Shown here: in pieces, positions 1 through 59,025 of the stretch
Numbering within the stretch: position 1 is the first letter of the stretch
Layout of the letters: each line of letters opens with the position of its first letter
From: Candidatus Limnocylindria bacterium
Lineage (GTDB): Bacteria > Chloroflexota > Limnocylindria > Limnocylindrales > CSP1-4
Direction: 5' to 3'
Assembly: GCA_035525825.1 (NCBI GenBank)
Contig: DATLDP010000033.1
Span: forward strand, 1 to 59,025
Length of the DNA stretch: 59,025 bases
Position numbers and translations under genes: made by a program
The notes under the pieces: generated by a model
What the model was told of the DNA's origin: nothing
The model's database searches: none
The model's input: only the letters and a program-made list of their open reading frames with translations

Positions 1-570
1 GCCTATTACATGGCCCGGATCGCGCGGCAACGCGTGCGAAACGCGATGGTCGTCGCCGTCCTGCTTCCACTGTGGGCCGCGTACCTCGTGAAGGTCTTCG
101 CGTGGCGCACCATCCTCCAGGGCAACGGCCTGCTCGAGTGGGCCCTCACGCCGTTCGGGATCCAGAGCGAGGGCCTCAAGAGCCTCACCAACTCCTGGAT
201 CGTCCTCAGCTATCTCTGGCTGCCGTACATGATCCTGCCGGTGTACGCCGGACTCGAACGCATCCCGAGCTCCTTCCTGGAGGCCTCGGCGGACCTCGGC
301 GGCAAGGCCGGAACGACGTTCCGGCGGGTGATCCTGCCGCTCGTCTTCCCGGCGTTGGTCGCGGGCTCCATCTTCACGTTCTCGCTGACCCTCGGCGACT
401 ACATCACGCCGGACCTCGTGTCCGACGCGAAGTTCATCGGCAACGTGATCTACGACAACTCGGCGCTCGGCAACCCTCCGCTCGCGGCGGCCTACTCGCT
501 GGTGCCGATCGCGATCATGACGGTCTACCTCCTGCTGGCCCGGCGGCTGGGCGCCTTCTCGTCGCTGTGA
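1..570 (+). CDS. ABC transporter permease, PotB-like (polyamine/opine family), 5'-truncated by the window
   Basis: Frame open from base 1. Hydrophobic, with the EAA loop 'LEASADLGG' and PLVFPALVAGSIFTFSLTLGDY. Confidence 0.85.
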   Translation, partial: AYYMARIARQRVRNAMVVAVLLPLWAAYLVKVFAWRTILQGNGLLEWALTPFGIQSEGLKSLTNSWIVLSYLWLPYMILPVYAGLERIPSSFLEASADLGGKAGTTFRRVILPLVFPALVAGSIFTFSLTLGDYITPDLVSDAKFIGNVIYDNSALGNPPLAAAYSLVPIAIMTVYLLLARRLGAFSSL

Positions 571-580
571 CCAGCGTCTG

Positions 581-1384
581 ATGGTCGAGTCGAGGGGAAC
601 CGCGATCCTGCTGCGCATCGCCAGCGCGCTGGTGCTGGCGTTTCTCTACCTCCCGCTGGTCGTGCTGGTGATCTACGCCTTCAACGACAGCCGGGTCCAG
701 ACCTGGCCGCCGGCGCACTTCTCGCTGAAGTGGTTCGGGGAGGCGGCGGCCAATCCCCAGATCATCAAGGCCGTGACGACCTCCCTCATCGCCGGCTCGG
801 TTGCCACGGTGCTCGCGCTCGTCCTGGGGACCCTCGCGGCACTGGCCGTCCATCGCTACCGGTTCTTCGGCCGCGAGACGATCTCGTTCCTGCTGGTCCT
901 GCCGATCGCGCTTCCGGGGGTCGTGACGGGGATCGCGCTCCAGCGGACGTTCAAGACGCTCGATCTCGACTTCGGGCTGATGACCGTGATCGTCGGCCAT
1001 GCGACCTTCTGCGTGGTCATCGTCTACAACAACGTGATCGCCCGGATGCGGCGGCTGCCCTCCTCGCCGGAGGAGGCCTCGGCCGACCTCGGGGCGGACA
1101 TGTGGACCACGTTCCGACGAGTCACCGCCCCGCGACTCGGAACGGCCCTGCTGTCCGGCGCCCTGCTGGCCTTCGCTCTGTCGTTCGACGAGATCATCGT
1201 GACCAACTTCACGGCCGGCCCGGGAACGCAGACGGTCCCGCTCTGGATCCTGACCGCCATCCAGCGGCCGAACGAGCTGCCGGTCGTCAACGTGGTCGCC
1301 TTCATCCTGATCCTGGTGAGCGTGATCCCGGTGTGGCTCGCGCAACGGCTCAGCGGCGCCGAGACGGCAGGCGCCCGGCTTTAG
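581..1384 (+). CDS. ABC transporter permease, PotC-like
   Basis: FLYLPLVVLVIYAFN N-terminus, EEASADLGA EAA loop, FALSFDE motif; follows the PotB-like gene. Confidence 0.88.
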   Translation: MVESRGTAILLRIASALVLAFLYLPLVVLVIYAFNDSRVQTWPPAHFSLKWFGEAAANPQIIKAVTTSLIAGSVATVLALVLGTLAALAVHRYRFFGRETISFLLVLPIALPGVVTGIALQRTFKTLDLDFGLMTVIVGHATFCVVIVYNNVIARMRRLPSSPEEASADLGADMWTTFRRVTAPRLGTALLSGALLAFALSFDEIIVTNFTAGPGTQTVPLWILTAIQRPNELPVVNVVAFILILVSVIPVWLAQRLSGAETAGARL

Positions 1385-1427
1385 CTCCCGCTCCAGCGCC
1401 CGGCTGTGGCCGCGCTACGATCCCGCG

Positions 1428-1769
1428 ATGGCGACCCCCTCGATCGATCTGGCTGCGGCGCGAGCGAGCCTGCTCGAGGAGCGCGGGCGGCTGGTGGTCG
1501 AACTCGGCGAGCCGATCGAAGGACCGGGCCAGATGACCTACGGCTCACAGGCCGCGGCCGCCAGCCAGGTCTTCGAGCAGCAGCGTGACCTCGCGCTGCG
1601 CGAGCGCTCGAAGGCGGAGCTCGAGCGGGTCGACGCAGCACTTCGAGCGCTCGACGCCGGGACGTACGGGACCTGCATGAGCTGTGGCAATCCGATCGCG
1701 CCGGAGCGGCTGGAGGCCATCCCGTGGGCGCCCACCTGCATCGATTGCGCCCGCAAGGGCGGGCGCTGA
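1428..1769 (+). CDS. TraR/DksA C4-type zinc-finger protein
   Basis: Helical N-terminus, then GTYGTCMSCGNPIAPERLEAIPWAPTCIDC (Cx2C-x17-Cx2C). Confidence 0.9.
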   Translation: MATPSIDLAAARASLLEERGRLVVELGEPIEGPGQMTYGSQAAAASQVFEQQRDLALRERSKAELERVDAALRALDAGTYGTCMSCGNPIAPERLEAIPWAPTCIDCARKGGR

Positions 1770-1771
1770 AC

Positions 1772-2830
1772 GTGGCCACGGACGCGGGCGCCCGCGCGCT
1801 TGCGGAGGCCGATCTCGCGGGCGTGGGCGAGGACGCGAGTGCTGCCCTCGTCACCCTCGAGGACATCCGCAGGGCAGCGGCGAATCTCGCCGGCGTGGCC
1901 ATCCGGACCCCGCTGCTCTCATTCGGGACCGCCGGTTCGGGCGGCCCGCGGGTGCTGCTCAAGGCCGAGTCGCTCCAGCCGATCGGCGCGTTCAAGATCC
2001 GCGGCGCCTACCACGCGATCGCCTCGCTGACGCCGGAGGAGCGGGCTCGCGGCGTCGTGACGCACTCCTCGGGCAACCATGCGCAGGGCGTCGCGCGGGC
2101 GGCGCGACTCCTGGGGGCAAAGGCCGTGATCGTGATGCCATCCGATGCGCCGGCGGTGAAGCGCCGCCGGGTCGAGGCGGACGGCGCGGAGGTGATCACC
2201 GTGGCTCCTGCCAGCAGCGCCCGCGAGGCAAAGGCGGAGGAGCTCATCCGCGAGCGAGGGCTGGTGTTCGTGCCGCCCTACGACGACGACCGGGTCATCG
2301 CGGGCCAGGGCACGGTCGGGCTCGAGATCGCCGAGGACGTTCCGGATCTCGCCGCCGTGCTGGTGCCGATCGGCGGGGGTGGCCTCTCCAGCGGCGTGGC
2401 GGTCGCGATCCGCGCCCTCCATCCGAACGCGAGGGTCCTGGGGGTCGAGCCGCAGGTCGCCGCCGACGCGCGGCAGTCGCTGCGCGAGGGCCGGATCGTG
2501 CGCTGGGACGCGGCGCAGACCGGGTCGACGATCGCGGACGGCGTTCGATCACAGGCGATCGGGCGGCGGCCGTTCGCCCACCTCTCGAAGCTGCTCGACG
2601 ATGTCATCACCGTGGCCGAGGCCGAGATCGCGGCGGGCGTCCGGCTGATCGCCGAGGAGGCGCGGCTGGTCGTTGAGCCGTCAGGCGCGGTGGCCCCTGC
2701 GGCCGCGCGCTTCCGGGCCGGCGAGGCGGGCATCGACGGCCTCACCGGGACGGTCGTCGCCGTCGTCAGTGGCGGCAACGTGGATCCGGAGCGCTACCTC
2801 GCGCTGCTGGAGTCGCCGCTCCCCGGCTGA
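1772..2830 (+). CDS. PLP-dependent threonine/serine dehydratase (catabolic type, no ACT domain)
   Basis: KAESLQPIGAFKIRGA (PLP lysine), HSSGNHAQG, PIGGGGL, VEPSGA, SGGNVD. Start moved to the GTG just after the DksA-like stop. Confidence 0.9.
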   Translation: MATDAGARALAEADLAGVGEDASAALVTLEDIRRAAANLAGVAIRTPLLSFGTAGSGGPRVLLKAESLQPIGAFKIRGAYHAIASLTPEERARGVVTHSSGNHAQGVARAARLLGAKAVIVMPSDAPAVKRRRVEADGAEVITVAPASSAREAKAEELIRERGLVFVPPYDDDRVIAGQGTVGLEIAEDVPDLAAVLVPIGGGGLSSGVAVAIRALHPNARVLGVEPQVAADARQSLREGRIVRWDAAQTGSTIADGVRSQAIGRRPFAHLSKLLDDVITVAEAEIAAGVRLIAEEARLVVEPSGAVAPAAARFRAGEAGIDGLTGTVVAVVSGGNVDPERYLALLESPLPG

Positions 2831-3864
2831 CCGGAGGGTCCGGCCGAACCACCCGCGGCGGCCGTGGCGGCCTCGTTCGCCCGCCGTCGCTCGAGGCGAT
2901 CCGCGCGGTCCCGCAGCGCCGCCCGCTGCGTGTCGGCCCGGCGCTCAGCCGCCACCGTGTCGCGCGTCTCGTGGCGCATCCACGCCGCGACGATCATGAG
3001 CACCCCGACGATGAAGACCACGTCCCCGCCGAGCCACATGATCCCGCCGGCAAGCTGCTGGTCCGCCAGCGGCGCGATCCCGTACGGCGCGCCCAGCGAC
3101 GCGTAGTGGCCATACAGGGGAGCGGGCGCAAACAGGATCGCTACGCCCAGGAACGAGTTGAGCGGGAACTGGAGCAGCAGGTACAGGACCCGCGCCGGGT
3201 AGCCCATCCGGCGTCGCGCGGGATCGGCCGCGATCGCGGGCCACCAGAACAGCAGCGCGGTCCCGAGATAGAGCGCGTGCTCCAGCTCGTGGACTTCCCC
3301 ATTCTCGAGGGCCAGGTCGAACAGGAGCGAGAAGTGGCTGACCCACATCACGACGGTGAAGGCCAGCCAGGCGACCACCGGGTGCCCGATCGCGCCGACG
3401 GCCGTTGAGTGAAGCACCGGCAGCAGGACCCGCCGACGGGCGTCCGGCGTCGCCACTCGGAGGAGCTGCGTCACCGGCGCGGCGAGGACCAGCAGCGGCG
3501 CCGCGATGAACAGCAGGAGGAGGTGCTGGACCATGTGGATCGAGAACAGCGTGGTGTCGTAGCGCCCGATCCCAGAGAGCAGCGCCACGGCGATCGCAGC
3601 GAGCCCGCCGAACCACGCCGCGGACCGACCGAGCGGCACCGGCGTGTCCGGGTGCGCAATGGCGATCCGCCGGACCAGCCAGATCCAGCCCGGCGCCGCC
3701 GCGAACAGCCCGATCGCGACCAGGGGCTCCAGATGCCAGCCGAAGGCGAGATTCGCAAAGGACGGTGGGTCCGGCGGAACGGAGCCATGCGCCACGGCCG
3801 TTCCCGGGACCGCCGCGGCGATGAGCATCGCGGTCGGGACGAGGAAGGTGAGGCGCCGGGTCAC
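2794..3864 (-). CDS. ctaG: Cytochrome c oxidase assembly protein, caa3-type CtaG family
   Basis: FSIHMVQHLLLLFIAAPLL, VHELEH and DQQLAGGIMW motifs; divergent from the cox operon. GTG start at 3864 inferred. Confidence 0.85.
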   Translation of the reverse strand: MTRRLTFLVPTAMLIAAAVPGTAVAHGSVPPDPPSFANLAFGWHLEPLVAIGLFAAAPGWIWLVRRIAIAHPDTPVPLGRSAAWFGGLAAIAVALLSGIGRYDTTLFSIHMVQHLLLLFIAAPLLVLAAPVTQLLRVATPDARRRVLLPVLHSTAVGAIGHPVVAWLAFTVVMWVSHFSLLFDLALENGEVHELEHALYLGTALLFWWPAIAADPARRRMGYPARVLYLLLQFPLNSFLGVAILFAPAPLYGHYASLGAPYGIAPLADQQLAGGIMWLGGDVVFIVGVLMIVAAWMRHETRDTVAAERRADTQRAALRDRADRLERRRANEAATAAAGGSAGPSGQPGSGDSSSAR

Positions 3865-4021
3865 GCCGTCATGGTGGCACGGCGTGCGCATGCGCCCCAC
3901 GATCGTGCTCGCGCTATGATGGCCCTCGGTCGGCCGAGGTTTGGTCGGCCGTTCCCGTGCCCGCCCGGTGCGCCATCACCCCGCTGCCGGGCACCGGTCC
4001 CGCCGACGCACTCGAGGAGCC

Positions 4022-5128
4022 ATGTCGACCAGTCCGAGGAAGCCCCCCGCCCCCGGAGCGATCGTCGCCGGTGGTGCCGTGCTCCTCCTGATCGCCATCG
4101 TCGGGATCGTGCTCCTGAGCCCTGCCGGCTCGGCGCTGTATCCGCCGCCGCCCGCCACTGCCCAGGCGCGGGAGATCAGCCAGCTCTACGACATCATCTT
4201 CGCCATCGCCGTGGTGGTCTTCCTCGTCGTCGAGGGCCTGATCGTCTGGAGCATCTTCCGGTACCGCCGGCGCCCGGGCGACACGGACCTGCCGCCCCAG
4301 ACCCACGGCAACAACCTGGTCGAGGCGCTCTGGACGCTCATCCCGACCGTGCTCGTGATCTTCATGTTCGCGATCTCGTGGCAGACCCTCGATCACGTTG
4401 ACGCGGTCAGCGCGGACCCGGACGTCCACATCAACGCCCTGGCGGGCCAGTTCCAGTGGCAGTTCCAGTACCTCGACAAGGACGGCAACGTCCTCGCGAC
4501 CCAGCGCCGAGCGGTCGGCGACGGCGGCGGCATGGCCGTGCCGGTCGCCAAGTCGGTCTACGTGACGCTCGAGAGCCGGGACGTCATCCACGCCTGGTAC
4601 GTCCCGCGGTTCCTCTTCAAGCGCGACGTCGTCCCGGGCCAGCAGAACCACTTCGAGTTCAAGGTGGACGAGGCCGAGGCCGGCCAGACGTTCCACGGCC
4701 AGTGCGCGGAGCTCTGCGGTACCGGCCATCGGGCGATGCTCTTCGACGTCGTGGCCATGGCCCCGGCGGACTACGACGCCTGGCTGGCGAAGCTGGTCGA
4801 GGCGGCCAATGCGACGCCGCCTCCGGCGCCGTCCGGCGCAGCCGTGATCGACCTGGCGGCGCAGGCCATCGCCTACGACAAGAAGACGCTCGATGCCCCG
4901 GCGGACGCACCGTTCGTCATCGCCTTCAAGAACGGCGACCCCGAGACCATCACCCACGACGTCGACATCAAGGGTGCCGACGGCGCCGTGATCGCCAACC
5001 AGGAGCCCATCGCGGGCGGCACCACCGGCCAATACCAGTACCAGCCGCTCGCGGCCGGCACGTACCAGTTCTTCTGCTCGATCCATCCCGGCGTGGCCGC
5101 GATGGAAGGCACCCTGACGGTGAAGTGA
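4022..5128 (+). CDS. ctaC: Cytochrome c oxidase subunit II with C-terminal type-1 cupredoxin domain
   Basis: Two TM helices; CuA ligands DVIHAW...CAELCGTGHRAM; P/A linker; then H(DV)...CSIHPGVAAM. SD gaggag precedes ATG 4022. Confidence 0.93.
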   Translation: MSTSPRKPPAPGAIVAGGAVLLLIAIVGIVLLSPAGSALYPPPPATAQAREISQLYDIIFAIAVVVFLVVEGLIVWSIFRYRRRPGDTDLPPQTHGNNLVEALWTLIPTVLVIFMFAISWQTLDHVDAVSADPDVHINALAGQFQWQFQYLDKDGNVLATQRRAVGDGGGMAVPVAKSVYVTLESRDVIHAWYVPRFLFKRDVVPGQQNHFEFKVDEAEAGQTFHGQCAELCGTGHRAMLFDVVAMAPADYDAWLAKLVEAANATPPPAPSGAAVIDLAAQAIAYDKKTLDAPADAPFVIAFKNGDPETITHDVDIKGADGAVIANQEPIAGGTTGQYQYQPLAAGTYQFFCSIHPGVAAMEGTLTVK

Positions 5129-5138
5129 GGAGGCAGCG

Positions 5139-6854
5139 ATGGCCACGCACGCCCTGAGCCCGGCTGCCGTCCCCGCCTACCGCGGCGGCATCTACGAGTG
5201 GCTGACCACGACCGATCACAAGAAGATCGGGATCATGTACGTGATCAACTCGTTCCTGTTCTTCCTGGTCGGCGGCATGTTCGCGCTGCTCGTCCGGACG
5301 GAGCTGGCGCAGCCCGGGATCCAGTTCTTCACCAACGAGCACGTCTACAACGAGTCGTTCTCGATCCATGCGACCGTGATGATCTTCCTGTTCATCATCC
5401 CGATGCTCGCGGGCCTCGGGAACTACGCGGTCCCGCTGATGATCGGCGCGCCGGACATGGCGTTCCCGCGGATCAATGCCCTGTCGTTCTGGATGTTGCC
5501 GCTCGGCGGGATCCTGCTGCTGATGGGCTTCCTGGTCCCAGGCGGCGCGGCCGCGGCCGGCTGGACGAGCTATCCCCCACTGTCCGAGCGAGGCGCGCTG
5601 TCGTCGCCAGGTGCGGGCCAGGACCTCTGGATCGTGGCACTGATCCTGATCGGCACGAGCTCGATTCTCGGCGGCATCAACTTCCTCGTGACGATCTTCA
5701 AGATGCGCGCGCCCGGGATGACCCTGTTCCGGATGCCGATCATGGTCTGGACCATTCTCGTGACCAGCGTGCTCGTCGTCATGGCGACGCCGGTCATCAC
5801 GAGCGCCCTGGTTATGCTCTTCATCGACCGGAACTACGGCGGCTCGTTCTTCAACCCGGAGACCGGCGGCACGGCCGTGCTCTACCAGAACGTGTTCTGG
5901 TTCTACTCGCATCCCGCCGTGTACGTCATGGTCCTGCCCGCGATGGGCGTGATCAGCGAGGTCCTGCCGGTCTTCAGCCGGAAGCCGCTGTTCGGCTACA
6001 AGGCGTTCATCTTCGCGACCGCCGGCATCGGCGCCCTCGGGTTCTCTGTGTGGGCCCACCACATGTTCACGACGGGCGCGGTGTTCCTGCCGTTCTTCGC
6101 GCTGATGACGTTCTTCATCGCCGTCCCGACCGGCGTGAAGATGTTCAACTGGGTCTTCACGATGTTCCGGGGCCAGCTGACATTCTCGACCCCGCTCATC
6201 TTCGCGATCGGCTTCCTGACGATGTTCCTGATCGGCGGCATCAACGGCGCCTTCAGCGCAGCCGTCCCGGTCGACTTCGCCCTCCATGACACCTACTGGG
6301 TCGTCGCCCACCTCCACTACGTCCTCTTCGGCGGCTCCGTGTTCGGCGTCTTCGCCGGGCTCTACTACTGGTTCCCGAAGATGACCGGCCGGATGCTCGA
6401 TGAAGGGCTCGGCAAGGTCCACTTCGCCCTGATGTTCATCGGCTTCAACCTGACGTTCTTCCCGATGCACATGCTCGGCATCAAGGGCATGCCCCGGCGG
6501 ATCGCGGACTACGCCTCCACCGCGGGCTGGAACGACTGGAACCTCCTGGCAACCGTCGGCGGCTTCCTGATCGGCATCTCGATGCTGCCGTTCATCTGGA
6601 ACGTCTTCGTCTCGCTGCGGAACGGCAAGGTCGCCGGCGACGATCCATGGGAGGGCAACACCCTCGAGTGGGCGACCTCCTCGCCGCCGCCGCCGTACAA
6701 CTTCGATCGCCTGCCGGAGATCCGGTCGGAGCGGCCGCTGTTCGATGCCCGCCACGGGCTCGTCGCCCATGACACCAACGCTCCGCGCGAGGTGGAGGAC
6801 GGCCAGAAGGCCATCGGGGCAGGCCCGGGCGAAGGTCGCGAGGGCCAGGCGTGA
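5139..6854 (+). CDS. ctaD: Heme-copper oxidase subunit I, A2 type
   Basis: TTTDHKKIG, HATVMIF, YSHPAVY, WAHHMF and VVAHLHY ligand motifs; PDMAFPRIN D-channel segment; TGVK K-channel lysine. Confidence 0.97.
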   Translation: MATHALSPAAVPAYRGGIYEWLTTTDHKKIGIMYVINSFLFFLVGGMFALLVRTELAQPGIQFFTNEHVYNESFSIHATVMIFLFIIPMLAGLGNYAVPLMIGAPDMAFPRINALSFWMLPLGGILLLMGFLVPGGAAAAGWTSYPPLSERGALSSPGAGQDLWIVALILIGTSSILGGINFLVTIFKMRAPGMTLFRMPIMVWTILVTSVLVVMATPVITSALVMLFIDRNYGGSFFNPETGGTAVLYQNVFWFYSHPAVYVMVLPAMGVISEVLPVFSRKPLFGYKAFIFATAGIGALGFSVWAHHMFTTGAVFLPFFALMTFFIAVPTGVKMFNWVFTMFRGQLTFSTPLIFAIGFLTMFLIGGINGAFSAAVPVDFALHDTYWVVAHLHYVLFGGSVFGVFAGLYYWFPKMTGRMLDEGLGKVHFALMFIGFNLTFFPMHMLGIKGMPRRIADYASTAGWNDWNLLATVGGFLIGISMLPFIWNVFVSLRNGKVAGDDPWEGNTLEWATSSPPPPYNFDRLPEIRSERPLFDARHGLVAHDTNAPREVEDGQKAIGAGPGEGREGQA

Positions 6855-7486
6855 CCGCTGAAGCCCCGCCCATGACCGGCGCCGTTTCCCACGGGGATCC
6901 GCACGCCGCCGAAAGCGGCCACGCGCAGCGAGGCATCTCCAACCCGATCCTCGGGATGGCGCTGTTCATCACCTCCGAGGTGATGTTCTTCTCGGGCCTG
7001 TTCGCCGCCTACTTCGCGACTCGCGCGGCGAACCAGCCGTGGCCGCCGGAGGCCTTCGGGGAGCTCCTGGAGCCCCTCTCTCTGATCCTGGTCGCGACGA
7101 TCATCCTGATCCTGAGCTCGTTCACCTGCCAGTTCGCCGTCTGGTCCATCCGGAAGGGCGACCGGGCCGGGTTCATCCGGAACATCTCGATCACCTTCGT
7201 GCTCGGGATCATCTTCCTGGTCATGCAGATGTACGACTACAGCATCCTCTTCGGCGAGGGGATGACGCTCGGCTCCGGGCCGTTCGGGACGACCTACTAC
7301 ACGCTCACCGGCTTCCACGGCGCCCACGTCTTCGGTGGCGTCCTGATGCTCGGGGTGGTGCTGTACCGCGGCCTCGCCGGCCAGTTCTCGGCGAAGCACC
7401 ATGACGCGGTCGAGGCGGTCAGCCTCTACTGGCACTTCGTCGACGTCGTCTGGATTCTCCTCTTCTCGATCCTGTACCTGGTCTGA
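6851..7486 (+). CDS. ctaE: Cytochrome c oxidase subunit III (short form)
   Basis: LFITSEVMFFSGLF, YYTLTGFHGAHV, SLYWHFVDVVW; GTGA overlap with ctaD. Confidence 0.95.
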   Translation: MTAEAPPMTGAVSHGDPHAAESGHAQRGISNPILGMALFITSEVMFFSGLFAAYFATRAANQPWPPEAFGELLEPLSLILVATIILILSSFTCQFAVWSIRKGDRAGFIRNISITFVLGIIFLVMQMYDYSILFGEGMTLGSGPFGTTYYTLTGFHGAHVFGGVLMLGVVLYRGLAGQFSAKHHDAVEAVSLYWHFVDVVWILLFSILYLV

Positions 7487-7499
7487 GGGGGAACGAGAC

Positions 7500-7685
7500 A
7501 TGCCCGGTCGACATCTCGCCGCCATCATCATCGCGATCAGCTGCGTGGTCCTCGGCGTCCTCTACGGCGCCCTCGCGCCCGTCTTCGGCTACCGCATCGA
7601 GTGGGCCGGCGTCACGATGCTGATCGCGCTCGGTGCCGCCCTCGGCCTCATGGTGTTCGTCCTCGACACCGGGCACCGCGAGTAG
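7500..7685 (+). CDS. Small two-TM membrane protein resembling the N-terminal half of actinobacterial oxidase subunit IV (CtaF)
   Basis: 61 aa with two hydrophobic helices; IEWAGVTMLIALG recalls the CtaF EWAGT motif; in-operon position. Confidence 0.6.
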   Translation: MPGRHLAAIIIAISCVVLGVLYGALAPVFGYRIEWAGVTMLIALGAALGLMVFVLDTGHRE

Positions 7686-7698
7686 CGGGCTCCTGCCG

Positions 7699-8787
7699 AT
7701 GGAGCCGACCGCCAGTTCCAGGACCCTCCTCGACACGCTGCTCGAGGCGGCCGCGGTCGTCATCACCCCGAACTGGAACGAGCTGCTGCTCCTGATCCCG
7801 ATCGGGCTGCTCCTCCTCTTCCTCGCCTGGTTCATGCTGACGCTTCGCAGGTTCGCGACCGTCGGCCCCCGACGCCGGGAGCCGGCGCGGATCCAGCCGC
7901 TGACGCCCGCCAACGTCCACATGCCGGGCGGCTCGCTCGCCCCGATCCTGGTCGCGGTGGGCGCGGCATCGCTGTTCGCCGGCCTGATCATCGGTGGCGT
8001 CGCGCTGCTGCTGGGTGTCATCGCGCTCGTGATCACGATGCTCGCCTGGTTCCGCGAGGCGATGCAGGACTACGACCACCTGGAGCCCGCGAACCGGCTG
8101 CCGGCCGTGGTCCACGAGGGCCCGCCGCCCGGCGTCCACATGCCCGGGCCATCGATCCGCCCGCTCCTGGGGGCGCTCGGCTCCGCGGCGCTGCTGGGCG
8201 GCCTCGTGATCGGTGGCTGGGTGCTGATCCTCGCGGTCATCTTCCTCGTCTACACCCTCATCGGCTGGCTGGTCGACGCGACCGCCGAGTACCGCAAGGT
8301 CGAGGAGGCGGACAAGACCGGCCATCTCGAGAACATCCCGGACCGGCGGCTGCCGATGCGCACGCTCCAGGTCTTCGCCGTCCTGTTCGCCCTGCTGACG
8401 ATGGCCCAGCTCGGGATCTTCCCGCCGACCGCGCCGGCCACGGCCGGTGGCCCCGGCGGCTCCCCTGCCCCATCCGGCGCCGGCGGCCCCGTGGCGCCTC
8501 CGGGCTCGCTCCAGCTGGTCGCGTCGGGCATCTCCTACGACCAGAAGTCCCTCACGGCGCCCGCGGACCAGCCGATCACGTTCTTCCTGGTGAACAAGGA
8601 TCCGGCCTCCACTCCGCACGACGTGGAGCTCCACAACGCGGACGGCACGCCGATCAAGCCGGTCCCCGAGACGCCCGGCGGAGAGTCGATGGCCTACCAG
8701 TACGACCCGCTGCCGGCCGGCGACTACACCTACATCTGCTCCATCCACCCAATCCCCGCGATGACGGGGACGCTCACGGTCCAGTAG
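7699..8787 (+). CDS. Multi-TM putative oxidase accessory subunit with duplicated HMPxxS hairpin modules and C-terminal type-1 cupredoxin
   Basis: VHMPGGSLAP (7918) and VHMPGPSIRP (8137) are each followed by two TM helices. C-terminal PHDV...ICSIHPIPAM. Confidence 0.8.
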   Translation: MEPTASSRTLLDTLLEAAAVVITPNWNELLLLIPIGLLLLFLAWFMLTLRRFATVGPRRREPARIQPLTPANVHMPGGSLAPILVAVGAASLFAGLIIGGVALLLGVIALVITMLAWFREAMQDYDHLEPANRLPAVVHEGPPPGVHMPGPSIRPLLGALGSAALLGGLVIGGWVLILAVIFLVYTLIGWLVDATAEYRKVEEADKTGHLENIPDRRLPMRTLQVFAVLFALLTMAQLGIFPPTAPATAGGPGGSPAPSGAGGPVAPPGSLQLVASGISYDQKSLTAPADQPITFFLVNKDPASTPHDVELHNADGTPIKPVPETPGGESMAYQYDPLPAGDYTYICSIHPIPAMTGTLTVQ

Positions 8788-8833
8788 GCAGGTCGACACG
8801 GCGCTCCACCTGGACCGGCGGCGCCGGCTCATC

Positions 8834-9430
8834 GTGATCGGGCTCGTGATTGCGGCGATCGCGACGTTCAGCCTCGTCCAGGTCCGGGCCGCGCTGGACC
8901 GGGCGGAGGCCACCCCAGGCCCGTTCATCGAGCGGGGCAAGGCGGCGCCGCCCATCGTCGGCCGAACGCTCGACGGGGAAACCTTCGACCTGGCGGCCCT
9001 GCGTGGGACCCCGGTGATCGTCAACTTCTGGGGCCCGAGCTGCATCCCCTGCCGCGACGAGTTCCCCCTCTTCAAGACGAAGCTCACCGAACTGGGAGCG
9101 GCGAATCTCGCCATCGTCGGCGTGCTCATGGACGACCCCGTCGCGCCGGCGCGGGACTTTGTCACCGAATACGGCGCGAGCTGGCCCACGGTCGAGGATG
9201 GATCCGGCGCGATCCGGGCGGTGTATCGCGTCGCCGCGCGACCGCAGTCCTACTTCATCGATCGCGAGGGCGTCCTCCGCGCGATCCAGGTCGGCCAGCT
9301 CACCGATGCCGAGTTCGCGCGGCAGTACGCGCTCATCTCGGGTGAGGCGGCCCCGGTCGTTACGGCGACCCCCGGTGGGTTCGGCAGCCAGAAGCCGTTC
9401 GGCAGTCGCGAGGTCCCGCCACCCCCATGA
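8834..9430 (+). CDS. Membrane-anchored TlpA/ResA-like thiol-disulfide oxidoreductase
   Basis: N-terminal TM; VIVNFWGPSCIPCRDEFP (CxxC); PQSYFIDREG cis-Pro motif. Start uncertain (RRRR n-region lies upstream). Confidence 0.85.
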   Translation: MIGLVIAAIATFSLVQVRAALDRAEATPGPFIERGKAAPPIVGRTLDGETFDLAALRGTPVIVNFWGPSCIPCRDEFPLFKTKLTELGAANLAIVGVLMDDPVAPARDFVTEYGASWPTVEDGSGAIRAVYRVAARPQSYFIDREGVLRAIQVGQLTDAEFARQYALISGEAAPVVTATPGGFGSQKPFGSREVPPPP

Positions 9431-10398
9431 TCGAGGTTGCGGGCCTGCGGAAGTCCTATGACGGCCGGACGGTGCTCGAGGGCGTGGACCTCGTCGTTCG
9501 ACCGGGCGAGCTGGTCGCGCTGCTCGGCCCGAACGGCGCCGGGAAGACGACGACGGTCGAGATCGTCGAGGGCTTTCGCGATGCTGATGCGGGCATGGTG
9601 CGGGTGCTCGGGGAGGACCCGCGTCGCGGCGGGCCGGCGTTGCGAGCTCGGGTCGGCCTGATGCTCCAGGGCGGCGCGGGGCTGGAGCCACGCGCGACGG
9701 CGAGGGACCTCGTTCGGCTCTACTGTGCCTTCCACGACGGCGGCCGCCGCGCCGACGAGCTGATCGAGCAGGTGGGGCTCGCGCCCGTCGCCGGGACGCG
9801 GGTCCGGCGGCTCTCCGGCGGCGAGCGACAACGACTCTCGCTCGCGCTGGCCCTCGCGGGCGAGCCCGAGGTGCTGCTCCTTGACGAGCCGACCGCCGGG
9901 ATGGATCCGGAGGCGCGGCGGGACACGCGGGCGCTCGTAGCGTCGCTGCGACGCGAGGGGCGGACGATCCTGCTGACCACCCATGACCTCGGCGACGTCG
10001 AGGAGCTCGCGGATCGCGTCGCGATTCTCGCCAACGGCCGGATCGTGGCGGACGCGTCACCGGAAGAGCTCCGCGCCGGGGTCGAGACGGCCATCCGGTT
10101 CCGCCTGCACGCCACGCCCGCGCCCGAGGCGCTCGCGAAGCTGGCGTTGCGCCTGTCACAACGCGACCGCGGGGTCGAGCTCCGGCCGGTCGGCCGAGAG
10201 GGCCGCGACGACGATGCCGGCGCCGCGACGACCTTCGAGATCAGCCCGGGCGCCGCGTCCGCGGACGTTGTCGCCGACGTCTCCGCGTGGGCCGCGCGCG
10301 AGGGCCTCCTCGTCACGGAGCTGCGCGCGGGGGCCGCGTCGCTGGAGGATCGCTACCTGGAGCTGACCGGCGATCGCGACATCGAGGCCGGCTCGTGA
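9427..10398 (+). CDS. ABC transporter ATP-binding protein (ABC-2/DrrA type)
   Basis: GPNGAGKTT, LSGGERQR, LLLDEPT, TTH. Confidence 0.92.
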   Translation: MIEVAGLRKSYDGRTVLEGVDLVVRPGELVALLGPNGAGKTTTVEIVEGFRDADAGMVRVLGEDPRRGGPALRARVGLMLQGGAGLEPRATARDLVRLYCAFHDGGRRADELIEQVGLAPVAGTRVRRLSGGERQRLSLALALAGEPEVLLLDEPTAGMDPEARRDTRALVASLRREGRTILLTTHDLGDVEELADRVAILANGRIVADASPEELRAGVETAIRFRLHATPAPEALAKLALRLSQRDRGVELRPVGREGRDDDAGAATTFEISPGAASADVVADVSAWAAREGLLVTELRAGAASLEDRYLELTGDRDIEAGS

Positions 10399-11162
10399 GC
10401 CGCCCGGCGCCTCCCCTTCGCGCGGCGGCAGCGCTGGCGGCGCTGGAGCTCAGGCTGACCGCCCGTCGCGGGGAGAACATCCTCGCGACGATCGTGATCC
10501 CCGTCGCCGTCCTGCTCTTCTTCGCGGGCACCTCGACCCTGCCCGATACCGGGGTTCGGCAGGTCGACGTGCTGCTTCCGGGGTCGATCGCCCTCGGGAT
10601 CATCGCGAGCAGCCTCGTCAACCTCGGGATCGCCACGGGCTACGACCGCCAGTACGGCGTGCTGAAGCGCCTCGGCGGCGCGCCCCTGCCGCGCTGGGGC
10701 CTCGTCGCGGCCAAGATCGCGGCGGTCCTCGTCCTCGAGCTCGTCCAGGTGATCGCCCTCGTCACCGTGGCGAATCTCGCCTTCGGCTGGACGCCCGGGC
10801 CCGGCTGGTCCCCGCTGCTCGCCATCGGCGCGGTCCTGCTCGGGACGCTGGCGTTCGCGGGCCTCGGGCTCCTCCTCGCGGGGACCATGCGCGCCGAGGC
10901 AAACCTGGCGCTCGCCAACGCGCTGTTCCTCACGTTCATGTTGATCGGCGGGATCATCCTGCCCGTCGACCACCTGCCCGCGTTCCTGCAGCCGATCGCC
11001 GCGATCCTGCCCTCGACCGCGCTCGCCGATCTGCTGCGAATCTCGCTCGCGAGCGGCGCTGCCACGGTCGCCAGCGCCAATCCCCTGTCGCCGATCGCCA
11101 CGCTGGCCGGGTGGACCGTGATCGGGGTCGGGCTCGCGACGCGGCGCTTCCGCTGGGAGTAG
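10395..11162 (+). CDS. ABC-2 type transporter permease
   Basis: Six TM helices, 'DRQYGVLKRLGGAPL' motif; GTGA overlap with the ATPase gene. Confidence 0.88.
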   Translation: MSRPAPPLRAAAALAALELRLTARRGENILATIVIPVAVLLFFAGTSTLPDTGVRQVDVLLPGSIALGIIASSLVNLGIATGYDRQYGVLKRLGGAPLPRWGLVAAKIAAVLVLELVQVIALVTVANLAFGWTPGPGWSPLLAIGAVLLGTLAFAGLGLLLAGTMRAEANLALANALFLTFMLIGGIILPVDHLPAFLQPIAAILPSTALADLLRISLASGAATVASANPLSPIATLAGWTVIGVGLATRRFRWE

Positions 11163-11175
11163 CCGGGAAAAGAAA

Positions 11176-11204
11176 GAACCCCGGGTGGTCGGGACCCGGG
11201 GTTC
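11176..11204 (-). terminator. Intrinsic terminator of the tRNA-Met gene (possibly bidirectional)
   Basis: 11-bp stem gaaccccgggt/acccggggttc, followed by tttctttt on the minus strand. Confidence 0.75.
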
Positions 11205-11220
11205 AAAGGTGACTTCGAAT

Positions 11221-11295
11221 TGGTTGCGGGGGAAGGATTCGAACCTCCGACCTTCGGGTTATGAGCCCGACGAGCTGCCGCTGCTCCACCCCGCG
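11221..11295 (-). tRNA. tRNA-fMet (initiator, anticodon CAT), CCA encoded
   Basis: Reverse complement cgcgggg...gggctCATaaccc...ggttcgaatcc...ccccgcaacca; C1:A72 mismatch and three consecutive G-C pairs in the anticodon stem. Confidence 0.95.
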
Positions 11296-11372
11296 AAGGT
11301 CTAATACTTTACCAGAAATTGACCCCTCGGTCAAAGGCCGAGCCTCGCCTGGTTACGACTAGACTCGCGGTT

Positions 11373-11948
11373 GTGGACGAACGCGAGCGCGAGATCCGGG
11401 CAGCGACGGTCGGCGACCTGCCCCGTCACGACGCCACGATCGAGCTCGCGGAGTACGACGAAGGGTGGCCCAGGCTGTTCGAGCGGGAGGCCGCGCGCAT
11501 CCGCCGCGCCCTCGGCGACCGGGTGCTCCTCCTGGAGCATGCCGGCTCGACGTCCGTTCCCGGCCTTGCCGCGAAGCGACGGATCGACATTGCGTTGGGG
11601 GTCGCCGATTCGTCGCACGAGGACGACTACATCCCCGCTCTCGAGGCCGTCGGGTACGTCGTCCGGATCCGCGAGCCGGACTGGCACGAGCATCGGATGC
11701 TGCGCGGGCCGGACACGGAGGTGAACCTCCACGTCTTCTCGGATGGCTCGCCCGAGATCGAGCGGATGCTGCGGTTCCGCGACCACCTGCGATCGCATCC
11801 GGATGACCGCGAGCTGTACGAGCAGACGAAGCGAGCGCTCGCCACACGGGAGTGGCGATTCGTCCAGGACTATGCGGACGCGAAATCCGAGGTGGTCGAG
11901 GCGATCCTTGGCCGCGCGTCGGTTGATCCGAATGAGCAGGCCCGGTGA
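11373..11948 (+). CDS. GrpB family protein (UPF0157 nucleotidyltransferase-like)
   Basis: YDEGWPRLFE, LEHAGSTSVPGLAAK, NLHVF, FRDHLR, YADAKS. GTG start placed 7 nt after TAGACT. Confidence 0.88.
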   Translation: MDEREREIRAATVGDLPRHDATIELAEYDEGWPRLFEREAARIRRALGDRVLLLEHAGSTSVPGLAAKRRIDIALGVADSSHEDDYIPALEAVGYVVRIREPDWHEHRMLRGPDTEVNLHVFSDGSPEIERMLRFRDHLRSHPDDRELYEQTKRALATREWRFVQDYADAKSEVVEAILGRASVDPNEQAR

Positions 11949-11978
11949 CGATGGCCGGGCGCCCGATATCCTCGCTCG

Positions 11979-13184
11979 ATGCGGCCCTACTCCCTTGATT
12001 CACCCTGGGATCTCGATCCGGCGATCACGTTCCTCAACCACGGCTCGTACGGGGCGTGCCCGCGTCCGGTGCTGGAGCTGCAGCGCGAGCTGACCCGCCA
12101 TCTCGAGGCGAACCCGATCCGCTTCCTGTCGCGCGAGTTCGAAGGCCGTCTCGACGAAGCGCGCCGAGCCGTCGCGGCGTTCATCAACGCCGATCCCGAG
12201 GGCCTCGTCGTCGTGCCGAACGCGACCACCGGCGTCGCCACGGTCGTCGAGGCGCTGCACCTCCGGCCGGGCGACGAGCTGCTGGCCACCGACCACGAGT
12301 ACAACGCGACCCTCAACGCCCTCCAGACCGTGGCCGAGCACCATCGGGCTCGGGTCGTCCGCGCCGAGATCCCGCTCCCGATCCGGCACCCGGAGCAGGC
12401 GGTCGAGGCCATCCTCGCGGCGGTCACGCCTCGCACGAGGATCGCCCTGGTGAGCCACATCACGAGCCCAACCGCCCTGGTCCTGCCGATCGAGACGATC
12501 GTCCGCGAGCTGGACCGGCTCGGCGTCGACACGCTCGTCGACGCGGCCCACGCGCCCGGCATGCTCCCGGTCGACGTGACCGCGCTCGGGGCCGCGTACT
12601 GGACCGGCAACGGCCACAAGTGGCTGTGCGGGCCGAAGGGCGTCGGCGTCCTCCACGTTCGCGAGGACCGCCGTGAGGGCATGCACCCGCTCGTGACCAG
12701 CCACGGCCGGAACGACCCGCGCACGGACAGACCGCCGCTGTGGAAGGAGTTTGACTGGCAGGGCACGGGCGACCCGACCGCGATCCTCGCCCTCCCGGGG
12801 GCGGTGCGGGTCATCGAAGGCCTCCAGCCGGGCGGCTGGCCCGCCCACATGCAGGCGAACCACGAGCTCGCGCTCGCGGCTCGAAACGGCCTCCTCGATG
12901 CCCTCGGGCAGGAGCCCCTGACGCCCGATTCGATGGTCGGCTCCATGGCGGTGGTCACGATCCCCGCCGGCACGGACCCGGATGCCCTGAACCTCGATCT
13001 GGCCGAGAACGAGCTGATCGAGGTGCCGGTCACGCCATGGCCGGTCCGCGCGGCCCGCGACGACCCGAATTCGCCGCCGAAGCTCATCCTCGTCCGGATC
13101 TCCGCCCAGCGCTACAACGAGCTCGACGACTACGACCGCCTCGCCGAGGCGCTCGTCCGCCGCCTCGGCAAGCGGGCGGCCTGA
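11979..13184 (+). CDS. Class V PLP enzyme (isopenicillin N epimerase / cysteine-sulfoxide lyase-like)
   Basis: FLNHGSYGACP, VPNATTG, VDAAHAPG, GNGHKWLCGPKG. Confidence 0.85.
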   Translation: MRPYSLDSPWDLDPAITFLNHGSYGACPRPVLELQRELTRHLEANPIRFLSREFEGRLDEARRAVAAFINADPEGLVVVPNATTGVATVVEALHLRPGDELLATDHEYNATLNALQTVAEHHRARVVRAEIPLPIRHPEQAVEAILAAVTPRTRIALVSHITSPTALVLPIETIVRELDRLGVDTLVDAAHAPGMLPVDVTALGAAYWTGNGHKWLCGPKGVGVLHVREDRREGMHPLVTSHGRNDPRTDRPPLWKEFDWQGTGDPTAILALPGAVRVIEGLQPGGWPAHMQANHELALAARNGLLDALGQEPLTPDSMVGSMAVVTIPAGTDPDALNLDLAENELIEVPVTPWPVRAARDDPNSPPKLILVRISAQRYNELDDYDRLAEALVRRLGKRAA

Positions 13185-13240
13185 TTCGTCGCCTCCGCAC
13201 GCCTGACGGGGACGCGAGCCGGCTCCGGTATCGTGGCGGC

Positions 13241-14533
13241 GTGACGGACACCGTCGAGATTCCTGACCCGAGCCTCGCCACCGGCCGCGACGCCGCCGAG
13301 GAGCAGCTGGACCAGCTCAAGTTCCTCCATCGCGTCGCGCGCATGGCCACGACCGCGAGCACGTGGGACGAGCTGCTCGAGACGGTCGTCGACGAGACCC
13401 GGGATGCCCTCCGGGCGAGCGTCTCGTCCCTCTACCTGCTCGACCGGGACGCGGAGAATCTCACCCTCGCGGCGACCAACGGCCTCGATCGGTTCCAGAT
13501 CGGGCGGGCGCGGGTGCCGTTCGGCGAAGGGGTGACGGGTCGCGTCGCCAAGAGCCGCGAGCCGCTCGCGATCCCGGATGTCAGCCAGGACGAGCGATTC
13601 ATGTGGGTGCGCGGCATCGACCAGCGTCGCTTCATCGCCTCGATGCTGTCCGTGCCGCTCGTCTGGAACGACATGATCGTGGGCGTCCTCAACGTCCAGA
13701 CGGAGCAGCCCCGTGACTTCACGCCGTCGGACGTGGCCCACCTCCGGGCGATCGCGGACCTCCTCGGCGGGATCGTCGAGAAGGGCCGGATCCAGAAGGA
13801 AGCGGAGGCCCGCGCCGCGGAGCTCAAGGCGATCGACGAGGCCCGCGCCGAGCTGATCGCGATGGTCACCCACGAGCTCCGGACGCCGCTCGCGGTCGTC
13901 CGCGCGTACACGGAGCTCCTCGCCGAGGAGCCGCCGCTCGATGGCCGCGAATCCCGGGACCACGAGCGCCGCGACCGCCGCGCGGGCTGGTACCACTCGA
14001 CGATGGAGCAGGTCGCGCGCCTTGATCGCCTGGTCGATTCCATCCTGGCGTCCGTTCGGGTCGGCCCGGAGCTCGCGGCGGACCTCCAGCCGGTCGACGT
14101 CGGCGAGGTCGTGCGGGAGGCGGCGGAGGAGCTGAAGCCGCTGCTGGCGCGCCACGGGCTCGTCCTTCGCGAAGGGATCCGGCTGTTCGCCCTCACGGAC
14201 GCTGGCCGGCTTCGCCAGATCCTCGAGCACCTCGTCGAGAACGCCGTGAAGTACGCGCCCCCGGACACCACGATCACGCTCGACTGGAAGATGGCCGAGG
14301 GCGGAGTCCGCGTGGGCGTTGCCGACGAGGGCCCCGGCATCCCCGAGGAGTGGCGCGAGCGCATCTTCGAGCCGTACGCGCGGCGCGAGACCCACACCGC
14401 GCGTGGCTCCGGGATCGGGCTGTATGCGGCCCGGAAGGTCGCGGAATCCGTTGGCGCGCGCCTGTGGTGCGAGCCCGCCGAGGGCCACGGCGCGAGATTC
14501 GTGCTGGCCCTGCCGGCCGCGGCGGCGATGTAG
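13241..14533 (+). CDS. Cytoplasmic GAF-HisKA-HATPase sensor histidine kinase
   Basis: GAF (LTLAATNGL...GEGVTGRVA), THELRTPL, ENAVKYAP, DEGPGIP, GSGIGL; no TM segment. Confidence 0.9.
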   Translation: MTDTVEIPDPSLATGRDAAEEQLDQLKFLHRVARMATTASTWDELLETVVDETRDALRASVSSLYLLDRDAENLTLAATNGLDRFQIGRARVPFGEGVTGRVAKSREPLAIPDVSQDERFMWVRGIDQRRFIASMLSVPLVWNDMIVGVLNVQTEQPRDFTPSDVAHLRAIADLLGGIVEKGRIQKEAEARAAELKAIDEARAELIAMVTHELRTPLAVVRAYTELLAEEPPLDGRESRDHERRDRRAGWYHSTMEQVARLDRLVDSILASVRVGPELAADLQPVDVGEVVREAAEELKPLLARHGLVLREGIRLFALTDAGRLRQILEHLVENAVKYAPPDTTITLDWKMAEGGVRVGVADEGPGIPEEWRERIFEPYARRETHTARGSGIGLYAARKVAESVGARLWCEPAEGHGARFVLALPAAAAM

Positions 14534-14552
14534 GCGACGGACGAAATCCCGA

Positions 14553-15290
14553 ATGACGATCCCCCGCCCGCCGCGGCCACTGCGCATCCTCGTCGTCGAC
14601 GACGACCCGGCGATGGTCGGCGCGATCACCGCGCTCGTCGGCACGGAAGGCCATCAGGTCATCACGGCCTATGACGGACTCACGGCCGTGAAGCGCTACC
14701 GCGAGGAGCTGCCGGACCTCGTGCTGCTGGACCTCGCGATGCCCGGGCCGGACGGCTTCTCGGTGGCCGGCCAGATCCGGGCGCAGGGGGACGCCCCGAT
14801 CGTCGTGGTCTCCGGCGAGAGCTCCGAGGAGGCGAAGGTCCGGGCGCTCGGGATCGGCGCGGACGACTACCTCGTGAAGCCGTTCGGGCGCGCGGAGCTG
14901 CTGGCGAGAATCGCCGCGGTGATGCGTCGCGCGGATCGCGCGGCGGGACCGGGCGGTGGTGGTGGCGCGGCGGGCGACGCCACTGCGAGCGGCGCGCTTC
15001 AGCTCGGCAGCCTGGTCCTCGACACGGGCCGTCACGAGGCCCGCGTCGGCGACACGAAGCTGGACCTGACCCCGATCGAGTACCGCCTCGCCGAGGCGCT
15101 CGTCCGCGCGGCGGGTGATCTCGTCCCGCACCTCCGGCTCGTTCGCGCCGGCTGGCCCGCGGAGGCCGACCCTGACCTTCTCTGGCTCAAGCCCCACGTC
15201 GCCCGGCTCCGCCGCAAGGTCGAGAGCGCCGGCGGCCCGCAGGTCCTCGCGGTCAGGGGGGTCGGCTACCGAATCGAGGCAGGATCCTGA
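14553..15290 (+). CDS. OmpR/PhoB-family response regulator
   Basis: ILVVDDD, VLLDLAMP, ADDYLVKPF; winged helix ending VRGVGY. Confidence 0.92.
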   Translation: MTIPRPPRPLRILVVDDDPAMVGAITALVGTEGHQVITAYDGLTAVKRYREELPDLVLLDLAMPGPDGFSVAGQIRAQGDAPIVVVSGESSEEAKVRALGIGADDYLVKPFGRAELLARIAAVMRRADRAAGPGGGGGAAGDATASGALQLGSLVLDTGRHEARVGDTKLDLTPIEYRLAEALVRAAGDLVPHLRLVRAGWPAEADPDLLWLKPHVARLRRKVESAGGPQVLAVRGVGYRIEAGS

Positions 15291-15368
15291 GTCGTCGAGC
15301 GGAGCCCTGGCTGGACCTGCATCGCCCCGCTGGACCAGGACCTCGGTGCGGACGGTACGATCTCGCGC

Positions 15369-17465
15369 GTGAACCGTCAGGCCACGCCCGAGACCTTCAT
15401 CCGCACGCAGGTCGTGCTGGACGAGCACGACCTCTCGCCCGACGGACGGTTCGCCGTGGTCGCCCGCCGCAGCGTCGTAGGAGACCGCTACCGCTCCCAC
15501 CTCTGGCTGGTCCCGCTGGCCCGTCGCGCCACGCCGATCCAGCTCACCAACGGCGCCGTTCGAGACACTCGCCCGCGGATTTCGCCGGATGGCTCGTCGG
15601 TGGCATTCCTGCGGTCGCCTGCGCCAACGCCCGGACGCCGGCATCGCGGCACGGCCGAGGATCGGCAGGACCAGGTCACTCGGCTCCGCGTCCTGCCGCT
15701 GGCCGCCGACGGCGCGCCAGCAGGGGCGCCCTGGGCTGTCCGCACGCCGAAGGAGCGCTCGATCGGCGAGGTCGCGTGGTCACCGGATGGCGTCCAGCTC
15801 GCCGTGACCCTCGAGGTTGACCCGCCGCGGTTCCTCGTCGGCCGGAAGCCGATCGGGGACGACGCCCCCACCGCCCGGCGCATCACGAGGCTCGACTGGC
15901 AGTGGGACGGCTCCGGCGCCGTGGATCACTGGTCCCATGTTCATGTCGTCGACGCCCAGCGCGGGGCGAAGCCTCGTCAGGTGACCAGCGGTGACTGGGG
16001 CGCCGCGAAGCTGGCCTGGTCGCCAGACTGCCGGTCCGTCGCGTTCGTCGCGGATCCGCGAGCCACCGCGGATCTCCGGCCCAGGACCTCGATCTGGTCG
16101 ATCGATGTCGACGGCACGGGGGCGCAACCCCGCGAGGTGCTCGCGCTCGGGAGCGCGGCGGACCACCCGGCGTTCTCGCCCGACGGGCGGTGGCTCGCGG
16201 CGATCGGCTACGTCGCCGAGGACGCCCTGGATGACACGAGCCCGGAGCTGGTCATCGGCCCGGCGGATGGGTCCGTCTCGCCGTGGCCGCTCGCGCCGTC
16301 GCTGGACCGGCCCCTCGGGACCTGGAACGACACGGACATGCACGGCTGGGTCGCGGATTCGCGTACGACCCCCGTGTGGGTGGACGAGTCGACGATCGTC
16401 GCGATCGTCACGGATCGCGGGCGTGCCGGGCCATGGCGATTCCCGGTCGACGCGCACACCGGGCGGCCCGCCGGCGCGCCCGAGCCCCTCGTCGCCGGTG
16501 ACATCTCGACCTACAGCCTCGCGGCGACCGGGAACCCCGCCGTGCCGCGCGACCGGCGCGTCTCGCTCCTCGCGTGCCTCGGCGACCGGCCCCTGGACCT
16601 CGTGACGGTGCCGCTCGACGCCGGGTCCACTCCGCGACGGCGGACCACCATGGGCAGCCGCTGGATCGACCGGTTCGACCGGCCGGTCATGCGAGAGGTC
16701 AGCGTGGCCGGCGAGGGCGGGCCGATCGATACCTGGATCGCGTCACCCGCCGGCGCGGGCGACGAGCCGCTCCCGAGCGTCGTCTCGATTCATGGCGGCC
16801 CGCTGGGGGCGTGGGCGCCGGCGCCCTCGGTCGAGGTGGTGCTGCTGTGTGCCCGCGGCTACCGCGTCATCCTGCCCAACATCCGCGGCTCCACCAGCTA
16901 CGGGCGGGACTGGATTCGCCCGCACCTCGGGGATTGGGGCGGGCCGGATGCTGCCGACGTCCATTCCGCGATCGAGCACGCAATCGCCCTGGGGCTCACC
17001 GATGCCGATCGGCTTGGGGCGCTCGGACTGTCGTACGGCGGATTCATGGTCAACTGGCTGATGGGCACCACCGACCGATTCAGGGCCGGAGTGAGCGTCG
17101 CCGGTGTCACGAACCAGGTGTCCGCATGGGCGGACGGCGACGCGGGGGTGGAGTTCAACCGGATGCAGCTGCTGGGTGCGCCGATCGATCCCGACGGCGT
17201 CGCGAAGCTCTGGCGGCAGAGCCCGCTCGCGAACGTCGCGAACATCCGGACGCCGCTGCTGCTCCTGCAGGGCGAGGCGGACCTGCGCTGCATGCCGGAG
17301 GACAACGTCCAGCTCTTCACGGCGCTGCGGGTGCTCGGCCGGACCGTGGAGTACGTCCTCTATCCCGAAGAGTCCCACGTGTACTTCACGTCGGGGCGGC
17401 CGGACCGTCGCATCGACCACATGACCCGGATGCTCGACTGGTTCGATCGGTTCGTGAGAGCCTGA
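15369..17465 (+). CDS. S9 family peptidase (acylaminoacyl/prolyl oligopeptidase; beta-propeller plus alpha/beta hydrolase)
   Basis: SPDG repeats, IHGGP, GLSYGGF nucleophile, GEADLRC (Asp), EESH (His). Confidence 0.9.
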   Translation: MNRQATPETFIRTQVVLDEHDLSPDGRFAVVARRSVVGDRYRSHLWLVPLARRATPIQLTNGAVRDTRPRISPDGSSVAFLRSPAPTPGRRHRGTAEDRQDQVTRLRVLPLAADGAPAGAPWAVRTPKERSIGEVAWSPDGVQLAVTLEVDPPRFLVGRKPIGDDAPTARRITRLDWQWDGSGAVDHWSHVHVVDAQRGAKPRQVTSGDWGAAKLAWSPDCRSVAFVADPRATADLRPRTSIWSIDVDGTGAQPREVLALGSAADHPAFSPDGRWLAAIGYVAEDALDDTSPELVIGPADGSVSPWPLAPSLDRPLGTWNDTDMHGWVADSRTTPVWVDESTIVAIVTDRGRAGPWRFPVDAHTGRPAGAPEPLVAGDISTYSLAATGNPAVPRDRRVSLLACLGDRPLDLVTVPLDAGSTPRRRTTMGSRWIDRFDRPVMREVSVAGEGGPIDTWIASPAGAGDEPLPSVVSIHGGPLGAWAPAPSVEVVLLCARGYRVILPNIRGSTSYGRDWIRPHLGDWGGPDAADVHSAIEHAIALGLTDADRLGALGLSYGGFMVNWLMGTTDRFRAGVSVAGVTNQVSAWADGDAGVEFNRMQLLGAPIDPDGVAKLWRQSPLANVANIRTPLLLLQGEADLRCMPEDNVQLFTALRVLGRTVEYVLYPEESHVYFTSGRPDRRIDHMTRMLDWFDRFVRA

Positions 17466-17486
17466 CGGCGGCCTGACACCGGTCGG

Positions 17487-19538
17487 TCACAGGAGGTCGC
17501 GCGGGACCACCTCGTGCCAGGCGCGGGCGAAGAACGGCTCGCCATCGAGCTCGACGCGAACGCCGACCCGCATGTCAAACGCCGCGGCGCTCGCCGCGGT
17601 GCTGCCGTCCGCGACCACCCGGATCCCATGGCCCGCCTGGTCGAGGCGGTATTCGCAGGCGTTCTCGAAGCGCCCATCTCCCGGCGTTCGCGCGGAGGCG
17701 GTCATCGTCAGGGTCTCGCCAACGTACAGCGTGGAGCGACCATCTGGAAGCGTCGTCGTCGCGCCCTCGTGGGTCCGGATCGTGACGTCGCCTGTCGCCG
17801 CGTCCTCCGCGGAGTCCCAGAAGGTGGGCTCCGAGACCTCGGCGCCGATCTCCGGCAGCTCGGGCGGGTCTTCGCGGAACGCGGGCGGCGCCACGGCATT
17901 CCCGTCCGATGGCGCGAGCGGCAGCTCCAGGCGCGACGGCGCATCGGATCCGCGATGGAGCCACACCCGGTTGGCGCCCGGCGACGGCCAGATCACGGGC
18001 CAGTGGGCGGACGCCAGCCGAAGCTGGATCCGATGCCCCGCCGGGAAGCGGTAGCCGGCGCCACGGAGCGGCAGTCTCACCTCATAGCGGCGTTCGGGCT
18101 CCAGGGGAGCGGGCTCGGCGTGCGAGTCGCGATGGGTGAGGTTGAGGATGCCCTCGCAGACCTGCTCGATCTCGCCGCCCGGCGCCACGGACGCGAGGCG
18201 AGCCACCAGGTGCGCGACCTCGCCCATCGACGAGACGTGGAGCACGGCGACCGGAACGCCCAGCAGGTCCACCGGCTGTTCCAGCGGCGCGCTGGTGTAG
18301 ACGACGTCGAAGGAGTCCTCGAGGCGAAGGTCCGCTGCGAGGCCGTTCGGCGGGTGTCCCGCGCCCCAGCACAGCGACCCGGCCCTCGAGCCGGCGGTCG
18401 GGCTGTGGAAGAGCGAATCGCTCCCATGCGTCGCGGCGGGCTGGGGGACCAGCGAGAGCTGGTCCAGTGCGAGCTCGAGGGACGCGGGCATCGCCGGCGG
18501 CCACGCCGACGTGGCTCGCCACTCCCCCTGGAGTCGCTTCGGGAACCGCTCGGGGGGCGTCGGATCCCGGTGGAACCACGTCAGCGCGGGCTCTCGCTCG
18601 GCGCCGTTGGGCTCGTCCTTGAGCCACCGATCGAACCACCGAACGGCCTCGTGCAGCCAGTCGATGTTCGGGCCGGGGTACGCGTGATGCGGGAGCCCGT
18701 GGACCCACGGCCCCACGATCGTCCGGTGCGCGCTCGCGCTCGTGCAACGGGCCTGCATCCGCAGTGCCGCGTCGACGTACTCGTCCATCCAGCCCGTGAT
18801 GTGGAGCACCGCCGCCTCGATCCGCTCGTAGGCGGGAGCCAGTGATCCCCGCCGCCAGTACGGCCCGTCACGCTGTTGCCGCGCCCACTCGAACAGCCAG
18901 ACCGGCGTCGAGTCCAGCCGCGCCCGCCAGTCCTCGAGCCATCGATCGCCCCGCGTCGAAAGCAGTGCCGGCAGGGCATTCATTGCGATCTGGCTGACGG
19001 CGTACTGCGCCAGCTCGCTGACCGTCATCGCGCCGCCGACATAGTGGACGTCGTCCGTGTAGCGATCGTCGGTCGCCTGGATCGGGACGATCGCCTTGAG
19101 GTGCGGCGGGCGGGTCGCGGCCACCTGGATCGAGGTGAAGCCGCCGTACGACAGCCCCCACATGCCGATGGCGCCGGTGCACCACGACTGGGTGGCCAGC
19201 CATTCGACGGCGTCGTGGCCGTCGAGGGTCTCGGCTTCCGTGTACTCGTCGAACGCGACGCCGCCGGATGAGCCGGTGCCGCGGACGTCGAGGCGGCAGT
19301 AGGCGTAGCCGCGCTTCGCGAGGTAGGACGCGAGCGACAGGTCCCAGCCGGCCTGCCAGTCGTCCTTGCGGTAGGGATCCGTGTTGAGGATGGCGGGGAT
19401 CCGCGTGTCGGGCGCGAGCCCCGCCGGCAGGAAGAGGTTGACCGAGAGCTCGATCCCATCGCGGGCCTGGACCCGGACGTCGGAGCGCACCTCGAGGCCG
19501 AGGTCCGCGGCGGTCGGGTAGAGGTTCGGGTTGGTCAC
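17487..19538 (-). CDS. CocE/NonD family hydrolase (S15 X-Pro dipeptidyl-peptidase-like)
   Basis: DPYRKD, DVRGTGSSGG, WGLSYGGF, VGPWVH, PepX_C-like C-terminus. Confidence 0.9.
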   Translation of the reverse strand: MTNPNLYPTAADLGLEVRSDVRVQARDGIELSVNLFLPAGLAPDTRIPAILNTDPYRKDDWQAGWDLSLASYLAKRGYAYCRLDVRGTGSSGGVAFDEYTEAETLDGHDAVEWLATQSWCTGAIGMWGLSYGGFTSIQVAATRPPHLKAIVPIQATDDRYTDDVHYVGGAMTVSELAQYAVSQIAMNALPALLSTRGDRWLEDWRARLDSTPVWLFEWARQQRDGPYWRRGSLAPAYERIEAAVLHITGWMDEYVDAALRMQARCTSASAHRTIVGPWVHGLPHHAYPGPNIDWLHEAVRWFDRWLKDEPNGAEREPALTWFHRDPTPPERFPKRLQGEWRATSAWPPAMPASLELALDQLSLVPQPAATHGSDSLFHSPTAGSRAGSLCWGAGHPPNGLAADLRLEDSFDVVYTSAPLEQPVDLLGVPVAVLHVSSMGEVAHLVARLASVAPGGEIEQVCEGILNLTHRDSHAEPAPLEPERRYEVRLPLRGAGYRFPAGHRIQLRLASAHWPVIWPSPGANRVWLHRGSDAPSRLELPLAPSDGNAVAPPAFREDPPELPEIGAEVSEPTFWDSAEDAATGDVTIRTHEGATTTLPDGRSTLYVGETLTMTASARTPGDGRFENACEYRLDQAGHGIRVVADGSTAASAAAFDMRVGVRVELDGEPFFARAWHEVVPRDLL

Positions 19539-19591
19539 CGGGATCGAGGATAGGGTCAGCCACGGCCGGCCCGTCGGCTATCGTCTCGGCC

Positions 19592-20764
19592 GTGGAGCGG
19601 GACTACGACGCGATCGTCATCGGGCTCGGCGGGATCGGCATCGCGGCGGCGTACCGGCTCGCGGCGGCAGGCGGCGGTCGGCGCGTGCTGGGACTGGAGC
19701 AGTTCCAGCTGGGGCACGACAACGGCGCGTCCCAGGACGTCTCGCGGATCACGCGGCGCTCGTATCACCGGCGCGAGTACGTCGCGCTGGCGATCGAGGC
19801 CCAGGCGGCGTGGCGCGAGATCGAGGACGCGTCGGGCGAGACGGTCATCACGTGGACCGGCGGGCTCGACCTGGCGCCTCCGAACGCCGCTGAATCCATC
19901 GACGAATACGCGCAGGCCATGATCGCCGTCGGCGTCCCGTTCGAGTGGCTGGATGGCGGCGAGATCGTCCGGCGCTGGCCCCAATGGCGCCTTCACGCGG
20001 ACACGCGGGGCCTCTTCCAGGCGGATGCCGGGATCGCCGATCCGGAGCGCGGCAACGCGGCCCACCAGGCGCTGGCCCGGGCCGCGGGCGCGGATCTGCG
20101 CGAGCGAGCCCGCGTCGCGGCGATCGAGGACCACGGCGGTGAGCTCGCGGTCCTCACCGAGGATGGGCGCCGCATGACGGCGGGCTCCGTCGTGGTCGCC
20201 GCGGACGCCTGGACGAACGACCTCCTCGAACCGCTGGGGCACCGCATCCCACTCTCCGTCACGCGCGAGCAGGTGACCTGGTTCAAGGCGACGGAGCCGG
20301 AGCAATTCTCGCCGGAGCGCTTCCCGGTCTGGATCTGGCTTGACCAGCCGTCGTTCTATGGCTTCCCGACATGGCGCGGCCCCGGCCCGAAGGTCGGCGA
20401 GGACATCGGCGGCCGGCCGACCACGGCGAGGACTCGTGATTTCGCGGTCGACCCGGACTGCCTCGACCGCGTCCAGCGCTTCCTGTCGCGTCGGATGCCC
20501 GGCGCGTTGGGGCCGGCGGCGAAGACGAAGACCTGCCTCTACACGGTCACCCCGGATCGCGATTTCGTGGTGGATCGAGTCCCGGGCCACCCGGGCGTGA
20601 TCGTGGCGCTCGGGGCGGCACACGCCTACAAGTTCGGGGCGCTGTTCGGCGTGTGGCTGGCGAATCTCGCGCTGGATCCCACACGTAGCGCGCCCGGCCC
20701 GGAACGAGACGTCTTCGGCCTCGACCGTCCGGCCCTCGCGACGAATCTCGCAAGCGCGGGCTGA
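19592..20764 (+). CDS. Monomeric sarcosine oxidase / N-methyltryptophan oxidase-like flavoprotein
   Basis: VIGLGGIG FAD motif, GHDNGASQDVSRITRRSY, KTCLYT (covalent-FAD Cys position), AHAYKFG. Confidence 0.85.
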   Translation: MERDYDAIVIGLGGIGIAAAYRLAAAGGGRRVLGLEQFQLGHDNGASQDVSRITRRSYHRREYVALAIEAQAAWREIEDASGETVITWTGGLDLAPPNAAESIDEYAQAMIAVGVPFEWLDGGEIVRRWPQWRLHADTRGLFQADAGIADPERGNAAHQALARAAGADLRERARVAAIEDHGGELAVLTEDGRRMTAGSVVVAADAWTNDLLEPLGHRIPLSVTREQVTWFKATEPEQFSPERFPVWIWLDQPSFYGFPTWRGPGPKVGEDIGGRPTTARTRDFAVDPDCLDRVQRFLSRRMPGALGPAAKTKTCLYTVTPDRDFVVDRVPGHPGVIVALGAAHAYKFGALFGVWLANLALDPTRSAPGPERDVFGLDRPALATNLASAG

Positions 20765-20882
20765 CGATCCGGCGAATCGCGTTGCGCCATCGCGGAGAGC
20801 GTGCGAACCTAGCACCTCACTGCGCGATCCGAGGCACCTCGAGGAGTGGGCGCCCGCCGAGTCAGCGACGGAGGAGAAGCTC

Positions 20883-22805
20883 ATGCGAACGTCCCAGAGC
20901 CGCCGCGCGGCGGGGCTGCTAGCCACCCTCGCGCTGACCGGAGGTGCGCTCCTCGCCGGAGCCGCGGGCCCGGTGGCAGCCGCCGATCCAGTCGTCCTAT
21001 CGGTCGGAACGACGCAGGACCTGGATGCCTCGAACCCGTTCAACACGGAGCTGGTCGTCGGCTACGAGGCGTTCGCGCTGACGTACAGCCTCCTCGTGGA
21101 CTTCGACAAGGACACCCACGCGGCGCCAGGCTTCGCGGATACCTGGGAGCGCGCCGCTGATCGCGTCACCTTCAAGATCGGCGACAACCGGAAATGGTCA
21201 GACGGCGAGCCGGCGACATCCGAGGATGCCTGCTTCTCGTGGGGCCTCGCGCTCGCGGCAATCGCCGACGAGTCCTACATCGGCTCTGGCTACCTCGACC
21301 CGGGCGTCAAGGATGCCGGCGTGACGAAGATCGAGTGCCCGGATGCGAATACCTTCATCGCGTACACCGCGGACCCGTCCGACCGCATCTTCCAGGTCTA
21401 CGTCCCCATCCTGCCCAAGCACATCTGGGGCGAGCTCGACTACACCAAGATCGCCGAGGAGACCTTCGACGCGCCGCTCGTCGGCACCGGCCCATACACG
21501 CTGGCCGAGTGGAAGACGGGCCAGTTCGCCCGGTTCGTGCGGAACCCCAACTTCTGGGGCAAGCAGGGCTTCGCGGATGAGGTCGTGCTCCGCTTCTACG
21601 CGGACAACACGGACACGATGGTCCAGGCCCTCAAGAACGGCGAGCTCGACTACGTCCACGGCGTCAACGCCGACCAGTTCAAGCAGCTTCAGGGCGACAC
21701 GGCGACCTACACGGCGGTCGCCGGCGCGGCGAACGGCTGGACCCAGCTCGCCTTCAACACCTACGGGACCGGCACCGGCAAGACCATCAAGGGCGGTGGC
21801 GCCTCGACCAAGGCGCTCCAGGATGCCGCCTTCCGCGACGCCCTCGGCTACGCCGTGGACAAGCAGGTCCTCGTGGACCGCGTCCTTGGTGGCTTCGGCG
21901 ACCTCGGCGACACCGTTGTCCCGCCGGTCCTGACCGACTATCACGTCACGCCGGACACCGTCCGCACCTTCAACATCGACCTGGCCAAGCAGAAGCTCGA
22001 TACGGCCGGCTACGTCCTCGACAGCGCCGGGAAGCGGCTGGACAAGGAAGGCAAGCCGATCAACCTGCGGCTCTACTACCCGAACACGGACGACAACTAC
22101 AAGAAGGTCGCCCAGTTCGTGCAGGAGTGGTACGGCCAGCTCGGCATCGCCGTAACCCACCAGTCATTCGACAGCGACACCCTCACGGCGCTTCTCCTCC
22201 CGCCGGAATCCGGCGAGGACGGCGCCCTCGCGAAGTACGACATCGAGCTGTGGGGCTGGTCAGGAAGCCCGGACCCCAACGGCCTGCTGTACGTCTTCCT
22301 CTGCGACCAGATCGGCACGTCGTCGGACAGCAACTACTGCAACAAGGAGTACGACGACCTCTACGCCCTCGAGTCCAAGCAGGGTGGCGCGGAGCGGAAG
22401 GCGACGCTCTCCCAGATGCAGAACCTCATCTATGACGAGGCGCCGTACGACGTCCTGTACTACGACGCCAACCTGGATGTCTATCGCAACGATCGGTTCG
22501 CCGGCTGGCAGAACATGCCGTCGAACGGCACGCCGTTCTTCACCTACGGGACCCTGAACTACACGCTCCTCACCGACGCCACCGCGGTGCCGACACCCGG
22601 ACCCACGGTGGTGGCCACTGCGGGCGCGACCGCCGCGCCCGGAGCGACCACGACGCCCACGGCAACGCAGCCACCCAGCACGGGTGGCACCTCGTCCGGC
22701 GGCAACATGACGCCGGTGATCCTCCTGGCTGCCGTCGCGGCGATCGTGCTCGGCGGCTGGTGGTTCATGCGGCGCCGAAAGGGCCCGGCGGTCGAAGAGG
22801 AATAG
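20883..22805 (+). CDS. Peptide/nickel (family 5) ABC substrate-binding protein with P/T linker and C-terminal membrane anchor
   Basis: Signal peptide without lipobox; VGTGPY; WSDGEP; C-terminal SSGG-TM-RRRK. SD ggagga. Confidence 0.88.
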   Translation: MRTSQSRRAAGLLATLALTGGALLAGAAGPVAAADPVVLSVGTTQDLDASNPFNTELVVGYEAFALTYSLLVDFDKDTHAAPGFADTWERAADRVTFKIGDNRKWSDGEPATSEDACFSWGLALAAIADESYIGSGYLDPGVKDAGVTKIECPDANTFIAYTADPSDRIFQVYVPILPKHIWGELDYTKIAEETFDAPLVGTGPYTLAEWKTGQFARFVRNPNFWGKQGFADEVVLRFYADNTDTMVQALKNGELDYVHGVNADQFKQLQGDTATYTAVAGAANGWTQLAFNTYGTGTGKTIKGGGASTKALQDAAFRDALGYAVDKQVLVDRVLGGFGDLGDTVVPPVLTDYHVTPDTVRTFNIDLAKQKLDTAGYVLDSAGKRLDKEGKPINLRLYYPNTDDNYKKVAQFVQEWYGQLGIAVTHQSFDSDTLTALLLPPESGEDGALAKYDIELWGWSGSPDPNGLLYVFLCDQIGTSSDSNYCNKEYDDLYALESKQGGAERKATLSQMQNLIYDEAPYDVLYYDANLDVYRNDRFAGWQNMPSNGTPFFTYGTLNYTLLTDATAVPTPGPTVVATAGATAAPGATTTPTATQPPSTGGTSSGGNMTPVILLAAVAAIVLGGWWFMRRRKGPAVEEE

Positions 22806-22835
22806 CTCCGTCCGGGGCTTCGAAACCGTGAATGG

Positions 22836-22865
22836 GTTGAAGGCCGCCTTCGGGCGGCCTTCAAC
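22836..22865 (+). promoter_or_regulatory. Stable UUCG-tetraloop stem-loop between the SBP and permease genes
   Basis: gttgaaggccgcc-ttcg-ggcggccttcaac, a 13-bp perfect stem without a U tail. Confidence 0.7.
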
Positions 22866-22886
22866 GACCCTGGACCCGCAGCCGGC

Positions 22887-23855
22887 ATGAGCGCCGGCTA
22901 CTTCGTCCGGAAGCTCGCCCAGGCGCTGGTCACGATCTTCGCGATCATCATCCTCAACTTCGTGCTCTTCCGGCTGATGCCGGGATCTCCGGAGCGCGCG
23001 ACCCGCAACCCTCATCTCACGGCCGAGCTCATCGCCCAGAACCGGGCTCGGTGGGGCCTGGACAAGCCCCTCTTCCCCGATCAGCTGGTCAACTACGTCC
23101 AGGAGACCCTGACCGGCGACCTCGGCTACTCGATCAAGTACCGCGGCCAGCCGGTCGTTGACGTGGTCCTCGAGGCGGCGGGTCCCACGATCCTGCTGAT
23201 CGGCCTCGGGGAGCTGGTCGCGATCGTGGTGGGGCTGGCGATCGGCGCGCGCTCGGGCTGGTCACGAGGGGGAATCGGCGATCGGATCGGGAACGGCCTG
23301 AGCCTGATCTTCTACTCGATGCCGTACTTCGTCATCGGCATGCCCCTGATCATCATCTTTGCGGCGGGCCTGCACTGGTTCCCGACCTCCGGGATGACCA
23401 CGCCCGGCGGGAACAAGGACCTGTTCGCGACGCTCTGGGATCTTGGGCGGCACCTGGTGCTGCCGCTGGCCACCGTGTCCATCGGCCTGATCGGTGCGTA
23501 CTCGATCCTCATGCGAGCTTCGATCATCGATACCCGGGCAGAGGACTACATCACCACCGCCCGAGCGAAGGGCCTGTCCGACGGCCGGATCCTGCGCTCG
23601 CACGCCTTCCCGAACGCCCTCCTGCCCATGGTCACGCTGATCGCGATCAACCTGGGCTATGTCGTGGCCGGCGCGATCACGGCCGAGATCGTCTTCACCT
23701 GGCCGGGGCTGGGGACGCTGACCGTCCAGGCCCTGGACGCCCGCGACTACCCGCTGCTGCAGGCGCTCTTTCTCCTCGTCGCCGTCTCCGTGGTGCTCGC
23801 GAACTTCCTGGCCGATCTCGTCTACGGCTATCTCGACCCCAGGGTCCGGGCGTGA
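22887..23855 (+). CDS. Oligopeptide ABC permease OppB/DppB-like
   Basis: GDLGYS, MRASIIDTRAEDYITTARAKG, DYPLLQA. Confidence 0.92.
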   Translation: MSAGYFVRKLAQALVTIFAIIILNFVLFRLMPGSPERATRNPHLTAELIAQNRARWGLDKPLFPDQLVNYVQETLTGDLGYSIKYRGQPVVDVVLEAAGPTILLIGLGELVAIVVGLAIGARSGWSRGGIGDRIGNGLSLIFYSMPYFVIGMPLIIIFAAGLHWFPTSGMTTPGGNKDLFATLWDLGRHLVLPLATVSIGLIGAYSILMRASIIDTRAEDYITTARAKGLSDGRILRSHAFPNALLPMVTLIAINLGYVVAGAITAEIVFTWPGLGTLTVQALDARDYPLLQALFLLVAVSVVLANFLADLVYGYLDPRVRA

Positions 23856-24799
23856 GCGTCACGGGCATCACCGAGCCCGATCTGGGCCTCGAGGTCGTGC
23901 GGCGCCGCGGCGACCGGGCCCGGGGCTTCATCGCTCGGGGCCTCGGCCGATCGGACGGGCGCGTCGGCGTGGCGATCCTCGCCGTGTTCGCCGTGCTGGC
24001 CATCGCGCCATCGCTGTTCGTGGGGCCGCTCCAGACCGTGGTCACGGCAACGGGGTCCTCGCTGGAGGGACCCAGCTCGGCCCACCTGCTCGGGACCGAC
24101 GAGGCAGGACGTGACGTGCTCAACCTCACCGTCCACGGCGCGCGGATCTCGATGACGATCGGCCTGATGGCCACGTTGATCACGATCGTCATCGGCTCGC
24201 TGGTCGGGATCGTGTCCGGCTACGTCGGCGGCTTCGTCGACACGGTGCTGATGCGGATCTCGGACTTCTTCCTCGTCCTGCCCACGATCGTGCTGGCCCT
24301 GATCCTGGCCCCGATCATCCTCGACATCATCGGCCCCGAGGCGGAGTTCGCCGGGATTCGGGCAACCCTTCTCGTGATCGTCGTGGTCATCGGGGTGACG
24401 AGCTGGGCCACAACGGCCCGGATCATCCGCAGCCAGGTCCTGTCGCTCAAGGAGCGGATGTTCGTGGACCGGGCGCGGGTCATCGGCGCGAGCTCCCTCC
24501 AGATCATGTGGCGGCACATCATGCCGAACGTGGTGAACCTGATCGTCGCGCAGGCAGTCCTCACCTTCGCGACCGCCGTCTTCACCGAGACGACGCTGGC
24601 CTTCATCGGCCTGGGCGATCCAACAGCGCCGTCGTGGGGCGAGCTGCTCAACAGCGCCCAGTCCTCCGGCGCGCCCGGCCTCGGCGCCTGGTGGTACATC
24701 GCGCCGCCCGCCGTGTCCGTGGTCCTCGTCGTGGTCTCGTTCACGCTCGTCGGCAACGCCCTCGACGACCTCCTCAACCCGAGGACTCGCCGCCGATGA
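23852..24799 (+). CDS. Oligopeptide ABC permease OppC/DppC-like
   Basis: HLLGTDEAGRD, ARIIRSQVLSLKE, FIGLGDP, NALDDLLNPR. Confidence 0.92.
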   Translation: MSVTGITEPDLGLEVVRRRGDRARGFIARGLGRSDGRVGVAILAVFAVLAIAPSLFVGPLQTVVTATGSSLEGPSSAHLLGTDEAGRDVLNLTVHGARISMTIGLMATLITIVIGSLVGIVSGYVGGFVDTVLMRISDFFLVLPTIVLALILAPIILDIIGPEAEFAGIRATLLVIVVVIGVTSWATTARIIRSQVLSLKERMFVDRARVIGASSLQIMWRHIMPNVVNLIVAQAVLTFATAVFTETTLAFIGLGDPTAPSWGELLNSAQSSGAPGLGAWWYIAPPAVSVVLVVVSFTLVGNALDDLLNPRTRRR

Positions 24800-25962
24800 C
24801 CGACCACAACCGCATCCCCGAGACCGTCGCGCTTCCGAGCGATGCAACCATCGCGCCCGCCTTGGCCGCCGAGATCCGCGGCCGGCGGACCTGGCCGCTG
24901 CCCAAGCTCGCGGACCCCGCGGCGCCGCTGCTCCAGGTGAGCGACCTGCGAACCCACTTCCGGACGGAGCGCGGCTGGGTCCGCGCGGTCGATGGCGTCT
25001 CGTTCGGGCTGGCGGACGGCGAGGCGCTGGGGCTTGCGGGCGAGTCCGGCTGCGGCAAGACAACCACCGCGCTGTCGCTGATCCGGCTCCTGCCCTCGAA
25101 CGCGCGGATCCGTGAAGGCAAGGTGGAGCTGTTCGGGATCGACCTCGTCCAGAAGTCCGAGGCGGCCCTCCAGCGCTACCGCTGGCGCGAGATCAGCATC
25201 GTCTTCCAGGGCGCGATGAACGCGCTGAACCCGGTTCGCCGGGTTCGGGACCAGATCGCCGAGCCGCTGCGGTATCGGTTGGACCAGTCGGACAAGGCAG
25301 CCACGACCCGCGCCGTCGAGCTGCTGGACCTCGTCGGGATCCCGCGGAAGCGCTCCGGCGCGTATCCCCACGAGCTGTCCGGCGGCATGCGCCAGCGCGC
25401 GATGATCGCGATGGCACTAGCGTGCGATCCGGCCATCGTCATCGGCGACGAGCCGACGACGGCCCTCGACGTCATGGTCCAGGCGCAGATCCTCCAGCTC
25501 CTGGAGCAGCTCCGGAGGGACCTCGGCCTGTCGCTGATGCTGATCACCCACGACCTTTCGGTGATCGCGGAGACATGCGACCGCGTGCTGGTCATGTACG
25601 CCGGCCGGGTCGCGGAGGAGGGCCCCGTGTCGCGCGTCTTCACCGCGCCGCGCCACCCCTATACCCGCAAGCTCCTCGCTTCGTTCCCGAACATCCACGC
25701 GGATCGGCGAACGCTGGACGTCATCCCCGGCGAGCCCCCGGACCTGGTGACGCCGCCGAGCGGATGCCGGTTCACGCCGCGCTGCCCGTACGCGATGCCC
25801 GTCTGCAGCGAGGTCGTCCCGCCGGAGGTCCGGTTCGCGGATGGCGTCCGCGTGGCGTGCCACCTGTTCCCGCCAACGGACCCCGATGTTGTCGAGGTTC
25901 CGCCGACACCGCCGACGACCGCCCCGAAGGAGCGCGCCTCGGCGCCGACGGCGCCGGCATGA
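24796..25962 (+). CDS. Oligopeptide ABC ATPase OppD/DppD-like
   Basis: GESGCGKTT, YPHELSGGMRQR, C-terminal GCRFTPRCP...C...CH; ATGA overlap with the upstream gene. Confidence 0.92.
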   Translation: MTDHNRIPETVALPSDATIAPALAAEIRGRRTWPLPKLADPAAPLLQVSDLRTHFRTERGWVRAVDGVSFGLADGEALGLAGESGCGKTTTALSLIRLLPSNARIREGKVELFGIDLVQKSEAALQRYRWREISIVFQGAMNALNPVRRVRDQIAEPLRYRLDQSDKAATTRAVELLDLVGIPRKRSGAYPHELSGGMRQRAMIAMALACDPAIVIGDEPTTALDVMVQAQILQLLEQLRRDLGLSLMLITHDLSVIAETCDRVLVMYAGRVAEEGPVSRVFTAPRHPYTRKLLASFPNIHADRRTLDVIPGEPPDLVTPPSGCRFTPRCPYAMPVCSEVVPPEVRFADGVRVACHLFPPTDPDVVEVPPTPPTTAPKERASAPTAPA

Positions 25963-27020
25963 CGGAGCTGCTCCGACTCTCGAACCTCGAGGTCCACTTC
26001 CCGGTTCGGCACGGGCTTGGCGACACGCTGCTGCGGCGCGCGCCCCAGGTCGTCCGCGCCGTCGATGGGATCGACCTCTCGATCGAGAAGGGCGAGGTCC
26101 TGGGGCTGGTCGGAGAGTCCGGCTCCGGCAAGACGACCACCGGCCGGGTGATCGTGAAGCTGACGCGGCAGACCGCTGGCTCGGTGACCTTCGACGGCCA
26201 GGATGTGTCCGACCTCTGGGGCACCGGGCCGCTGCGGGACTATCGCCGCCGGGTCCAGCTGATCTTCCAGGACCCCTACGAGACGCTGGACCCGAAGCAC
26301 ACGATCGGCGCCTTCGTCGCGGAGCCGCTGATCGTCAACGGGCTAGGTGGCTCGGCGAAGGAGCGGCGCGAGGCGGTCGTCAATGCCCTCGAGGCCGCCG
26401 GTTTGCGGCCGGGCGCGGCGTACGCGGCGCGCTACCCCCATGAGCTCTCGGGCGGGCAGCGGCAGCGGGTGGTGATCGCGGGCGCGCTCGTGCTCGAGCC
26501 CGAGCTGGTCGTGGCGGACGAGCCGGTGAGCATGCTCGACGTCTCGATCCGGACGGAGCTCCTGCGGCTGATGCTGGACCTGCGCAAGGAGCGCGGCCTG
26601 ACCTACCTCTTCATCACCCACGACCTGTCGCTCGCGTGGGTCATCGCGGATCGGGTGGCGGTGATGTACCTCGGCAAGATCGTGGAGATCGGGCCGGCGG
26701 ACCGGGTCATCTCCACGCCGCGACACCCGTACACGGCGGCCCTGGTGTCCGTGTCGCCCTCGCCGGACCCGCCGGCGGCCGGCCAGCGCGCCAAACGGAC
26801 GATCCTCGTCGGCGAAACGCCGGACGCCTCCGCGATCCCGTCAGGCTGCCGGTTTCGAACCCGCTGCCCCCTCGCCTTCGATCGCTGCGCGGTCGAGGAG
26901 CCGCCGCTCATCGACGTCGGCGACGGCCAGTCTGCTGCGTGCTGGCTCGCGGAGACGAGCGCTCCAACGGCCCTGGCGGTCGGAGAAGTCGAATCGAATC
27001 CAGGTGCCACGACGCGCTGA
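25959..27020 (+). CDS. Oligopeptide ABC ATPase OppF/DppF-like
   Basis: GESGSGKTT, QLIFQDPY, LSGGQRQR, GCRFRTRCP. Confidence 0.92.
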   Translation: MTELLRLSNLEVHFPVRHGLGDTLLRRAPQVVRAVDGIDLSIEKGEVLGLVGESGSGKTTTGRVIVKLTRQTAGSVTFDGQDVSDLWGTGPLRDYRRRVQLIFQDPYETLDPKHTIGAFVAEPLIVNGLGGSAKERREAVVNALEAAGLRPGAAYAARYPHELSGGQRQRVVIAGALVLEPELVVADEPVSMLDVSIRTELLRLMLDLRKERGLTYLFITHDLSLAWVIADRVAVMYLGKIVEIGPADRVISTPRHPYTAALVSVSPSPDPPAAGQRAKRTILVGETPDASAIPSGCRFRTRCPLAFDRCAVEEPPLIDVGDGQSAACWLAETSAPTALAVGEVESNPGATTR

Positions 27021-27033
27021 ACTGTGCGGCGAG

Positions 27034-27414
27034 TCAGCGCTTGTCAGCGGTGTCCGCGGCGGAGCGACTGCGCGCTTCTGTTTCGGCGTCGTGGTAGTGG
27101 TCCCGGGCAGCCGTCTCGGCAGCCCTGGCGTCCTCCTCCGTGAGCCGCGCGTCACCGACACCCGGATTTCGCTGCCATGCCGCGAATGCGGTGGCCCGGT
27201 CAGCAGCGGCCTGGGCGCTATCGGCGGCTCGCTGAGCGGCCTCGACTGCTTTCCGTGCCAGCTCCGCGATCACGGCGACCGCGTCTGCATCGGTGTCGGC
27301 CTTGTCCGCCGCCTCTTCAACGAAGCGGGCATGTTCGGCAGCCTCCTGAGCCGCCCGCGTGGCTTCACGCCACGCTGCGAGCAGGTGTGCGGTCGTGACG
27401 CGCCTGTCATCCAC
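27034..27414 (-). CDS. Hypothetical Ala-rich helical protein
   Basis: Amphipathic coiled-coil-like sequence beginning LLAAWREATRAA. Start uncertain (the ORF extends to 27534). Confidence 0.6.
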   Translation of the reverse strand: MDDRRVTTAHLLAAWREATRAAQEAAEHARFVEEAADKADTDADAVAVIAELARKAVEAAQRAADSAQAAADRATAFAAWQRNPGVGDARLTEEDARAAETAARDHYHDAETEARSRSAADTADKR

Positions 27415-27530
27415 GAGCTCATGATCGCCGATGCGCCGTGCCACGTTCACGTTGAGCACTCGCCGCGATGTTGCGACCGCGTGTCGAGCGTCCCGCCAGA
27501 CAACCCTCTTGTGCTGCATCGGCCCAACAG

Positions 27531-27854
27531 TCATCGGTTGTCGCCACTGGCGTTCTTCATATCCCGGTCCCCGCGGCGGGCCTGCTCCCAGATGTCGGCG
27601 GCGACGTCCTCGGTGTCCTGTGTGGCGGCGTCGAAATCGGGCGTTGAGGGCGTCGAACGCGAGCGTCTGTCCTCGGCCTCATGCAGACGAGCGAGGTTTT
27701 CGACCATGCCCTCGGTGTAGAGGCTGTGGTACGCGTCGCGGAGTCGTGCGACGTTCGCCTCGCGCTCGCGGCCATCGCCGCTCGCCACCAGGTCGCGTTC
27801 AGCCTCGCGCCAAAGGTCGAGCGCTTCCTGGAGAGCTTCTCTCCGACTGACCAT
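27531..27854 (-). CDS. Hypothetical helical protein (107 aa)
   Basis: Protein-like composition with ALDLWREAERDL; not overlapped by any recognisable gene. Confidence 0.65.
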   Translation of the reverse strand: MVSRREALQEALDLWREAERDLVASGDGREREANVARLRDAYHSLYTEGMVENLARLHEAEDRRSRSTPSTPDFDAATQDTEDVAADIWEQARRGDRDMKNASGDNR

Positions 27855-28043
27855 GTGCCCACCGGGCTTTCGGTTTCAAGTCGGAAAAGACGGGCGTTCT
27901 GCCCATTTGGCTGGTTCAACCTGAGGGGCAAGTGTGGCCCTCGGGTACCCTCGACGCCCGTCCAGCCGCCGTGACGAGGTCACGGCTGTGTTGCAGGTCG
28001 CAGTTCCGCGAGAGGTTCGCCCGCTCGAGATCGCGACGCGGAT

Positions 28044-28280
28044 CTAGGCGGCGAGGATCGGGCGCCCGCTCCGGTCGTGGGGCGCGTCGATGCACGCCGG
28101 GTTGTCGCCACGGGCGTCGCGGCCGCCCATCCGGCCGAAGTGGAACCACGGTGCTTCGTCCGCGGTGCCGCTCGCCTCGAGCCGGCAGCCGCAGGCGGCG
28201 CAGGTAACGGGTGCGATCTGGCCGTCCCGCACGGCACGCGGTCGATCTGGCGCCTCGTTGATCTCGAGCGTCATGGCCAT
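28044..28280 (-). CDS. Small putative metal-binding protein (CxxCxC...HF...C...H)
   Basis: SD ggaagggg before ATG; CAACGC, WFHF and CIDAPH. Confidence 0.65.
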   Translation of the reverse strand: MAMTLEINEAPDRPRAVRDGQIAPVTCAACGCRLEASGTADEAPWFHFGRMGGRDARGDNPACIDAPHDRSGRPILAA

Positions 28281-28428
28281 CCCCTTCCGGCCGCCCGGCC
28301 TGCCCCGGGTCGTGGGCGAGAATCTGCGCTCCTCGCGACGCCCAGTCAGGGGCACGGGTGTTTCCGTCAGGTTGCGAACCGGTGAACCTTGGAGTCGAAC
28401 GGGGTCCGATCCCGTCTCACCGCGCCGA

Positions 28429-29289
28429 TCAGCCCTCGCTGAAGTCCCACTCGTCGATGTCGTTCACCCGCTGGTAGCCGATGTCCTGGTAGATCTTGTT
28501 CGAGGTTGGGTTCGCGAGGTCCGTGAAGAGGAAGACGTAGTCGCGGCCGGCATCGAGCTGCCGTTGCGTCACGCCCGCGACGAGGTTGCTGGCGTAGCCG
28601 TGCCCACGCAACTCCGGCGGCGTGTACACCGGCCCGATCCGGATCCCATGGGGCGTCAGTCCGCCGACGCCGGTCATCGAGACGGCCCGGCCGCCGTCGA
28701 ACCAGAGCCATGCCTCCCGGCCGATCCCCCGAACCCAGCGGTCGGCGAGCGCCTCGAAATCCTGAACCGGCCCGCCGGGCAGCGCCTCGTTCATGAATGC
28801 CTCGACCCAGTCGCGGACGAGGACTCGATCGCCCTGGACCGCACGCCGCATCTCGCCCGTCGTGGGCCTCGGCGGGATGACGTGCGTCAGCTGGAAGCTC
28901 CGCTCATGGCGGATGAGCCGTGCTGGGGCGCCGGTCCGCTCGCGCCACGCCTCCGCGAAGTGGGTCACGGCTTCGGAAGGCCCGACAGCGCCGGGAATCG
29001 GCCCGCCCGCGACGTCCTTCGAGAGGTCCTCCGCGAGCCGGTGGACCGCGCCGGGGTGATCCATCATCGAGACGACGACCCGCCACGGCGGCGTTCGGAT
29101 CGCGGCGCCGACCACTCGATCTCCATGGAGCGCGGCCGCGAGATATGGCGCCGCGATGTACTGGTTCGGGTCCGCCTCGATCGAGGAGCAGATCCCGAAG
29201 ATCAGGTTGTGCTCGGCCTCGCGCTCGGCGAGGAACTCGCCGGCGACGTCCATGAAAGCGGCAACGGAGCTCGCGCGCAGGATCTCCAC
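28429..29289 (-). CDS. GNAT family N-acetyltransferase (tandem GNAT, FR47-like C-terminus)
   Basis: EREAEHNLIFG; RIGPVYTPPELRGHGYAS; LFTDLANPTSNKIYQDIGY. GTG start placed 7 nt after TAGCCT. Confidence 0.88.
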   Translation of the reverse strand: MEILRASSVAAFMDVAGEFLAEREAEHNLIFGICSSIEADPNQYIAAPYLAAALHGDRVVGAAIRTPPWRVVVSMMDHPGAVHRLAEDLSKDVAGGPIPGAVGPSEAVTHFAEAWRERTGAPARLIRHERSFQLTHVIPPRPTTGEMRRAVQGDRVLVRDWVEAFMNEALPGGPVQDFEALADRWVRGIGREAWLWFDGGRAVSMTGVGGLTPHGIRIGPVYTPPELRGHGYASNLVAGVTQRQLDAGRDYVFLFTDLANPTSNKIYQDIGYQRVNDIDEWDFSEG

Positions 29290-29299
29290 GACGGTGAGG

Positions 29300-30871
29300 C
29301 TAGCGAGCCGGGCCGCCCTGAATCTCGCGTTTTCGCCGGTCCACGAAGTCGTCCAGCGCTTCCGCCCGACCCGGATCCAGCGGCGGCCGCTGGAACTCCG
29401 CGAGGAGCTGCTTCCAGATGCGATTCGCCCGTTCCGTGGCGGTCCTCGCGCCGTCCTCCTGCCACGTCTCGAAGTTCCGCCAGTCGGACAGCATCGGCTG
29501 GTAGAAGGCGTGCTCGAACCGCTCGAGCGTGTGGGCCGTCCCGAAGAAGTGCCCACCGGGCCCCACCTCGGCGATCGCATCGAGGCCCAGCTCGACATCG
29601 TCGATCTTGGGCGGCTGGAGGACGAGCGCCATCTGCTGGAGCAGCTCGGCGTCGAGGATCAGCTTCTCGAAGCTCGCGGTCAGTCCGCCCTCCAGCCAAC
29701 CCGCGCCCTGATAGAGGATGCTGGCGCCGCCGAGCACCGCGCCCCAGATCGACATCTCGCTCTCGTACGCGGCCTGCGCGTCCACGACCGCCGAGCCTGT
29801 CACGTTGGAAGTCCGATGCGGGAGCGAGACCCGCCGCGCCAGCTGCCCGGTCGCGATCTGGCCCTGGACGTACTCCGGCGTCCCGAACGCCGGCGAGCCG
29901 GTGCGCATGTCCACGTTCGAGGTAAAGCCGCCGTAGACCATCGGCGTCCCCGGCCGAACGATCTGGGCGAGCGCGACCATGAACAGGGCCTCCGCGTGCT
30001 GCTGCGCCAGCGCGCCGGCGAGGGTCGCGGGGGCCATCGCGCCCGCCAGCGTGAACGGCGTGGCGATCACCGGCTGGCCCGCCTCCGCCATCGCGATGAG
30101 CCCGTCCGACATGGGTTCGTCCAGCCGCAGCGGCGAGTTCGTGTTGACCACGGTCATGAGGCTCGGTTCGCGCGCGAGCTGCGCCCGATCGATGCCGCGG
30201 GTGATGCAGGCGACCTCGATCGCGTCCTCGGCGACCTGCGAGCCGAAGGCAAGGCATTGCCACGTCTTGTCCAGCGTCGTCGCGAACGTCCGGTACATGT
30301 CGAGATGGCGGGTCTCGACCGGGAGGTCGGTCGGCTCGAGCGGTCCGCCGCCCTCCTGGTGGACGATGTCCAGCGCGCCGATCACCCGGACGTAGTCCTG
30401 GAAGTCGGCGAAGTTGCCGGGCCTCCGGCCACGATCGATGTCGCTGACGAACGCCGGTCCGCCGACGGCCCCGAACACGAGATGCCGATCGCCGAAGATC
30501 AGGTTCCGCTCGGGGTTGCGGGCGTGGAGCTCGAAGCTCGCAGGCGCCGTCGCGACCAGACCTTCGAGGAGCTCGGGCTCCATGCGGACTCGGGCGGCGG
30601 CGCCCCGACCCGCCGCGTCCGCGGTTTTGCGCTCGACGCTGGCGCCGGCCCCCTCGAACAGGTCGAGCGCCCGCGCGTTGAGCACCTCGAGACCGATCTC
30701 ACGCAGGATCTTGAGGCCCGCCCGATGGACCGCCTCGAGCTGGTCCGCGCTCAGGAGCTCAATCGGCGCGAACGGATTGACGATCCGCCGCCATGGCAAC
30801 CGCGGCACGCCACCACCCGTCCGCCGCTCGCGGCGCGGCCGCGTTCGCCAGAGCTCTGGTTGGTCCGGCAC
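29300..30871 (-). CDS. Trimethylamine methyltransferase (MttB) superfamily protein, non-pyrrolysine
   Basis: NTNSPL, TPFTLAGAMAPATLAGA, SNVDMRTGSPAFGTPE, DAQAAYES, GWLEGGL; no in-frame TAG. Confidence 0.92.
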   Translation of the reverse strand: MPDQPELWRTRPRRERRTGGGVPRLPWRRIVNPFAPIELLSADQLEAVHRAGLKILREIGLEVLNARALDLFEGAGASVERKTADAAGRGAAARVRMEPELLEGLVATAPASFELHARNPERNLIFGDRHLVFGAVGGPAFVSDIDRGRRPGNFADFQDYVRVIGALDIVHQEGGGPLEPTDLPVETRHLDMYRTFATTLDKTWQCLAFGSQVAEDAIEVACITRGIDRAQLAREPSLMTVVNTNSPLRLDEPMSDGLIAMAEAGQPVIATPFTLAGAMAPATLAGALAQQHAEALFMVALAQIVRPGTPMVYGGFTSNVDMRTGSPAFGTPEYVQGQIATGQLARRVSLPHRTSNVTGSAVVDAQAAYESEMSIWGAVLGGASILYQGAGWLEGGLTASFEKLILDAELLQQMALVLQPPKIDDVELGLDAIAEVGPGGHFFGTAHTLERFEHAFYQPMLSDWRNFETWQEDGARTATERANRIWKQLLAEFQRPPLDPGRAEALDDFVDRRKREIQGGPAR

Positions 30872-30905
30872 CGAGCCACGATAGGGCTTTGGGCTGGCGC
30901 GAAAG

Positions 30906-30977
30906 TGAGCCCGCTGGGATTCGAACCCAGGACACGAGGATTAAAAGTCCCCTGCTCTGCCGCTGAGCTACGGGCCC
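30906..30977 (-). tRNA. tRNA-Lys (anticodon TTT), CCA not encoded
   Basis: Reverse complement gggcccgtagctcagcggcagagc-ggggacTTTtaatcctc-gggttcgaatccc-cgggctca. Confidence 0.95.
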
Positions 30978-31172
30978 GGCCGGGACGCTAGCACCTTCAT
31001 GGGAGCGGCCGCCGTGCTGCCCATGTCCAGCCGCACGGGTGTCGTGCCGCCGATGGTCGTCGGCCACCATTTCCTCGCTGCTACGCTTGGGCGCCTGGTC
31101 GCGGCGGCCCTCGCGCGCAACTCCACGAGGGCCGTGAGGTCGCGCGAGGGTGAGGGCGCAGGAGGTCGAGGG

Positions 31173-31763
31173 TTGCCAGCGGTTCGTGTGGTCACGATTC
31201 CGTCCGCCGATCGGGCTTTTCGGGTGCACGTGGAGACGATCGCGGAAGAGCTTGGCGGGCCGGACCCGTCGGCGCTCGAGGGTCGGCTCCGCGCCCCATA
31301 TCCAAGTGCGACCGTCAGCACCTCGAGCGCGCTCGGCAGCCTGATCGCAGGCGACGCTCGGATCTACGTCTATCGAGATCGGAGCGCGGCGCGTGAGCCC
31401 GATCCTTCCGACTGGTGGCTGAGCGAGGAGCTTCCGCGCGCGGTCGTCAACCCCGAAGGACGGTACGTGGATGCCAACCCGGCCATCGCCGAGCTGTTCG
31501 GCGTCCCGCTCGCCAAGGTCATCGGCTCGGAAGCTGGGCGGTTCACCCTGCACGAACAGGATCCCGAGATTGCCCGTCGCCTCTTCGAGGCCTTGGCGAC
31601 ATACGGGGAGCTTGCTTCGACCGCCACGGTCAGGCAACCCGATGGCACCGAGATCGCCATCGAGTTCCACATGCACCGCACCGCGGCTGGAACCGGGTAC
31701 GAGACGGTCATGCGTCCGCGCGGAGGGGGCCTCCGCATGGGTCATCCCGACTCGGCGAGATGA
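31173..31763 (+). CDS. Unknown N-terminal domain fused to a PAS domain
   Basis: GGAGG 7 nt before TTG. PAS signature VVNPEGRYVDANPAIAELFG...VIG...RQPDGTEIAIE. Confidence 0.75.
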   Translation: MPAVRVVTIPSADRAFRVHVETIAEELGGPDPSALEGRLRAPYPSATVSTSSALGSLIAGDARIYVYRDRSAAREPDPSDWWLSEELPRAVVNPEGRYVDANPAIAELFGVPLAKVIGSEAGRFTLHEQDPEIARRLFEALATYGELASTATVRQPDGTEIAIEFHMHRTAAGTGYETVMRPRGGGLRMGHPDSAR

Positions 31764-31838
31764 CCTCGTAGCACGCACGCAAGGTTGCGGGCCGGCGCGG
31801 CGAGGCTCGCAGAACAGAACCCGGGTAGGGTCACGGAT

Positions 31839-32057
31839 GTGGATCGGCCGGTGCTCATCGTCAATCCGCGCTCCGACGAGGCCTTCGTGGCGCTCGCGCA
31901 GGCGTTGATCGAGCGGGGCGCTGAAAGTCCCTCTGCGCTCGAAACGGAGCTCCGGCAGCGGTATCCTCTTGCGGTGGTGCGCGAGCGCGGCCTCACCGCC
32001 GAGGCCCCGGTCTGGTACGTGTACCGGGAGGGACAATGGATTCCGAGCGCGAGCTGA
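31839..32057 (+). CDS. Small hypothetical protein; stand-alone paralogue of the preceding N-terminal domain
   Basis: Shares P..D.AF, PSALE..LR..YP.A.V and YVYR[DE] with 31173-31763. Confidence 0.75.
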   Translation: MDRPVLIVNPRSDEAFVALAQALIERGAESPSALETELRQRYPLAVVRERGLTAEAPVWYVYREGQWIPSAS

Positions 32058-32263
32058 ACGAACGACAGGATGACCTGCGAGCGACGAGCGAGGACATCGT
32101 CGTTGACGCGACCTCGCTGAAAGCCCTCGAGGAAGTAAAGGGTTCCATGTCCGTTGGCGACCCGCGCCTGGTCGTGCTCGCAAGGGCGGCCGAGAAGCTG
32201 GGCGAGAAGATCGCAGCAAAGACATCGCTCGAGCTGGCGCTCGCCGAGGACTCCGCCGGATAG
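32036..32263 (+). CDS. Small helical hypothetical protein (75 aa)
   Basis: SD gggaggga before ATG, inside the upstream gene; helix-GDP-helix pattern. Confidence 0.65.
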   Translation: MDSERELNERQDDLRATSEDIVVDATSLKALEEVKGSMSVGDPRLVVLARAAEKLGEKIAAKTSLELALAEDSAG

Positions 32264-32329
32264 AGCTCAGTTGAACTTCTGGTGGGCTGGCGGTCCCACC
32301 ACTGAGATGGACCGCCAGCCCACCGGCAC

Positions 32330-33127
32330 CTAGGCCGTGCTGTGGCGGCGCTCGGGCGCGCTCGAAGAAGGGGTGCTCGTCCTGGCCGCAGGCGTCGGTT
32401 TCGCCCCCTGGTCCTCGGCCGCAGCTCGAACCTTCTCGGCGGCTGCCTGCGTGTCTTCGTACCACTTCTGGGTGATCTGGCCGGCGACATCACGGCCACC
32501 TAGCCCGAAGGCCAGTCCGAATGCCAGGGCGAGGGCGGCGACGAGACCGGTGAACAGAATGTTGAGCAGGTCGGCAGCGATGCCGATCTGGTCAATGGCA
32601 ATCAGGACCGCGAACGCAATGACCGCGATCTCGGCCACACGGCCGAGCAGCGGCGCGTTGGTGAAGCCCATGTTGCCCGCGCCAACCTCGATCAGCCCAC
32701 GCAGGAACCGCCCGATCAGCGGAGCTACGAGCAGAATCACCGCGGCGACGAGGAGATTCGGGATCCACAGCAGAACCTGATTGAGCAGGGTGCTGACCTG
32801 CGGCATGCCCAGGACGTTGGCGGCGGCGACCAGGAAGACGAAGCGGATGATCCACTTCACGATCTCCGACGTCACGACGCTTGGCTTGATCTGCTTTGAC
32901 CGCTTCCCGTAGACGTCCCCGCCGTGCTGGGCGAACATCCGGTCCGCGCCTGCCCGCTCAAGCAACGCTCGCACGGCTCTGCCCACGACACTGGCGATGA
33001 TCCAACCAACAATCAGGATCAGCAGCGCCCCGAGGACCAGCGGGATGGCGGTGATGAAGGTGTTGAGCGCATTCGACGCCGCCAGGAAGATGGCGTCTCC
33101 CCAGTTCGAGACTTCTTGCGTAATCAT
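32330..33127 (-). CDS. TM_helix-repeat membrane protein (CmpX / small-conductance mechanosensitive channel-like)
   Basis: Two repeats 'IPLVLGALLILIVGWIIA' and 'IPNLLVAAVILLV'; ALAFGLAFGLGGRD; SD gaggagagg. Confidence 0.82.
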   Translation of the reverse strand: MITQEVSNWGDAIFLAASNALNTFITAIPLVLGALLILIVGWIIASVVGRAVRALLERAGADRMFAQHGGDVYGKRSKQIKPSVVTSEIVKWIIRFVFLVAAANVLGMPQVSTLLNQVLLWIPNLLVAAVILLVAPLIGRFLRGLIEVGAGNMGFTNAPLLGRVAEIAVIAFAVLIAIDQIGIAADLLNILFTGLVAALALAFGLAFGLGGRDVAGQITQKWYEDTQAAAEKVRAAAEDQGAKPTPAARTSTPSSSAPERRHSTA

Positions 33128-33330
33128 CCTCTCCTCGGAAACACTGATTGCGCAGGCGTAGGGGCCGCGCTCCACTACAGGTTCAGGGCGGAGCAGTGCC
33201 GTCGGGCAATCACAGGCTGTGCCCGCGGTTGCATCGGGCCGACGGAACCGAGAATGGTTCGTGGAACGCTGGCAACCGGGCGCCTGCCGCGGGGCCCGGA
33301 TTCCTGTCGGCACGTAGACCGGGGCTCCGC

Positions 33331-34314
33331 CTAGTCGTAGACCTCGGGGTTGACCGGCGTCGGGAGGCGCTCACCGCGAACGCCCGCGAGCAGGTTCGCG
33401 GCGGCCATCGAGGCCATCTTGCCGCGGGTCGCCAAGGAGGCAGACGCGATATGCGGCACGACGAGGCAATTGTCGAGCGTTACCAGCGGATGGTCGGCCG
33501 GGAGCGGCTCGGGGTCAGTCACGTCGAGGCCCGCCGCCGCGATGACGCCGTCCTGCAGGGCCGTCACGAGCGCGTCGGTGTCGATCACCGCACCGCGCGA
33601 GGTATTGACCAGGACCGCCGACGGCTTCATCCACCGAAGGCGCTCGGCGTTCAGGAGGTGGTGCGTCTGCGGGCTCAGGTTCACGTGGAGCGACACGAAG
33701 TCGCACTTGGGCAACAGCTCCTCGAGCGGCATGAACGTCGCGCCGAGCTCCGCCTCCACCTGGGGGCTGGCCTGCGAGAGGTCGTGATAGAGGACCCGCA
33801 TCCCGAAGCCGGCGGCGCGGCGAGCCATCGCTTGCCCGATCCGCCCGAAGCCGACGATCCCGATCGTGGCGCCATGGACGTCGGGGCCCATCAGGAGCAT
33901 CGGGCCCCAGGTCTTCCACTTGCCGTCGCGGACGTAGTGATCCGCCTCGGCAATGCGGCGCGCGGCGGCCATGAGCAGGGTCCAAGCGAGGTCCGCGGTG
34001 GTTTCGGTGAGGACGCCCGGGGTGTTCCCGACAGCGACGCCTCGGGCCGTGCAGGCCGCGACATCGATGTTGTCGAAGCCGACGGCGAAGTTCGAGACGA
34101 CCTTCAGGTTCGGGCCGGCCCGATCGAGGAACGCGTCGTCGACCTTGTCAGTTAGCAGGGCGAGGACCCCGTCGCAGCCCTCGATCGCCCGGAGGAGCTC
34201 GTCCCGCGGCGGCGGCAGGTCGCCCTGCCAGACCTCGGCGTCGCAGGCATCGAGGATCGGGCGGAGGCCCTCCTCGGGGATGATTCGCGAGACGAAGACC
34301 TTCGGTCCGGGCAC
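33331..34314 (-). CDS. D-isomer 2-hydroxyacid dehydrogenase (glyoxylate/hydroxypyruvate reductase)
   Basis: [46 protein letters not shown]. Confidence 0.92.
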
Positions 34315-34324
34315 TCCGCGGCGC

Positions 34325-35524
34325 CTAGCGGGAGCCGGACGCGGCCGCGGCCGACCCGACCAGCGGCGTGACGAGGGCCTGGATCCGCGCGAGCGCTTCG
34401 GTGAGATTCTCGCGGGAGTTCGCATACGAGATGCGGATGTGGTTCGTGCCCACGCCGCCGAAGGCCGTGCCCGCGAGGACGCAGACGCCGGCCTCCTGGA
34501 GCAGCCGCTCCGCGAGCTCCGCTCCGGTCATGCCCGTGCCCGAGACGTCGGGGAAGACGTAGAACGCGCCCTGGGGCTTGATGCAGCGGAACCCGGGGAT
34601 CGCGTTGAGCCCGTCGACGATGAGGTCGCGGCGGGCTTTGAACTCCACGACCATCGCGTCGACGTCGTCCTGCGGCCCGCGGAGCGCCTCGATCGCGCCT
34701 GCCTGGGCGAACGCGGTGACGCCCGAGATGGTGTTGATGATCAGCTGGCTGTAGGGCTTCACGAGCCAGTCCGGGACCACCGCGTAGCCCATCCGCCAGC
34801 CGGTCATCGCATAGGTCTTCGAGAAGCCGTCGAGGGTGATCGTCCGCTCGGCCATGCCGGGCAGCGAGGCGATGGAGACGTGCTCGGCCCCGTCGTACAG
34901 GATCCGCGAGTAGATCTCGTCGCTCAGGACCACGAGGTCGTGCTGAAGCGCGAGCTCGGCGATGCGCTCGATATCACCACGGGTCAGGACGCCGCCGGTC
35001 GGATTCGCCGGCGAGTTGATCACGAGGAGCCTGGTCTTCGGCGTGATCAGCGAGGCCAGCTCGTCGACGTCGAGGCGGAAGTCGTTCTCCATCCGGATCG
35101 GGATGGGCACTGCCGTGCCGCCGACGAAGCGGGTGATCGATTCGTAGATCGGGTAGCCCGGATCGGGGACGATGACCTCGTCCCCCGGATCCACCAGGGC
35201 CATGATCGCGTAGACCATCACGCCCTTGCCGCCGACGGTCACGAACACGTTCGATGGCTCCACCGCAAAACCGCGCCGGGCCGTCGTGTCGGCGGCGATC
35301 GCGGCGCGCAGGTCCGGCAGGCCCGCGAACGGCGGGTAGTGGGTCATGCCGTTGTCGAGTGCGGTCTTCGCGGCCTCGCGGACGTTCGCCGGGGTGTCGA
35401 AGTCCGGTTCGCCGATCTGGAGATAGACGATCGATCGACCGGTCGCCTCGAGCGCGCGGGCCCTCGCCGAGACCTCGAACGCCGTCTCCGTCCCGATCGA
35501 ATCCATGCGTGCGGCAGCTTTCAT
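34325..35524 (-). CDS. Class I/II PLP-dependent aminotransferase (AspC-like)
   Basis: [35 protein letters not shown]. Confidence 0.92.
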
Positions 35525-35558
35525 GGCCCGCATCATAGGCTCGGCCTAGAATCCGGTG

Positions 35559-36002
35559 GTGACCCGCTACTACGCCATCGACGAGGCCAACGCCGCCATC
35601 CCCGAGGTGGAGCGAATCCTCATCGGCCTGCGCGACCAGCGCGAGGAGCTCATCGCCCGGCGGGACCGCGTCGTGCAGCTGTCGCCTTCGGATGACGAGG
35701 CGCCGCCCGCCGGCGCCGCCGAGCAGATCCGGCTGCTGCGCCTGTCGATGCAGGGGCTCATCGACCAGATGCAGGCGGGCGTCGCGCGGCTGGTCGAGAT
35801 GGACGTCACGCTGCGGGACATCGCCACCGGGCTGATCGATTTTCCGGCGCTGGTGAGCGGCCGCCCGATCTGGCTGTGCTGGCGCCTCGGCGAATCGGAC
35901 ATCGCCAGCTGGCACGCCCACGACGAGGGCTTCGACTCCCGCCGCCCGCTGGACGAGCTCCCGAGCATCTCGTCTCGCGGCTCGGGCACGCCATCCGCGT
36001 AG
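35559..36002 (+). CDS. DUF2203 family protein
   Basis: YAIDEANA; GLIDFPA...LCWRLGE..I..WH..DEGFDSRRPL. Start 35556 or 35559. Confidence 0.85.
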   Translation: MTRYYAIDEANAAIPEVERILIGLRDQREELIARRDRVVQLSPSDDEAPPAGAAEQIRLLRLSMQGLIDQMQAGVARLVEMDVTLRDIATGLIDFPALVSGRPIWLCWRLGESDIASWHAHDEGFDSRRPLDELPSISSRGSGTPSA

Positions 36003-36024
36003 CGCGGGAGCGACCAGCCGGCCG

Positions 36025-36453
36025 GTGAACGACCAGCGCATCGTCCAGGGCGGACGGTCGAAGGCCTACCGGCCGATCCCGGAGGCCGAGCGGCGCGCGG
36101 CAATCGAGGATGGCCTCGCGGCGTACCACCGAGGCGACTTCTTCCTGGCCCACGAGCTGCTCGAGCCGGCGTGGATGGGGACCGCGGACCTGCCCGAGCG
36201 GGAGCTGCTGCAGGGCCTGATCAAGCTCGCGGCTGCGTTCGTCCATGACGCCCGCTCGAACCCGCTCGGCATCCGAAAGAATCTCGCGGGAGCCCGGGAC
36301 CGGCTGGCGGAAGGGCTCTATGCGGGCTCGCGCGTCGGGATCGATGTCGTGGCGCTGATCGCCGCCGTCGATGCACGCCTGGGTGGTGCGATCGAGGTTG
36401 GCGACCCGCCGATCGAGATCCCGCCACAGGATCCGACCGCGGGCGGAGGCTAG
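36025..36453 (+). CDS. DUF309 family protein
   Basis: FFLAHELLEPAW and LQGLIKLAAAFVH. Confidence 0.85.
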   Translation: MNDQRIVQGGRSKAYRPIPEAERRAAIEDGLAAYHRGDFFLAHELLEPAWMGTADLPERELLQGLIKLAAAFVHDARSNPLGIRKNLAGARDRLAEGLYAGSRVGIDVVALIAAVDARLGGAIEVGDPPIEIPPQDPTAGGG

Positions 36454-37979
36454 GCCTCCTTCGGGGCCCGAGCTTCGCGTTCGGCCCTGCGGTTCCGCCA
36501 CCAGCCGGCCATCTTCTCGCGGTTGTTGAAGACCCAGCCGACCGCAACCAGGATCACGAAGTTGCCCGTGCCCACGCCCGCCGCGGCGAGGTAGCCGAGC
36601 TGCTGCCCGATCTCTCCGCCGATCTGGAGGCCCGGAACCACCAGGCCCACCAGCCCGAGCTGGAAGAACGGCGCCTGCGGGGCGAGGTTCGCGCGGTAGC
36701 CGCCGGTGGCGGGGGCGCCGTCCGCCTCGCCGCCGAGGACGTAAACGTTGACGCCGCTCACGACCGTGGCGCTGTCCACCACGCCCGCCGGCAGGTCGGT
36801 CTGATCCAGGTGACGCCAGCCATCGGCCAGGTCCCCGTTGGCATTCGGGAGGGCCCAGTACACCTCGCGCTTCGAGGCGATCCCGTCCGCGCCGCCCGCG
36901 ATGTAGAGCGCACCGTTGGCCACCCAGCCAGCGGCGCCACCGCGCGCACCGGGGAGGTTCGCGGCGTCATTAACGGCCCACTGGACGACCCCTTCGATGC
37001 CGCCGCTCGCCGCGGGGCTCGGGGCCGCTGCCGAAGCGCCCGGCGCCGCGCTGCCGGCAGCCGCCGCCGCGACGCCGTAGCTGGCGCGCTGGACGGTGGC
37101 GGTCGGTCCGTTGGCGTCGTTGCCGCCGAAGACCCACAGGTAGGTGCCCTCGAGGGCCATCGTCGCGTCGGCCACGGCGTGGAGCAATGGCGGCTGCTCC
37201 TTGAACTCGCCGAGGTTGCCGGAGGTGTCGATCGTGGACTTCCAGACCTTGGTGCTCGGCGCGCCGTTGGCGTCTCGCCCGCCCGCGATCACGATGCCGT
37301 CGGTCACGGCAACCGCGGAGGCGCCGGCCCGGGGCTCGGGAAGCTTGAGATCCGTCGCGTCCTCGCCGGTGCCGATCTTGGCCGGCTCCCAGGCCTTGAG
37401 CGCGCTGGTGTCGGGGTCCAGCCCGATCTTCCAGACTGTGTCCGTGGCGCCGCCGGGACCGGCCCCGCCGACCAGGTAGGCCGTTCCGGAGAGGATCGCG
37501 AGCGCGGCGTCGGCGCGGGCCTCCGGCAGGGCCGGACCCTCCGCCCAGGCGCCGAAGACGCCGTTCGCGACCTGGCTGACGTAGGTCGTCGCGACCGGCG
37601 CGTTGCCGTCGCTGCCGCCGATGTACAGGAGGTTCGTGCCGAGCTGGGCAGCCGCACCGTCGCTTCGCGCCGCGGGGAGCGCCACGTCGGCGGCCGTGCC
37701 CTGCCACGGGACCAGCGCGCCGGCGGGAACGGGGCACGGCATGTTCGTGCCGTTCTCCGGCGGGCAGAGGTTGACCGGCGACCAGCCGAGGATGCCGAGG
37801 TCGATCGTCCGTGAGACGACGAAGTAGTAGGCGCGATCCGGCACGTAGCCGAGGGCCATGATGATGACGAGGAGCCAGAACCCGGCCTTCGTCGTCGCCC
37901 AGCCCCAGCCCTCGGGATCGAACAGCCCGAACACGGGACGGCTCCGAACCGGTCGACCTGCGGGCAGCGCCTTGGCCAT
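36450..37979 (-). CDS. Membrane protein with six Kelch-like repeats between N- and C-terminal TM segments
   Basis: Repeats LYIGG, YLVGG, VIAGG, WVFGG, YIAGG and YVLGG, most preceded by LP.AR/LP.G; 2 nt downstream of the cytochrome c gene. Confidence 0.82.
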   Translation of the reverse strand: MAKALPAGRPVRSRPVFGLFDPEGWGWATTKAGFWLLVIIMALGYVPDRAYYFVVSRTIDLGILGWSPVNLCPPENGTNMPCPVPAGALVPWQGTAADVALPAARSDGAAAQLGTNLLYIGGSDGNAPVATTYVSQVANGVFGAWAEGPALPEARADAALAILSGTAYLVGGAGPGGATDTVWKIGLDPDTSALKAWEPAKIGTGEDATDLKLPEPRAGASAVAVTDGIVIAGGRDANGAPSTKVWKSTIDTSGNLGEFKEQPPLLHAVADATMALEGTYLWVFGGNDANGPTATVQRASYGVAAAAAGSAAPGASAAAPSPAASGGIEGVVQWAVNDAANLPGARGGAAGWVANGALYIAGGADGIASKREVYWALPNANGDLADGWRHLDQTDLPAGVVDSATVVSGVNVYVLGGEADGAPATGGYRANLAPQAPFFQLGLVGLVVPGLQIGGEIGQQLGYLAAAGVGTGNFVILVAVGWVFNNREKMAGWWRNRRAEREARAPKEA

Positions 37980-37981
37980 CG

Positions 37982-39046
37982 CTATTCGACCGTCAGGGTG
38001 CCGGTCATCGCCGGGATCGGGTGGACCCGGCAGATGAAGGTGTAGGTACCGGCCGCGAGCGGAGCGTAGGGATAGACGATCTGCTGGCCGCCGTCGATCG
38101 GCGCGGGATCCGAGATCGAGGTGCCGTCCGCGGCCTTGATCTGGACGTTGTGGGGCAGACCGGGCCCGTCCTGATTGTCGAGCGCGATGCCGAACGGCTT
38201 GTCAGCCGGGACGGTGAGCTCCTTCTTGTCGAACGCGACGCCGACCGCGACAAGGTCGACGACGGTGTCCTCCGGGCCGAGCGTCGCCACCGGTGCCGGT
38301 GTGCCGCCACCGCTCCCGGACCAGCACTCGGGCACGTCGGTGGCGTCGGCGGCGGGCTTGAACTCGTCATCGCGCCAACCCTTGAACGTCTCGACCTTGC
38401 CGTCTTCGCCGATGACCGGTTCGTTGAGCTCCGGGTCGCGCCGGGTGAACTCCTGGGTGCTCGGAGCACGGATGAAGGCGATCAGGTCCTCGATCTGGAT
38501 GTAGTTGAGCGGGCCGCCGTTCGTGTCGGCCCAGACCGGCATGAGGCTCTTGGGATTGCCGCAGACGTACCGCCCGCCGACCGTCAGGACGTTGTGGATG
38601 TACTGCTCGGACAGGTGCGAGAAGAGCTTCGCCTGGTCGTTGAGGACCGGGCCGATCCCGCCCTCGCCCTTGGCGCCGTGGCACCGCGCGCAGTTCGCCT
38701 CGTAGAGGTTGTAGCCGCGCTCGATGGACGAGACCTGCTGGGCGTTCTCCTGCGCCTCGAGCCGCGGCGTCGTCTCGATGATCGGGACCCCGAGCTCGTA
38801 GAAGTAGTAGATGATCACGAACAGGGCCACGATCGCGACGCCGAGGAACGCCACCCACCGGGCGTCACCCGTCTGGCGGACGATCTTGGCGGCGCGCTCC
38901 GACGTCAGCCCCGCGATCGCCCGGGTCTGGCGGGGCGCGGTGAAGCGCTCGGCGGACCGGGTGGGGGCGGTTTCGCTGGGCTCGCGGCGGGCGGGCAGGC
39001 TCCGCTCCGGCTGGCCCTCCCGCCGGTCCCTGGGCGAGTCGGTCAT
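37982..39046 (-). CDS. Membrane-anchored monoheme cytochrome c fused to a type-1 cupredoxin
   Basis: One TM; CARCH heme motif; SLMP likely axial Met; C-terminal PHNV...ICRVHPIPAM. Confidence 0.88.
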   Translation of the reverse strand: MTDSPRDRREGQPERSLPARREPSETAPTRSAERFTAPRQTRAIAGLTSERAAKIVRQTGDARWVAFLGVAIVALFVIIYYFYELGVPIIETTPRLEAQENAQQVSSIERGYNLYEANCARCHGAKGEGGIGPVLNDQAKLFSHLSEQYIHNVLTVGGRYVCGNPKSLMPVWADTNGGPLNYIQIEDLIAFIRAPSTQEFTRRDPELNEPVIGEDGKVETFKGWRDDEFKPAADATDVPECWSGSGGGTPAPVATLGPEDTVVDLVAVGVAFDKKELTVPADKPFGIALDNQDGPGLPHNVQIKAADGTSISDPAPIDGGQQIVYPYAPLAAGTYTFICRVHPIPAMTGTLTVE

Positions 39047-39717
39047 ATGCAGCCGGTTGGGGTCTTCGGCGGGATGATCCCCGGCTGGCCGACGGCGACC
39101 GGGAGCGGGCCAAGGGTGATCTTCGAGGTGTCCAGCGTCAGGATGCCCTCGGCGTCGACGGTGATTGCGAAGCGATCCATGCCGCGCGGCGCCGGGCCGT
39201 ACTGCGCGCCCTGGGCCTTGATCCCGAGGCGGTCATAGCGCGAGCCGTGGCACGGGCACTCGAACCAGTAGTTCTTGAGGCACGGGTTGGGCTTGCAGCC
39301 GAGGTGGGGGCAGCGCTGGTAGAGCGCGCGGACGTTGAGGGCGGTGCCGTCACCGGCTCGATCCTCGCCGGGCACGAACTCCTGGCGCGACGGGTCCACC
39401 AGCATGATGTAGGCCCGCGCGGCCTGGTAGTAGACCGGGAACCCGGTCGCGAACGGCAGCGACGTGTTCTGGGCCTTGATGTCGTCGATGGTCCCGATCT
39501 CGATCGTGCCGCCGAAGCCGCCGCGTGAGTTCGGCCACAGGAAGCCGATCGTGCCCGCCGCGACCTCCGTGAGCCAGAGGAGGGTCGCGCCGCCGATGGA
39601 GCGGCGCAGCAGCGTCCGCCGCGAGATCCCCTGGACGGGATCCTGGCGGAGCGAGCGAAGCGCCTGGGGCGTGAGGGCCTGGGGCTTCTCGGCGGGCTGG
39701 ACGTGGTAGTTGCTCAT
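39043..39717 (-). CDS. qcrA: Rieske 2Fe-2S subunit of a Rieske/cytochrome b complex
   Basis: SRRTLL twin-arginine-like segment plus TM; CPHLGC and CPCHGSRY boxes. Confidence 0.93.
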   Translation of the reverse strand: MSNYHVQPAEKPQALTPQALRSLRQDPVQGISRRTLLRRSIGGATLLWLTEVAAGTIGFLWPNSRGGFGGTIEIGTIDDIKAQNTSLPFATGFPVYYQAARAYIMLVDPSRQEFVPGEDRAGDGTALNVRALYQRCPHLGCKPNPCLKNYWFECPCHGSRYDRLGIKAQGAQYGPAPRGMDRFAITVDAEGILTLDTSKITLGPLPVAVGQPGIIPPKTPTGCI

Positions 39718-39725
39718 CGGTCAGT

Positions 39726-40352
39726 TCACAGTGCGAAGTGGAGGCCGTTGGTGAAGTTGTCGAAGAACGGCAGGTACGGCGTCACGAGGGAGTAGCCGGG
39801 CCCGCGGAAGAACACCCCGACGAAGGTGACCATCAGGCCGAGCGCGCACAGCAGCGTGAACAGCACGACCGCAGTCTTGCGATCCGAGGGCTTCTTCGCC
39901 TCGATGTTGGCCCGGTCGATGTACGGCAGCACGATCATGCCCAAGAGGATGTACAGGAACGGCACCAGCACGCCGGAGACGACCGGGTGGAAGTACGCGA
40001 GCAGCTCCTGGAGCCCGAGGAGGTACCACGGCGCCTTCGCGACCGGCGGTGTGACGTTGCCGTTCGCCAGGTCCTCGAGCGGGGCGTTGATGAAGAGGCC
40101 CATCAGGAGCAGGAAGATGCTCATGACCGTCGCGGCGAAGAACTCGATCGAGAGCAGGTGCGGCCAGGTCATGACCGTGTCGTCCGGTTCCTTCTGGACT
40201 CGAACGACCGCGTCCTGCTTGACCATCGCCAGCAGGCGGTAGGGCCGCGCGGACATCGGCACGCGCTGCTTGTCGATCTCCGTCCGACGGGTCGGATCGA
40301 CGGGCAGGACCTCGCGCGCGACGGGCTTCGTGTCGGTCTTCTGATCGCTCAT
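39726..40352 (-). CDS. Cytochrome b subunit IV-like protein (PetD / QcrC N-terminal type)
   Basis: TWPHLL, NAPLEDLAN, KAPWY (PEWY-equivalent), LPYID; three TM helices. Confidence 0.88.
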   Translation of the reverse strand: MSDQKTDTKPVAREVLPVDPTRRTEIDKQRVPMSARPYRLLAMVKQDAVVRVQKEPDDTVMTWPHLLSIEFFAATVMSIFLLLMGLFINAPLEDLANGNVTPPVAKAPWYLLGLQELLAYFHPVVSGVLVPFLYILLGMIVLPYIDRANIEAKKPSDRKTAVVLFTLLCALGLMVTFVGVFFRGPGYSLVTPYLPFFDNFTNGLHFAL

Positions 40353-40470
40353 GCAGCAGTACCCGACGGGCCGCTAGGACGGCCAGATGCAAGGCGCCGG
40401 CGAGCACCGGAACGAGCGGACGCCGACGTCCGTGAGCGAGAAGCGCAGGCGGCAACGCGGCAGATGGCTG

Positions 40471-41199
40471 TCATAGCGGACCGGAGATTCCGCCGTCTTT
40501 CCTGATGCGCCAGAAGTGGACGGCCAGGAAGATGGCGGCGACGAGCGGCAGGACCATGATGTGGAGCACGTAGAACCGGAGCAGCGTGTTCTGCCCGACC
40601 TCCAGTCCACCGAAGATCAGCGACTGGATGGGGGTGTTGATCACCGGCGTGTAGCTGGCCATGTTCAGGCCGATCGTGATGGCCCAGTAGCTGATCTGGT
40701 CCCACGGCAGCAGGTAGCCGGTGAAGCTCAGGGCGATCGTCATCAGCAGCAGGATCACGCCGACGACCCAGTTGAACTCCCGCGGCGGCTTGTAGGCCCC
40801 GTGGTAGAAGACCCGCATCATGTGCAGGAAGACGAAGAAGACCATCAGGTGGGCGCCCCACCGGTGGACGTTCCGGGTCAGCAGGCCGAACGCGACGCGT
40901 GACTGGATGTTCAGGATGTCCGTGTACGCGCTCCCGGTCGACGGGATGTAGAAGAACATGAGGTAGACGCCCGTCACGGTCAGGACGAGGAACAGGAAGA
41001 ACGACAGCCCGCCGAGGCAGAACGTGTACGCGAACTTGACCGCGTGCTGCCGGACCCGGACCGGGTGGAGGTGCAGGAAGACGTTGTTCATCACGGCGTA
41101 CGCGCGCGACCGCTCGTCCGTCGGGTAGGGGTTGCGGAAGAGCGACCGCCAAGCGGGGCTCCGGCGGATGGCCTGGTCCACCCGCTCGAGGAAGCTCAA
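40471..41199 (-). CDS. qcrB: Cytochrome b6-type subunit (4 TM) with heme ci cysteine
   Basis: FCLGG, HRWGAHLM...LHM, GYLLPWDQ, LH...VHF. TTG start with SD aggagg overlaps the upstream TGA. Confidence 0.93.
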   Translation of the reverse strand: MSFLERVDQAIRRSPAWRSLFRNPYPTDERSRAYAVMNNVFLHLHPVRVRQHAVKFAYTFCLGGLSFFLFLVLTVTGVYLMFFYIPSTGSAYTDILNIQSRVAFGLLTRNVHRWGAHLMVFFVFLHMMRVFYHGAYKPPREFNWVVGVILLLMTIALSFTGYLLPWDQISYWAITIGLNMASYTPVINTPIQSLIFGGLEVGQNTLLRFYVLHIMVLPLVAAIFLAVHFWRIRKDGGISGPL

Positions 41200-43034
41200 C
41201 GACCCATTCCTCCTGCGACGCCGGGCGTGCCGGCGAGCTGAGCGTCTCGGTACGACTCCTTGTAGAGCCGGCCATCGGTCGAGATCTCTTGCAGCTCGAA
41301 CCGCTCCATCGTAATGGCGTCGAACGGGCAACGCTTGACGCACAGCGCGCAGCGGATGCAGCGCTCCTCGTCGAGGATCATCGCGGCGCCGTCCTGCCAG
41401 CCGTAGGCCTCGTCCAGCTCGGTCAGGAGGCCCTCGGACTTGAGCTGGTTGATGTCGACCATGTGGATGACGCCCTCGGGGCAGACATCCGCGCACGCGC
41501 CGCAGAGGACGCAGCGGAACGGGTCGAACCAGATGTTGAAGTTGCACATGAGGCAGCGGGTTGACTCGGCGACGGCGGAGGTCGCGTCGTAGCCCTGCTC
41601 GACCTGGGTCGTGAAGTTGACGTCCGGGTCGGTGGACGGCATTCGCTCGGTCAGGGCCGTCATCGGGATGTGCTGGCGCGGCAGGACGTCGTAGAACTCG
41701 GGCATCTCGAACGCCCAGGTGCTGGTCATCTTGACGTTCGCCGCGACGGTCACGTCCGTGCGTCCGGCCAAGTAGCGGTCGATCGCGTACGCGGCCTTCT
41801 TGCCGTGGCCCGCTGCCTCGATGAGGGTCGTGGGGCCGGTCACGAAATCGCCGCAGGCGAAGACGCCCCGGACGTTCGTGGCGTAGGTCGCGGGATCCAC
41901 CTTCACGCGGCCGCGATTGACCTCGAAGTCCGCCTCGACCGGGAGGAACGTCAGGTCCGCGGCCTGCGAGACGGCCGGGATGACCGTGTCGGCCTTGATC
42001 ACGAACTCGGACCCGGGGATCGGCACCGGCGAGCGCCGGCCCGAGGCGTCCGGCTCGCCGAGCTTGTTCCGGATGAACTTGACGCCGGTCACGTGGCCGT
42101 TCTCGCCGAGCACCTCCACCGGGCTCGCGAGGAACTCCATGCGGACGCCCTCCCGCTCCGTCTCGCCGAGCTCCTCCTCGTCGACGACCAGCTCGGACCG
42201 CGTCCGGCGGTAGACGATCGCGACGTTCTCGGCGCCGTGCCGGAGCGAGGTTCGCGAGCAGTCCATCGCGGTGTAGCCACCGCCGATGACCACCACGTCC
42301 CTGCCGACCTCGATCGGCTCGCCGAGGTTGGCCTTCTTCATGAAGTCCACGCCGTACTGGACGCCCTCGAGGTCGCCACCCGGCACGTCGAGGGCCACGG
42401 CGTTCATCGCGCCGGCCGTGATCGCAACCGCGTCATGGTCGCTCTGGAGCTCGTCGAAGGTGATGTCGACGCCGATGTTGGTGTTGTAGTGGAAGGTCAC
42501 GCCGAGGCGCTCGACCAGCTTGATGTCCATCTCGATCGCCTCGCGCGGGAGGCGGAACGCCGGCACGCCGATGAGCATCGTCCCGCCGCCGTACGGCAGG
42601 CTGTCGTAGACGTCCACCCCATAGCCCTTCATCGCCAGCTCGCGGGCGACCGAGATGCCGGACGGACCTGCGCCGACGACCGCGACCTTCTCGGCCCGGG
42701 CCTCGATGTGGGGCATGACGTCAGGGATGCCCGAAGCCTCGTGCCACTCGACGAGGAAGCGCTTCATCGCCCGGATCGCAAGGGGCCGGTCGATGTCGCC
42801 GCGGCGGCAGGCGCGCTCGCACGGGGCGGAGCAGACATAGGAGCACATCGCGGCCACGGGGTTGGGCTCGCGGGAGAGGATGTAGCCCTCCTCGAAGCGG
42901 CCTTCCGCGGCAAGGTTCAGGTAGCCCCGGCAGTTCGTCCCGACCGGGCAGGCCTCCTGGCACTCGATGTTGCACTGGAGCCAGGAAGCATCGACCGGCT
43001 GGACGAGGAATTCCTGGCGGACGTCGAGGGTCAA
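41196..43034 (-). CDS. GltD/NfnB/DsrL-like NAD(P)H-dependent flavo-iron-sulfur oxidoreductase with C-terminal 2x[4Fe-4S] ferredoxin
   Basis: CQEACP, CSYVCSAPCERAC, GAGPSG, GGGYTAMD, YRRT, GDFVTGP, RCLMC and two CxxCxxCxxxCP motifs. Start uncertain (TTG 43034 after gaggt). Confidence 0.9.
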   Translation of the reverse strand: MTLDVRQEFLVQPVDASWLQCNIECQEACPVGTNCRGYLNLAAEGRFEEGYILSREPNPVAAMCSYVCSAPCERACRRGDIDRPLAIRAMKRFLVEWHEASGIPDVMPHIEARAEKVAVVGAGPSGISVARELAMKGYGVDVYDSLPYGGGTMLIGVPAFRLPREAIEMDIKLVERLGVTFHYNTNIGVDITFDELQSDHDAVAITAGAMNAVALDVPGGDLEGVQYGVDFMKKANLGEPIEVGRDVVVIGGGYTAMDCSRTSLRHGAENVAIVYRRTRSELVVDEEELGETEREGVRMEFLASPVEVLGENGHVTGVKFIRNKLGEPDASGRRSPVPIPGSEFVIKADTVIPAVSQAADLTFLPVEADFEVNRGRVKVDPATYATNVRGVFACGDFVTGPTTLIEAAGHGKKAAYAIDRYLAGRTDVTVAANVKMTSTWAFEMPEFYDVLPRQHIPMTALTERMPSTDPDVNFTTQVEQGYDATSAVAESTRCLMCNFNIWFDPFRCVLCGACADVCPEGVIHMVDINQLKSEGLLTELDEAYGWQDGAAMILDEERCIRCALCVKRCPFDAITMERFELQEISTDGRLYKESYRDAQLAGTPGVAGGMGR

Positions 43035-43282
43035 GGCGCGGCTGAACCTCAGTTCGTCGATGGCGGACGGTCGAACGATGGGGGCCGGCGATCCGGGAGC
43101 GGCCGGCAGGCGCAATCTACCATCCGCTCCCTTCCCACGCTCGCCGCACGCTCGGGACGTGCGTCTGCGAGCCCGGAATCGGGCCTGCGCGAAAGGTTGA
43201 CGCGGGCGTTCGCTCGCAGCTACGCTCCGGCGCAGCGACGACGCCCCCGGGTGGCGTTGGACTCCGAGGCATTGGATCCCGC

Positions 43283-44452
43283 GTGACTGCGAGCGAGCTG
43301 GCCTTCATGGCCCTCGGCCTTCTCCTCGGCGCCGCCGTCGGCGTCGCCCTCTTCGTGACCGTTGCGAGCCGAGTCCCACGGCGCGAGATTCGGGTTACCG
43401 TGACCCGGAATGCCCTCCCCCGCCGATCAGAGACGCTCTCCCAGGGTGCCTTCGCGGCCCGGCCGAGCGAGCCGGCCAGGGGCGGCCCGGGCGACCGGCG
43501 ATGGTTCGATCGGGACCATCAGACCCCAGAATCGGCGCTCCTCGTGACAACGGCGGTCTGGGCCCCCGAAACGCCCGCCGATGCTCCGGCGATGACGCCG
43601 GTCGGGCCCGGGCGCGCGGCCCCCGCCAGGTCCAGGGATCGAACGATCGTTCCATTGGCCGCCGGCGCCATCGCGTCGCCGGCAGGCGTTCCGACCTCCG
43701 CTTCGGCGGTCCCGGCGCTGGAGCCGATCGTCGCGCCGATCGAGGATCCCGCCATCGCGACCGCAGCCGCGCCGCTGTCACGGTCCATCGCGGCCTCGGT
43801 GGCCGTTGGGCTCGAGCCGGAGCCCGAGTCCGATACCGACCGAGCGCCCGACGACCTCCGACGCCGGCCCGCACGCGGGACAACCCTGGAGCGGATGCTC
43901 CGCGGCGACCACATGGCGATGGTCGAGGCGATCGACGCGATCGGGGGCGAGGACGGCCATCGGCGCCGCGAATGGGAGGTCCTGCTCGGCGGGCTCGTGG
44001 AGGCGATGGCCGAGGTCGCGGTCGAGGAGTCCGTCATCGACTTCCCCATGGGCACTGCGTTCTGGGACACCTTCACGGTCGAGCAGTGCCGCCGGATCGT
44101 CGCCTCGCTGGCCTCGATGGGTTACCGCTACGACGGCGTCGACGGCTGGGCCGAAGCGCGCGTCCCGGCGTACCGCGACCTCAGCAACGCCCTCGCCGAC
44201 GTCGGCGTGGAGCCACGGCGGGTTCGCGCATGGCCGAACCAGTCGGAGATCGCGGCGCTGTTCGTCGGCGCCCGGCCCGCGCCGGAGGAGCTCCTCGCTG
44301 CCGCGGGTCCGGACTACACGGCCGCCGACATGCAGGCCCTCGTCGGCGAGCGGGCGACTGCGATCGCGGATCTCTGGGTCGCGTGGGACTCCGTGAAGTC
44401 GGTTCTGCTGTCCGAGCAGCGCGAGCCTGCGGAGAGCCAGCCCGTCGCCTAG
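43283..44452 (+). CDS. Hypothetical protein: N-terminal TM, P/A-rich linker, unknown C-terminal domain
   Basis: Good codon bias; upstream TTGACG-N18-TACGCT promoter-like sequence. Confidence 0.75.
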   Translation: MTASELAFMALGLLLGAAVGVALFVTVASRVPRREIRVTVTRNALPRRSETLSQGAFAARPSEPARGGPGDRRWFDRDHQTPESALLVTTAVWAPETPADAPAMTPVGPGRAAPARSRDRTIVPLAAGAIASPAGVPTSASAVPALEPIVAPIEDPAIATAAAPLSRSIAASVAVGLEPEPESDTDRAPDDLRRRPARGTTLERMLRGDHMAMVEAIDAIGGEDGHRRREWEVLLGGLVEAMAEVAVEESVIDFPMGTAFWDTFTVEQCRRIVASLASMGYRYDGVDGWAEARVPAYRDLSNALADVGVEPRRVRAWPNQSEIAALFVGARPAPEELLAAAGPDYTAADMQALVGERATAIADLWVAWDSVKSVLLSEQREPAESQPVA

Positions 44453-44479
44453 CGCCTCGTCATCCGGGCACGCGTGGCG

Positions 44480-45361
44480 TCAGGAAGCGGCGGAACCTTC
44501 CTCGGCGGCCTCGGACGGCTGCGGCGCGGCCTCGTCGTCGTCATCGATCACGACATGGAAGAAGCCGTCGGCGTGTGCCACGCCGATCTCCTTGCCCTGG
44601 ACCGCGGACCACTCGTGGATCCACTTGTCGACCTCGGAGAAGTCCTTGATCTGGCTCTCATGGCAGCGGAGCGCGTCGAGCTTCCGCCCGACGGTCGCGG
44701 TGATGTCGACGTACGCGTTGGCGCGGTGGGTCCAGAAGAAGTACAGGCGACGGACGACGTGCTTGCCGATGCCTGATTTCGCGAGCCACGGGAAGGCCAT
44801 CGGGTTGCGGGCGGCGGGGTAGACGGCGTCCGCCGCGGCCCAGCCGGCGGCGCGATGGTCGGTGTGGTTCACGCCGGCGCCGCGCGGAAACGCGTTCTCC
44901 GGGTCCGTCGCGAGGACGGCGTCAGGCTTGAAGGTGCGGATCTCGCGGACGAGATGCTCCCGCAGGATGAGGTCGTTGGCCAGCGCGCCGTCGGGCATGT
45001 GGAGGAAGGTCACGCCCTCGTAGCCGACCACCTCGGCCGCAGCGCGCTGCTCGCGCTCGCGGATCCGGGCGAGCTCCAGGGGGTCGAACTCGGGATCCTC
45101 GCCGCCCTGGTCGCCGCTCGTGCAGCAGACGAGCCAGCCGACGGACCCCTGGTCGATCCACGCCGCGGCGGTCGCCGCCGGTCCGAAGTCGGCGTCGTCG
45201 GGGTGGGCGGCGATGACCATGAACCGCTCCGGGCGCCAGGCGTGGGCCTCGGCTGGAGCGCCTTCGCCGGCCGGGTTGCCGCCGCTCGCAGCGGGCACGG
45301 TGGCGGGAGTCGTCTCGCCGGCGGGAGTCCCCTCGCCAGCCGCGGTCTCGGGTTCGGCCAT
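44480..45361 (-). CDS. PIG-L/LmbE family deacetylase
   Basis: IAAHPDDADFG, TSGDQG, HTDH, KLDALRCHESQ. Confidence 0.9.
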   Translation of the reverse strand: MAEPETAAGEGTPAGETTPATVPAASGGNPAGEGAPAEAHAWRPERFMVIAAHPDDADFGPAATAAAWIDQGSVGWLVCCTSGDQGGEDPEFDPLELARIREREQRAAAEVVGYEGVTFLHMPDGALANDLILREHLVREIRTFKPDAVLATDPENAFPRGAGVNHTDHRAAGWAAADAVYPAARNPMAFPWLAKSGIGKHVVRRLYFFWTHRANAYVDITATVGRKLDALRCHESQIKDFSEVDKWIHEWSAVQGKEIGVAHADGFFHVVIDDDDEAAPQPSEAAEEGSAAS

Positions 45362-45883
45362 TCAGCCCGAAGCGCGGGTGGCCCGCTCCTCGCCGAGCGC
45401 CGCCAGCACCTCCGCGGGGTGGCCGTCGGCCTTGACGTTCGGCCAGGTCCGGGCGATCCGCCCGTCGGGATCGATGAGGAAGGTCGAGCGGATGATGCCC
45501 ATGTACGACTTCCCGAGCATCGTCTTCTCGCCCCAGGCGCCGTAGCGCGCGATGACCTCGTGCTCGGGGTCGGAGAGCAGGGTGAACGGCAGGTCGAACT
45601 TCTCGCGGAACCGACGGTGGCTCGCGGCGTTGTCCTTGCTCACGCCCCAGACGTCCGCGTCGGTCGCGGCGTAGTCGCTGTCGAGGTCGCGGAACTGGCA
45701 GGCCTCGGTGTTGCAGCCGGGCGTGTCGTCCCTGGGGTAGAAGTACAGGACGGTCCAGCGGCCCTTCTGGTCCATGAGGTTATGGACTGCGCCGGTCTCG
45801 TCCGGGAGGGTCATGTCCGGGGCCACCTGGCCGACCTCGGGGACGACGCGCTGCGGCGGCGTCTCGGTCGCGGGCGCGTTCAT
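45362..45883 (-). CDS. bcp: Peroxiredoxin Q / bacterioferritin comigratory protein
   Basis: YFYPRDDTPGCNTEACQFRD; RSTFLIDPDG. Confidence 0.93.
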   Translation of the reverse strand: MNAPATETPPQRVVPEVGQVAPDMTLPDETGAVHNLMDQKGRWTVLYFYPRDDTPGCNTEACQFRDLDSDYAATDADVWGVSKDNAASHRRFREKFDLPFTLLSDPEHEVIARYGAWGEKTMLGKSYMGIIRSTFLIDPDGRIARTWPNVKADGHPAEVLAALGEERATRASG

Positions 45884-46575
45884 GGCCGGACTGTAGCAGG
45901 GGTTTCGATCAGGAGGAGCCGGCCTGATTCGAGCGTGACGGTGGCAATTGGGCCGGTTCGGACGTTCGAGACACCCCGGGTGCGGCCCAGCACAAGGGGC
46001 TCTCCGACGAGGGGGAAGCGGAGGCCGGCGGTCGTCACGCCCTCTGCGGTCTGGCCGATGGGGATGATCGAGACGAGATCGCCCTCGCGGCCCTCGAGCT
46101 GTCGCGTCGCCGGGCCGTGATCCTCGGGCGCGGTGAGCAGCGAGCACCTGGCCGCCTGGTCGTCGAACAGCCAGGCGGGCCGGCCGCCCAGCGCCGGATT
46201 CGCCAGCAGCCCGAGATTCGCCACGGCGTGATCGACGCGCGGACCGCCGAGGGCCCCGAGCAGCACGATCGAGTCCGCACCGGCCCCGAGCGCCGTCATG
46301 AGCGCGAGCTCCGCATCGGACTCGTCCTTCTCGGCGGCGACGCGCTCGATGGCGACGCCGGTCGCGGCCAGCGCCGCGAGATCGGCCGGGTCGATCGAAT
46401 CGCCATCGCCCACCCATCGATCGATTCGGAGCTTGAGGACCAGGGCGTGGCGCGCGCCGCCGTCCGCCGCGATCACGAGCTCGATGCCCGCCGACCAGTC
46501 CGGCCACGCCTCGTCCAGCTGCGACCGCGTGGGCACGGCGCCGTCCGCCAGGATCACGGCCCGGCGATCGGGCAT
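45880..46575 (-). CDS. thiN: Thiamine pyrophosphokinase
   Basis: IAADGGA, GDGDS, KDESDAELA, LGGPRVDH, GLRFPL, GVSN. Confidence 0.9.
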   Translation of the reverse strand: MPDRRAVILADGAVPTRSQLDEAWPDWSAGIELVIAADGGARHALVLKLRIDRWVGDGDSIDPADLAALAATGVAIERVAAEKDESDAELALMTALGAGADSIVLLGALGGPRVDHAVANLGLLANPALGGRPAWLFDDQAARCSLLTAPEDHGPATRQLEGREGDLVSIIPIGQTAEGVTTAGLRFPLVGEPLVLGRTRGVSNVRTGPIATVTLESGRLLLIETPATVRP

Positions 46576-46577
46576 CG

Positions 46578-47279
46578 TCAGGCGGCCGGGCCGCGCGAAT
46601 CGGCCGGATCCCGCGACTCGCCGGCGGCCGTCGACGGCACGCCCTCGCCGAGCAGGTCGGCGACGAACGTCGCCACGCCCGGATAGACGACGGCCGCACC
46701 GGCCTCGAAGAGCACCTCGCGGGAGCTGATGGCGGACTCGATCCCGACGCCGATGGCGCCCACCGCCTTCGCCATCCGCATGTCGTCGGGCACGTCGCCG
46801 ACGTAGCGCGCGGTGGCGACCCGTTCGGACCGGTCGAGCTCCCGGAGCACCCGGAGCAGTGGGTCGGGATGGGGCTTTGATGCGATGTCGTCGTTGCCGA
46901 AGACCCGGACCGGGATGAGGTCCGAGAGCCCGTTGCTGTCGAGCTGATTCTCGACTACATCCCGGTGGCCCGCGGTCACGAGCCCGAGGACGAAGCCCGC
47001 GGCGGACAGCCGCTCCAGCGCCTCGGCGACCCCCGGCAGCAGGCCGGCATCGACGGTCTCGCGATACAGCTCCAGCCAGCGAATTCCGGCGGCGTCGAGG
47101 TGCTCGGGCGGGATCCCGAGGCGCTGGTACATCACCCGCCAGTCGGGGATGTAGGCCGAGCGATAGCGGGCATCGTCGAACGGCAGGCCGTACTCCGCGA
47201 GGACCTTGAGGTTCGCCTCGTAGATCGCCGGAAGCGAGTCGAAGAGCGTGCCGTCCCAGTCGAAGACGATGGCGTCCAT
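46578..47279 (-). CDS. HAD-superfamily hydrolase (phosphoglycolate phosphatase-like)
   Basis: IVFDWDGTLFDS, KPHPDP, YVGDVPDD. Confidence 0.9.
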   Translation of the reverse strand: MDAIVFDWDGTLFDSLPAIYEANLKVLAEYGLPFDDARYRSAYIPDWRVMYQRLGIPPEHLDAAGIRWLELYRETVDAGLLPGVAEALERLSAAGFVLGLVTAGHRDVVENQLDSNGLSDLIPVRVFGNDDIASKPHPDPLLRVLRELDRSERVATARYVGDVPDDMRMAKAVGAIGVGIESAISSREVLFEAGAAVVYPGVATFVADLLGEGVPSTAAGESRDPADSRGPAA

Positions 47280-47321
47280 GCCCACCGATCGTAGCGCTCC
47301 CCCGATGCTATCCTCGCCGCC

Positions 47322-47837
47322 GTGCCGACCGCCCTCGAGCACCCTGCCGTTCAGCGGGTGCTGGATGTCGCCGCCAGAAAAGGCGTGACCCTGGAGGTCA
47401 TCGCCTTTCCCGACTCGACCCACACCGCGGCAGATGCCGCCCGCGTCGTCGGTGCGGAGATCGGCCAGATCGTGAAGTCGCTCGTCTTCATCCTCGAGAA
47501 CGAGGGCGGCGAGCTGGAGCCGGTCGTGTGCCTCGTGTCCGGCGCGAATCGCGTGGATCTGGAGCGCCTCGCCGCGGTCCTCGGGCGGCGCGACGTCCGG
47601 CGCGCGACCGCCCGCGAAGCCGACGAGCTGACCGGGTTCACGATCGGCGGCATCCCGCCCTTCGGCCACCGGGCCCGGGTGATCATGGATCCCGACCTGG
47701 GCCGGTACGAGACTGTCTGGGCCGCCGCGGGCTTGCCGACGGTCGTCTTTCCCGTGGCCCCGTCGGTGCTGCGGATGCTCGCCGACGCCCACGTGGCGCC
47801 GATCGCCGAGGAGCCGCCGGTCCTCCAGGCGTCCTGA
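47322..47837 (+). CDS. YbaK/EbsC aminoacyl-tRNA deacylase family protein
   Basis: THTAADAA, QIVKSL, TGFTIGGIPPFG, VWAAAG. Confidence 0.9.
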   Translation: MPTALEHPAVQRVLDVAARKGVTLEVIAFPDSTHTAADAARVVGAEIGQIVKSLVFILENEGGELEPVVCLVSGANRVDLERLAAVLGRRDVRRATAREADELTGFTIGGIPPFGHRARVIMDPDLGRYETVWAAAGLPTVVFPVAPSVLRMLADAHVAPIAEEPPVLQAS

Positions 47838-47876
47838 CGGACGAATCGGGCTCCTCGCCGCCGTGACCGTCCTGCC

Positions 47877-48449
47877 GTGACCGCCGAGCCTCGCGACGCG
47901 ACCATCGCCTATCCCGGCGGGCTTCGAGCGCGCTGGCGCTGGGGCGGCTCCGGTCAGGCTGCGGCCGTGTTCGCGCTTTCCGAGGTCGGCGGCAATCTCC
48001 TCGATCTCGGGCCGGAGGTCTCCCCGGCGCCGGACGAGCTGTGTCGCGCGGAGCTCCGGGTGGACGGGCCCGGCGGCGCGTGGGCGGTTCGGCTGGCATC
48101 AACGCTCAACGACGAGCCGACGGCGCAGCTCTGGGACACCGCGGGTCAGCTCGTCGTGAAGTACGGCTTCCACACCTTCGGGCTCGATGCCCGATCCGGC
48201 GCGCTGCGCTGGTCGCATCGGTCGGCAACGCCGGTGCTCGCGGTCTTCGCTTCCTCAAGGCTCCAGCACGTGATCATCCAGGCGGAGCTGGAGACGTTCG
48301 CCGTCGAGGCCGACGGTGGCGTGGCCTGGCGGATCGCGCATTCGGACGTGGTCACGGAGGCGGCGATGGTCGGCGGGCGCCTCGTCCTCACCGCGTACGG
48401 TGGCGGCGTCAACGCGGTCGACCCGGCCACGGGCCGCGGCGAGGGCTGA
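47877..48449 (+). CDS. Hypothetical protein with PQQ/BamB-like propeller repeats
   Basis: GLDARSGALRW, AVEADGGVAW, AVDPATG. Confidence 0.7.
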   Translation: MTAEPRDATIAYPGGLRARWRWGGSGQAAAVFALSEVGGNLLDLGPEVSPAPDELCRAELRVDGPGGAWAVRLASTLNDEPTAQLWDTAGQLVVKYGFHTFGLDARSGALRWSHRSATPVLAVFASSRLQHVIIQAELETFAVEADGGVAWRIAHSDVVTEAAMVGGRLVLTAYGGGVNAVDPATGRGEG

Positions 48450-48576
48450 CCGACCGAACCGAGGGCGGCCGTGCGACTCGGCGCGCGACCCGGCGCGGGG
48501 CTGGCGCGCAGCCTCACGATGTGGATGCGTCGTGGACAAGCCACCCGTCCCGGGTGAATCTCGTGGACAGGTGGCA

Positions 48577-48605
48577 TTGACCCGCCCGGTCGACCCACCT
48601 AATGT
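48577..48605 (+). promoter_or_regulatory. Near-consensus sigma70/sigmaA promoter
   Basis: TTGACC-N17-TAATGT in a 300-bp intergenic gap; the next CDS has its own -10 element 130 nt downstream. Confidence 0.7.
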
Positions 48606-48610
48606 CTGAA

Positions 48611-48695
48611 CCAGCCCGGAGGGGCTGAACGACACTAACGGCGGCGATCGCATCAACGCCCACGTGTTGCGTAGGTTCCTCCGGGCCCTTTGATT
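48611..48695 (+). ncRNA. Candidate small structured non-coding RNA (family not recognised)
   Basis: Begins just after the promoter. GCCCGGAGG/CCUCCGGGC closing stem, inner CGACAC/GUGUUG and GGCG/CGCC stems, then CUUUGAUU. Confidence 0.45.
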
Positions 48696-48748
48696 CCCCG
48701 GGATCGCCGCGGCCTGGACGGCACTGCCGCGCCACCTATGATTCCGGC

Positions 48749-49675
48749 GTGGCTCCCCTGATCCTTGCTGCCGCGGGCGGGCTCGCCCTCGGCATCGCGT
48801 CCGCGATCCTGCGCGGCTTCGGCCCGCGCTACCGCGTCGGCCGGCTGCTCGCGGTCGTACCGAGGGTGACCGTGGCCGAGGCGCTCGAGCTCGCGAACGC
48901 CGGCGAGCCGCGCTACGTCCGGATCGAGGGCCGCATCGACAGCGACGCCGAGTTCGAGGACCAGGACCACCGGCCCCTCGTCTATCGCCGGACGTCCATG
49001 CACTGGCGGCGCTCGCCGGGCCGGGGCGGGTGGACGCCCCTGGAGGACCCGACGATCGAGTCGATGGGGTTCACCCTGAACGAAGGCCTTGAGGACATCG
49101 CGATCGACGCCCAGGCGCTCGGGGACGGGCTGGTCGTCATCGCCCGGGAGAGCACGGGGCTCGTCCGCGATCTCGGCGAGCGTGCCCCGGAGGGCGTCCC
49201 GGCGGACGCCGAGCTGCGGCTCCGGATCGAGTACCTCTCGAGCATCGATCACGCCACCGTGCTCGGCGTCCCGGCTCGCGGCGCCGATGGCGTCCCCGCG
49301 ATGGGTCCCGGCCTCGGCCGCCCGCTGATCGTGACCACGCTCGAGAACGAGGAGGCGATGCGGGTGCTGACGGGTGGCGCGATCGGGCGCTCCCGGGCCG
49401 CGGTGGCGGGCCTCGCAATCGGCGCCATCCTCATCGCTGCGGCGGCGATCTGGTTCCTTCTCGAGGCGCTGCTCGGCGGCGGCGTCGCGATCGCGCTGGC
49501 GGCCACGCCGGAGCCGACGGTCCGGCCGGGCTCGGACATTCGCGGCGGTGGCGCCGCAGGCTTCCTCGGCACGCCCCTGCTCGCCGTCGGGGCCGTCCTG
49601 GCCATCGGGGTCATCTCCGTCGTGGCCACCCTCGCCTACGTCCGGCTGACCGGCGGGCCGCGCGGAGGTCGCTGA
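48749..49675 (+). CDS. Hypothetical membrane protein with GIDE-like soluble domain
   Basis: N-terminal TM; 'YVRIEGRI...PLVYRR...FTLNEG..IAID' beta-rich region; two C-terminal TM helices. Confidence 0.65.
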   Translation: MAPLILAAAGGLALGIASAILRGFGPRYRVGRLLAVVPRVTVAEALELANAGEPRYVRIEGRIDSDAEFEDQDHRPLVYRRTSMHWRRSPGRGGWTPLEDPTIESMGFTLNEGLEDIAIDAQALGDGLVVIARESTGLVRDLGERAPEGVPADAELRLRIEYLSSIDHATVLGVPARGADGVPAMGPGLGRPLIVTTLENEEAMRVLTGGAIGRSRAAVAGLAIGAILIAAAAIWFLLEALLGGGVAIALAATPEPTVRPGSDIRGGGAAGFLGTPLLAVGAVLAIGVISVVATLAYVRLTGGPRGGR

Positions 49676-49836
49676 CCCGAGAGAGGCGTCAACCCGATCC
49701 ACGGCCGATCGCGGCGCGCGCCCGCAACGGCCTCGAGCCGGCCTCCGTGGAGGGCAGTGGTACTTCTCTCCCATTGGCAAGAAATGTGGGGTACGTGAAC
49801 CTACCCTCGAAGTTCACGAATCCTCCCGGGGGCATC

Positions 49837-52707
49837 TTGTCGAAGCTGGACCTGCACCACCCGCGACCGCTCGATGCGACGCTGACGGTCACGCGCGCCG
49901 CAGAGGTGCTCGGCGTTCACGCCAACACGGTCCGCGCCTGGAGCGACGCCGGGCGCCTCCGCTACTACCGGATCAACCCCCGCGGCGACCGCCGCTACCG
50001 CCTGAGCGACCTCCAGCGCTTCCTCACCGGGCTCGATGCATCCGGGCAGTCATCTGCCGGCGACGACGCCAAGGCCGGCAACCCGCGCCGGCGCGGCGGT
50101 ACGGTTCCGCTGGAGGAACACCAGGCGATGCTCGAGCTCGTCGGGGAGCTGTCGGCCCTCAGCGGCTCGGCCATCCGCGAGGCGCTCGCCAACCCCGGCG
50201 CCCCGCTGAACGCGGCCACGCGGGCCATCCGGGAAAGCCTGCGCGTCGCCCACGCCTCCGCGTGGCGCCTCGAGGAGGGCCGCCTCTCCCCCGTCGCGGT
50301 CGCCGGCGGCGGCCCCGGGCTCGTCCGGCTGCCGGGCTCGTTCGGCGTCCTCGGCGAAGCACTTGGCGCTCCGGGAACCGTGGTCGAGGCCGACCCCGCC
50401 ACGCATCTGTCCGCCACCAACCAGGCGGGCCACGAGGTCGCCGCCGCGATCCCCGGCGACGTGGAGTCGTGGGGCGTGCTGCTCTTGCTCCGCCGGGCGA
50501 CCGAGCCCTTGACCGACCAGGAGCGTGACCTGATCCGCGTTGGTGCCATGGCCCTCGGCAACATCATCCGGGCCTCGTCCTCGGCCGCGGAGGTCGCCCA
50601 TCAGCTCCAGCGGGCCGATGCCCTCCGACGCGTGACCAGCGACATCGGCAGCCGCCTGGACCTGGACGAGATCCTCGACCGGCTCGTCGACCACGCTGCC
50701 GTGCTGTTCGGCGCCGACCGGGTGGCGGCCTTCCTGTTCGAGGAGGACGGCCGGCGGCGGATGGCCGCGTCGCGAGGACTCTCGCCGTCGTGGATCACGG
50801 CAGTGACCTCCGTGGAGGGCAACACCCTGGGAACCGCGGCGATCACCGCCCGCCGGCCGATGTTCTCCGTCCACTACGCAGACGACCCCAGGGTCGGGAA
50901 CCTTCGCGCGGCCGTCATCCAGGAGGGTTTTGACACGGCCTGCGTCGCGCCGCTTTTCGATGCCGGCGCCGAGGAGCCGCTCGGCATCCTCGGCGTCTAT
51001 CACGACCAGCCCCACGCCTGGTCGATCGACGAGCTGGACACCATGGCCGCGCTCGCCACGCAGGCCACGGTCGGGATCAGGGCGGCCGGGAACTACGCCC
51101 AGCTGGCGACCTGGGCAGCGCAGCTCCAGTCGATCCAGGCCCTGGGCACCCGCCTCAACCGCCTGACGAGCGTCAAGGAGATCGGCGATGCGATCGCCAC
51201 GGAGCTCCGACAGCTGATCGACTACCACAACGTCCGGGTCTATCGGCTCGATGGCGACGACCTCGTCCCCGTGGCGATGCAGGGCCGCGTCGGGGAATAC
51301 CTCGATGAGACGCCCGAATTGCTGAAGATCAAGTTCGGTGTCGGGATCACGGGCTGGGTCGCCGAGCACCGGACCGCACAGCGCCTCGACAACGCCGCCA
51401 CGGACACGCGGGCCCAGACGATCGCCGGGACCGAGGACGACCTCGACGAGTCGATGCTCCTCGCGCCGATGCTGTTCGAGGACGAGGTCCTCGGCGTCCT
51501 CGTGCTCTCGAAGCTCGGGCTGCGGCAGTTCCGCGCCGACGACCTCCGGCTGCTGGAGATCTACGCCAGCTTCGCGGCCCAGGCGATGGCCAATGCTGAC
51601 GCGACCCAGCAGCTTCGGGCCCAGTCGGCGGCGCTCGAGCAGAAGGTCCGCGGACAGCGCGAGCTCCTTGGCATCACCGAATCGATCCTGACGACCTATG
51701 ACCCGCCTGTCCTGCTCGGCACGATCGCGGACAGGCTCGGCGAGCTGATCGGGTCGGACAATGTCGCGATCGAGCTCCTGGACAAGGACCAGGGCGTGCT
51801 GACGCCGGTGATCGCGCGAGGAATCGACGCGGACTACTACCTCCGCCCCTGGCAGGCGGGCGAGACGGGGCTCGCGACGTGGGTCCTCGAGCACAACGAG
51901 CCGGTCCGGGTGGTCGACGAGTTCGACGACGAGCGCGTTGCCCAGCCACCCAGTGGCCCGATCCACGGCAGCCTCATCTGCGTCCCCCTCCGCGATCGCG
52001 ATGGGGCCATCGGCGTGCTGACCCTCGAGCGGGTCGGCGAGGGCCGGGTGTTCAGCGAGGACGAGTTCGAGCTGACCCAGCTGTTCGCGGCCCAGGCCTC
52101 GATCGCCCTCCAGAACGCCGAGGTCCACCTCGCGGTCCGGCGGCGCGCCCAGACGGACGTCCTCACCGGGCTGCTCAACCACGGCACGTTCGGCCAGCAG
52201 CTGGACGCCCTCATCGCAGCGGGGGAGGAGTTCAGCCTCGTGATGCTGGACCTGGACCGGTTCAAGCCGGTCAACGACGGCATGGGCCATCAGGCCGGCG
52301 ACCTGCTGCTTCGCCAGGTCGCCGACGCGATCGTCGCCGCGAGCCGCGACAGCGATCGCGTGTATCGCTACGGAGGCGATGAATTCGCGGTGCTGCTGCC
52401 GCGGACGGACGGCGACCAGGTCGGCGTGATTGCCGAGCGCGTCCGGGCGGCCGTCAAGGGGGTGGTGGGCCCCGGTTCCGACTGGCGCGGCCGCGCTCGC
52501 TCGCTCGAGGCGTCCGCCGGCACCGCCTCCTTCCCGGCCGATGGGCAGCGCGCCGAGGAGGTCCTCCTCGCGGCGGACCGCGCGCTGTTCGTGGCCAAGC
52601 GATCCGGCGGTGGCCGCGTTGCCAGCTCGGCCGAGGGCCTGGCCCTCGTCGGGGAGTTCACCCTCCAGACCCCGACGCCGATCGACCCGCTCGCGGGCGC
52701 CGCCTGA
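49837..52707 (+). CDS. Diguanylate cyclase with N-terminal BldC/MerR-like HTH and four GAF domains
   Basis: LTVTRAAEVLGVHANTVRAWSDAG...GDRRY; GAF repeats; DLDRFKPVND.GH..GD; RDSD I-site; RYGGDEF. Start uncertain. Confidence 0.9.
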   Translation: MSKLDLHHPRPLDATLTVTRAAEVLGVHANTVRAWSDAGRLRYYRINPRGDRRYRLSDLQRFLTGLDASGQSSAGDDAKAGNPRRRGGTVPLEEHQAMLELVGELSALSGSAIREALANPGAPLNAATRAIRESLRVAHASAWRLEEGRLSPVAVAGGGPGLVRLPGSFGVLGEALGAPGTVVEADPATHLSATNQAGHEVAAAIPGDVESWGVLLLLRRATEPLTDQERDLIRVGAMALGNIIRASSSAAEVAHQLQRADALRRVTSDIGSRLDLDEILDRLVDHAAVLFGADRVAAFLFEEDGRRRMAASRGLSPSWITAVTSVEGNTLGTAAITARRPMFSVHYADDPRVGNLRAAVIQEGFDTACVAPLFDAGAEEPLGILGVYHDQPHAWSIDELDTMAALATQATVGIRAAGNYAQLATWAAQLQSIQALGTRLNRLTSVKEIGDAIATELRQLIDYHNVRVYRLDGDDLVPVAMQGRVGEYLDETPELLKIKFGVGITGWVAEHRTAQRLDNAATDTRAQTIAGTEDDLDESMLLAPMLFEDEVLGVLVLSKLGLRQFRADDLRLLEIYASFAAQAMANADATQQLRAQSAALEQKVRGQRELLGITESILTTYDPPVLLGTIADRLGELIGSDNVAIELLDKDQGVLTPVIARGIDADYYLRPWQAGETGLATWVLEHNEPVRVVDEFDDERVAQPPSGPIHGSLICVPLRDRDGAIGVLTLERVGEGRVFSEDEFELTQLFAAQASIALQNAEVHLAVRRRAQTDVLTGLLNHGTFGQQLDALIAAGEEFSLVMLDLDRFKPVNDGMGHQAGDLLLRQVADAIVAASRDSDRVYRYGGDEFAVLLPRTDGDQVGVIAERVRAAVKGVVGPGSDWRGRARSLEASAGTASFPADGQRAEEVLLAADRALFVAKRSGGGRVASSAEGLALVGEFTLQTPTPIDPLAGAA

Positions 52708-52734
52708 GCGCGCTCGAGCCGCTTCGCCGCCCGC

Positions 52735-52773
52735 TGTTCACGTCCTGTTACGGCGAGCGTCGCCGATCGTTAC
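52735..52773 (+). promoter_or_regulatory. Phased direct repeats resembling an OmpR/PhoB-family binding site
   Basis: TGTTCA-N5-TGTTAC plus CGTTAC 22 bp further, upstream of the LysM gene. Confidence 0.4.
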
Positions 52774-52795
52774 GCCCGCTCGTCAGAGTCCGGCC

Positions 52796-54040
52796 ATGAC
52801 CGTTCGATCCTCGCGCCCCGACGGAGCCCGCGCGACCCTCGAGTCCCCCTGGCTTGCCGCCGGCCTCGTCGCCGTCGTCATGGCCCTGATCGCCGCGATC
52901 CTGCTCGTGCCCGGGCTCATCGGCTCCGGGGGCCCCGGCGCATCGAGCCGCGCGTCCGGCCCGCCGGCTCCCACCGCCGCGCCCACCGACCCCGCACCCA
53001 CCTTCCTGCGGCCCACCCCGAGCCCCCAGCCATCCTTCAGCTCGTACGTCGTTCGACCCGGCGACACCCTGAGCTCGATCGCCCGGACGTACGACACCAC
53101 GGCTCGCTCGATCGCGTGGTGGAACCGCGGCACCTATCCAATCCTGGACCCGGAATCGGAGTCCTACGACCCGAACCACCTCGAGCTCGGCTGGGTCCTC
53201 GTGCTCCTGCCCGGCACGGAGGTCGACGAGAACAACCCGCCGACGCCCAGTCCCGGTCCCAACGCGACGCCCGGCCTGACCCCGCCCTCTGTCACGCCGC
53301 CGCCGACGCTCCCTCCGACCGGCACCACGCCGCCCAGCCCGAGCCCGCGGCCGACGCGGACGCCGGCCCCGACGCCGAAGCCCACTCCCAAGCCGACGGC
53401 CGCGCCGGCATCGGCCACGGTCGTCTCCCATGGCCCGCGAACCGTCCAGAACATCGCCCTCACGTTCGACATGGGCGGGCGTTTGGACCCCGCCGTCCAG
53501 ATCGTGCAGTGGCTGATCGATCACGACGTCCACGCGAGCCTCTTCCCGACCGGAGCCTCCGCCACCACGACGACCCGAGGGCTCCAGGTGATGCAGCTCG
53601 CGGCGACGCGGCCGGACCTCTTCGACATCGGCAACCACTCCTGGAACCATCCCGACTTCCGCGACCTCACCGCCGCCGAGATGGCCGACCAGCTGATCCG
53701 GACGCAGGCGGCGCTGCTCCCGATCTGCGGCACCACGAAGCCCTGGTTCCGCCCGCCGTACGGTGGCTGGAACGAGGCGGTCCGCGCCGGCGTCGGCGCC
53801 GCGGGCTGGCGAACGATGGTGATGTGGGACGTCGACATGATCGACTGGCGGCCCGAGGCCGACGGTGGCCCCACTGCGGCCGACATGGCCGCGAAGCTGC
53901 AGGCGAACGCCCGGGGCGGCTCGATCGTCCTGATGCACCTCGGCGGCTACAACACGCTCGAGGCGCTGCCCGGGGTCCTGGCGGCCGCCGGCGACCTCGG
54001 CCTGGAGCCCGTGACGCTCACGGAGATGCTCGGGAGCTGA
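52796..54040 (+). CDS. Membrane-anchored LysM plus NodB polysaccharide deacetylase
   Basis: TM; YVVRPGDTLSSIA LysM; P/T linker; IALTFDMG, NHSWNH, FRPPYG, IVLMH. Confidence 0.9.
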   Translation: MTVRSSRPDGARATLESPWLAAGLVAVVMALIAAILLVPGLIGSGGPGASSRASGPPAPTAAPTDPAPTFLRPTPSPQPSFSSYVVRPGDTLSSIARTYDTTARSIAWWNRGTYPILDPESESYDPNHLELGWVLVLLPGTEVDENNPPTPSPGPNATPGLTPPSVTPPPTLPPTGTTPPSPSPRPTRTPAPTPKPTPKPTAAPASATVVSHGPRTVQNIALTFDMGGRLDPAVQIVQWLIDHDVHASLFPTGASATTTTRGLQVMQLAATRPDLFDIGNHSWNHPDFRDLTAAEMADQLIRTQAALLPICGTTKPWFRPPYGGWNEAVRAGVGAAGWRTMVMWDVDMIDWRPEADGGPTAADMAAKLQANARGGSIVLMHLGGYNTLEALPGVLAAAGDLGLEPVTLTEMLGS

Positions 54041-54071
54041 GCCGCCGAGCGAGAGTCGGTCCGGAGCCGGT

Positions 54072-54845
54072 CTAGAGTCGGCCAGCCGCGACCACCCGCT
54101 GCAGGAACTGCCTGGTCCGGGGCTCCCGCGGGTCGGTGAGAAGCTGCGCCGGCGTGCCCTGCTCCAGGATCCGCCCGCCATCCAGGAAGCAGATCCGGTC
54201 CGCGACGTCCCGGGCGAAGCCCATCTCGTGGGTTGCGATGACCATCGTCATCCCGCTGGTTGCGAGCTCGCGGACGACGTCGAGGACCTCGGCGATCAGC
54301 TCGGGATCCAGGGCGCTCGTGATCTCGTCGAGGAGCAGGAGCTGCGGCTCCATCGCAAGCGCTCGCACGATCGCGACGCGCTGCTGCTGCCCGCCGGACA
54401 GGCGGTCCGGGAACTCGCGGGCCTTCTCGCCGAGCCCGAACCGGTCCAATAGCGCGAGGGCCGACGCCTCGGCCTCGCCACGCGGGCGCTTGAGGACCCG
54501 GCGCGGCGCCAGCGTGACGTTGTCGAGGACGCGGAGGTGCGGGAAGAGGTTGAACGACTGGAAGACGATCCCGATCCCCCGCCGGACCTCGTCGACGTTC
54601 ACCCCCGGGCCGGTGATCTCGCGCGCGCCGACGTCGATCCGGCCGGCATCGATCGGCTCGAGGAGGTTGATGCAGCGGAGCAGCGTGGACTTGCCCGAGC
54701 CCGACGCGCCGATGAGGCAGACGACCTCGTGCTCGGCCACCTCGAGGTCGATGCCGTCGAGGACGGTCAGCGGCCCGAACGACTTGCGCAGCCCCTGGAT
54801 GCGCAGCGCCGGCAGCGCCGCGCCCTTGGAAGGCATCGGGGTCAT
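54072..54845 (-). CDS. Polar amino acid ABC ATPase (GlnQ-like)
   Basis: GASGSGKST, FQSFNLFPH, LSGGQQQR, DEITSALDPE, ATHEMGFA. Confidence 0.93.
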   Translation of the reverse strand: MTPMPSKGAALPALRIQGLRKSFGPLTVLDGIDLEVAEHEVVCLIGASGSGKSTLLRCINLLEPIDAGRIDVGAREITGPGVNVDEVRRGIGIVFQSFNLFPHLRVLDNVTLAPRRVLKRPRGEAEASALALLDRFGLGEKAREFPDRLSGGQQQRVAIVRALAMEPQLLLLDEITSALDPELIAEVLDVVRELATSGMTMVIATHEMGFARDVADRICFLDGGRILEQGTPAQLLTDPREPRTRQFLQRVVAAGRL

Positions 54846-55636
54846 GGCCGCGATCCCGCGGAGCTGCGGGCTCGATCGCGGGCAAGGAGCCAGTCCGTGA
54901 TCCGGGTCAGCGGGAGGGTGAGGACAAGGAACACCAGGGCGACGACGAGATACGGCGTGAAGTTGAAGTGGGCCGACTGCTTGATCTGGGCGGTCCGGAA
55001 CAGCTCGACGACGCCGACGAAGGACACCAGCACGGTGTCCTTCTGGAGCCCGATGAAGTCATTGAGGAGCGGTGGGATGACGCGGCGGACCGCCTGCGGC
55101 AGGATCACGTAGCGCATCGATTGGGCGCGGGTCAGCCCGAGCGAACGGGCGGCCGCCTCCTGGCTCGGGTGGATCGACTCGATTCCCGCCCGGTAGACCT
55201 CCGAGACGTACGCAGAGTAGATCAGGGTCAGCGCGACGACCCCCCAGAGGAACGGGTCCTTGGACACGCCGGGGAGGCGCAGGCCGGGAACTGCGAAGCC
55301 CAGGAAGAAGATGACGAGCACGCCGGGCAGCGCGCGAAAGATGTCGGCGTAGGCGATCGCAAGCAGGCGGATGGGGAAGAAGACCGGCCCCGGCAGGTTT
55401 CGAAGGATGGCGACGAGCAGCCCCACGACGAGGACCAGCGCCTCCGCGATGATGAAGAGCTGGACGTTCAGCCGGAAGGCCCAGACGATGCCCGGCACAC
55501 CATCGGCGAACTCCTCGCCGTTGAAGAATGATTCCTGGACCGCGGGCCAGTTCGGGGCGTTGACGACCAGCAGGCCGAGCAGCCCGAAGGCCACCAGCGT
55601 GCTGGCAAACGCGATCCAGCTACTGCGCCGCCCCAT
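54842..55636 (-). CDS. Polar amino acid ABC permease
   Basis: YSAYVSEVYRAGIESI, EAAARSLG, GLQKDT. Confidence 0.92.
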   Translation of the reverse strand: MGRRSSWIAFASTLVAFGLLGLLVVNAPNWPAVQESFFNGEEFADGVPGIVWAFRLNVQLFIIAEALVLVVGLLVAILRNLPGPVFFPIRLLAIAYADIFRALPGVLVIFFLGFAVPGLRLPGVSKDPFLWGVVALTLIYSAYVSEVYRAGIESIHPSQEAAARSLGLTRAQSMRYVILPQAVRRVIPPLLNDFIGLQKDTVLVSFVGVVELFRTAQIKQSAHFNFTPYLVVALVFLVLTLPLTRITDWLLARDRARSSAGSRP

Positions 55637-55660
55637 AGCGGCCGGCTCGATCCCGACCGG

Positions 55661-56602
55661 CTACTGGAGCTCGGGGGCCCCCTGTCCGCCGATCCACTCG
55701 TCGCGGATCACCTCGAGCGTGCCGTCCTGCTTCAGCGCCTCGATCGCCGCGTTGATGCAGGAGGTCAGCGGACTGTCCTTCGCGAGCAGGACGCTGAAAT
55801 GCTCGACGTCGGCTCCGGCAGCGGTCGGGAGCGAGCCGACGATGACGCCGTCGTCCAGCTGGGCGTCCCGCATGTAGAAGCCTGTGGGCAGGTCGGCGAC
55901 GATGCCGTCGATCTGGCCGGCCTGCAACGCCGAGACGGCCGCGTCGTTGGTGTCGTAGACGGACGGGTCGGTCGTGGGAGCGATCTGGTCGACGATGTAC
56001 TGGTAGCTCGTGGTCCCGACCTGGGCACCGAGCTTGAACTCCTTGAGGCCGGCGACCGTCGTGACCGCCGCGATCGGGGTGCCCTTCACGGCGATGACGG
56101 CCTGGCTCAGGTCGAAGTAGCCCTCGGTGAGATCCACCGCGGTGCGGCGCTCGGAGCTGTCCGAGACCTGTGTCAGGTAGATGTCGAACGGTTTGTCACC
56201 GGGAGCGACGGTGGCGTTGAAGCCGGCCGAGACGACCCACTTGACCTGCTCCTTGGTGTAGCCCAGCCAGTCCGCGATGGCGTACGCGGTGGCGCTCTCG
56301 AGGCCCTTGCCGTTGGTTGGCTCACCGAGCTCCCAGTCGGAGCCAGCCGGCTTGGTGTCCTCGGGGATGTAGTACGGCGGGTATGCGGGATTGTCCGTCG
56401 AGACGGTCAGCGTCCCCGCGGTCAGCGTCTGGAGGTTGGCCGCGGTGCACTGATCCTCGGTGGGCTCGGCGGTGACGACCGCGGCCTGGCTGGCAGCCTG
56501 GCTGGGAGCAGCGGCGGAGGGGGACGCGCCGCCGCCGCCCGGACCGCACGCGGCGGCAAACAGGGCGATGAGTCCGAGCGTGACGATCCGCAGGCGCGCC
56601 AT
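55661..56602 (-). CDS. Polar amino acid ABC substrate-binding lipoprotein
   Basis: Lipobox FAAAC, LTVSTD..YPP, LGAQVGTT; SD gaggagg. Confidence 0.9.
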   Translation of the reverse strand: MARLRIVTLGLIALFAAACGPGGGGASPSAAAPSQAASQAAVVTAEPTEDQCTAANLQTLTAGTLTVSTDNPAYPPYYIPEDTKPAGSDWELGEPTNGKGLESATAYAIADWLGYTKEQVKWVVSAGFNATVAPGDKPFDIYLTQVSDSSERRTAVDLTEGYFDLSQAVIAVKGTPIAAVTTVAGLKEFKLGAQVGTTSYQYIVDQIAPTTDPSVYDTNDAAVSALQAGQIDGIVADLPTGFYMRDAQLDDGVIVGSLPTAAGADVEHFSVLLAKDSPLTSCINAAIEALKQDGTLEVIRDEWIGGQGAPELQ

Positions 56603-56636
56603 GGGGTCCTCCTCCTCTGGACGCCGGAGTGTAGCG

Positions 56637-57461
56637 TCAGGCTCGGGCGATGCCGATTCGGGCTCCCGTGCCGATACGGAGGCGAGACGCCGCATCGCCG
56701 CTCGAGACGGCGAGGGCGAGGTTGCCGTTCGAATCGACGTACACCAACAGCTCGCCGGCTGTTGCGTCACCGAACGTCTGGTGCCAGCGAGCGTGGTCGT
56801 CGCGCGTCGCGGGATCGTCGAGGAGCTCGAGTCCGAGTCGAGTTCCCCACGGGAGGTCGCCGAGCGCCGCCGCGAGGTCCGCGGGGCCGCCAGCGAGCCG
56901 GACGTTGCCGAACGAATCAACGTAGGTCGCCGCGGTCACCAGCCGGCCCTCTTCGACGGTCGCGGTCGCGGCGGGCAGCCGAACGAGGTCGCGCGGCTCG
57001 ACTGCCGGGCCGAGGTCCTCGAACGCGCCGCCGATCGCGAGCTGTGCCGCCATCGGCGCGAACAGGTCCCGGCCGTGGAAGGTCTGGCTGGTGACGGGCA
57101 GCATCCAGGCGCGATTGGCGAGGAGGCGAGATTCGGCGATCCCGCCGAGGCGCTCCGCCGCAGGCACGAGGAGGCCGTTGTCCGGTCCGATCAGCACGTC
57201 GCCGCGAGCCGTCCGGATCCCGATGGGCCTCCGCTCCGTGCCGACCCCGGGATCCACGACCGCCACGTGCACCCCGACGGGCAGCCACGGAACCGCAGCA
57301 GCGAGCAGGTAGGCGCCGTCCGAGATCGCGTACTTCCGCACGGCGTGGCTGATGTCGACGATCTGGGCGTCGCGGGCGATCGAGAGCATCACGCCGCGGC
57401 AGATCGCGGCCGCTCCGTCGAGGCCGAAGTCCGTGAGGAAGCCGATGACCGGTCGCTCCAT
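56637..57461 (-). CDS. SAM hydroxide adenosyltransferase / SAM-dependent halogenase family (DUF62)
   Basis: FLTDFG, VVDPGVG, GPDNG, TFHGRD, YVDSFGN. Confidence 0.92.
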   Translation of the reverse strand: MERPVIGFLTDFGLDGAAAICRGVMLSIARDAQIVDISHAVRKYAISDGAYLLAAAVPWLPVGVHVAVVDPGVGTERRPIGIRTARGDVLIGPDNGLLVPAAERLGGIAESRLLANRAWMLPVTSQTFHGRDLFAPMAAQLAIGGAFEDLGPAVEPRDLVRLPAATATVEEGRLVTAATYVDSFGNVRLAGGPADLAAALGDLPWGTRLGLELLDDPATRDDHARWHQTFGDATAGELLVYVDSNGNLALAVSSGDAASRLRIGTGARIGIARA

Positions 57462-57516
57462 CGCCGAATCGTAGCGGCGCCGAAGGCCGGGCTGGGAACG
57501 CGGCCGCGGAATCGAA

Positions 57517-57544
57517 ACGGCGCCCGGAGGAGGTCGGGCGCCGT
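57517..57544 (-). terminator. Probable terminator downstream of the small gene 57595-57936
   Basis: 10-bp stem acggcgcccg/cgggcgccgt, continuing into tttcgatt on the minus strand. Confidence 0.55.
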
Positions 57545-57594
57545 CTCGACGTTGCGCGAGCGGAGGGGAGGAGATCCTCGCTCGCTGGGGACGT

Positions 57595-57936
57595 TCAGGG
57601 TGTGGGCGGATCGATCACGTGGGTGAAGCCGGCTCGGTTCGAGCGGCGGTCATGGACCGTCGCGCGGCCCACGCCGCGGGGGTGGCGGATTGCGGTTCGC
57701 GGCGGGAGCGCGGCCCGTTCGGCGGTGCGCAGGTCCGCGGCGTGGCGGATGCGGCGATGGATGATCGCCTCGATCTCCGGCAGCGACCAGTGGAACCCCG
57801 CGCTCGGCAGGCCATGCAGGAACGCGGTGAGATTGGCCGCTTCGCCCGTCTCGAGGCCGCGCGCCAGCAGGGAGCGGTAGGTCGCCCGAAGGCTCCTCCC
57901 GATCGACCCGTCCAGCGGTTCGCCCTGGGTCTCCAT
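57595..57936 (-). CDS. Small hypothetical protein divergent from the WYL regulator
   Basis: SD ggag; protein-like N-terminal 70 aa (TYRSLLARGLETGEAANLTAFLHGL); own terminator. Confidence 0.65.
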   Translation of the reverse strand: METQGEPLDGSIGRSLRATYRSLLARGLETGEAANLTAFLHGLPSAGFHWSLPEIEAIIHRRIRHAADLRTAERAALPPRTAIRHPRGVGRATVHDRRSNRAGFTHVIDPPTP

Positions 57937-58090
57937 CGACTCCGGCCATTGCCGTGCAGACCGAGTGGCCGACCGGCGGACGCCGGGCGGTTCGGTGACT
58001 GGATGGTCGGTTCGGTGCGGTCAGGTGACGATGGCCCGTCCGTACCGGTGGGACCGGTACTTTCCGCGAGGGCCCGCCTATCCTCGGCCC

Positions 58091-59025
58091 GTGGATGACC
58101 TCGACGACCTCGGGCGCGAGTCGGAGCGCGAGCCGGGCAAGCGCGATCGAACGGCCCGCCTGATGCGCGTCGCGGGCCTGCTCGCCGGCAACCCCGGCGG
58201 GATCCGGCCCAAGGACATCGCGGAGCGCCTCGGGATGTCAGTCCGAAACGTCTACCGCGACCTCAAGGCCCTCGAGAGCGAGGTTCGGCTGCCGACCTGG
58301 TCCGACGACGGCAAGTGGGGCATCCTCGGGGATGCCTTCCTGCCGCCGCTGAAGCTCACGCTGCCGGAGGCGATGGCGGTCTTCCTCGGCGCGCGGCTGA
58401 TGGTCCGCTACGCCGACAAGTACGACCCCGACCTGGCGTCCGCCTTCGAGAAGCTGGCCGCGACCCTGCCCGAGGCACTCCGCGATCACGTCTCGCGCAG
58501 CCTCGACGTCCTCCAGGACGCGCCCCGCGACCCGGCCTTCAGCGACCACGTCCGCCAGCTCACCCGGGCGTGGGCGGAGCATCGCGTCGTCGAGATCGCG
58601 TACGAGGGCGCCGCGTTCGAGGGCCGAGCCGGCGAGCGCTCCAGGCGGACCGTCCGGCCGTTCCTCATCGAGCCGTCGCTCCAGACCCACGCGCTGTACC
58701 TGATCGGGTGGGACGAGGACCGCGACGCCATCCGGACGTTCAAGATCGAGCGCATCAGCGAGGTCCGGGTGACGGCCCGGAGCTTCGAGCCGCCCGAGGG
58801 CGCGACGCTGGAGCAGGACCTGCGCCGAGGCTGGGACATCATCGCGGACCAGCCCGCGACCGAGGTGGTCCTGCGGTTCGGGCCAACCGTCGCGGATCGC
58901 GTCGCCGAGACGACGTGGCATCCGCTCCAGCAGGTCGAGCGGACGCCGGACGGCGGGCTCATCTGGCGGTCCACGGTGAGCGGCGTCATCGAGATCCGGC
59001 TCTGGATCCTGTCGTGGGGCGAGGA
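58091..59025 (+). CDS. HTH-WYL-WCX transcriptional regulator (PafB/PafC/YafY-like), 3'-truncated; absent from the ORF track
   Basis: Translated by hand from GTG 58091: DIAERLGMSVRNVYRDLKALE HTH; IAY...RTVRPF...LYLIGWDEDRDAIRTFKIERI; IRLWILSWG. Confidence 0.92.
   Translation, partial: MDDLDDLGRESEREPGKRDRTARLMRVAGLLAGNPGGIRPKDIAERLGMSVRNVYRDLKALESEVRLPTWSDDGKWGILGDAFLPPLKLTLPEAMAVFLGARLMVRYADKYDPDLASAFEKLAATLPEALRDHVSRSLDVLQDAPRDPAFSDHVRQLTRAWAEHRVVEIAYEGAAFEGRAGERSRRTVRPFLIEPSLQTHALYLIGWDEDRDAIRTFKIERISEVRVTARSFEPPEGATLEQDLRRGWDIIADQPATEVVLRFGPTVADRVAETTWHPLQQVERTPDGGLIWRSTVSGVIEIRLWILSWGE

Follow-up and report, generated by a model that had tools for sequence, protein, structure and literature searches.

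The window analysed here is the whole 59,025-nucleotide stretch of DNA from Candidatus Limnocylindria bacterium, an uncultured member of the Chloroflexota from soil or fresh water, in which a gene for a membrane-anchored cytochrome c-cupredoxin fusion protein lies between the genes for a Rieske iron-sulfur subunit and a Kelch-repeat membrane protein. The operon opens with a GltD-like flavoprotein gene followed by those for cytochrome b6 and subunit IV, and oxidase genes are found on the opposite strand of the same window (Table 1). The junctions on either side of the fusion gene are tight: at the Rieske gene the DNA reads TGC ATA TGA with the ATG of the fusion gene inside it, and the Kelch gene starts 2 nt past the TAG stop. 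The cytochrome b6 gene begins with a TTG that overlaps the upstream TGA (TTGA) and has AGGAGG 8 nt upstream; a longer open reading frame (41547..40471), which would overlap the upstream gene by 350 nt and through whose overlap tblastn aligned, was rejected because that frame is merely open in 70% GC DNA. The gene order GltD-like, cytochrome b6, subunit IV, Rieske, fusion protein, Kelch is kept in essentially all of ~58 related loci where the contig allows, and also in streamlined relatives of 1.1-1.4 Mb. The GltD-like flavoprotein is 84-96% identical across related loci, and the position of the c-subunit gene after the Rieske gene is kept across at least 15 Chloroflexota families.

Table 1. 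Features of the fusion gene, its operon and the oxidase genes of the window
Feature	Position	Strand	Basis and remarks
Membrane-anchored cytochrome c-cupredoxin fusion, whole gene	37982..39046	minus	354 aa + TAG stop; ORF, Pfam Cytochrom_C and Cupredoxin_1
N-terminal tail, residues 1-62	38861..39046	minus	Arg-rich, conserved; mean column conservation 0.66
Single transmembrane anchor, residues 63-88, RWVAFLGVAIVALFVIIYYFYELGVP	38783..38860	minus	hydropathy scan; conservation 0.79
Class-I cytochrome c domain, residues 108-193	38468..38725	minus	PF00034, PF13442; most conserved block, 0.84
CARCH haem-binding motif (C119, C122, H123)	38678..38692	minus	invariant 59/59; single CxxCH in the protein
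Cys162 (RYVCGN), extra Cys	38561..38563	minus	invariant with C241, 59/59
Met169 (SLMPVWADTNGG; SLMPVW), presumed sixth haem ligand	38540..38542	minus	invariant
Cys241 (VPECW), end of 48-residue cytochrome-domain extension	38324..38326	minus	invariant
Linker, residues 242-257, SGSGGGTPAPVATLGP	38276..38323	minus	A/G/P/S/T, flexible; pLDDT below 50
Type-1 cupredoxin domain, residues 258-354	37985..38275	minus	PF13473; AF2 pLDDT 89-98
His299 (LPHNV), first Cu ligand	38150..38152	minus	invariant in 59-sequence alignment
C339-R-V-H342-P-I-P-A-M347, Cys/His/Met ligand loop of type-1 Cu site	38006..38032	minus	all three invariant
Rieske iron-sulfur subunit, 224 aa	39043..39717	minus	PF00355, NCBIfam Rieske models; RRTLLRR Tat-type motif; CPHLGC and CPCHGS boxes
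Subunit IV / PetD-like protein, 208 aa	39726..40352	minus	PF00032; ExtQ-like match (NCBIfam)
Cytochrome b6, 242 aa	40471..41199	minus	PF00033, 162 bits; FCLGG (CxGG) motif; TTG start 41199
GltD-like NAD(P)-binding Fe-S flavoprotein, C-terminal 2x[4Fe-4S]	41196..43115	minus	first operon gene; Pfam, NCBIfam
Kelch-repeat membrane protein	36450..37979	minus	last operon gene; Pfam Kelch families; position kept in related loci
Oxidase subunit II (CuA; CoxB) with C-terminal cupredoxin paralogue	3941..5128	plus	PF02790, PF00116, PF13473; start codon uncertain
Oxidase subunit I, sole COX1 in genome	5139..6854	plus	PF00115, 538 bits, single match
Subunit-IV-like (CtaF-type) membrane protein with C-terminal cupredoxin paralogue	7633..8787	plus	PF12270, PF13473; start codon uncertain

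The protein contains one hydrophobic segment, at residues ~63-88 in a hydropathy scan, and the anchor is modelled as a helix over residues 49-85 in the AF2 structure. The Arg-rich stretch ahead of this helix implies an N-in orientation, so that by the positive-inside rule the tail is predicted to be cytoplasmic; nine of its positions are invariant (L17, P18, R34, F35, L47, R51, V56, Q58 and A62). Methionine occurs only three times (M1, M169 and M347) and cysteine five times (119, 122, 162, 241 and 339). All ten of the residues C119, C122, H123, M169, C162, C241, H299, C339, H342 and M347 are invariant in an alignment of 59 homologues of 52-82% identity, and these features are therefore not due to chance. 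The preliminary description had named a transmembrane segment, a CARCH haem domain, a likely Met ligand in SLMP, two additional cysteines (YVCG and PECW), a G/P/T linker, a C-terminal cupredoxin and an ATGA overlap with the Rieske gene; each of these is found at the coordinates given there. A homology search yields 2037 homologues at E<=1e-3, the best 120 of which are all ~355 aa long and carry both domains.

The cytochrome c domain matches Pfam Cytochrom_C (PF00034) over residues 108-193 with 35.8 bits (cut-off 21.3) and Cytochrome_CBB3 (PF13442) with 33.5 bits (cut-off 27); its PDB profile matches, to actinobacterial QcrC and CcoP, are weak, and AF2 models it with moderate confidence (pLDDT ~50-75). 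Neither cytochrome c1 (PF02167) nor cytochrome f (PF01333) matched at E<=0.01, and homology to either was rejected. Covalent attachment of haem is predicted from the CxxCH motif. A CcsA/ResC-family haem lyase gene is present in the genome (C23:4416-5015) and is kept even in 1.1 Mb relatives; the Trp-rich CcsA pattern WG..W.WD, which is too strict, had no genome match, and the gene was found by a six-frame search with PF01578. M169 is the counterpart of the methionine of "MPAW" in dihaem and trihaem homologues, lies 45-57 residues after H123 across the family, and would serve as the sixth haem ligand. The domain is prolonged by an extension from R193 to C241 that varies between 39 and 50 residues across the family. 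Invariance of C162 and C241 in the family, together with the finding that the f3, f23 and f27 homologues inspected have no counterpart of Cys162, is the basis for a putative disulfide between them, which the preliminary description had mooted. A counterpart of C241 was likewise not evident in these homologues, the regions having been compared unaligned, and the AF2 model is of low confidence (pLDDT below 50) at residues 155-177 and 235-252.

The linker is the least conserved block of the protein (mean column conservation 0.56), and the span from C241 to A267 ranges from 23 to 40 residues across the family, with 79% A/G/P/S/T; the inter-domain geometry of the model is undefined (pTM 0.36). Cupredoxin_1 (PF13473) matches residues 261-353 with 30.7 bits (cut-off 27), and PF00127 scores 18.1 bits, under its cut-off of 21.2. 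Eight strands are modelled in the domain. The best Foldseek matches are auracyanins 6kol and 1qhq at E ~3e-8, the Foldseek probability is 1.00 against auracyanin, amicyanin and plastocyanin, and the best PDB profile match is auracyanin A (2aan). The loop that bears three of the ligands varies across the family as C-x2-H-x2-5-M. With its complete ligand set, the site is predicted to hold a type-1 copper.

That the fusion protein is the c-type subunit of the Rieske/cytochrome b complex, as the preliminary description proposed in calling it the exit subunit, is strongly supported by its translational coupling to the Rieske gene, by the conserved order in ~58 loci and in distant families, and by its being the sole c-type cytochrome found. 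Its physical association with cytochrome b and the Rieske protein is a prediction from operon and synteny. The accompanying claim that it takes the role of cytochrome c1 or f holds as an analogy and not as homology, since neither Pfam family matches.

The genome's closest paralogues of the fusion protein's cupredoxin are two further cupredoxin domains in the window. A hidden Markov model built from the cupredoxin of the fusion protein scores 133 bits on its own domain, 111 on the C-terminus of CoxB and 97 on that of the subunit-IV-like protein; the three domains share 48-53% identity (CoxB domain 53%, subunit-IV-like domain 48%), and in a tree the bc-subunit, CoxB and CoxIV cupredoxin domains of the class group together in a single clade (support 100/99). 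CoxB with its cupredoxin is a likely electron acceptor of the fusion protein. The oxidase genes are flanked by those for a CtaG assembly factor and a TlpA-like thioredoxin.

The genome is 80% complete, so statements that a component occurs only once are provisional. One cytochrome b, one COX1 and one PF13442 cytochrome c, the fusion protein itself, were detected in it, and a custom model of the cytochrome c domain found no paralogue. A genome-wide scan for CxxCH gave 34 frames with a length of 60 aa or more, almost all of them Arg-rich off-frames or non-cytochrome contexts (for example a likely ribosomal protein L31 and a thioredoxin-like CHWCH, as judged without a family model), and no second cytochrome c was recognized among them by HMM. 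Neither a bd oxidase nor an NrfD/ACIII-type subunit was found in the 80%-complete genome; the searches run gave a single HCO, no other terminal reductase and no lithotrophic donor system. The fusion protein thus appears, provisionally, to sit on the sole detected route from quinol to O2. The genome also encodes at least six further single-domain cupredoxins, lipobox- or TM-anchored and with H/C/H/M-type sites (contigs C94, C32, C39, C64, C49 and C126), and electrons therefore need not pass directly between the bc complex and the oxidase. These stand-alone proteins are far from the cupredoxin domain of the fusion protein, at 38 bits or less versus 97-111 for the CoxB and CoxIV domains.

Comparison of 24 Chloroflexota loci showed that the gene after the Rieske gene keeps the TM helix and a homologous first cytochrome c domain and differs in its downstream part. 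A distal cupredoxin occurs in the window's own order, in Ktedonobacteraceae and in four other families (families f1, f2, f23 (Ktedonobacteraceae, as judged by source names), f27, f8, f45 and f56 in all); a second haem c domain takes its place in the sister family f3 and in f42 and f53; f9, f13, f17 and f26 have two extra distal CxxCH motifs; and f22 and f38 are without a distal module. The second haem c domain of the sister family stands exactly where the cupredoxin stands here, and a constant first domain with a variable distal part places the cupredoxin in the position of a tethered carrier. The idea that a mobile carrier had been built into the chain, which also formed part of the preliminary description, is supported by this comparison and by the oxidase-fused paralogues; the redox function itself is a prediction. 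A clean co-variation of cupredoxin-bearing c subunits with cupredoxin-bearing CoxB, and of dihaem c subunits with plain CoxB, was rejected: f3 has a dihaem c subunit yet a CoxB-cupredoxin fusion, f2 has cupredoxins on the c subunit and CoxIV with a plain CoxB, and in Ktedonobacteraceae the haem-copper c subunit accompanies a CoxB with no extra domain. The last case suggests that a tethered cupredoxin can donate to CuA directly.

Taken as a whole, these features are probably best explained if the fusion protein serves a b6-type Rieske/cytochrome b quinol oxidoreductase as c-type subunit and carries a tethered haem c to copper relay to the oxidase. The GltD-like subunit leaves more than one overall reaction possible for the complex. 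The N-terminal helix would anchor the protein with its tail in the cytoplasm and with the cytochrome c and cupredoxin domains on the outward side of the membrane. The haem c domain, the constant module beside the anchor, would accept an electron from the Rieske cluster and pass it within the same chain to the type-1 copper, and the cupredoxin, on a flexible linker of ~15-30 residues, would deliver it to an aa3-type oxidase, either directly to CuA or via the paralogous cupredoxin domains of CoxB and the subunit-IV-like protein. By such a path the protein would do the job of the actinobacterial dihaem QcrC and of the di- and trihaem subunits of other Chloroflexota, and by analogy with QcrC it may be seen as a hard-wired exit subunit in which copper replaces the second haem.

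An unlikely variant retains the protein as the c subunit but makes its cupredoxin a distribution hub that feeds separate anchored cupredoxins, which would then shuttle to the oxidase or to other acceptors. The six or more additional anchored cupredoxins speak for such a hub, as do bc-side and oxidase-side fusions that do not co-vary cleanly, which shows the partners to be interchangeable; against it, the stand-alone cupredoxins are the distant ones in sequence (38 bits at most), and the searches run gave a single HCO, with neither a bd oxidase nor another terminal reductase.

A reversed flow, in which the subunit is an entry point and an external high-potential donor reduces the cupredoxin, then haem c and then a complex whose GltD-like subunit reduces NAD(P)+, is very improbable. 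It would resemble the uphill branch of Acidithiobacillus ferrooxidans, and iron oxidisers do conduct electrons uphill from cupredoxin to cytochrome c to bc1. The operon's own Fe-S flavoprotein, which binds NAD(P) and whose gene is translationally coupled to that of cytochrome b6, fits such a scheme. However, forward respiration needs this complex, since no second cytochrome b complex was detected and it lies beside the only oxidase; Ktedonobacteraceae loci in which tblastn gave no upstream GltD-like match have the same haem-copper architecture; and the searches run showed no lithotrophic donor system.

That the cupredoxin is not a redox carrier at all and instead handles copper, for example copper destined for CuA, or acts as a structural or docking scaffold, is likewise highly improbable. 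Some cupredoxin-fold proteins are chaperones, the Foldseek matches include CupA (4f2e) and FtrB (8vuk), and the CtaG and TlpA-like genes beside the oxidase would suit a role in copper delivery, but the complete group of His, Cys, His and Met ligands that is typical of type-1 sites for electron transfer does not vary in the alignment, the proteins that it matches best in structure and sequence (auracyanins, amicyanin and plastocyanin) are all carriers, and the domain is placed where relatives have haem c carrier domains. Finally, operon membership alone is never proof of complex membership, but that the gene merely neighbours the bc genes and its product lies outside the complex is scarcely credible in view of the four-base and two-base junctions with the adjoining genes, the post-Rieske position kept in at least 15 Chloroflexota families, and the failure to find in the genome another c-type cytochrome to accept electrons from the Rieske centre.

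Returning to the relay through a tethered haem c and copper, a broader reading is possible but rather less than probable. The distal module of the Chloroflexota complex III c subunit would be an interchangeable cassette, either haem c or cupredoxin; the version with haem and copper would have two or more origins, in two cupredoxin clades that are deeply separated, and in Limnocylindrales the cupredoxin would share one repeatedly exchanged pool with the domains of CoxB and CoxIV; and electrons would pass along a hard-wired relay from Rieske to haem c to copper to copper to CuA, probably within a III-IV supercomplex, without any diffusible carrier. Both Limnocylindria and Ktedonobacteria occur in abundance in soil and fresh water, and if the cassette reading is true an abundant lineage of these habitats respires without a diffusible carrier. 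Whichever form the relay takes, the sole c-type cytochrome detected, on the sole detected quinol-to-oxygen route, is likely to be central to respiration and to copper demand in these organisms.

To our knowledge, the electrons of all characterised Rieske/cytochrome b complexes go to haem (c1, f, or c with one or two haems) or, as is presumed for archaea, to a blue copper protein that is separate from the complex. A soluble carrier cannot be retained by cells that lack an outer membrane, and haem c and type-1 copper in series in one subunit would be a third solution to this problem, in which a carrier that normally diffuses freely appears to have become part of the complex III enzyme. A full-text literature search found no bc complex described as having a cytochrome c-cupredoxin subunit; the design with copper in place of the second haem thus appears undescribed, and the QcrC-like hard-wired principle is already known. 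The exchange of haem c for cupredoxin between sister families, comparable to that of cytochrome c6 and plastocyanin, is a clean evolutionary experiment on carrier replacement, and the protein, as a natural and genetically linked haem-to-copper donor-acceptor pair on a tether, is attractive for studies of intramolecular electron transfer.

Among known systems, QcrC, the dihaem cytochrome cc of actinobacterial bcc-aa3 supercomplexes (7q21_C, 6hwh_M, 6adq_C, 8ovc_O; NF050122), is likewise a membrane-anchored c subunit of a Rieske/cytochrome b complex with its own carrier domain, and for that reason does not need a soluble cytochrome c. The oxidase here shares the actinobacterial-type subunit IV domain (PF12270). 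Unlike QcrC, the fusion protein has one haem motif rather than two and a type-1 copper cupredoxin as its distal module, its anchor is N-terminal, and its operon runs b6, subunit IV, Rieske, c rather than qcrCAB. Membership in the QcrC family was rejected on the single CxxCH and a score of 47 bits against a family cut-off of 200. The di- and trihaem c subunits of other Chloroflexota (f3 locus L079 and f9 locus L103), for which no name was found in the searchable literature, share the TM helix and first cytochrome c domain at 32-34% identity and the position after the Rieske gene, and f3 also has the upstream GltD-like gene. They differ in having distal haem c domains in place of the cupredoxin and in lacking the C162 cysteine.

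Carriers fused to respiratory complexes are known on the acceptor side. In caa3-type oxidases cytochrome c is fused to subunit II, and in haloarchaea halocyanin is fused to an oxidase subunit (PMC8305020). These resemble the present protein in the fusion of a one-electron carrier to a respiratory complex, but there the carrier is on the oxidase, whereas here complex III, the donor, bears one and so, in this genome, does the oxidase. Type-1 copper proteins as the high-potential acceptors of Rieske/cytochrome b complexes have their parallel in archaea, as with sulfocyanin in the Sulfolobus SoxM complex. Complex III loci of Nitrososphaerales and Ca. Angelarchaeales encode a blue copper protein resembling plastocyanin but lack cytochrome c (PMC9038741). 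In these archaeal systems, however, the copper protein is a separate gene product that replaces the cytochrome, whereas here haem c and copper stand in series in one chain.

Auracyanins A and B of Chloroflexus and Roseiflexus (2aan, 1qhq, 6kol), which the cupredoxin domain matches best, belong to the same phylum. They are type-1 carriers tethered to the membrane, and Alternative Complex III is considered their partner (PMC5826079); unlike the domain described here they are stand-alone proteins, without cytochrome fusion and outside a Rieske/b complex. Copper nitrite reductases of the three-domain type (e.g. PMC13324648), in which cytochrome c or cupredoxin is tethered, also fuse a cognate redox partner on a flexible tether and unite haem c and type-1 copper in one chain, but in these the carrier feeds a catalytic copper centre, in a different enzyme, in a different direction and with no quinol oxidation, whereas the haem-copper pair of the Limnocylindria subunit would carry electrons away from a quinol-oxidising complex.

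The gene directly after Rieske very probably encodes the c subunit of a Rieske/cytochrome b complex, a cytochrome c-cupredoxin protein whose copper domain likely forms the electron exit towards the oxidase. The preliminary description had given it an ATGA overlap with the Rieske gene, a TM segment, a CARCH haem domain with a candidate Met ligand and an additional Cys pair, a linker and a C-terminal cupredoxin, and all of these are present. In the DNA its ATG lies inside the Rieske 3' end (...TGC ATA TGA), and the Kelch gene starts 2 nt past its TAG stop. The protein has a single strongly hydrophobic stretch (residues ~63-88), one CxxCH motif (C119ARCH123), three Met (M1, M169, M347) and five Cys (119, 122, 162, 241, 339). 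Pfam matches are Cytochrom_C at residues 108-193 (35.8 bits, cut-off 21.3), Cytochrome_CBB3 (33.5 bits, cut-off 27) and Cupredoxin_1 at residues 261-353 (30.7 bits, cut-off 27), with no Pfam match to cytochrome c1 or cytochrome f; the top NCBIfam match is QcrC, the dihaem subunit of actinobacterial bc1 complexes, with 47 bits where the cut-off is 200.

The strongest argument available for the function of the cupredoxin is positional. In 24 loci of other Chloroflexota families, where the gene after Rieske was classified (eight confirmed by Pfam), it always encodes a TM helix and a cytochrome c domain homologous to that of the target. The distal part is a C-terminal cupredoxin with a C-x2-H-x2-4-M loop in families f1 and f2 of the window's own order and in f23 (Ktedonobacteraceae by source names), f27, f8, f45 and f56; a second haem c domain in the sister family of the same class (f3, four genomes), f42 and f53; two more CxxCH motifs in f9, f13, f17 and f26; and is missing in f22 and f38. 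In locus L079 of the sister family, the c subunit is even preceded by the same GltD-like, b6, subunit IV and Rieske genes. The cupredoxin thus occupies the exact site of the distal haem c carrier domain of close relatives, and by this positional equivalence would carry electrons on a tether, in a role comparable to that of the second QcrC haem. Some loci show further arrangements. In the 521-aa c subunit of locus L113 (genome G251, f56), the cytochrome c domain is followed by three peptidoglycan-binding LysM domains and then by a C-terminal domain that has a CDYHPAM loop and is not called a cupredoxin by Pfam; the tether may in this case be fixed to the cell wall. In the f17 loci L106 and L107, bc genes with a three-CxxCH c subunit are followed within ~1 kb by CoxB (oxidase subunit II, with a fused C-terminal cupredoxin) and CoxA (subunit I), which places complex III and the oxidase in a single gene cluster.

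Searched against 5.8 billion proteins, the target gave 2037 matches; the best 120 are all ~355 aa with both domains, and are named in their sources just as "c-type cytochrome" or "mono/diheme cytochrome c family protein/plastocyanin". The haem set (C119, C122, H123, M169), the extra pair C162 and C241, and the type-1 copper set (H299, C339, H342, M347) are invariant in an alignment of 59 sequences with 52-82% identity to the target. Mean column conservation is 0.84 in the cytochrome c core, 0.79 in the TM helix, 0.62 in the cupredoxin and 0.56 in the linker; across the family the linker spans 23-40 residues, 79% of them A/G/P/S/T. The cytoplasmic tail of 60 residues likewise shows conservation (0.66), in support of the annotated start. 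Its invariant L17, P18, R34, F35, L47, R51, V56 and Q58 are unexpected for a plain anchor, and a possible role of the tail is contact with cytochrome b6 or the GltD-like subunit at the cytoplasmic face.

In an AlphaFold2 model built from the same alignment, pLDDT is 89-98 for the cupredoxin and 84-90 for the anchor helix; the haem domain is modelled only moderately, as expected because the model lacks haem, residues 155-177 and 235-252 are disordered, and the pTM of 0.36 leaves the relative placement of the domains undefined. The invariant C162-C241 pair probably staples a 48-residue extension of the haem domain, so fixing the base of the tether. Foldseek ranks the auracyanins of Roseiflexus and Chloroflexus highest (E ~3e-8), ahead of a Bacillus Cupredoxin_1 protein, amicyanin and plastocyanin. 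Auracyanin A likewise comes first in a profile search of PDB sequences, where CcoP and actinobacterial QcrC chains follow for the haem region.

The operon runs GltD-like NAD(P) Fe-S flavoprotein, cytochrome b6, subunit IV, Rieske, target and Kelch membrane protein, an order kept, by tblastn with the six proteins, in essentially every sufficiently long locus among 60 related genome loci. The GltD-like protein is NAD(P)-binding with two extra [4Fe-4S] motifs, and its gene, coupled translationally to cytochrome b6 through TTGA, is the operon's most conserved, at 84-96% identity between loci. Sister family f3 has the gene too, but none was found upstream in the Ktedonobacteraceae locus L081. The protein resembles NAD(P) oxidoreductase subunits that have been discussed in connection with anammox Rieske/b complexes. 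Cytochrome b6 starts at TTG 41199, overlapping the upstream TGA, with AGGAGG 8 nt before; a longer listed ORF, listed only because the frame happens to stay open, was rejected on these features. Cytochrome b6 has an FCLGG (CxGG) motif, which is associated with a third, covalently bound haem, and subunit IV has APWY where the classical Qo motif is PEWY. The N-terminal TM region (GYVPDRAYY) and C-terminal hydrophobic part of the Kelch protein give weak alignments (E 7e-4 and 0.012) to a 196-aa membrane protein encoded after the c subunit in sister family f3 (L079:5438-6028, minus strand); the Kelch propeller may have been inserted into an extra subunit that is small and conserved.

Coordinates of the bc and oxidase genes in the window
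Feature	Position	Strand	Remark
CtaG	2794-3900	-	caa3-type assembly factor, divergent
CoxB	3941-5128	+	C-terminal cupredoxin
COX1 (CoxA)	5139-6854		only one found in genome
Subunit-IV-like protein	7633-8787	+	CtaF-type (PF12270), polytopic; C-terminal cupredoxin
TlpA/ResA-like thioredoxin	8834-9430	+	
Kelch membrane protein	36450-37979	-	
Target	39046..37982	-	ORF call, 354 residues
Target cytoplasmic tail	38861-39046	-	
Subunit IV	39726-40352	-	
Cytochrome b6	40471-41199	-	only cytochrome b found in genome
GltD-like flavoprotein	43115-41196	-	

The oxidase operon of the window comprises CtaG, CoxB (CuA motif HGQCAELCGTGHRAM), CoxA, CoxC, the subunit-IV-like protein and the thioredoxin; the two flanking genes, for CtaG and the thioredoxin, plausibly encode factors that mature the CuA, copper or haem c sites. 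An HMM of the target cupredoxin scores 133 bits with the target itself, 111 with CoxB and 97 with the subunit-IV-like protein, and at most 38 with all remaining cupredoxins of the genome; identity among the three domains is 48-53%, and the H/C/H/M set is complete in all of them. The type-1 cupredoxin end of CoxB stands where caa3 oxidases have cytochrome c. The genus and sister family f3 have this fusion in full length, but the 1.1 Mb relatives (f2) and Ktedonobacteraceae have a CoxB without it. In G016, an f2 relative, the CoxIV-cupredoxin fusion is retained and lies just 4 kb away from the bc operon (locus L082).

The 2.3 Mb assembly (80% complete) contains one COX1, one cytochrome b, one PF13442 cytochrome c (the target) and one CcsA/ResC-family haem lyase, and no cytochrome bd oxidase or NrfD-type subunit of Alternative Complex III was found in it. 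An HMM of the target's cytochrome domain found no paralogue in the genome, and nearly all of the 34 CxxCH-bearing frames are off-frames or lack cytochrome context. By this inventory the target lies on the only detected path from quinol to oxygen. Even relatives with 1.1-1.4 Mb genomes retain the haem lyase, and one of them, G016, carries the whole operon. At least six other single cupredoxins anchored by lipobox or TM segment could serve as electron intermediaries; six such single-domain proteins lie on contigs C94, C32, C39, C64, C49 and C126, that on C32 having Ile at the expected axial Met (GHESLGIKG), which would suggest a higher-potential site. With its single c-type cytochrome, the organism looks copper-centred.

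In a maximum-likelihood tree, 28 fused cupredoxin domains fall into two clades (100/99 support each), a deep split that is alone reliable, as the alignment has ~100 columns and only 7 of 25 inner branches have strong support. The first clade holds all Limnocylindria domains, with bc-subunit, CoxB and CoxIV copies intermixed and the G016 bc-subunit cupredoxin sister to that of G016 CoxIV (91/84); the second holds plastocyanin/amicyanin-like (PF00127) domains of f23, f27, f8, f45 and f56 together with the CoxB-fused f17 domains. Consequently the haem-copper architecture arose at least twice, or its copper module was replaced. Within Limnocylindria the cupredoxin module is, as judged from these domains, common to complex III and oxidase. 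Co-variation of module kinds on the two complexes was not seen: in f3 a dihaem subunit occurs together with a CoxB-cupredoxin fusion (50% identity over residues 55-395), in f2 a plain CoxB with a retained CoxIV-cupredoxin, and in Ktedonobacteraceae a haem-copper subunit with a plain CoxB. This favours interchangeable partners over a fixed Cu-Cu pair and suggests that a tethered cupredoxin is able to reduce CuA directly.

From the observed architecture, ligands, operon membership, paralogy and phyletic pattern we infer an electron path in which quinol would be oxidized at the Qo site of b6/subunit IV, one electron passing from Rieske to haem c, the constant anchor-proximal module, thence to the type-1 copper on its flexible tether, and from there to the oxidase, either directly to CuA or via the CoxB or CoxIV cupredoxins. 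The comparative evidence supports the preliminary interpretation of c subunit and carrier in one chain, for which the redox function is what we infer. The target would be a hard-wired carrier subunit of complex III that is widespread in Chloroflexota genomes.

Carrier fusion to the oxidase is known from caa3. A haem-copper c subunit of a bc complex is, as far as found, undescribed: no description was found in openly searchable full-text literature, and the reviews consulted on bc-complex diversity and Chloroflexi respiration do not mention it (PMC5600118, PMC5826079). Halocyanin/CbaD is a further carrier fusion to oxidase (PMC8305020), nitrite reductases have tethered haem c or cupredoxin partners (PMC13324648), and for archaea blue copper acceptors of Rieske/b complexes have been proposed, as separate proteins without cytochrome c (PMC9038741). 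The target is unrelated to cytochrome c1 and cytochrome f. It differs from the QcrC of actinobacterial bcc-aa3 supercomplexes in having one haem rather than two, a score far below the family cut-off and an N-terminal anchor, but would work in a like manner.

Follow-up and report, generated by a model that had tools for sequence, protein, structure and literature searches.

A conserved family of clamped small RNA genes with predicted DnaA-type boxes at their promoters in uncultured Limnocylindria

Introduction

DnaA is known to regulate transcription of a few protein genes, and its target promoters include those of sda and dnaA in Bacillus subtilis and of nrdAB and dnaA in Escherichia coli. The locus described here belongs to a member of the Chloroflexota and was found in a window of 59,025 nucleotides, this being the whole stretch of DNA that was analyzed. 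As at the sda, dnaA and nrdAB promoters, several boxes lie just upstream of or overlap a sigma-70-type promoter, and the putative DnaA boxes have the same sequence as the oriC boxes of the organism itself. The predicted product differs, being a non-coding hairpin RNA and not a protein. Furthermore, the module is repeated at one to five RNA genes per genome, and its spacing of 11 + 31 bp is the family's own.

Sets of sibling small RNAs under one regulator are known from other bacteria, with Qrr1-5 controlled by LuxO, OmrA and OmrB by OmpR, and PrrF1 and PrrF2 by Fur. The Limnocylindria RNAs are like Qrr, OmrA/OmrB and PrrF in forming paralogous genes that share a functional segment, their ends and upstream regulator sites. 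The latter, however, are Hfq-dependent antisense RNAs of Proteobacteria, whereas the hosts of the Limnocylindria RNA lack Hfq and the sites upstream of the gene are of DnaA type. The conserved segment also differs in nature, being a structured module in the Limnocylindria RNA and a single-stranded seed in Qrr, Omr and PrrF.

A tie between a non-coding RNA and the replication cycle has a precedent in CcnA of Caulobacter crescentus, a base-pairing RNA that is controlled by CtrA and encoded close to the origin. CcnA is reported to modulate two master regulators, CtrA and GcrA (PMC8959179). A comparable tie between RNA synthesis and a master regulator of the replication cycle is proposed below for the Limnocylindria RNA, which bears no sequence or structural similarity to CcnA and would answer to a different regulator. 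The 6C RNA of Actinobacteria (RF01066) is likewise a small, GC-rich, lineage-specific hairpin from high-GC hosts without Hfq. Unlike 6C, which consists of two hairpins with C-rich loops, the Limnocylindria RNA has no such loops, occurs in another phylum and gives no match to the Rfam model at E <= 10.

Searches of Rfam and of the literature found neither the Limnocylindria RNA nor any family of small RNAs driven by DnaA boxes. The RNA family missing from Rfam has more than 100 members with clear covariation, which are otherwise unannotated in hundreds of metagenome-assembled genomes. If the regulatory reading developed below holds, an abundant class of uncultured soil bacteria would link the status of chromosome replication to RNA-based regulation. 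Boxes, promoter and clamped hairpin form a compact, portable cassette (~180 bp), and since it is short and well defined, the idea can be approached without culturing the organism.

Locus organization and core promoter

The promoter and RNA element are contained in an intergenic gap of 300 bp, between genes at 47877-48449 and 48749-49675 (Table 1). Judged from its sequence, the segment 48520-48697 is probably one self-contained transcription unit, composed of three DnaA-type boxes, a sigma-70-type promoter and an RNA gene of ~80 nt.

Table 1. Coordinates of the predicted features at the small RNA locus, numbered from the first nucleotide of the window.
Feature	Sequence	Position	Strand	Remarks
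Box 1	TGTGGATGC	48520-48528	+	Reverse complement of TTATCCACA-type DnaA box; weakest of the three
Box 2	CGTGGACAA	48531-48539	+	DnaA-box-like; 11 bp from box 1
Box 3	CGTGGACAG	48562-48570	+	DnaA-box-like; ends 6 bp before the -35 hexamer
-35 hexamer	TTGACC	48577-48582	+	Conserved; pairwise identity 0.91 (genus)
-10 hexamer	TAATGT	48600-48605	+	Pairwise identity 0.92 (genus); TAGCGT in most relatives
Small RNA		48612-48697	+	~80-86 nt; 5' end inferred from the -10 hexamer, 3' end from the U-rich tail
Clamp helix, 5' strand	GCCCGGAGGGGCU	48614-48626	+	Pairs with 48674-48686, 13 bp
Rod interior		48630-48669	+	Length and sequence variable across the RNA family
Helix 2		48630-48635 with 48664-48669	+	Within the rod interior
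Helix 3		48640-48643 with 48657-48660	+	Many standard pair types: GC, CG, AU, UG, UA
Apical module	GC-GAU-CGC-AUC-AA	48644-48656	+	Best-conserved interior part; family consensus GA-GAU-YRC-AUC-AA
Clamp helix, 3' strand	AGGUUCCUCCGGGC	48674-48686	+	With the tail, resembles an intrinsic terminator
U-rich tail	CCUUUGAUUCC	48687-48697	+	Directly 3' of the clamp
Promoter and start of the neighboring gene	TATGAT-N6-GTG	48737-48751	+	Outside the RNA; leaderless mRNA layout

The original prediction placed a sigma70-like promoter, TTGACC-N17-TAATGT, ahead of the element, and this promoter is indeed present in the window and conserved across the copies. Its hexamers are 17 nt apart in the window copy and 17 or 18 nt apart across 93 distinct copies. 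TTGACC is the commonest version of the -35 hexamer (33 of 82 copies), the others reading TTGnnn or TAGnnn. The -10 hexamer conforms to TAnnnT in 82 of 93 copies, and 7-8 nt separate its end from the first clamp pair; overall, the promoter is kept in 82-93 of the 93 copies. An E. coli-style promoter scanner omitted TTGACC-N17-TAATGT while listing the downstream TATGAT, because the -10 hexamer agrees with TATAAT at only three of six positions.

RNA fold and covariation

The forward strand of 48611-48700 folds with a free energy of -41.8 kcal/mol, well below that of shuffled sequences (z = -3.45), and the fold of the reverse strand is no better than chance (z = -1.39 versus shuffled sequence). 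The rod with pairing ends and a U-rich run that had been drawn from the single sequence is confirmed in its general form, with the correction that the closing stem comprises 13 bp and not 9 bp. This GC-rich clamp would zip the two ends of the RNA together and, with the U-rich tail, would also terminate transcription. A terminator scan flags 48674-48687 together with the tail CTTTGATTCC; the tail is plainer in the second family, for example CAUUUUUGUGCC. At the other end of the rod, the apical module combines a 2x2 internal loop, G(A/C)/AA across the family, with a mini-helix of 3 bp that is capped by a triloop.

Among 30 copies from the genus, every cell of the clamp is paired. Two clamp positions are invariant G.U pairs and several variants are U.G or G.U, and because these would become A.C mismatches on the other strand, the RNA is read from the forward strand; an RNA from the reverse strand, with its z of -1.39, was rejected. 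Pairing in the 30 copies reaches 98.6%, compared with 35-48% in slid controls. In the alignment of 93 class-wide copies (A3), which was fitted to the structure of the covariance model so that pair counts are inflated and the structure favored, 98.8% of the clamp cells are paired and double changes occur at 10 of its 13 pairs. For the structure as a whole, and subject to the same bias, 96% of cells are paired versus 83% in shuffles, double changes are found at 22 of 26 pairs, and the observed score is reached by none of 500 shuffles. The proposed check for covariation in related genomes thus comes out in support of the rod. These compensatory and wobble changes, in excess of those in the controls, point to an evolutionarily conserved secondary structure.

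The elements that stay constant across the class are the clamp (CCCGRAGGRG/CCUYCGGG), the U-rich tail and the apical module, G(A/C)-GAU-YRC-AUC-AA. The helices between clamp and apical module vary in both length and sequence, with compensation. Within the module, 91 of 93 copies have GAU/AUC as the mini-helix, and the remaining two, from one genus, have GGC/GCC, in which both sides are changed. One lineage (L059) carries a lengthened GAUC-GCAA-GAUC in place of mini-helix and loop. The loop that caps the mini-helix is variable and reads YRC, GCAA or UCCG.

Some members of the second family are longer. In L201, L202 and L204 there are RNAs of ~111 nt in which two apical modules (GAGAUUGCAUCAA), 32 nt apart, are enclosed by one clamp. 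Other members of ~112 nt contain one module and an unrelated extra hairpin, and are predicted to form a three-way junction.

Conservation and distribution

A DNA search of relatives recovered the stretch from 34 of the 36 genomes in the window's genus, and the predicted transcription start coincides almost exactly with the beginning of the best-conserved part. Pairwise identity within the genus is 0.94 for the RNA and 0.78-0.86 for the boxes, as against 0.42-0.48 for the spacers and 0.58 for the first 100 nt of the next gene. This restriction of conservation to the promoter elements and the RNA supports a stand-alone small RNA.

The covariance model R1, built from the genus, has matches in 181 of 301 genomes of the class, and a broader model, R2, matches all 24 sampled genomes of the window's family (f1) and all 16 of the second family (f4). 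The window copy itself scores 107 bits against R1 and 93 against R2. No R2 match was obtained in ~355 other Chloroflexota genomes, nor in a small-genome family of the same order. In all, two families of the class bear the RNA and two lack it. Copy number is one to four per genome in f1 and three to five in f4. The carriers are Chloroflexota, mostly labeled "Candidatus Limnocylindria" or "Limnocylindrales". Six RNA-bearing contigs (L087, L114, L115, L121, L130 and L131), one of them 954 kb long, bear the labels Steroidobacteraceae, Verrucomicrobiia, Zixibacteria or Gaiellaceae; these may be mis-binned or mislabeled Limnocylindria.

The window's own genome, in an assembly that is 80% complete, contains only two clamp-bearing units. 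The second is a diverged copy on the reverse strand at C14:6421-6512, with the clamp GCCCGAAGGGG...GGUCGCUUCGGGC and the loop GAGAUCACAUCAA. Upstream of it are five DnaA-type boxes, three of which are in the opposite orientation (TTATCCAC, TTTCCACA and TTGTCCAA). In two other genomes, orthologues of the C14 copy precede a purine-nucleoside-phosphorylase-like gene.

The original prediction could not assign the element to a known RNA family, and the Rfam scan gives no match for it either. With all 4227 models of Rfam 15 at the gathering score, the whole window yields only two tRNAs, which lie elsewhere, and at E <= 10 the sole match within 48400-48800 is a chance hit to mir-744 of 14 bits. Nine loci with divergent relatives return only TPP riboswitches at the gathering score, again elsewhere in the loci. 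Taken from these sequence comparisons, the predicted RNAs are a lineage-specific, multi-copy family of uncultured soil Limnocylindria that is absent from Rfam. As for the TPP riboswitches, they occur at L055:5157-5266 and L059:5494-5601, in each case between a HAD-like gene and a homologue of the window gene 45880-46575. In the window, the HAD-like gene and 45880-46575 abut or overlap at 46575-46580, and no TPP riboswitch is detected there at threshold.

Independence from neighboring genes

The gene downstream of the RNA (48749-49675) encodes a 308-aa membrane protein with no Pfam hit. The sequence TATGAT (48737-48742) followed by 6 nt and GTG at 48749 is conserved in the genus alignment, and the RNA is separated from this -10 element by 0 to ~130 nt. 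Such an arrangement is the layout of a leaderless mRNA, so the downstream gene has its own start, as had been proposed from the -10 element at 48737 in the window sequence.

Gene order around the RNA is kept only within f1, where it runs YbaK-like, beta-propeller, RNA, membrane protein and GGDEF. One genus member (L029) has no downstream gene, and in two other genera one or both of the flanking genes are missing. The f4 copies lie 3' of a gene for an ECF transporter or have a convergent gene downstream, while the second paralog precedes a nucleoside-phosphorylase-like gene. Because the neighbors differ between families and paralogs, the RNA appears to be an independent gene and not a dedicated leader. 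The locus thus has the predicted features of a bacterial small RNA gene that stands alone: a promoter and a terminator that belong to it and are conserved independently of its neighbors. The central claim of the original prediction, that of a small RNA with its own promoter and no protein gene, is borne out by the conservation footprint, the covariation, the varied neighborhoods and the lack of an Rfam match.

That prediction also envisaged a switch, in which a 5' hairpin, CAGCCC-GGAG-GGGCUG, and the closing stem are mutually exclusive. The hairpin can be formed in the window sequence. Across the copies, its pairing amounts to 73.8% of cells versus 75.2% in shuffled alignments, 498 of 500 shuffles being at least as high. 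Where its positions change (G to U at clamp position 5 and G to A at position 14), the compensation is found in the long clamp and not in the short hairpin, and the switch idea was therefore dropped.

These results bear directly on the reading of the element as a cis-acting leader or attenuator, in which a riboswitch-like choice between 5' hairpin and clamp would control the downstream membrane protein and GGDEF genes. The downstream gene is syntenic throughout f1, the hairpin resembles a terminator, and the alternative 5' hairpin can be drawn in the single sequence of the window. Nevertheless, that hairpin gains no support from covariation (73.8% paired), and the downstream gene has a conserved leaderless promoter at a distance of 0-130 nt from the RNA. 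Furthermore, the f4 copies and the paralogs precede unrelated or convergent genes, and L029 has no downstream gene to control. The leader reading is largely refuted by these observations and we consider it very improbable.

The element could instead be a small protein gene, or a mere terminator of the upstream gene beside a chance promoter. Two forward-strand frames are open through the core in the window sequence, and the hairpin lies 160 nt past the stop codon of the upstream gene. Coding potential was rejected, since one frame is interrupted by TGA in four genus members and the others have no start codon; moreover, the substitutions are compensatory and not three-periodic. Against both versions, conservation ends at the end of the stem, and promoter and boxes are kept in more than 90 copies in differing contexts. 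We regard either version as extremely improbable.

DnaA-type boxes and the clade origin region

Ahead of the -35 hexamer, the locus contains three GTGGAY(AA) boxes in direct orientation, which are absent from the original prediction and occupy fixed positions in about 90% of the 93 copies. Measured from the clamp, box 1 lies at about -94 in 85 of 93 copies, with the consensus TGTGGA(C/T), which is perfect in 63 of 93. Box 2 lies at about -82 in 89 of 93 and has a perfect GTGGA in 90 of 93, with the consensus GTGGA(T/C)AA. The position of box 3 is about -51 in 79 of 93 copies, and its GTGGA is perfect in 84 of 93. Within the genus, pairwise identity is 0.78 for boxes 1 and 2 and 0.86 for box 3, versus 0.31-0.48 in the flanks. 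All divergent copies and paralogs that were inspected keep the boxes at the same spacing. The box centers are 11 bp (boxes 1 and 2) and 31 bp (boxes 2 and 3) apart, which would place the boxes on one face of the helix.

The consensus shared by boxes 2 and 3, GTGGA(T/C)AA, is the complement of TTATCCAC and of the DnaA box TT(A/G)TCCAC. The motif agrees with the consensus for DnaA boxes (TTATCCACA or TTGTCCACA) as well as with the clade's own oriC boxes. For the window's genome, the relevant region is the spacer between dnaA and dnaN (C79:7350-7762), which contains eight GTGGAY boxes beside the most AT-rich stretch of the region and is likely to be oriC. Corresponding spacers from six genomes in all (the window's own and five others of the class) hold four to eight GTGGAY boxes by an AT-rich stretch. 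Since the same motif fills these spacers, GTGGAY can be taken as the origin box of the clade. At C79, the AT-rich run contains (CAT)n-like repeats (TCATCACCATCATCATCAT), and rpmH is divergent from dnaA.

The RNA locus itself is neither within oriC nor adjoining dnaA. In four complete genomes it lies 330-740 kb from dnaA, which indicates no positional tie to the origin. Genome-wide, GTGGAYAA is not enriched, with 45 occurrences found versus 46 expected. The evidence from the boxes is thus one of position and conservation and not of count, and another factor of similar specificity is possible. We treat the boxes as predicted DnaA sites that would control the promoter, DnaA binding being surmised from motif identity only.

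The RNA may be real and the boxes not regulatory. They might be bound by another protein of similar specificity, or they might constitute a datA- or DARS-like site that titrates or recharges DnaA and happens to be transcribed. The lack of over-representation of GTGGAYAA in the genome fits such a reading, as does the C14 copy with its five boxes in both orientations. In addition, clusters of three DnaA boxes form the core of the DARS sites of E. coli. Arguing the other way, 75 of 81 copies have the last box 5-6 bp from the -35 hexamer, all three boxes stay in helical phase with the promoter, and every paralog retains both boxes and RNA. The box-promoter module is also found almost only at RNA genes: the combination of box, promoter and further upstream boxes occurs at just three sites in the 2.3-Mb, 80%-complete assembly, and two of these are the RNA copies. 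On balance, boxes without a regulatory role seem to us quite unlikely.

Proposed function of the RNA

The reading that we favor, at a probability of roughly 60%, is that of a DnaA-controlled, trans-acting small RNA of which the apical module is the working part. DnaA on the three phased boxes would set the rate of transcription, by activation or by repression, and the level of the RNA would then report the state of DnaA or of replication initiation. The stable hairpin RNA would act in trans through its apical module.

How the module would act can be framed in two ways. Within the trans-acting reading, we put a protein-binding (titrating) unit at a little below even odds and a short antisense seed at a slightly lower chance, protein binding being somewhat more likely. 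The lean toward protein binding comes from the doubling of the apical module inside one clamp in some members. In addition, the mini-helix is kept by compensatory change while its capping loop is free, which suggests that shape matters.

A classical antisense small RNA would use the loop GAGAUYRCAUCAA to pair, through a seed of 6-8 nt, with mRNAs such as those of cell-cycle genes. This alternative is a variant of the favored explanation and differs from it only in the RNA's mode of action. The sequence of the loop is nearly invariant across the class, and a mini-helix as constant in sequence as this one (91 of 93) would also suit a short seed. Multi-copy sibling small RNAs with a common seed exist, the Qrr RNAs being an example. 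The two central bases of the loop vary freely, however, and the mini-helix is compensated in two lineages, which speaks for shape over sequence. No target with at least 11 complementary bases emerged from nine genomes, and none stands out in the window's own genome. When the complement of the 13-nt loop was sought in nine second-family genomes with at most one mismatch, all matches were copies of the RNA gene and none was an mRNA. The complement of the 14-mer loop in the window's genome gave only chance-level matches inside GC-rich coding sequence. A further point against antisense action is the absence of Hfq. We therefore view the classical antisense reading as possible, if improbable.

Candidate partners were also considered. 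A gene for Hfq (PF17209) is found in none of 11 genomes, and Hfq was rejected as a partner on this account. CsrA (PF02599) was encoded in only one of the same number. The Limnocylindria RNAs do resemble CsrB/CsrC and RsmX/Y/Z in having a modular short hairpin motif, sometimes repeated, and several RNA genes per genome. Unlike those RNAs, they have no GGA loop motifs and at most two modules each, and with CsrA absent from 10 of 11 genomes, both CsrA as a partner and a Csr/Rsm-type sponge were dismissed. Mimicry of an anticodon loop (A-U-NRC-A-U) was discarded as well, because two lineages carry a GCAA or UCCG loop on a longer stem.

A more specific version of the DnaA-controlled, trans-acting reading is that Limnocylindria wire their clamped small RNAs to DnaA, such that box occupancy sets the level of RNA and the apical module, present once or twice in each RNA, titrates an RNA-binding protein, or DnaA itself. 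We hold this version only tentatively and think it the less probable outcome. Were it true, replication initiation would be coupled to post-transcriptional control, or fed back on by it, and the family would represent the first DnaA-gated non-coding RNA regulon.

The third box-promoter module of the assembly is located at C76 ~10437, on the reverse strand, and consists of GTGGATAA, 5 nt, TTGACT, 18 nt and CAACAT, with two further boxes upstream. Downstream of it come a leader of ~220 nt, GC-rich and strongly folding, and then a metallophosphoesterase gene (MRIAVLSDIHSN...). By its sequence, this module may be another DnaA-box-driven RNA or leader.

Follow-up and report, generated by a model that had tools for sequence, protein, structure and literature searches.

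A predicted diguanylate cyclase of Limnocylindria with an N-terminal MerR/BldC-type winged-helix head and a conserved upstream element

In this work, we analyzed a gene on a 59,025-nt stretch of DNA (the window; contig DATLDP010000033.1, assembly GCA_035525825.1) from an uncultured soil/freshwater Chloroflexota bacterium of the class Limnocylindria. The gene is intact, occupies 49837-52707 on the forward strand with a TTG start and a TGA stop, and encodes 956 aa comprising a helix-turn-helix (HTH) head, a variable linker, four GAF folds and a complete GGDEF domain (HTH_17 - GAFx4 - GGDEF). The sequence evidence suggested, at a probability of about 0.5, that the product is a dimeric cyclase, regulated by its GAF domains and inhibited by its product, with two tethered heads that would bind DNA, most likely at its own promoter. 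The architecture itself, an HTH head followed by GAF domains and an intact GGDEF with an RxxD I-site, had been read from the letters in the original prediction, and domain searches, profile comparison and structural modeling all bore it out.

The open reading frame spans 49747-52707 (+), and a longer product beginning at GTG 49747 was ruled out, as the ortholog starts align to 49837. The TTG at 49837 is the supported start because orthologs begin there (in a 15-sequence alignment and at 80 orthologous loci) and conserved non-coding DNA lies just upstream; the start assumed at the outset thus stands. A GGGGG stretch (49828-49832) is located 4 nt ahead of the TTG. Full-length alignment of the protein to 80 genome loci gave 53-82% identity. 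The gene is single-copy in 155 of the 301 Limnocylindria class genomes, and in these 155 genomes the head is always fused inside a frame of ~950-1400 aa. In a second family (f4), the head is 56-65% identical and the whole protein only 36-38%. Around the genes of the first family (f1), synteny extends to a 308-aa membrane protein upstream (75 of 80 loci) and to a LysM-polysaccharide deacetylase downstream (72 of 80); neither was found near the ortholog in the four f4 loci checked, so the synteny is regarded as inherited rather than functional, and a functional tie to the neighboring genes was rejected. A literature search retrieved no publication on the HTH-GGDEF architecture. The design is conserved and is uncharacterized in the literature found, and both halves are already known to annotation, whose pipelines give each a name.

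The head (aa 15-68, 49879-50040, +) was recognized as a MerR/BldC/excisionase-type winged HTH by Pfam, TIGR01764, a PDB profile search, AF2 and Foldseek. Pfam HTH_17 (PF12728) matched aa 16-64 at 38.3 bits in the whole protein (cut-off 27) and at 42.6 bits (E 7e-11) in the 96-aa N-terminal piece alone, and NCBIfam TIGR01764 'excise' scored 33.2 bits against a cut-off of 28.8, so that both curated thresholds for HTH_17/excisionase membership were passed. A profile search of the PDB placed BldC at the top (E 1.2e-9). The predicted order is a strand (15-17), two helices (18-25 and 29-37), a wing (44-55) and a last helix (56-68). The AF2 model of aa 1-80 reached pLDDT 80-92 over aa 11-60, a confidence obtained only after a more diverse alignment was supplied, whereas the head had low confidence in the full-length model (pLDDT 28-67). 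All of the top 50 Foldseek matches in the PDB were DNA-binding MerR-type winged HTH domains, and BldC superposed at 1.2-1.5 Å over 51-53 residues. These results agree with the proposed excisionase/BldC/MerR-type head and predict a MerR-superfamily winged HTH; an N-terminal segment lacking the HTH fold, which would have counted against the original prediction, was not what the AF2 and Foldseek comparison returned. We consider it likely that the head binds DNA. It is followed by a variable low-complexity linker (aa 69-95, 50041-50121, +), for which ortholog identity is 0.23, length varies and pLDDT in the full-length model is <50; these ~30 residues probably serve as a flexible tether for the head.

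The GGDEF diguanylate cyclase domain covers aa 771-925 (52147-52611, +), the same span being given by Pfam and by a whole-genome search, and it exceeded the family cut-offs of both PF00990 (122.1 bits vs 23.8) and TIGR00254 (121.5 bits vs 37.4). As originally proposed, the GGDEF motif is intact (aa 846-850, nt 52372-52386, +) and is preceded five residues upstream by an RxxD I-site, RDSD (aa 837-840, nt 52345-52356, +). Residues D805, D807, N813, R837, D840, G846-F850 and K921, which include the Asp and Asn residues contacting Mg and GTP, were kept in 78 of 78 aligned sequences apart from a single gap at K921; at D822, 65 of the sequences have Asp and 13 have Asn. The PDB relatives of this region are active diguanylate cyclases. 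On sequence grounds, the protein is very likely an active GAF-regulated cyclase. A conserved C-terminal tail (aa 926-956, …GEFTLQTPTPIDPL…; 52612-52704, +) follows with an identity of 0.60, its aa 941-956 having pLDDT <50 in the full-length AF2 model.

Of the four GAF-like domains expected between head and enzyme, three were detected by Pfam and the first by profile alignment (hhalign) and the AF2 model only. This divergent first domain (aa ~96-258, 50122-50610, +) had no Pfam match and an ortholog identity of only 0.38, but hhalign aligned it to GAF-B over its full length (78.6% probability, E 1.7e-5, 129 columns), and its alpha/beta order in the AF2 model is GAF-like (pLDDT 75-92). GAF-A (aa ~275-415, 50659-51081, +; Pfam GAF/GAF_2, E about 1e-15), GAF-B (aa ~445-585, 51169-51591, +; GAF/GAF_2, E about 1e-13) and GAF-C (aa ~622-759, 51700-52113, +; GAF, E 1e-17) exceeded the cut-off of the PF01590 clan with 49-65 bits each, and GAF-B is the most conserved sensor (identity 0.79). 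GAF-C continues through a long modeled helix (741-772) into the GGDEF domain, and aa 634-930 match the GAF-GGDEF protein Dcsbis (4zmu). The full-length AF2 model has a mean pLDDT of 81 with long helices between domains, and its best structural matches were IsPadC (E 8e-27), Dcsbis and tandem-GAF dimers.

These features are consistent with a cytoplasmic one-component signaling enzyme with two outputs. By analogy with the solved relatives IsPadC, Dcsbis, tandem-GAF PDE2/5 and CyaB2, the protein would form a parallel homodimer. A small ligand might bind the GAF domains, GAF-B being the best conserved of them, and the signal would be relayed through the helical linkers so that the two GTP-loaded GGDEF domains meet and c-di-GMP is made, which could then feed back through the I-site. 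The conservation of the heads suggests that the tethered pair would bind DNA, and the most likely target would be the promoter of the gene itself, with its uniquely conserved element of ~80 bp; in that case the enzyme would autoregulate and would sit on DNA while signaling. The functional ideas put forward at the outset, namely nucleoid- or promoter-localized synthesis, DNA-gated activity and a c-di-GMP-sensing transcription factor, are plausible. They receive indirect support from the high conservation of the head, from an upstream element peculiar to this gene, and from PilZ receptors being missing here and uncommon among Limnocylindria.

The upstream element (49759-49836, +) is promoter-like, gene-specific and kept in 76 of 79 orthologs. 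It consists of a GGTAC up-box starting at 49759, a -35-like TTGGCA (49774-49779) inside ATTGGCAAGAA-TGTG, a weak -10-like GAACCT (49797-49802), a leader box TTCACGAATCCTCC (49813-49826) and the GGGGG stretch ahead of the start codon, all on the forward strand; the putative promoter has a spacer of 16-17 bp. The window's GAACCT is a poor -10 match, most orthologs having TAGGCT. Both the -35 box and the leader box are unique in the 2.3-Mb genome, and in 8 near-complete genomes the -35 box has one match per genome, which adjoins this gene in 7 of the 8. The second family possesses its own conserved block upstream. Several other readings of the element were tried and rejected. As to a structured RNA leader or riboswitch, Rfam yielded nothing above threshold ('skipping-rope' at 19.4 bits vs a gathering score of 36.7), and RNAalifold returned no consensus structure for 76 orthologous leaders. 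As to a sigma-54 promoter, suggested by the TGGCA in the -35 box, the element has no GC at -12, and no Sigma54_DBD was detected in 6 genomes. No dyad or repeat stood out clearly in the element, and BldC-like 9-bp direct repeats were not supported (self-similarity at shift 9, z = 2.5, not significant with 19 shifts tested). Variation in the block tracks phylogeny, and its co-evolution with the head is inseparable from descent. That the gene's own promoter is among the targets of the head is offered tentatively, at odds well short of even; the block could also be a mere promoter and leader read by another factor.

Such an ordinary promoter is what one would expect if the head docks the cyclase at other promoters through a short motif, where the protein would act as a transcription factor or co-activator or would feed c-di-GMP to a DNA-bound effector. 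The E. coli proteins DgcM, PdeR and the MerR-like MlrA provide a precedent for local signaling at a MerR-like factor (PMC5052742), and strong conservation of the head would fit a conserved multi-site target. In addition, the host genome lacks PilZ receptors, and of 60 high-quality class genomes only 7 have them, so that effectors of another type must exist. Against this stands the fact that the sole conserved cis-element found is single-copy and located at the gene itself: no regulon sharing the promoter boxes was found in the host genome and the 8 genomes above. Moreover, the nearby genes include no partner effector, and the two families do not share a conserved neighborhood. We regard a wider set of target promoters as unlikely.

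A stronger version of own-promoter binding would be a 'trigger cyclase', in which the DNA-bound enzyme is also its own c-di-GMP receptor, promoter occupancy setting the geometry of the GGDEF pair and c-di-GMP at the I-site altering DNA binding. We hold this to be a rather improbable extension. If true, DNA would be an allosteric input to the GGDEF pair, and the protein would be a self-contained bistable switch in a lineage largely without PilZ receptors.

The head is the most conserved module of the protein, with an identity to orthologs of 0.86 compared with 0.65 for the GGDEF domain, and of 0.84 in the 50 most distant f1 orthologs. This level, which includes the recognition helix, seems beyond the needs of non-specific binding and, together with the existence of a gene-specific conserved element, makes low-specificity nucleoid anchoring very unlikely. 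In such anchoring c-di-GMP would be made at the chromosome, or the enzyme would be sequestered there, as suggested by BldC and RacA, which are among the closest folds and whose binding sites are numerous and loosely defined (PMC5859096). With 10 Arg vs 4 acidic residues in aa 15-68, the head is strongly basic, and its closest out-of-class relatives are stand-alone proteins of 69-106 aa, the size of BldC, both of which would suit an anchor. True stand-alone relatives are only 44-52% identical and belong mostly to other Chloroflexota classes.

A still smaller chance is left to the view that the head has lost DNA binding and works as an intramolecular or protein-protein module, for instance by capping the first GAF or recruiting a partner. 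In BldC, Arg30 contacts a base and His46 the minor groove (PMC5859096), and the alignment places A34 and D51 at these positions; the head is also joined to a degenerate first GAF. However, T31, W35, R52 and R53 correspond to the BldC phosphate and wing contacts T27, W31, R47 and R48; T31, W35 and the wing Arg pair are invariant among orthologs, R33 adjoins the lost Arg position, and all structural neighbors among the top 50 Foldseek matches are DNA binders. HTH_17 domains are not known to serve in any role but DNA binding. Finally, an assembly or gene-calling error joining two genes, for which numerous short 'stand-alone' HTH matches in metagenomes might speak, was refuted, since those matches are fragments of this same gene (70-90% identical, several named 'partial') rather than stand-alone copies of the head, and the fusion is unbroken, without internal stops, in 80 genome loci and 155 class genomes.

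How c-di-GMP signals stay specific among many cyclases is a standing question, to which 'local signaling' is the leading answer, supported mostly by protein-protein complexes in E. coli. The conserved design described here could link second-messenger synthesis directly to DNA. A cyclase carrying its own DNA-binding domain, if that is what the protein is, would be a natural minimal test case: a single recombinant protein and a DNA fragment of 80 bp would suffice to measure its binding to DNA, its catalysis and its product feedback. Such a cyclase would further be a synthase-side counterpart of the phosphodiesterase PdeL and a pointer to how c-di-GMP is read in PilZ-poor Chloroflexota. If the head binds its own promoter only, the more modest outcome would be an autoregulated cyclase.

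Among known systems, the solved structure closest to the head is that of BldC of Streptomyces (6ama, 6amk), at 33-35% identity and with the same beta-alpha-alpha-wing-alpha topology; its T, W and wing Arg-Arg contacts are kept here. Yet BldC is a stand-alone protein of 68 residues, whereas the head continues into another 890 residues (155 of the 155 class genomes that have it), and its score against NCBIfam HTH_BldC (NF033787) was 27.1 bits, below the cut-off of 77, which places it outside the BldC family. BldC assembles head-to-tail through E16, R22 and G44 (PMC5859096), to which R20, G26 and R49 correspond here. Because Arg30, His46 and these interface residues are not kept, the BldC binding mode cannot be transferred to the head, and the earlier step from oligomerization of BldC-type domains on DNA to oligomerization of this head finds no support in the sequence.

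Nor is the protein a classical MerR regulator. The MerR_1 match (PF13411) covers only profile positions 2-46 of 69; classical MerR proteins continue from the winged HTH into a long coiled-coil dimerization helix and an effector domain, in place of which a disordered linker follows here, and their promoters have 19-20-bp spacers, unlike the shorter putative spacer of this gene. BrlR (5xbt), found among the Foldseek matches of the head, is a MerR-type factor that binds c-di-GMP, but it has no GGDEF domain, whereas a canonical one is present here. Dcsbis/PA2771 (4zmu) and IsPadC (5llw), which led the structural matches to the full-length model and also matched directly in sequence, share the order of sensor, helical linker and GGDEF and form parallel dimers; neither has a DNA-binding domain or four tandem GAFs. 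PucR/CdaR-type regulators such as MabR (PMC11617747) combine a GGDEF-like module with an HTH, but theirs are a degenerate GGDEF_2 and a C-terminal HTH_30, as opposed to the canonical GGDEF and N-terminal HTH here.

The closest functional parallels come from E. coli. In the pairing of DgcM (YdaM) with MlrA, an active diguanylate cyclase and a MerR-type DNA-binding domain act in physical contact at a promoter, and the present protein could, by analogy, be a single-chain form of it. DgcM and MlrA are separate proteins, however; the sensors of DgcM are PAS rather than GAF, and MlrA is a dimer of the classical MerR kind that carries a C-terminal domain. The likeness drawn here is one of arrangement. 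PdeL (YahA), a trigger phosphodiesterase with a LuxR-type HTH and an EAL domain, binds its own promoter, and c-di-GMP modulates this autoregulation (PMC5052742). The protein described here, known from sequence only, shares with PdeL the trigger-enzyme architecture of an N-terminal HTH and an intact c-di-GMP-metabolizing domain in one chain. It differs in having a GGDEF synthase, working in the opposite direction to the EAL hydrolase, a MerR/BldC-type winged helix rather than a LuxR-type HTH, and four GAF sensors between head and enzyme. Should the head bind its own promoter, the protein would be the GGDEF counterpart of this HTH-EAL enzyme.

Our analyses demonstrated the domain order of the putative DNA-binding multi-GAF diguanylate cyclase encoded at 49837-52707 on the forward strand, its intact active and inhibitory sites, and both the DNA-binding fold and the selective constraint of its N-terminal head. 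The gene occupies a single long forward-strand ORF (49747..52707), and the predicted start at TTG 49837 was correct: in a 15-sequence alignment and in 80 orthologous genome loci, every sequence starts at the corresponding position with the pattern M/L/V-(A/S/P)-K, GGGGG lies 4 bases 5' of the TTG, and the stretch 49747-49837 is conserved at the DNA level, not at the protein level. The product comprises 956 amino acids. Pfam annotation identified HTH_17 at residues 16-64 (38.3 bits against a cut-off of 27, or 42.6 bits when scanned as a 96-residue N-terminal piece), three GAF domains at about residues 275-415 (GAF-A), 445-585 (GAF-B) and 622-759 (GAF-C), and a GGDEF domain at residues 771-925 (122 bits; 121.5 for NCBIfam TIGR00254). 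An intact GGDEF domain with an RxxD I-site had been predicted, and was found: the motif is located at 846-850 with RDSD five residues upstream, and D805, D807, N813, R837, D840, G846-F850 and K921 are invariant in the query and 77 orthologs, with one gap at K921. The D822 position is Asp in 65 of these sequences and Asn in 13. The nearest solved sequences are active cyclases, among them the GAF-GGDEF enzyme Dcsbis, matched over residues 634-930.

The original prediction counted four GAF-like domains. At the fold level this is right, since the profile of residues 96-258, to which 74 of the 78 aligned sequences contributed, aligns with the GAF-B profile from one end to the other (hhalign 78.6 %, E 1.7e-5), and the same region has a GAF-like helix-strand order in the AlphaFold2 model (pLDDT 75-92); Pfam, however, detects only three, with no match in residues 96-258, and the first domain is degenerate. 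Its alignments with GAF-A and GAF-C were co-linear but weak. The full-length model (37-sequence alignment, mean pLDDT 81.4) also contains long linker helices at 227-271, 397-442, 567-619 and 741-772. An ortholog subgroup of ∼1140 residues (metagenomic proteins P0003-P0024) carries one extra, fifth GAF domain before GAF-C; it resembles GAF-C and looks like a tandem duplication of it.

The head is the most constrained module of the protein. Measured as identity to the query across 77 orthologs, it (residues 15-64) reached 0.86, and 0.84 when only the 50 most distant orthologs were counted, followed by GAF-B (0.79), GGDEF (0.65), GAF-C (0.64), GAF-A (0.60), the first GAF (0.38) and the linker (0.23). 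Orthologs from a second family of the class share 56-65 % identity with the query head but just 36-38 % over the whole protein. The assignment of this segment to the excisionase/BldC/MerR type was borne out, as HTH_17 and NCBIfam TIGR01764 ('excise', 33.2 against 28.8) both exceeded their cut-offs and the head model matched exclusively MerR-superfamily DNA-binding winged helices in Foldseek. The head was poor in the full-length model (pLDDT 28-67), while residues 11-60 reached 80-92 in a remodelling with a more diverse alignment, to which three more distant HTH_17 proteins of the same genome were added; the modelled order is a strand (15-17), two helices (18-25 and 29-37), a wing (44-55) and a helix (56-68).

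In a PDB profile search with the first 80 residues, BldC ranked top (6ama, E 1.2e-9; 6amk, 1.8e-9), followed by a B12-binding MerR-like protein, mycobacteriophage Xis gp37 and MerR regulators, and BldC superposed on the head model with an rmsd of 1.2-1.5 A over 51-53 residues at 33-35 % identity (Foldseek). Published BldC contacts are T27, W31, R47 and R48, the base-reading R30 and the groove-reading H46, and its head-to-tail interface residues are E16, R22 and G44 (PMC5859096). Transferred by alignment, the first four correspond to the invariant T31, W35, R52 and R53 of the head, but R30 becomes A34 (adjoined by the invariant R33), H46 becomes D51, and the interface residues become R20, G26 and R49. 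The head, though BldC-like in fold and descent, is outside the BldC family (HTH_BldC 27.1, far under its NCBIfam cut-off of 77), and the oligomerisation on DNA that had been carried over from BldC cannot be assumed.

At E ≤ 0.001, 2179 proteins matched in a protein search. Among the best 120, which were 71-100 % identical and by NCBI names belonged to Chloroflexota, Candidatus Limnocylindrales, most had HTH_17, about eight N-truncated entries lacked it, and the JGI name for relatives was 'diguanylate cyclase (GGDEF)-like protein/excisionase family DNA binding protein'. The gene is distributed class-wide: in a whole-genome survey, a head match (E ≤ 1e-15) occurred in 155 of 301 class genomes, including 97 of 154 high-quality genomes, and in 39 of 57 genera, with one copy in almost all positive genomes and nearly always within an open frame of ∼950-1400 residues. 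Two scanned second-family orthologs had the same HTH_17-GAF-GGDEF order. The nearest head relatives beyond the class are encoded alone, in ORFs of 69-106 residues (44-52 % identical), and share the signature ...NT(V/L)RRWS...RGDRR(Y/F)..., which suggests that fusion of a small BldC-like gene to a GAF-GGDEF cyclase took place in an ancestor of the class. Separately, five metagenomic proteins (P0242, P0250, P0319, P0338 and P0243) contain 3-8 tandem HTH_17/MerR-type heads per chain. Their appearance is that of BldC-like domains arrayed covalently, an arrangement that would fit direct-repeat binding.

Ortholog comparison revealed a conserved upstream element (49759-49836, forward strand): 76 of 79 orthologs share fixed boxes within the ∼80-95 bases that precede the start codon. 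From the 5' end, these are GG(G/T)AC(C/T)(A/T)TCG; C(T/C)ATTGGCAAGAA(C/A)TGTG(A/G)G, with a -35-like TTGGCA inside; a -10-like TAGGCT 16-17 bases after TTGGCA, then about 12 variable bases; and (A/G)(C/G)TTCACA(T/A)(T/A)TCCTCC. The window's own -10-like hexamer, GAACCT, is weak. In the 2.3-Mb assembly, ATTGGCAAGAA is unique to this site and TTCACNNNTCCTCC has one additional, unrelated occurrence on another contig. With up to two mismatches, the -35 box was found exactly once in each of eight near-complete family genomes, directly upstream of the studied gene in seven, and the reversed control gave zero matches. At the equivalent place, the second family carries a conserved block of its own. 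A sigma-54 promoter was ruled out because these genomes lack rpoN, and a sub-threshold Rfam skipping-rope match (49743-49812; 19.4 bits against a gathering score of 36.7) was judged to be chance, since 76 aligned leaders had no consensus fold. A 9-bp self-similarity of the element (z = 2.5, 19 shifts tested), which recalls the 9-bp repeats of BldC, provides no more than a lead. An inverted repeat, GGGTA-N8-TACCC (49789-49806), overlaps the -10-like region here and is not conserved in orthologs. Farther upstream, 48510-48620 contains three TGTGGAT/CGTGGACA sites and then a TTGACC-17-TAATGT promoter; the cyclase promoter holds the loosely similar ATGTGGGG.

Most loci of the host's family (f1) share the order HAD hydrolase (-), 190-residue PQQ-like protein (+), 308-residue membrane protein (+) and studied gene, followed by a LysM-polysaccharide deacetylase (+, ATG 52797) and an ABC transporter (-). 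None of these neighbours, the 308-residue protein included, was detected near the ortholog in four second-family loci checked, and they therefore carry no functional weight. The 190-residue protein (47877-48449, forward; weak PQQ_2/BamB-like match) was matched in 67 of 80 loci and is 66-88 % identical in the 25 listed, more conserved there than the cyclase. The 308-residue protein (48749-49675, forward), which has hydrophobic segments at both termini and no match in Pfam, lies directly upstream of the studied gene in 75 of 80 f1 loci.

The host genome, 80 % complete, encodes 10 GGDEF domains scoring above the Pfam threshold and a further weak match, only two EAL domains, and no detected PilZ; of 60 high-quality genomes of the class, only 7 carry PilZ, although GGDEF domains number about 10 per genome. 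A second HTH_17 fusion, located on another contig (C52, L005:2862-7076, reverse strand), accounts for one of these EAL domains; it is a protein of 1404 residues ordered HTH_17-GAFx3-GGDEF(RxxD)-GAF-GGDTF-EAL, in which RxxD is intact in the first GGDEF, GGDTF is a degenerate GGDEF, and the head is 40 % identical to the studied one.

By analogy with the solved relatives IsPadC, Dcsbis, PDE2/5 and CyaB2, the cyclase would form a parallel dimer, GAF ligand binding may be relayed along the long linker helices to the GGDEF pair, and the product would inhibit at RxxD. The conservation pattern suggests that both heads, on their flexible tethers, bind DNA, the most likely predicted target being the single-copy element in the promoter of the gene itself. 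Both halves are already labelled by annotation pipelines and none of the parts is of a new kind; for experiments on local c-di-GMP signalling the protein is a good and cheap target, with no surprise in kind. This architecture was not found in a full-text literature search, and the nearest functional precedents are PdeL, an HTH-EAL enzyme with c-di-GMP-dependent autoregulation, and the DgcM/MlrA pair (PMC5052742).
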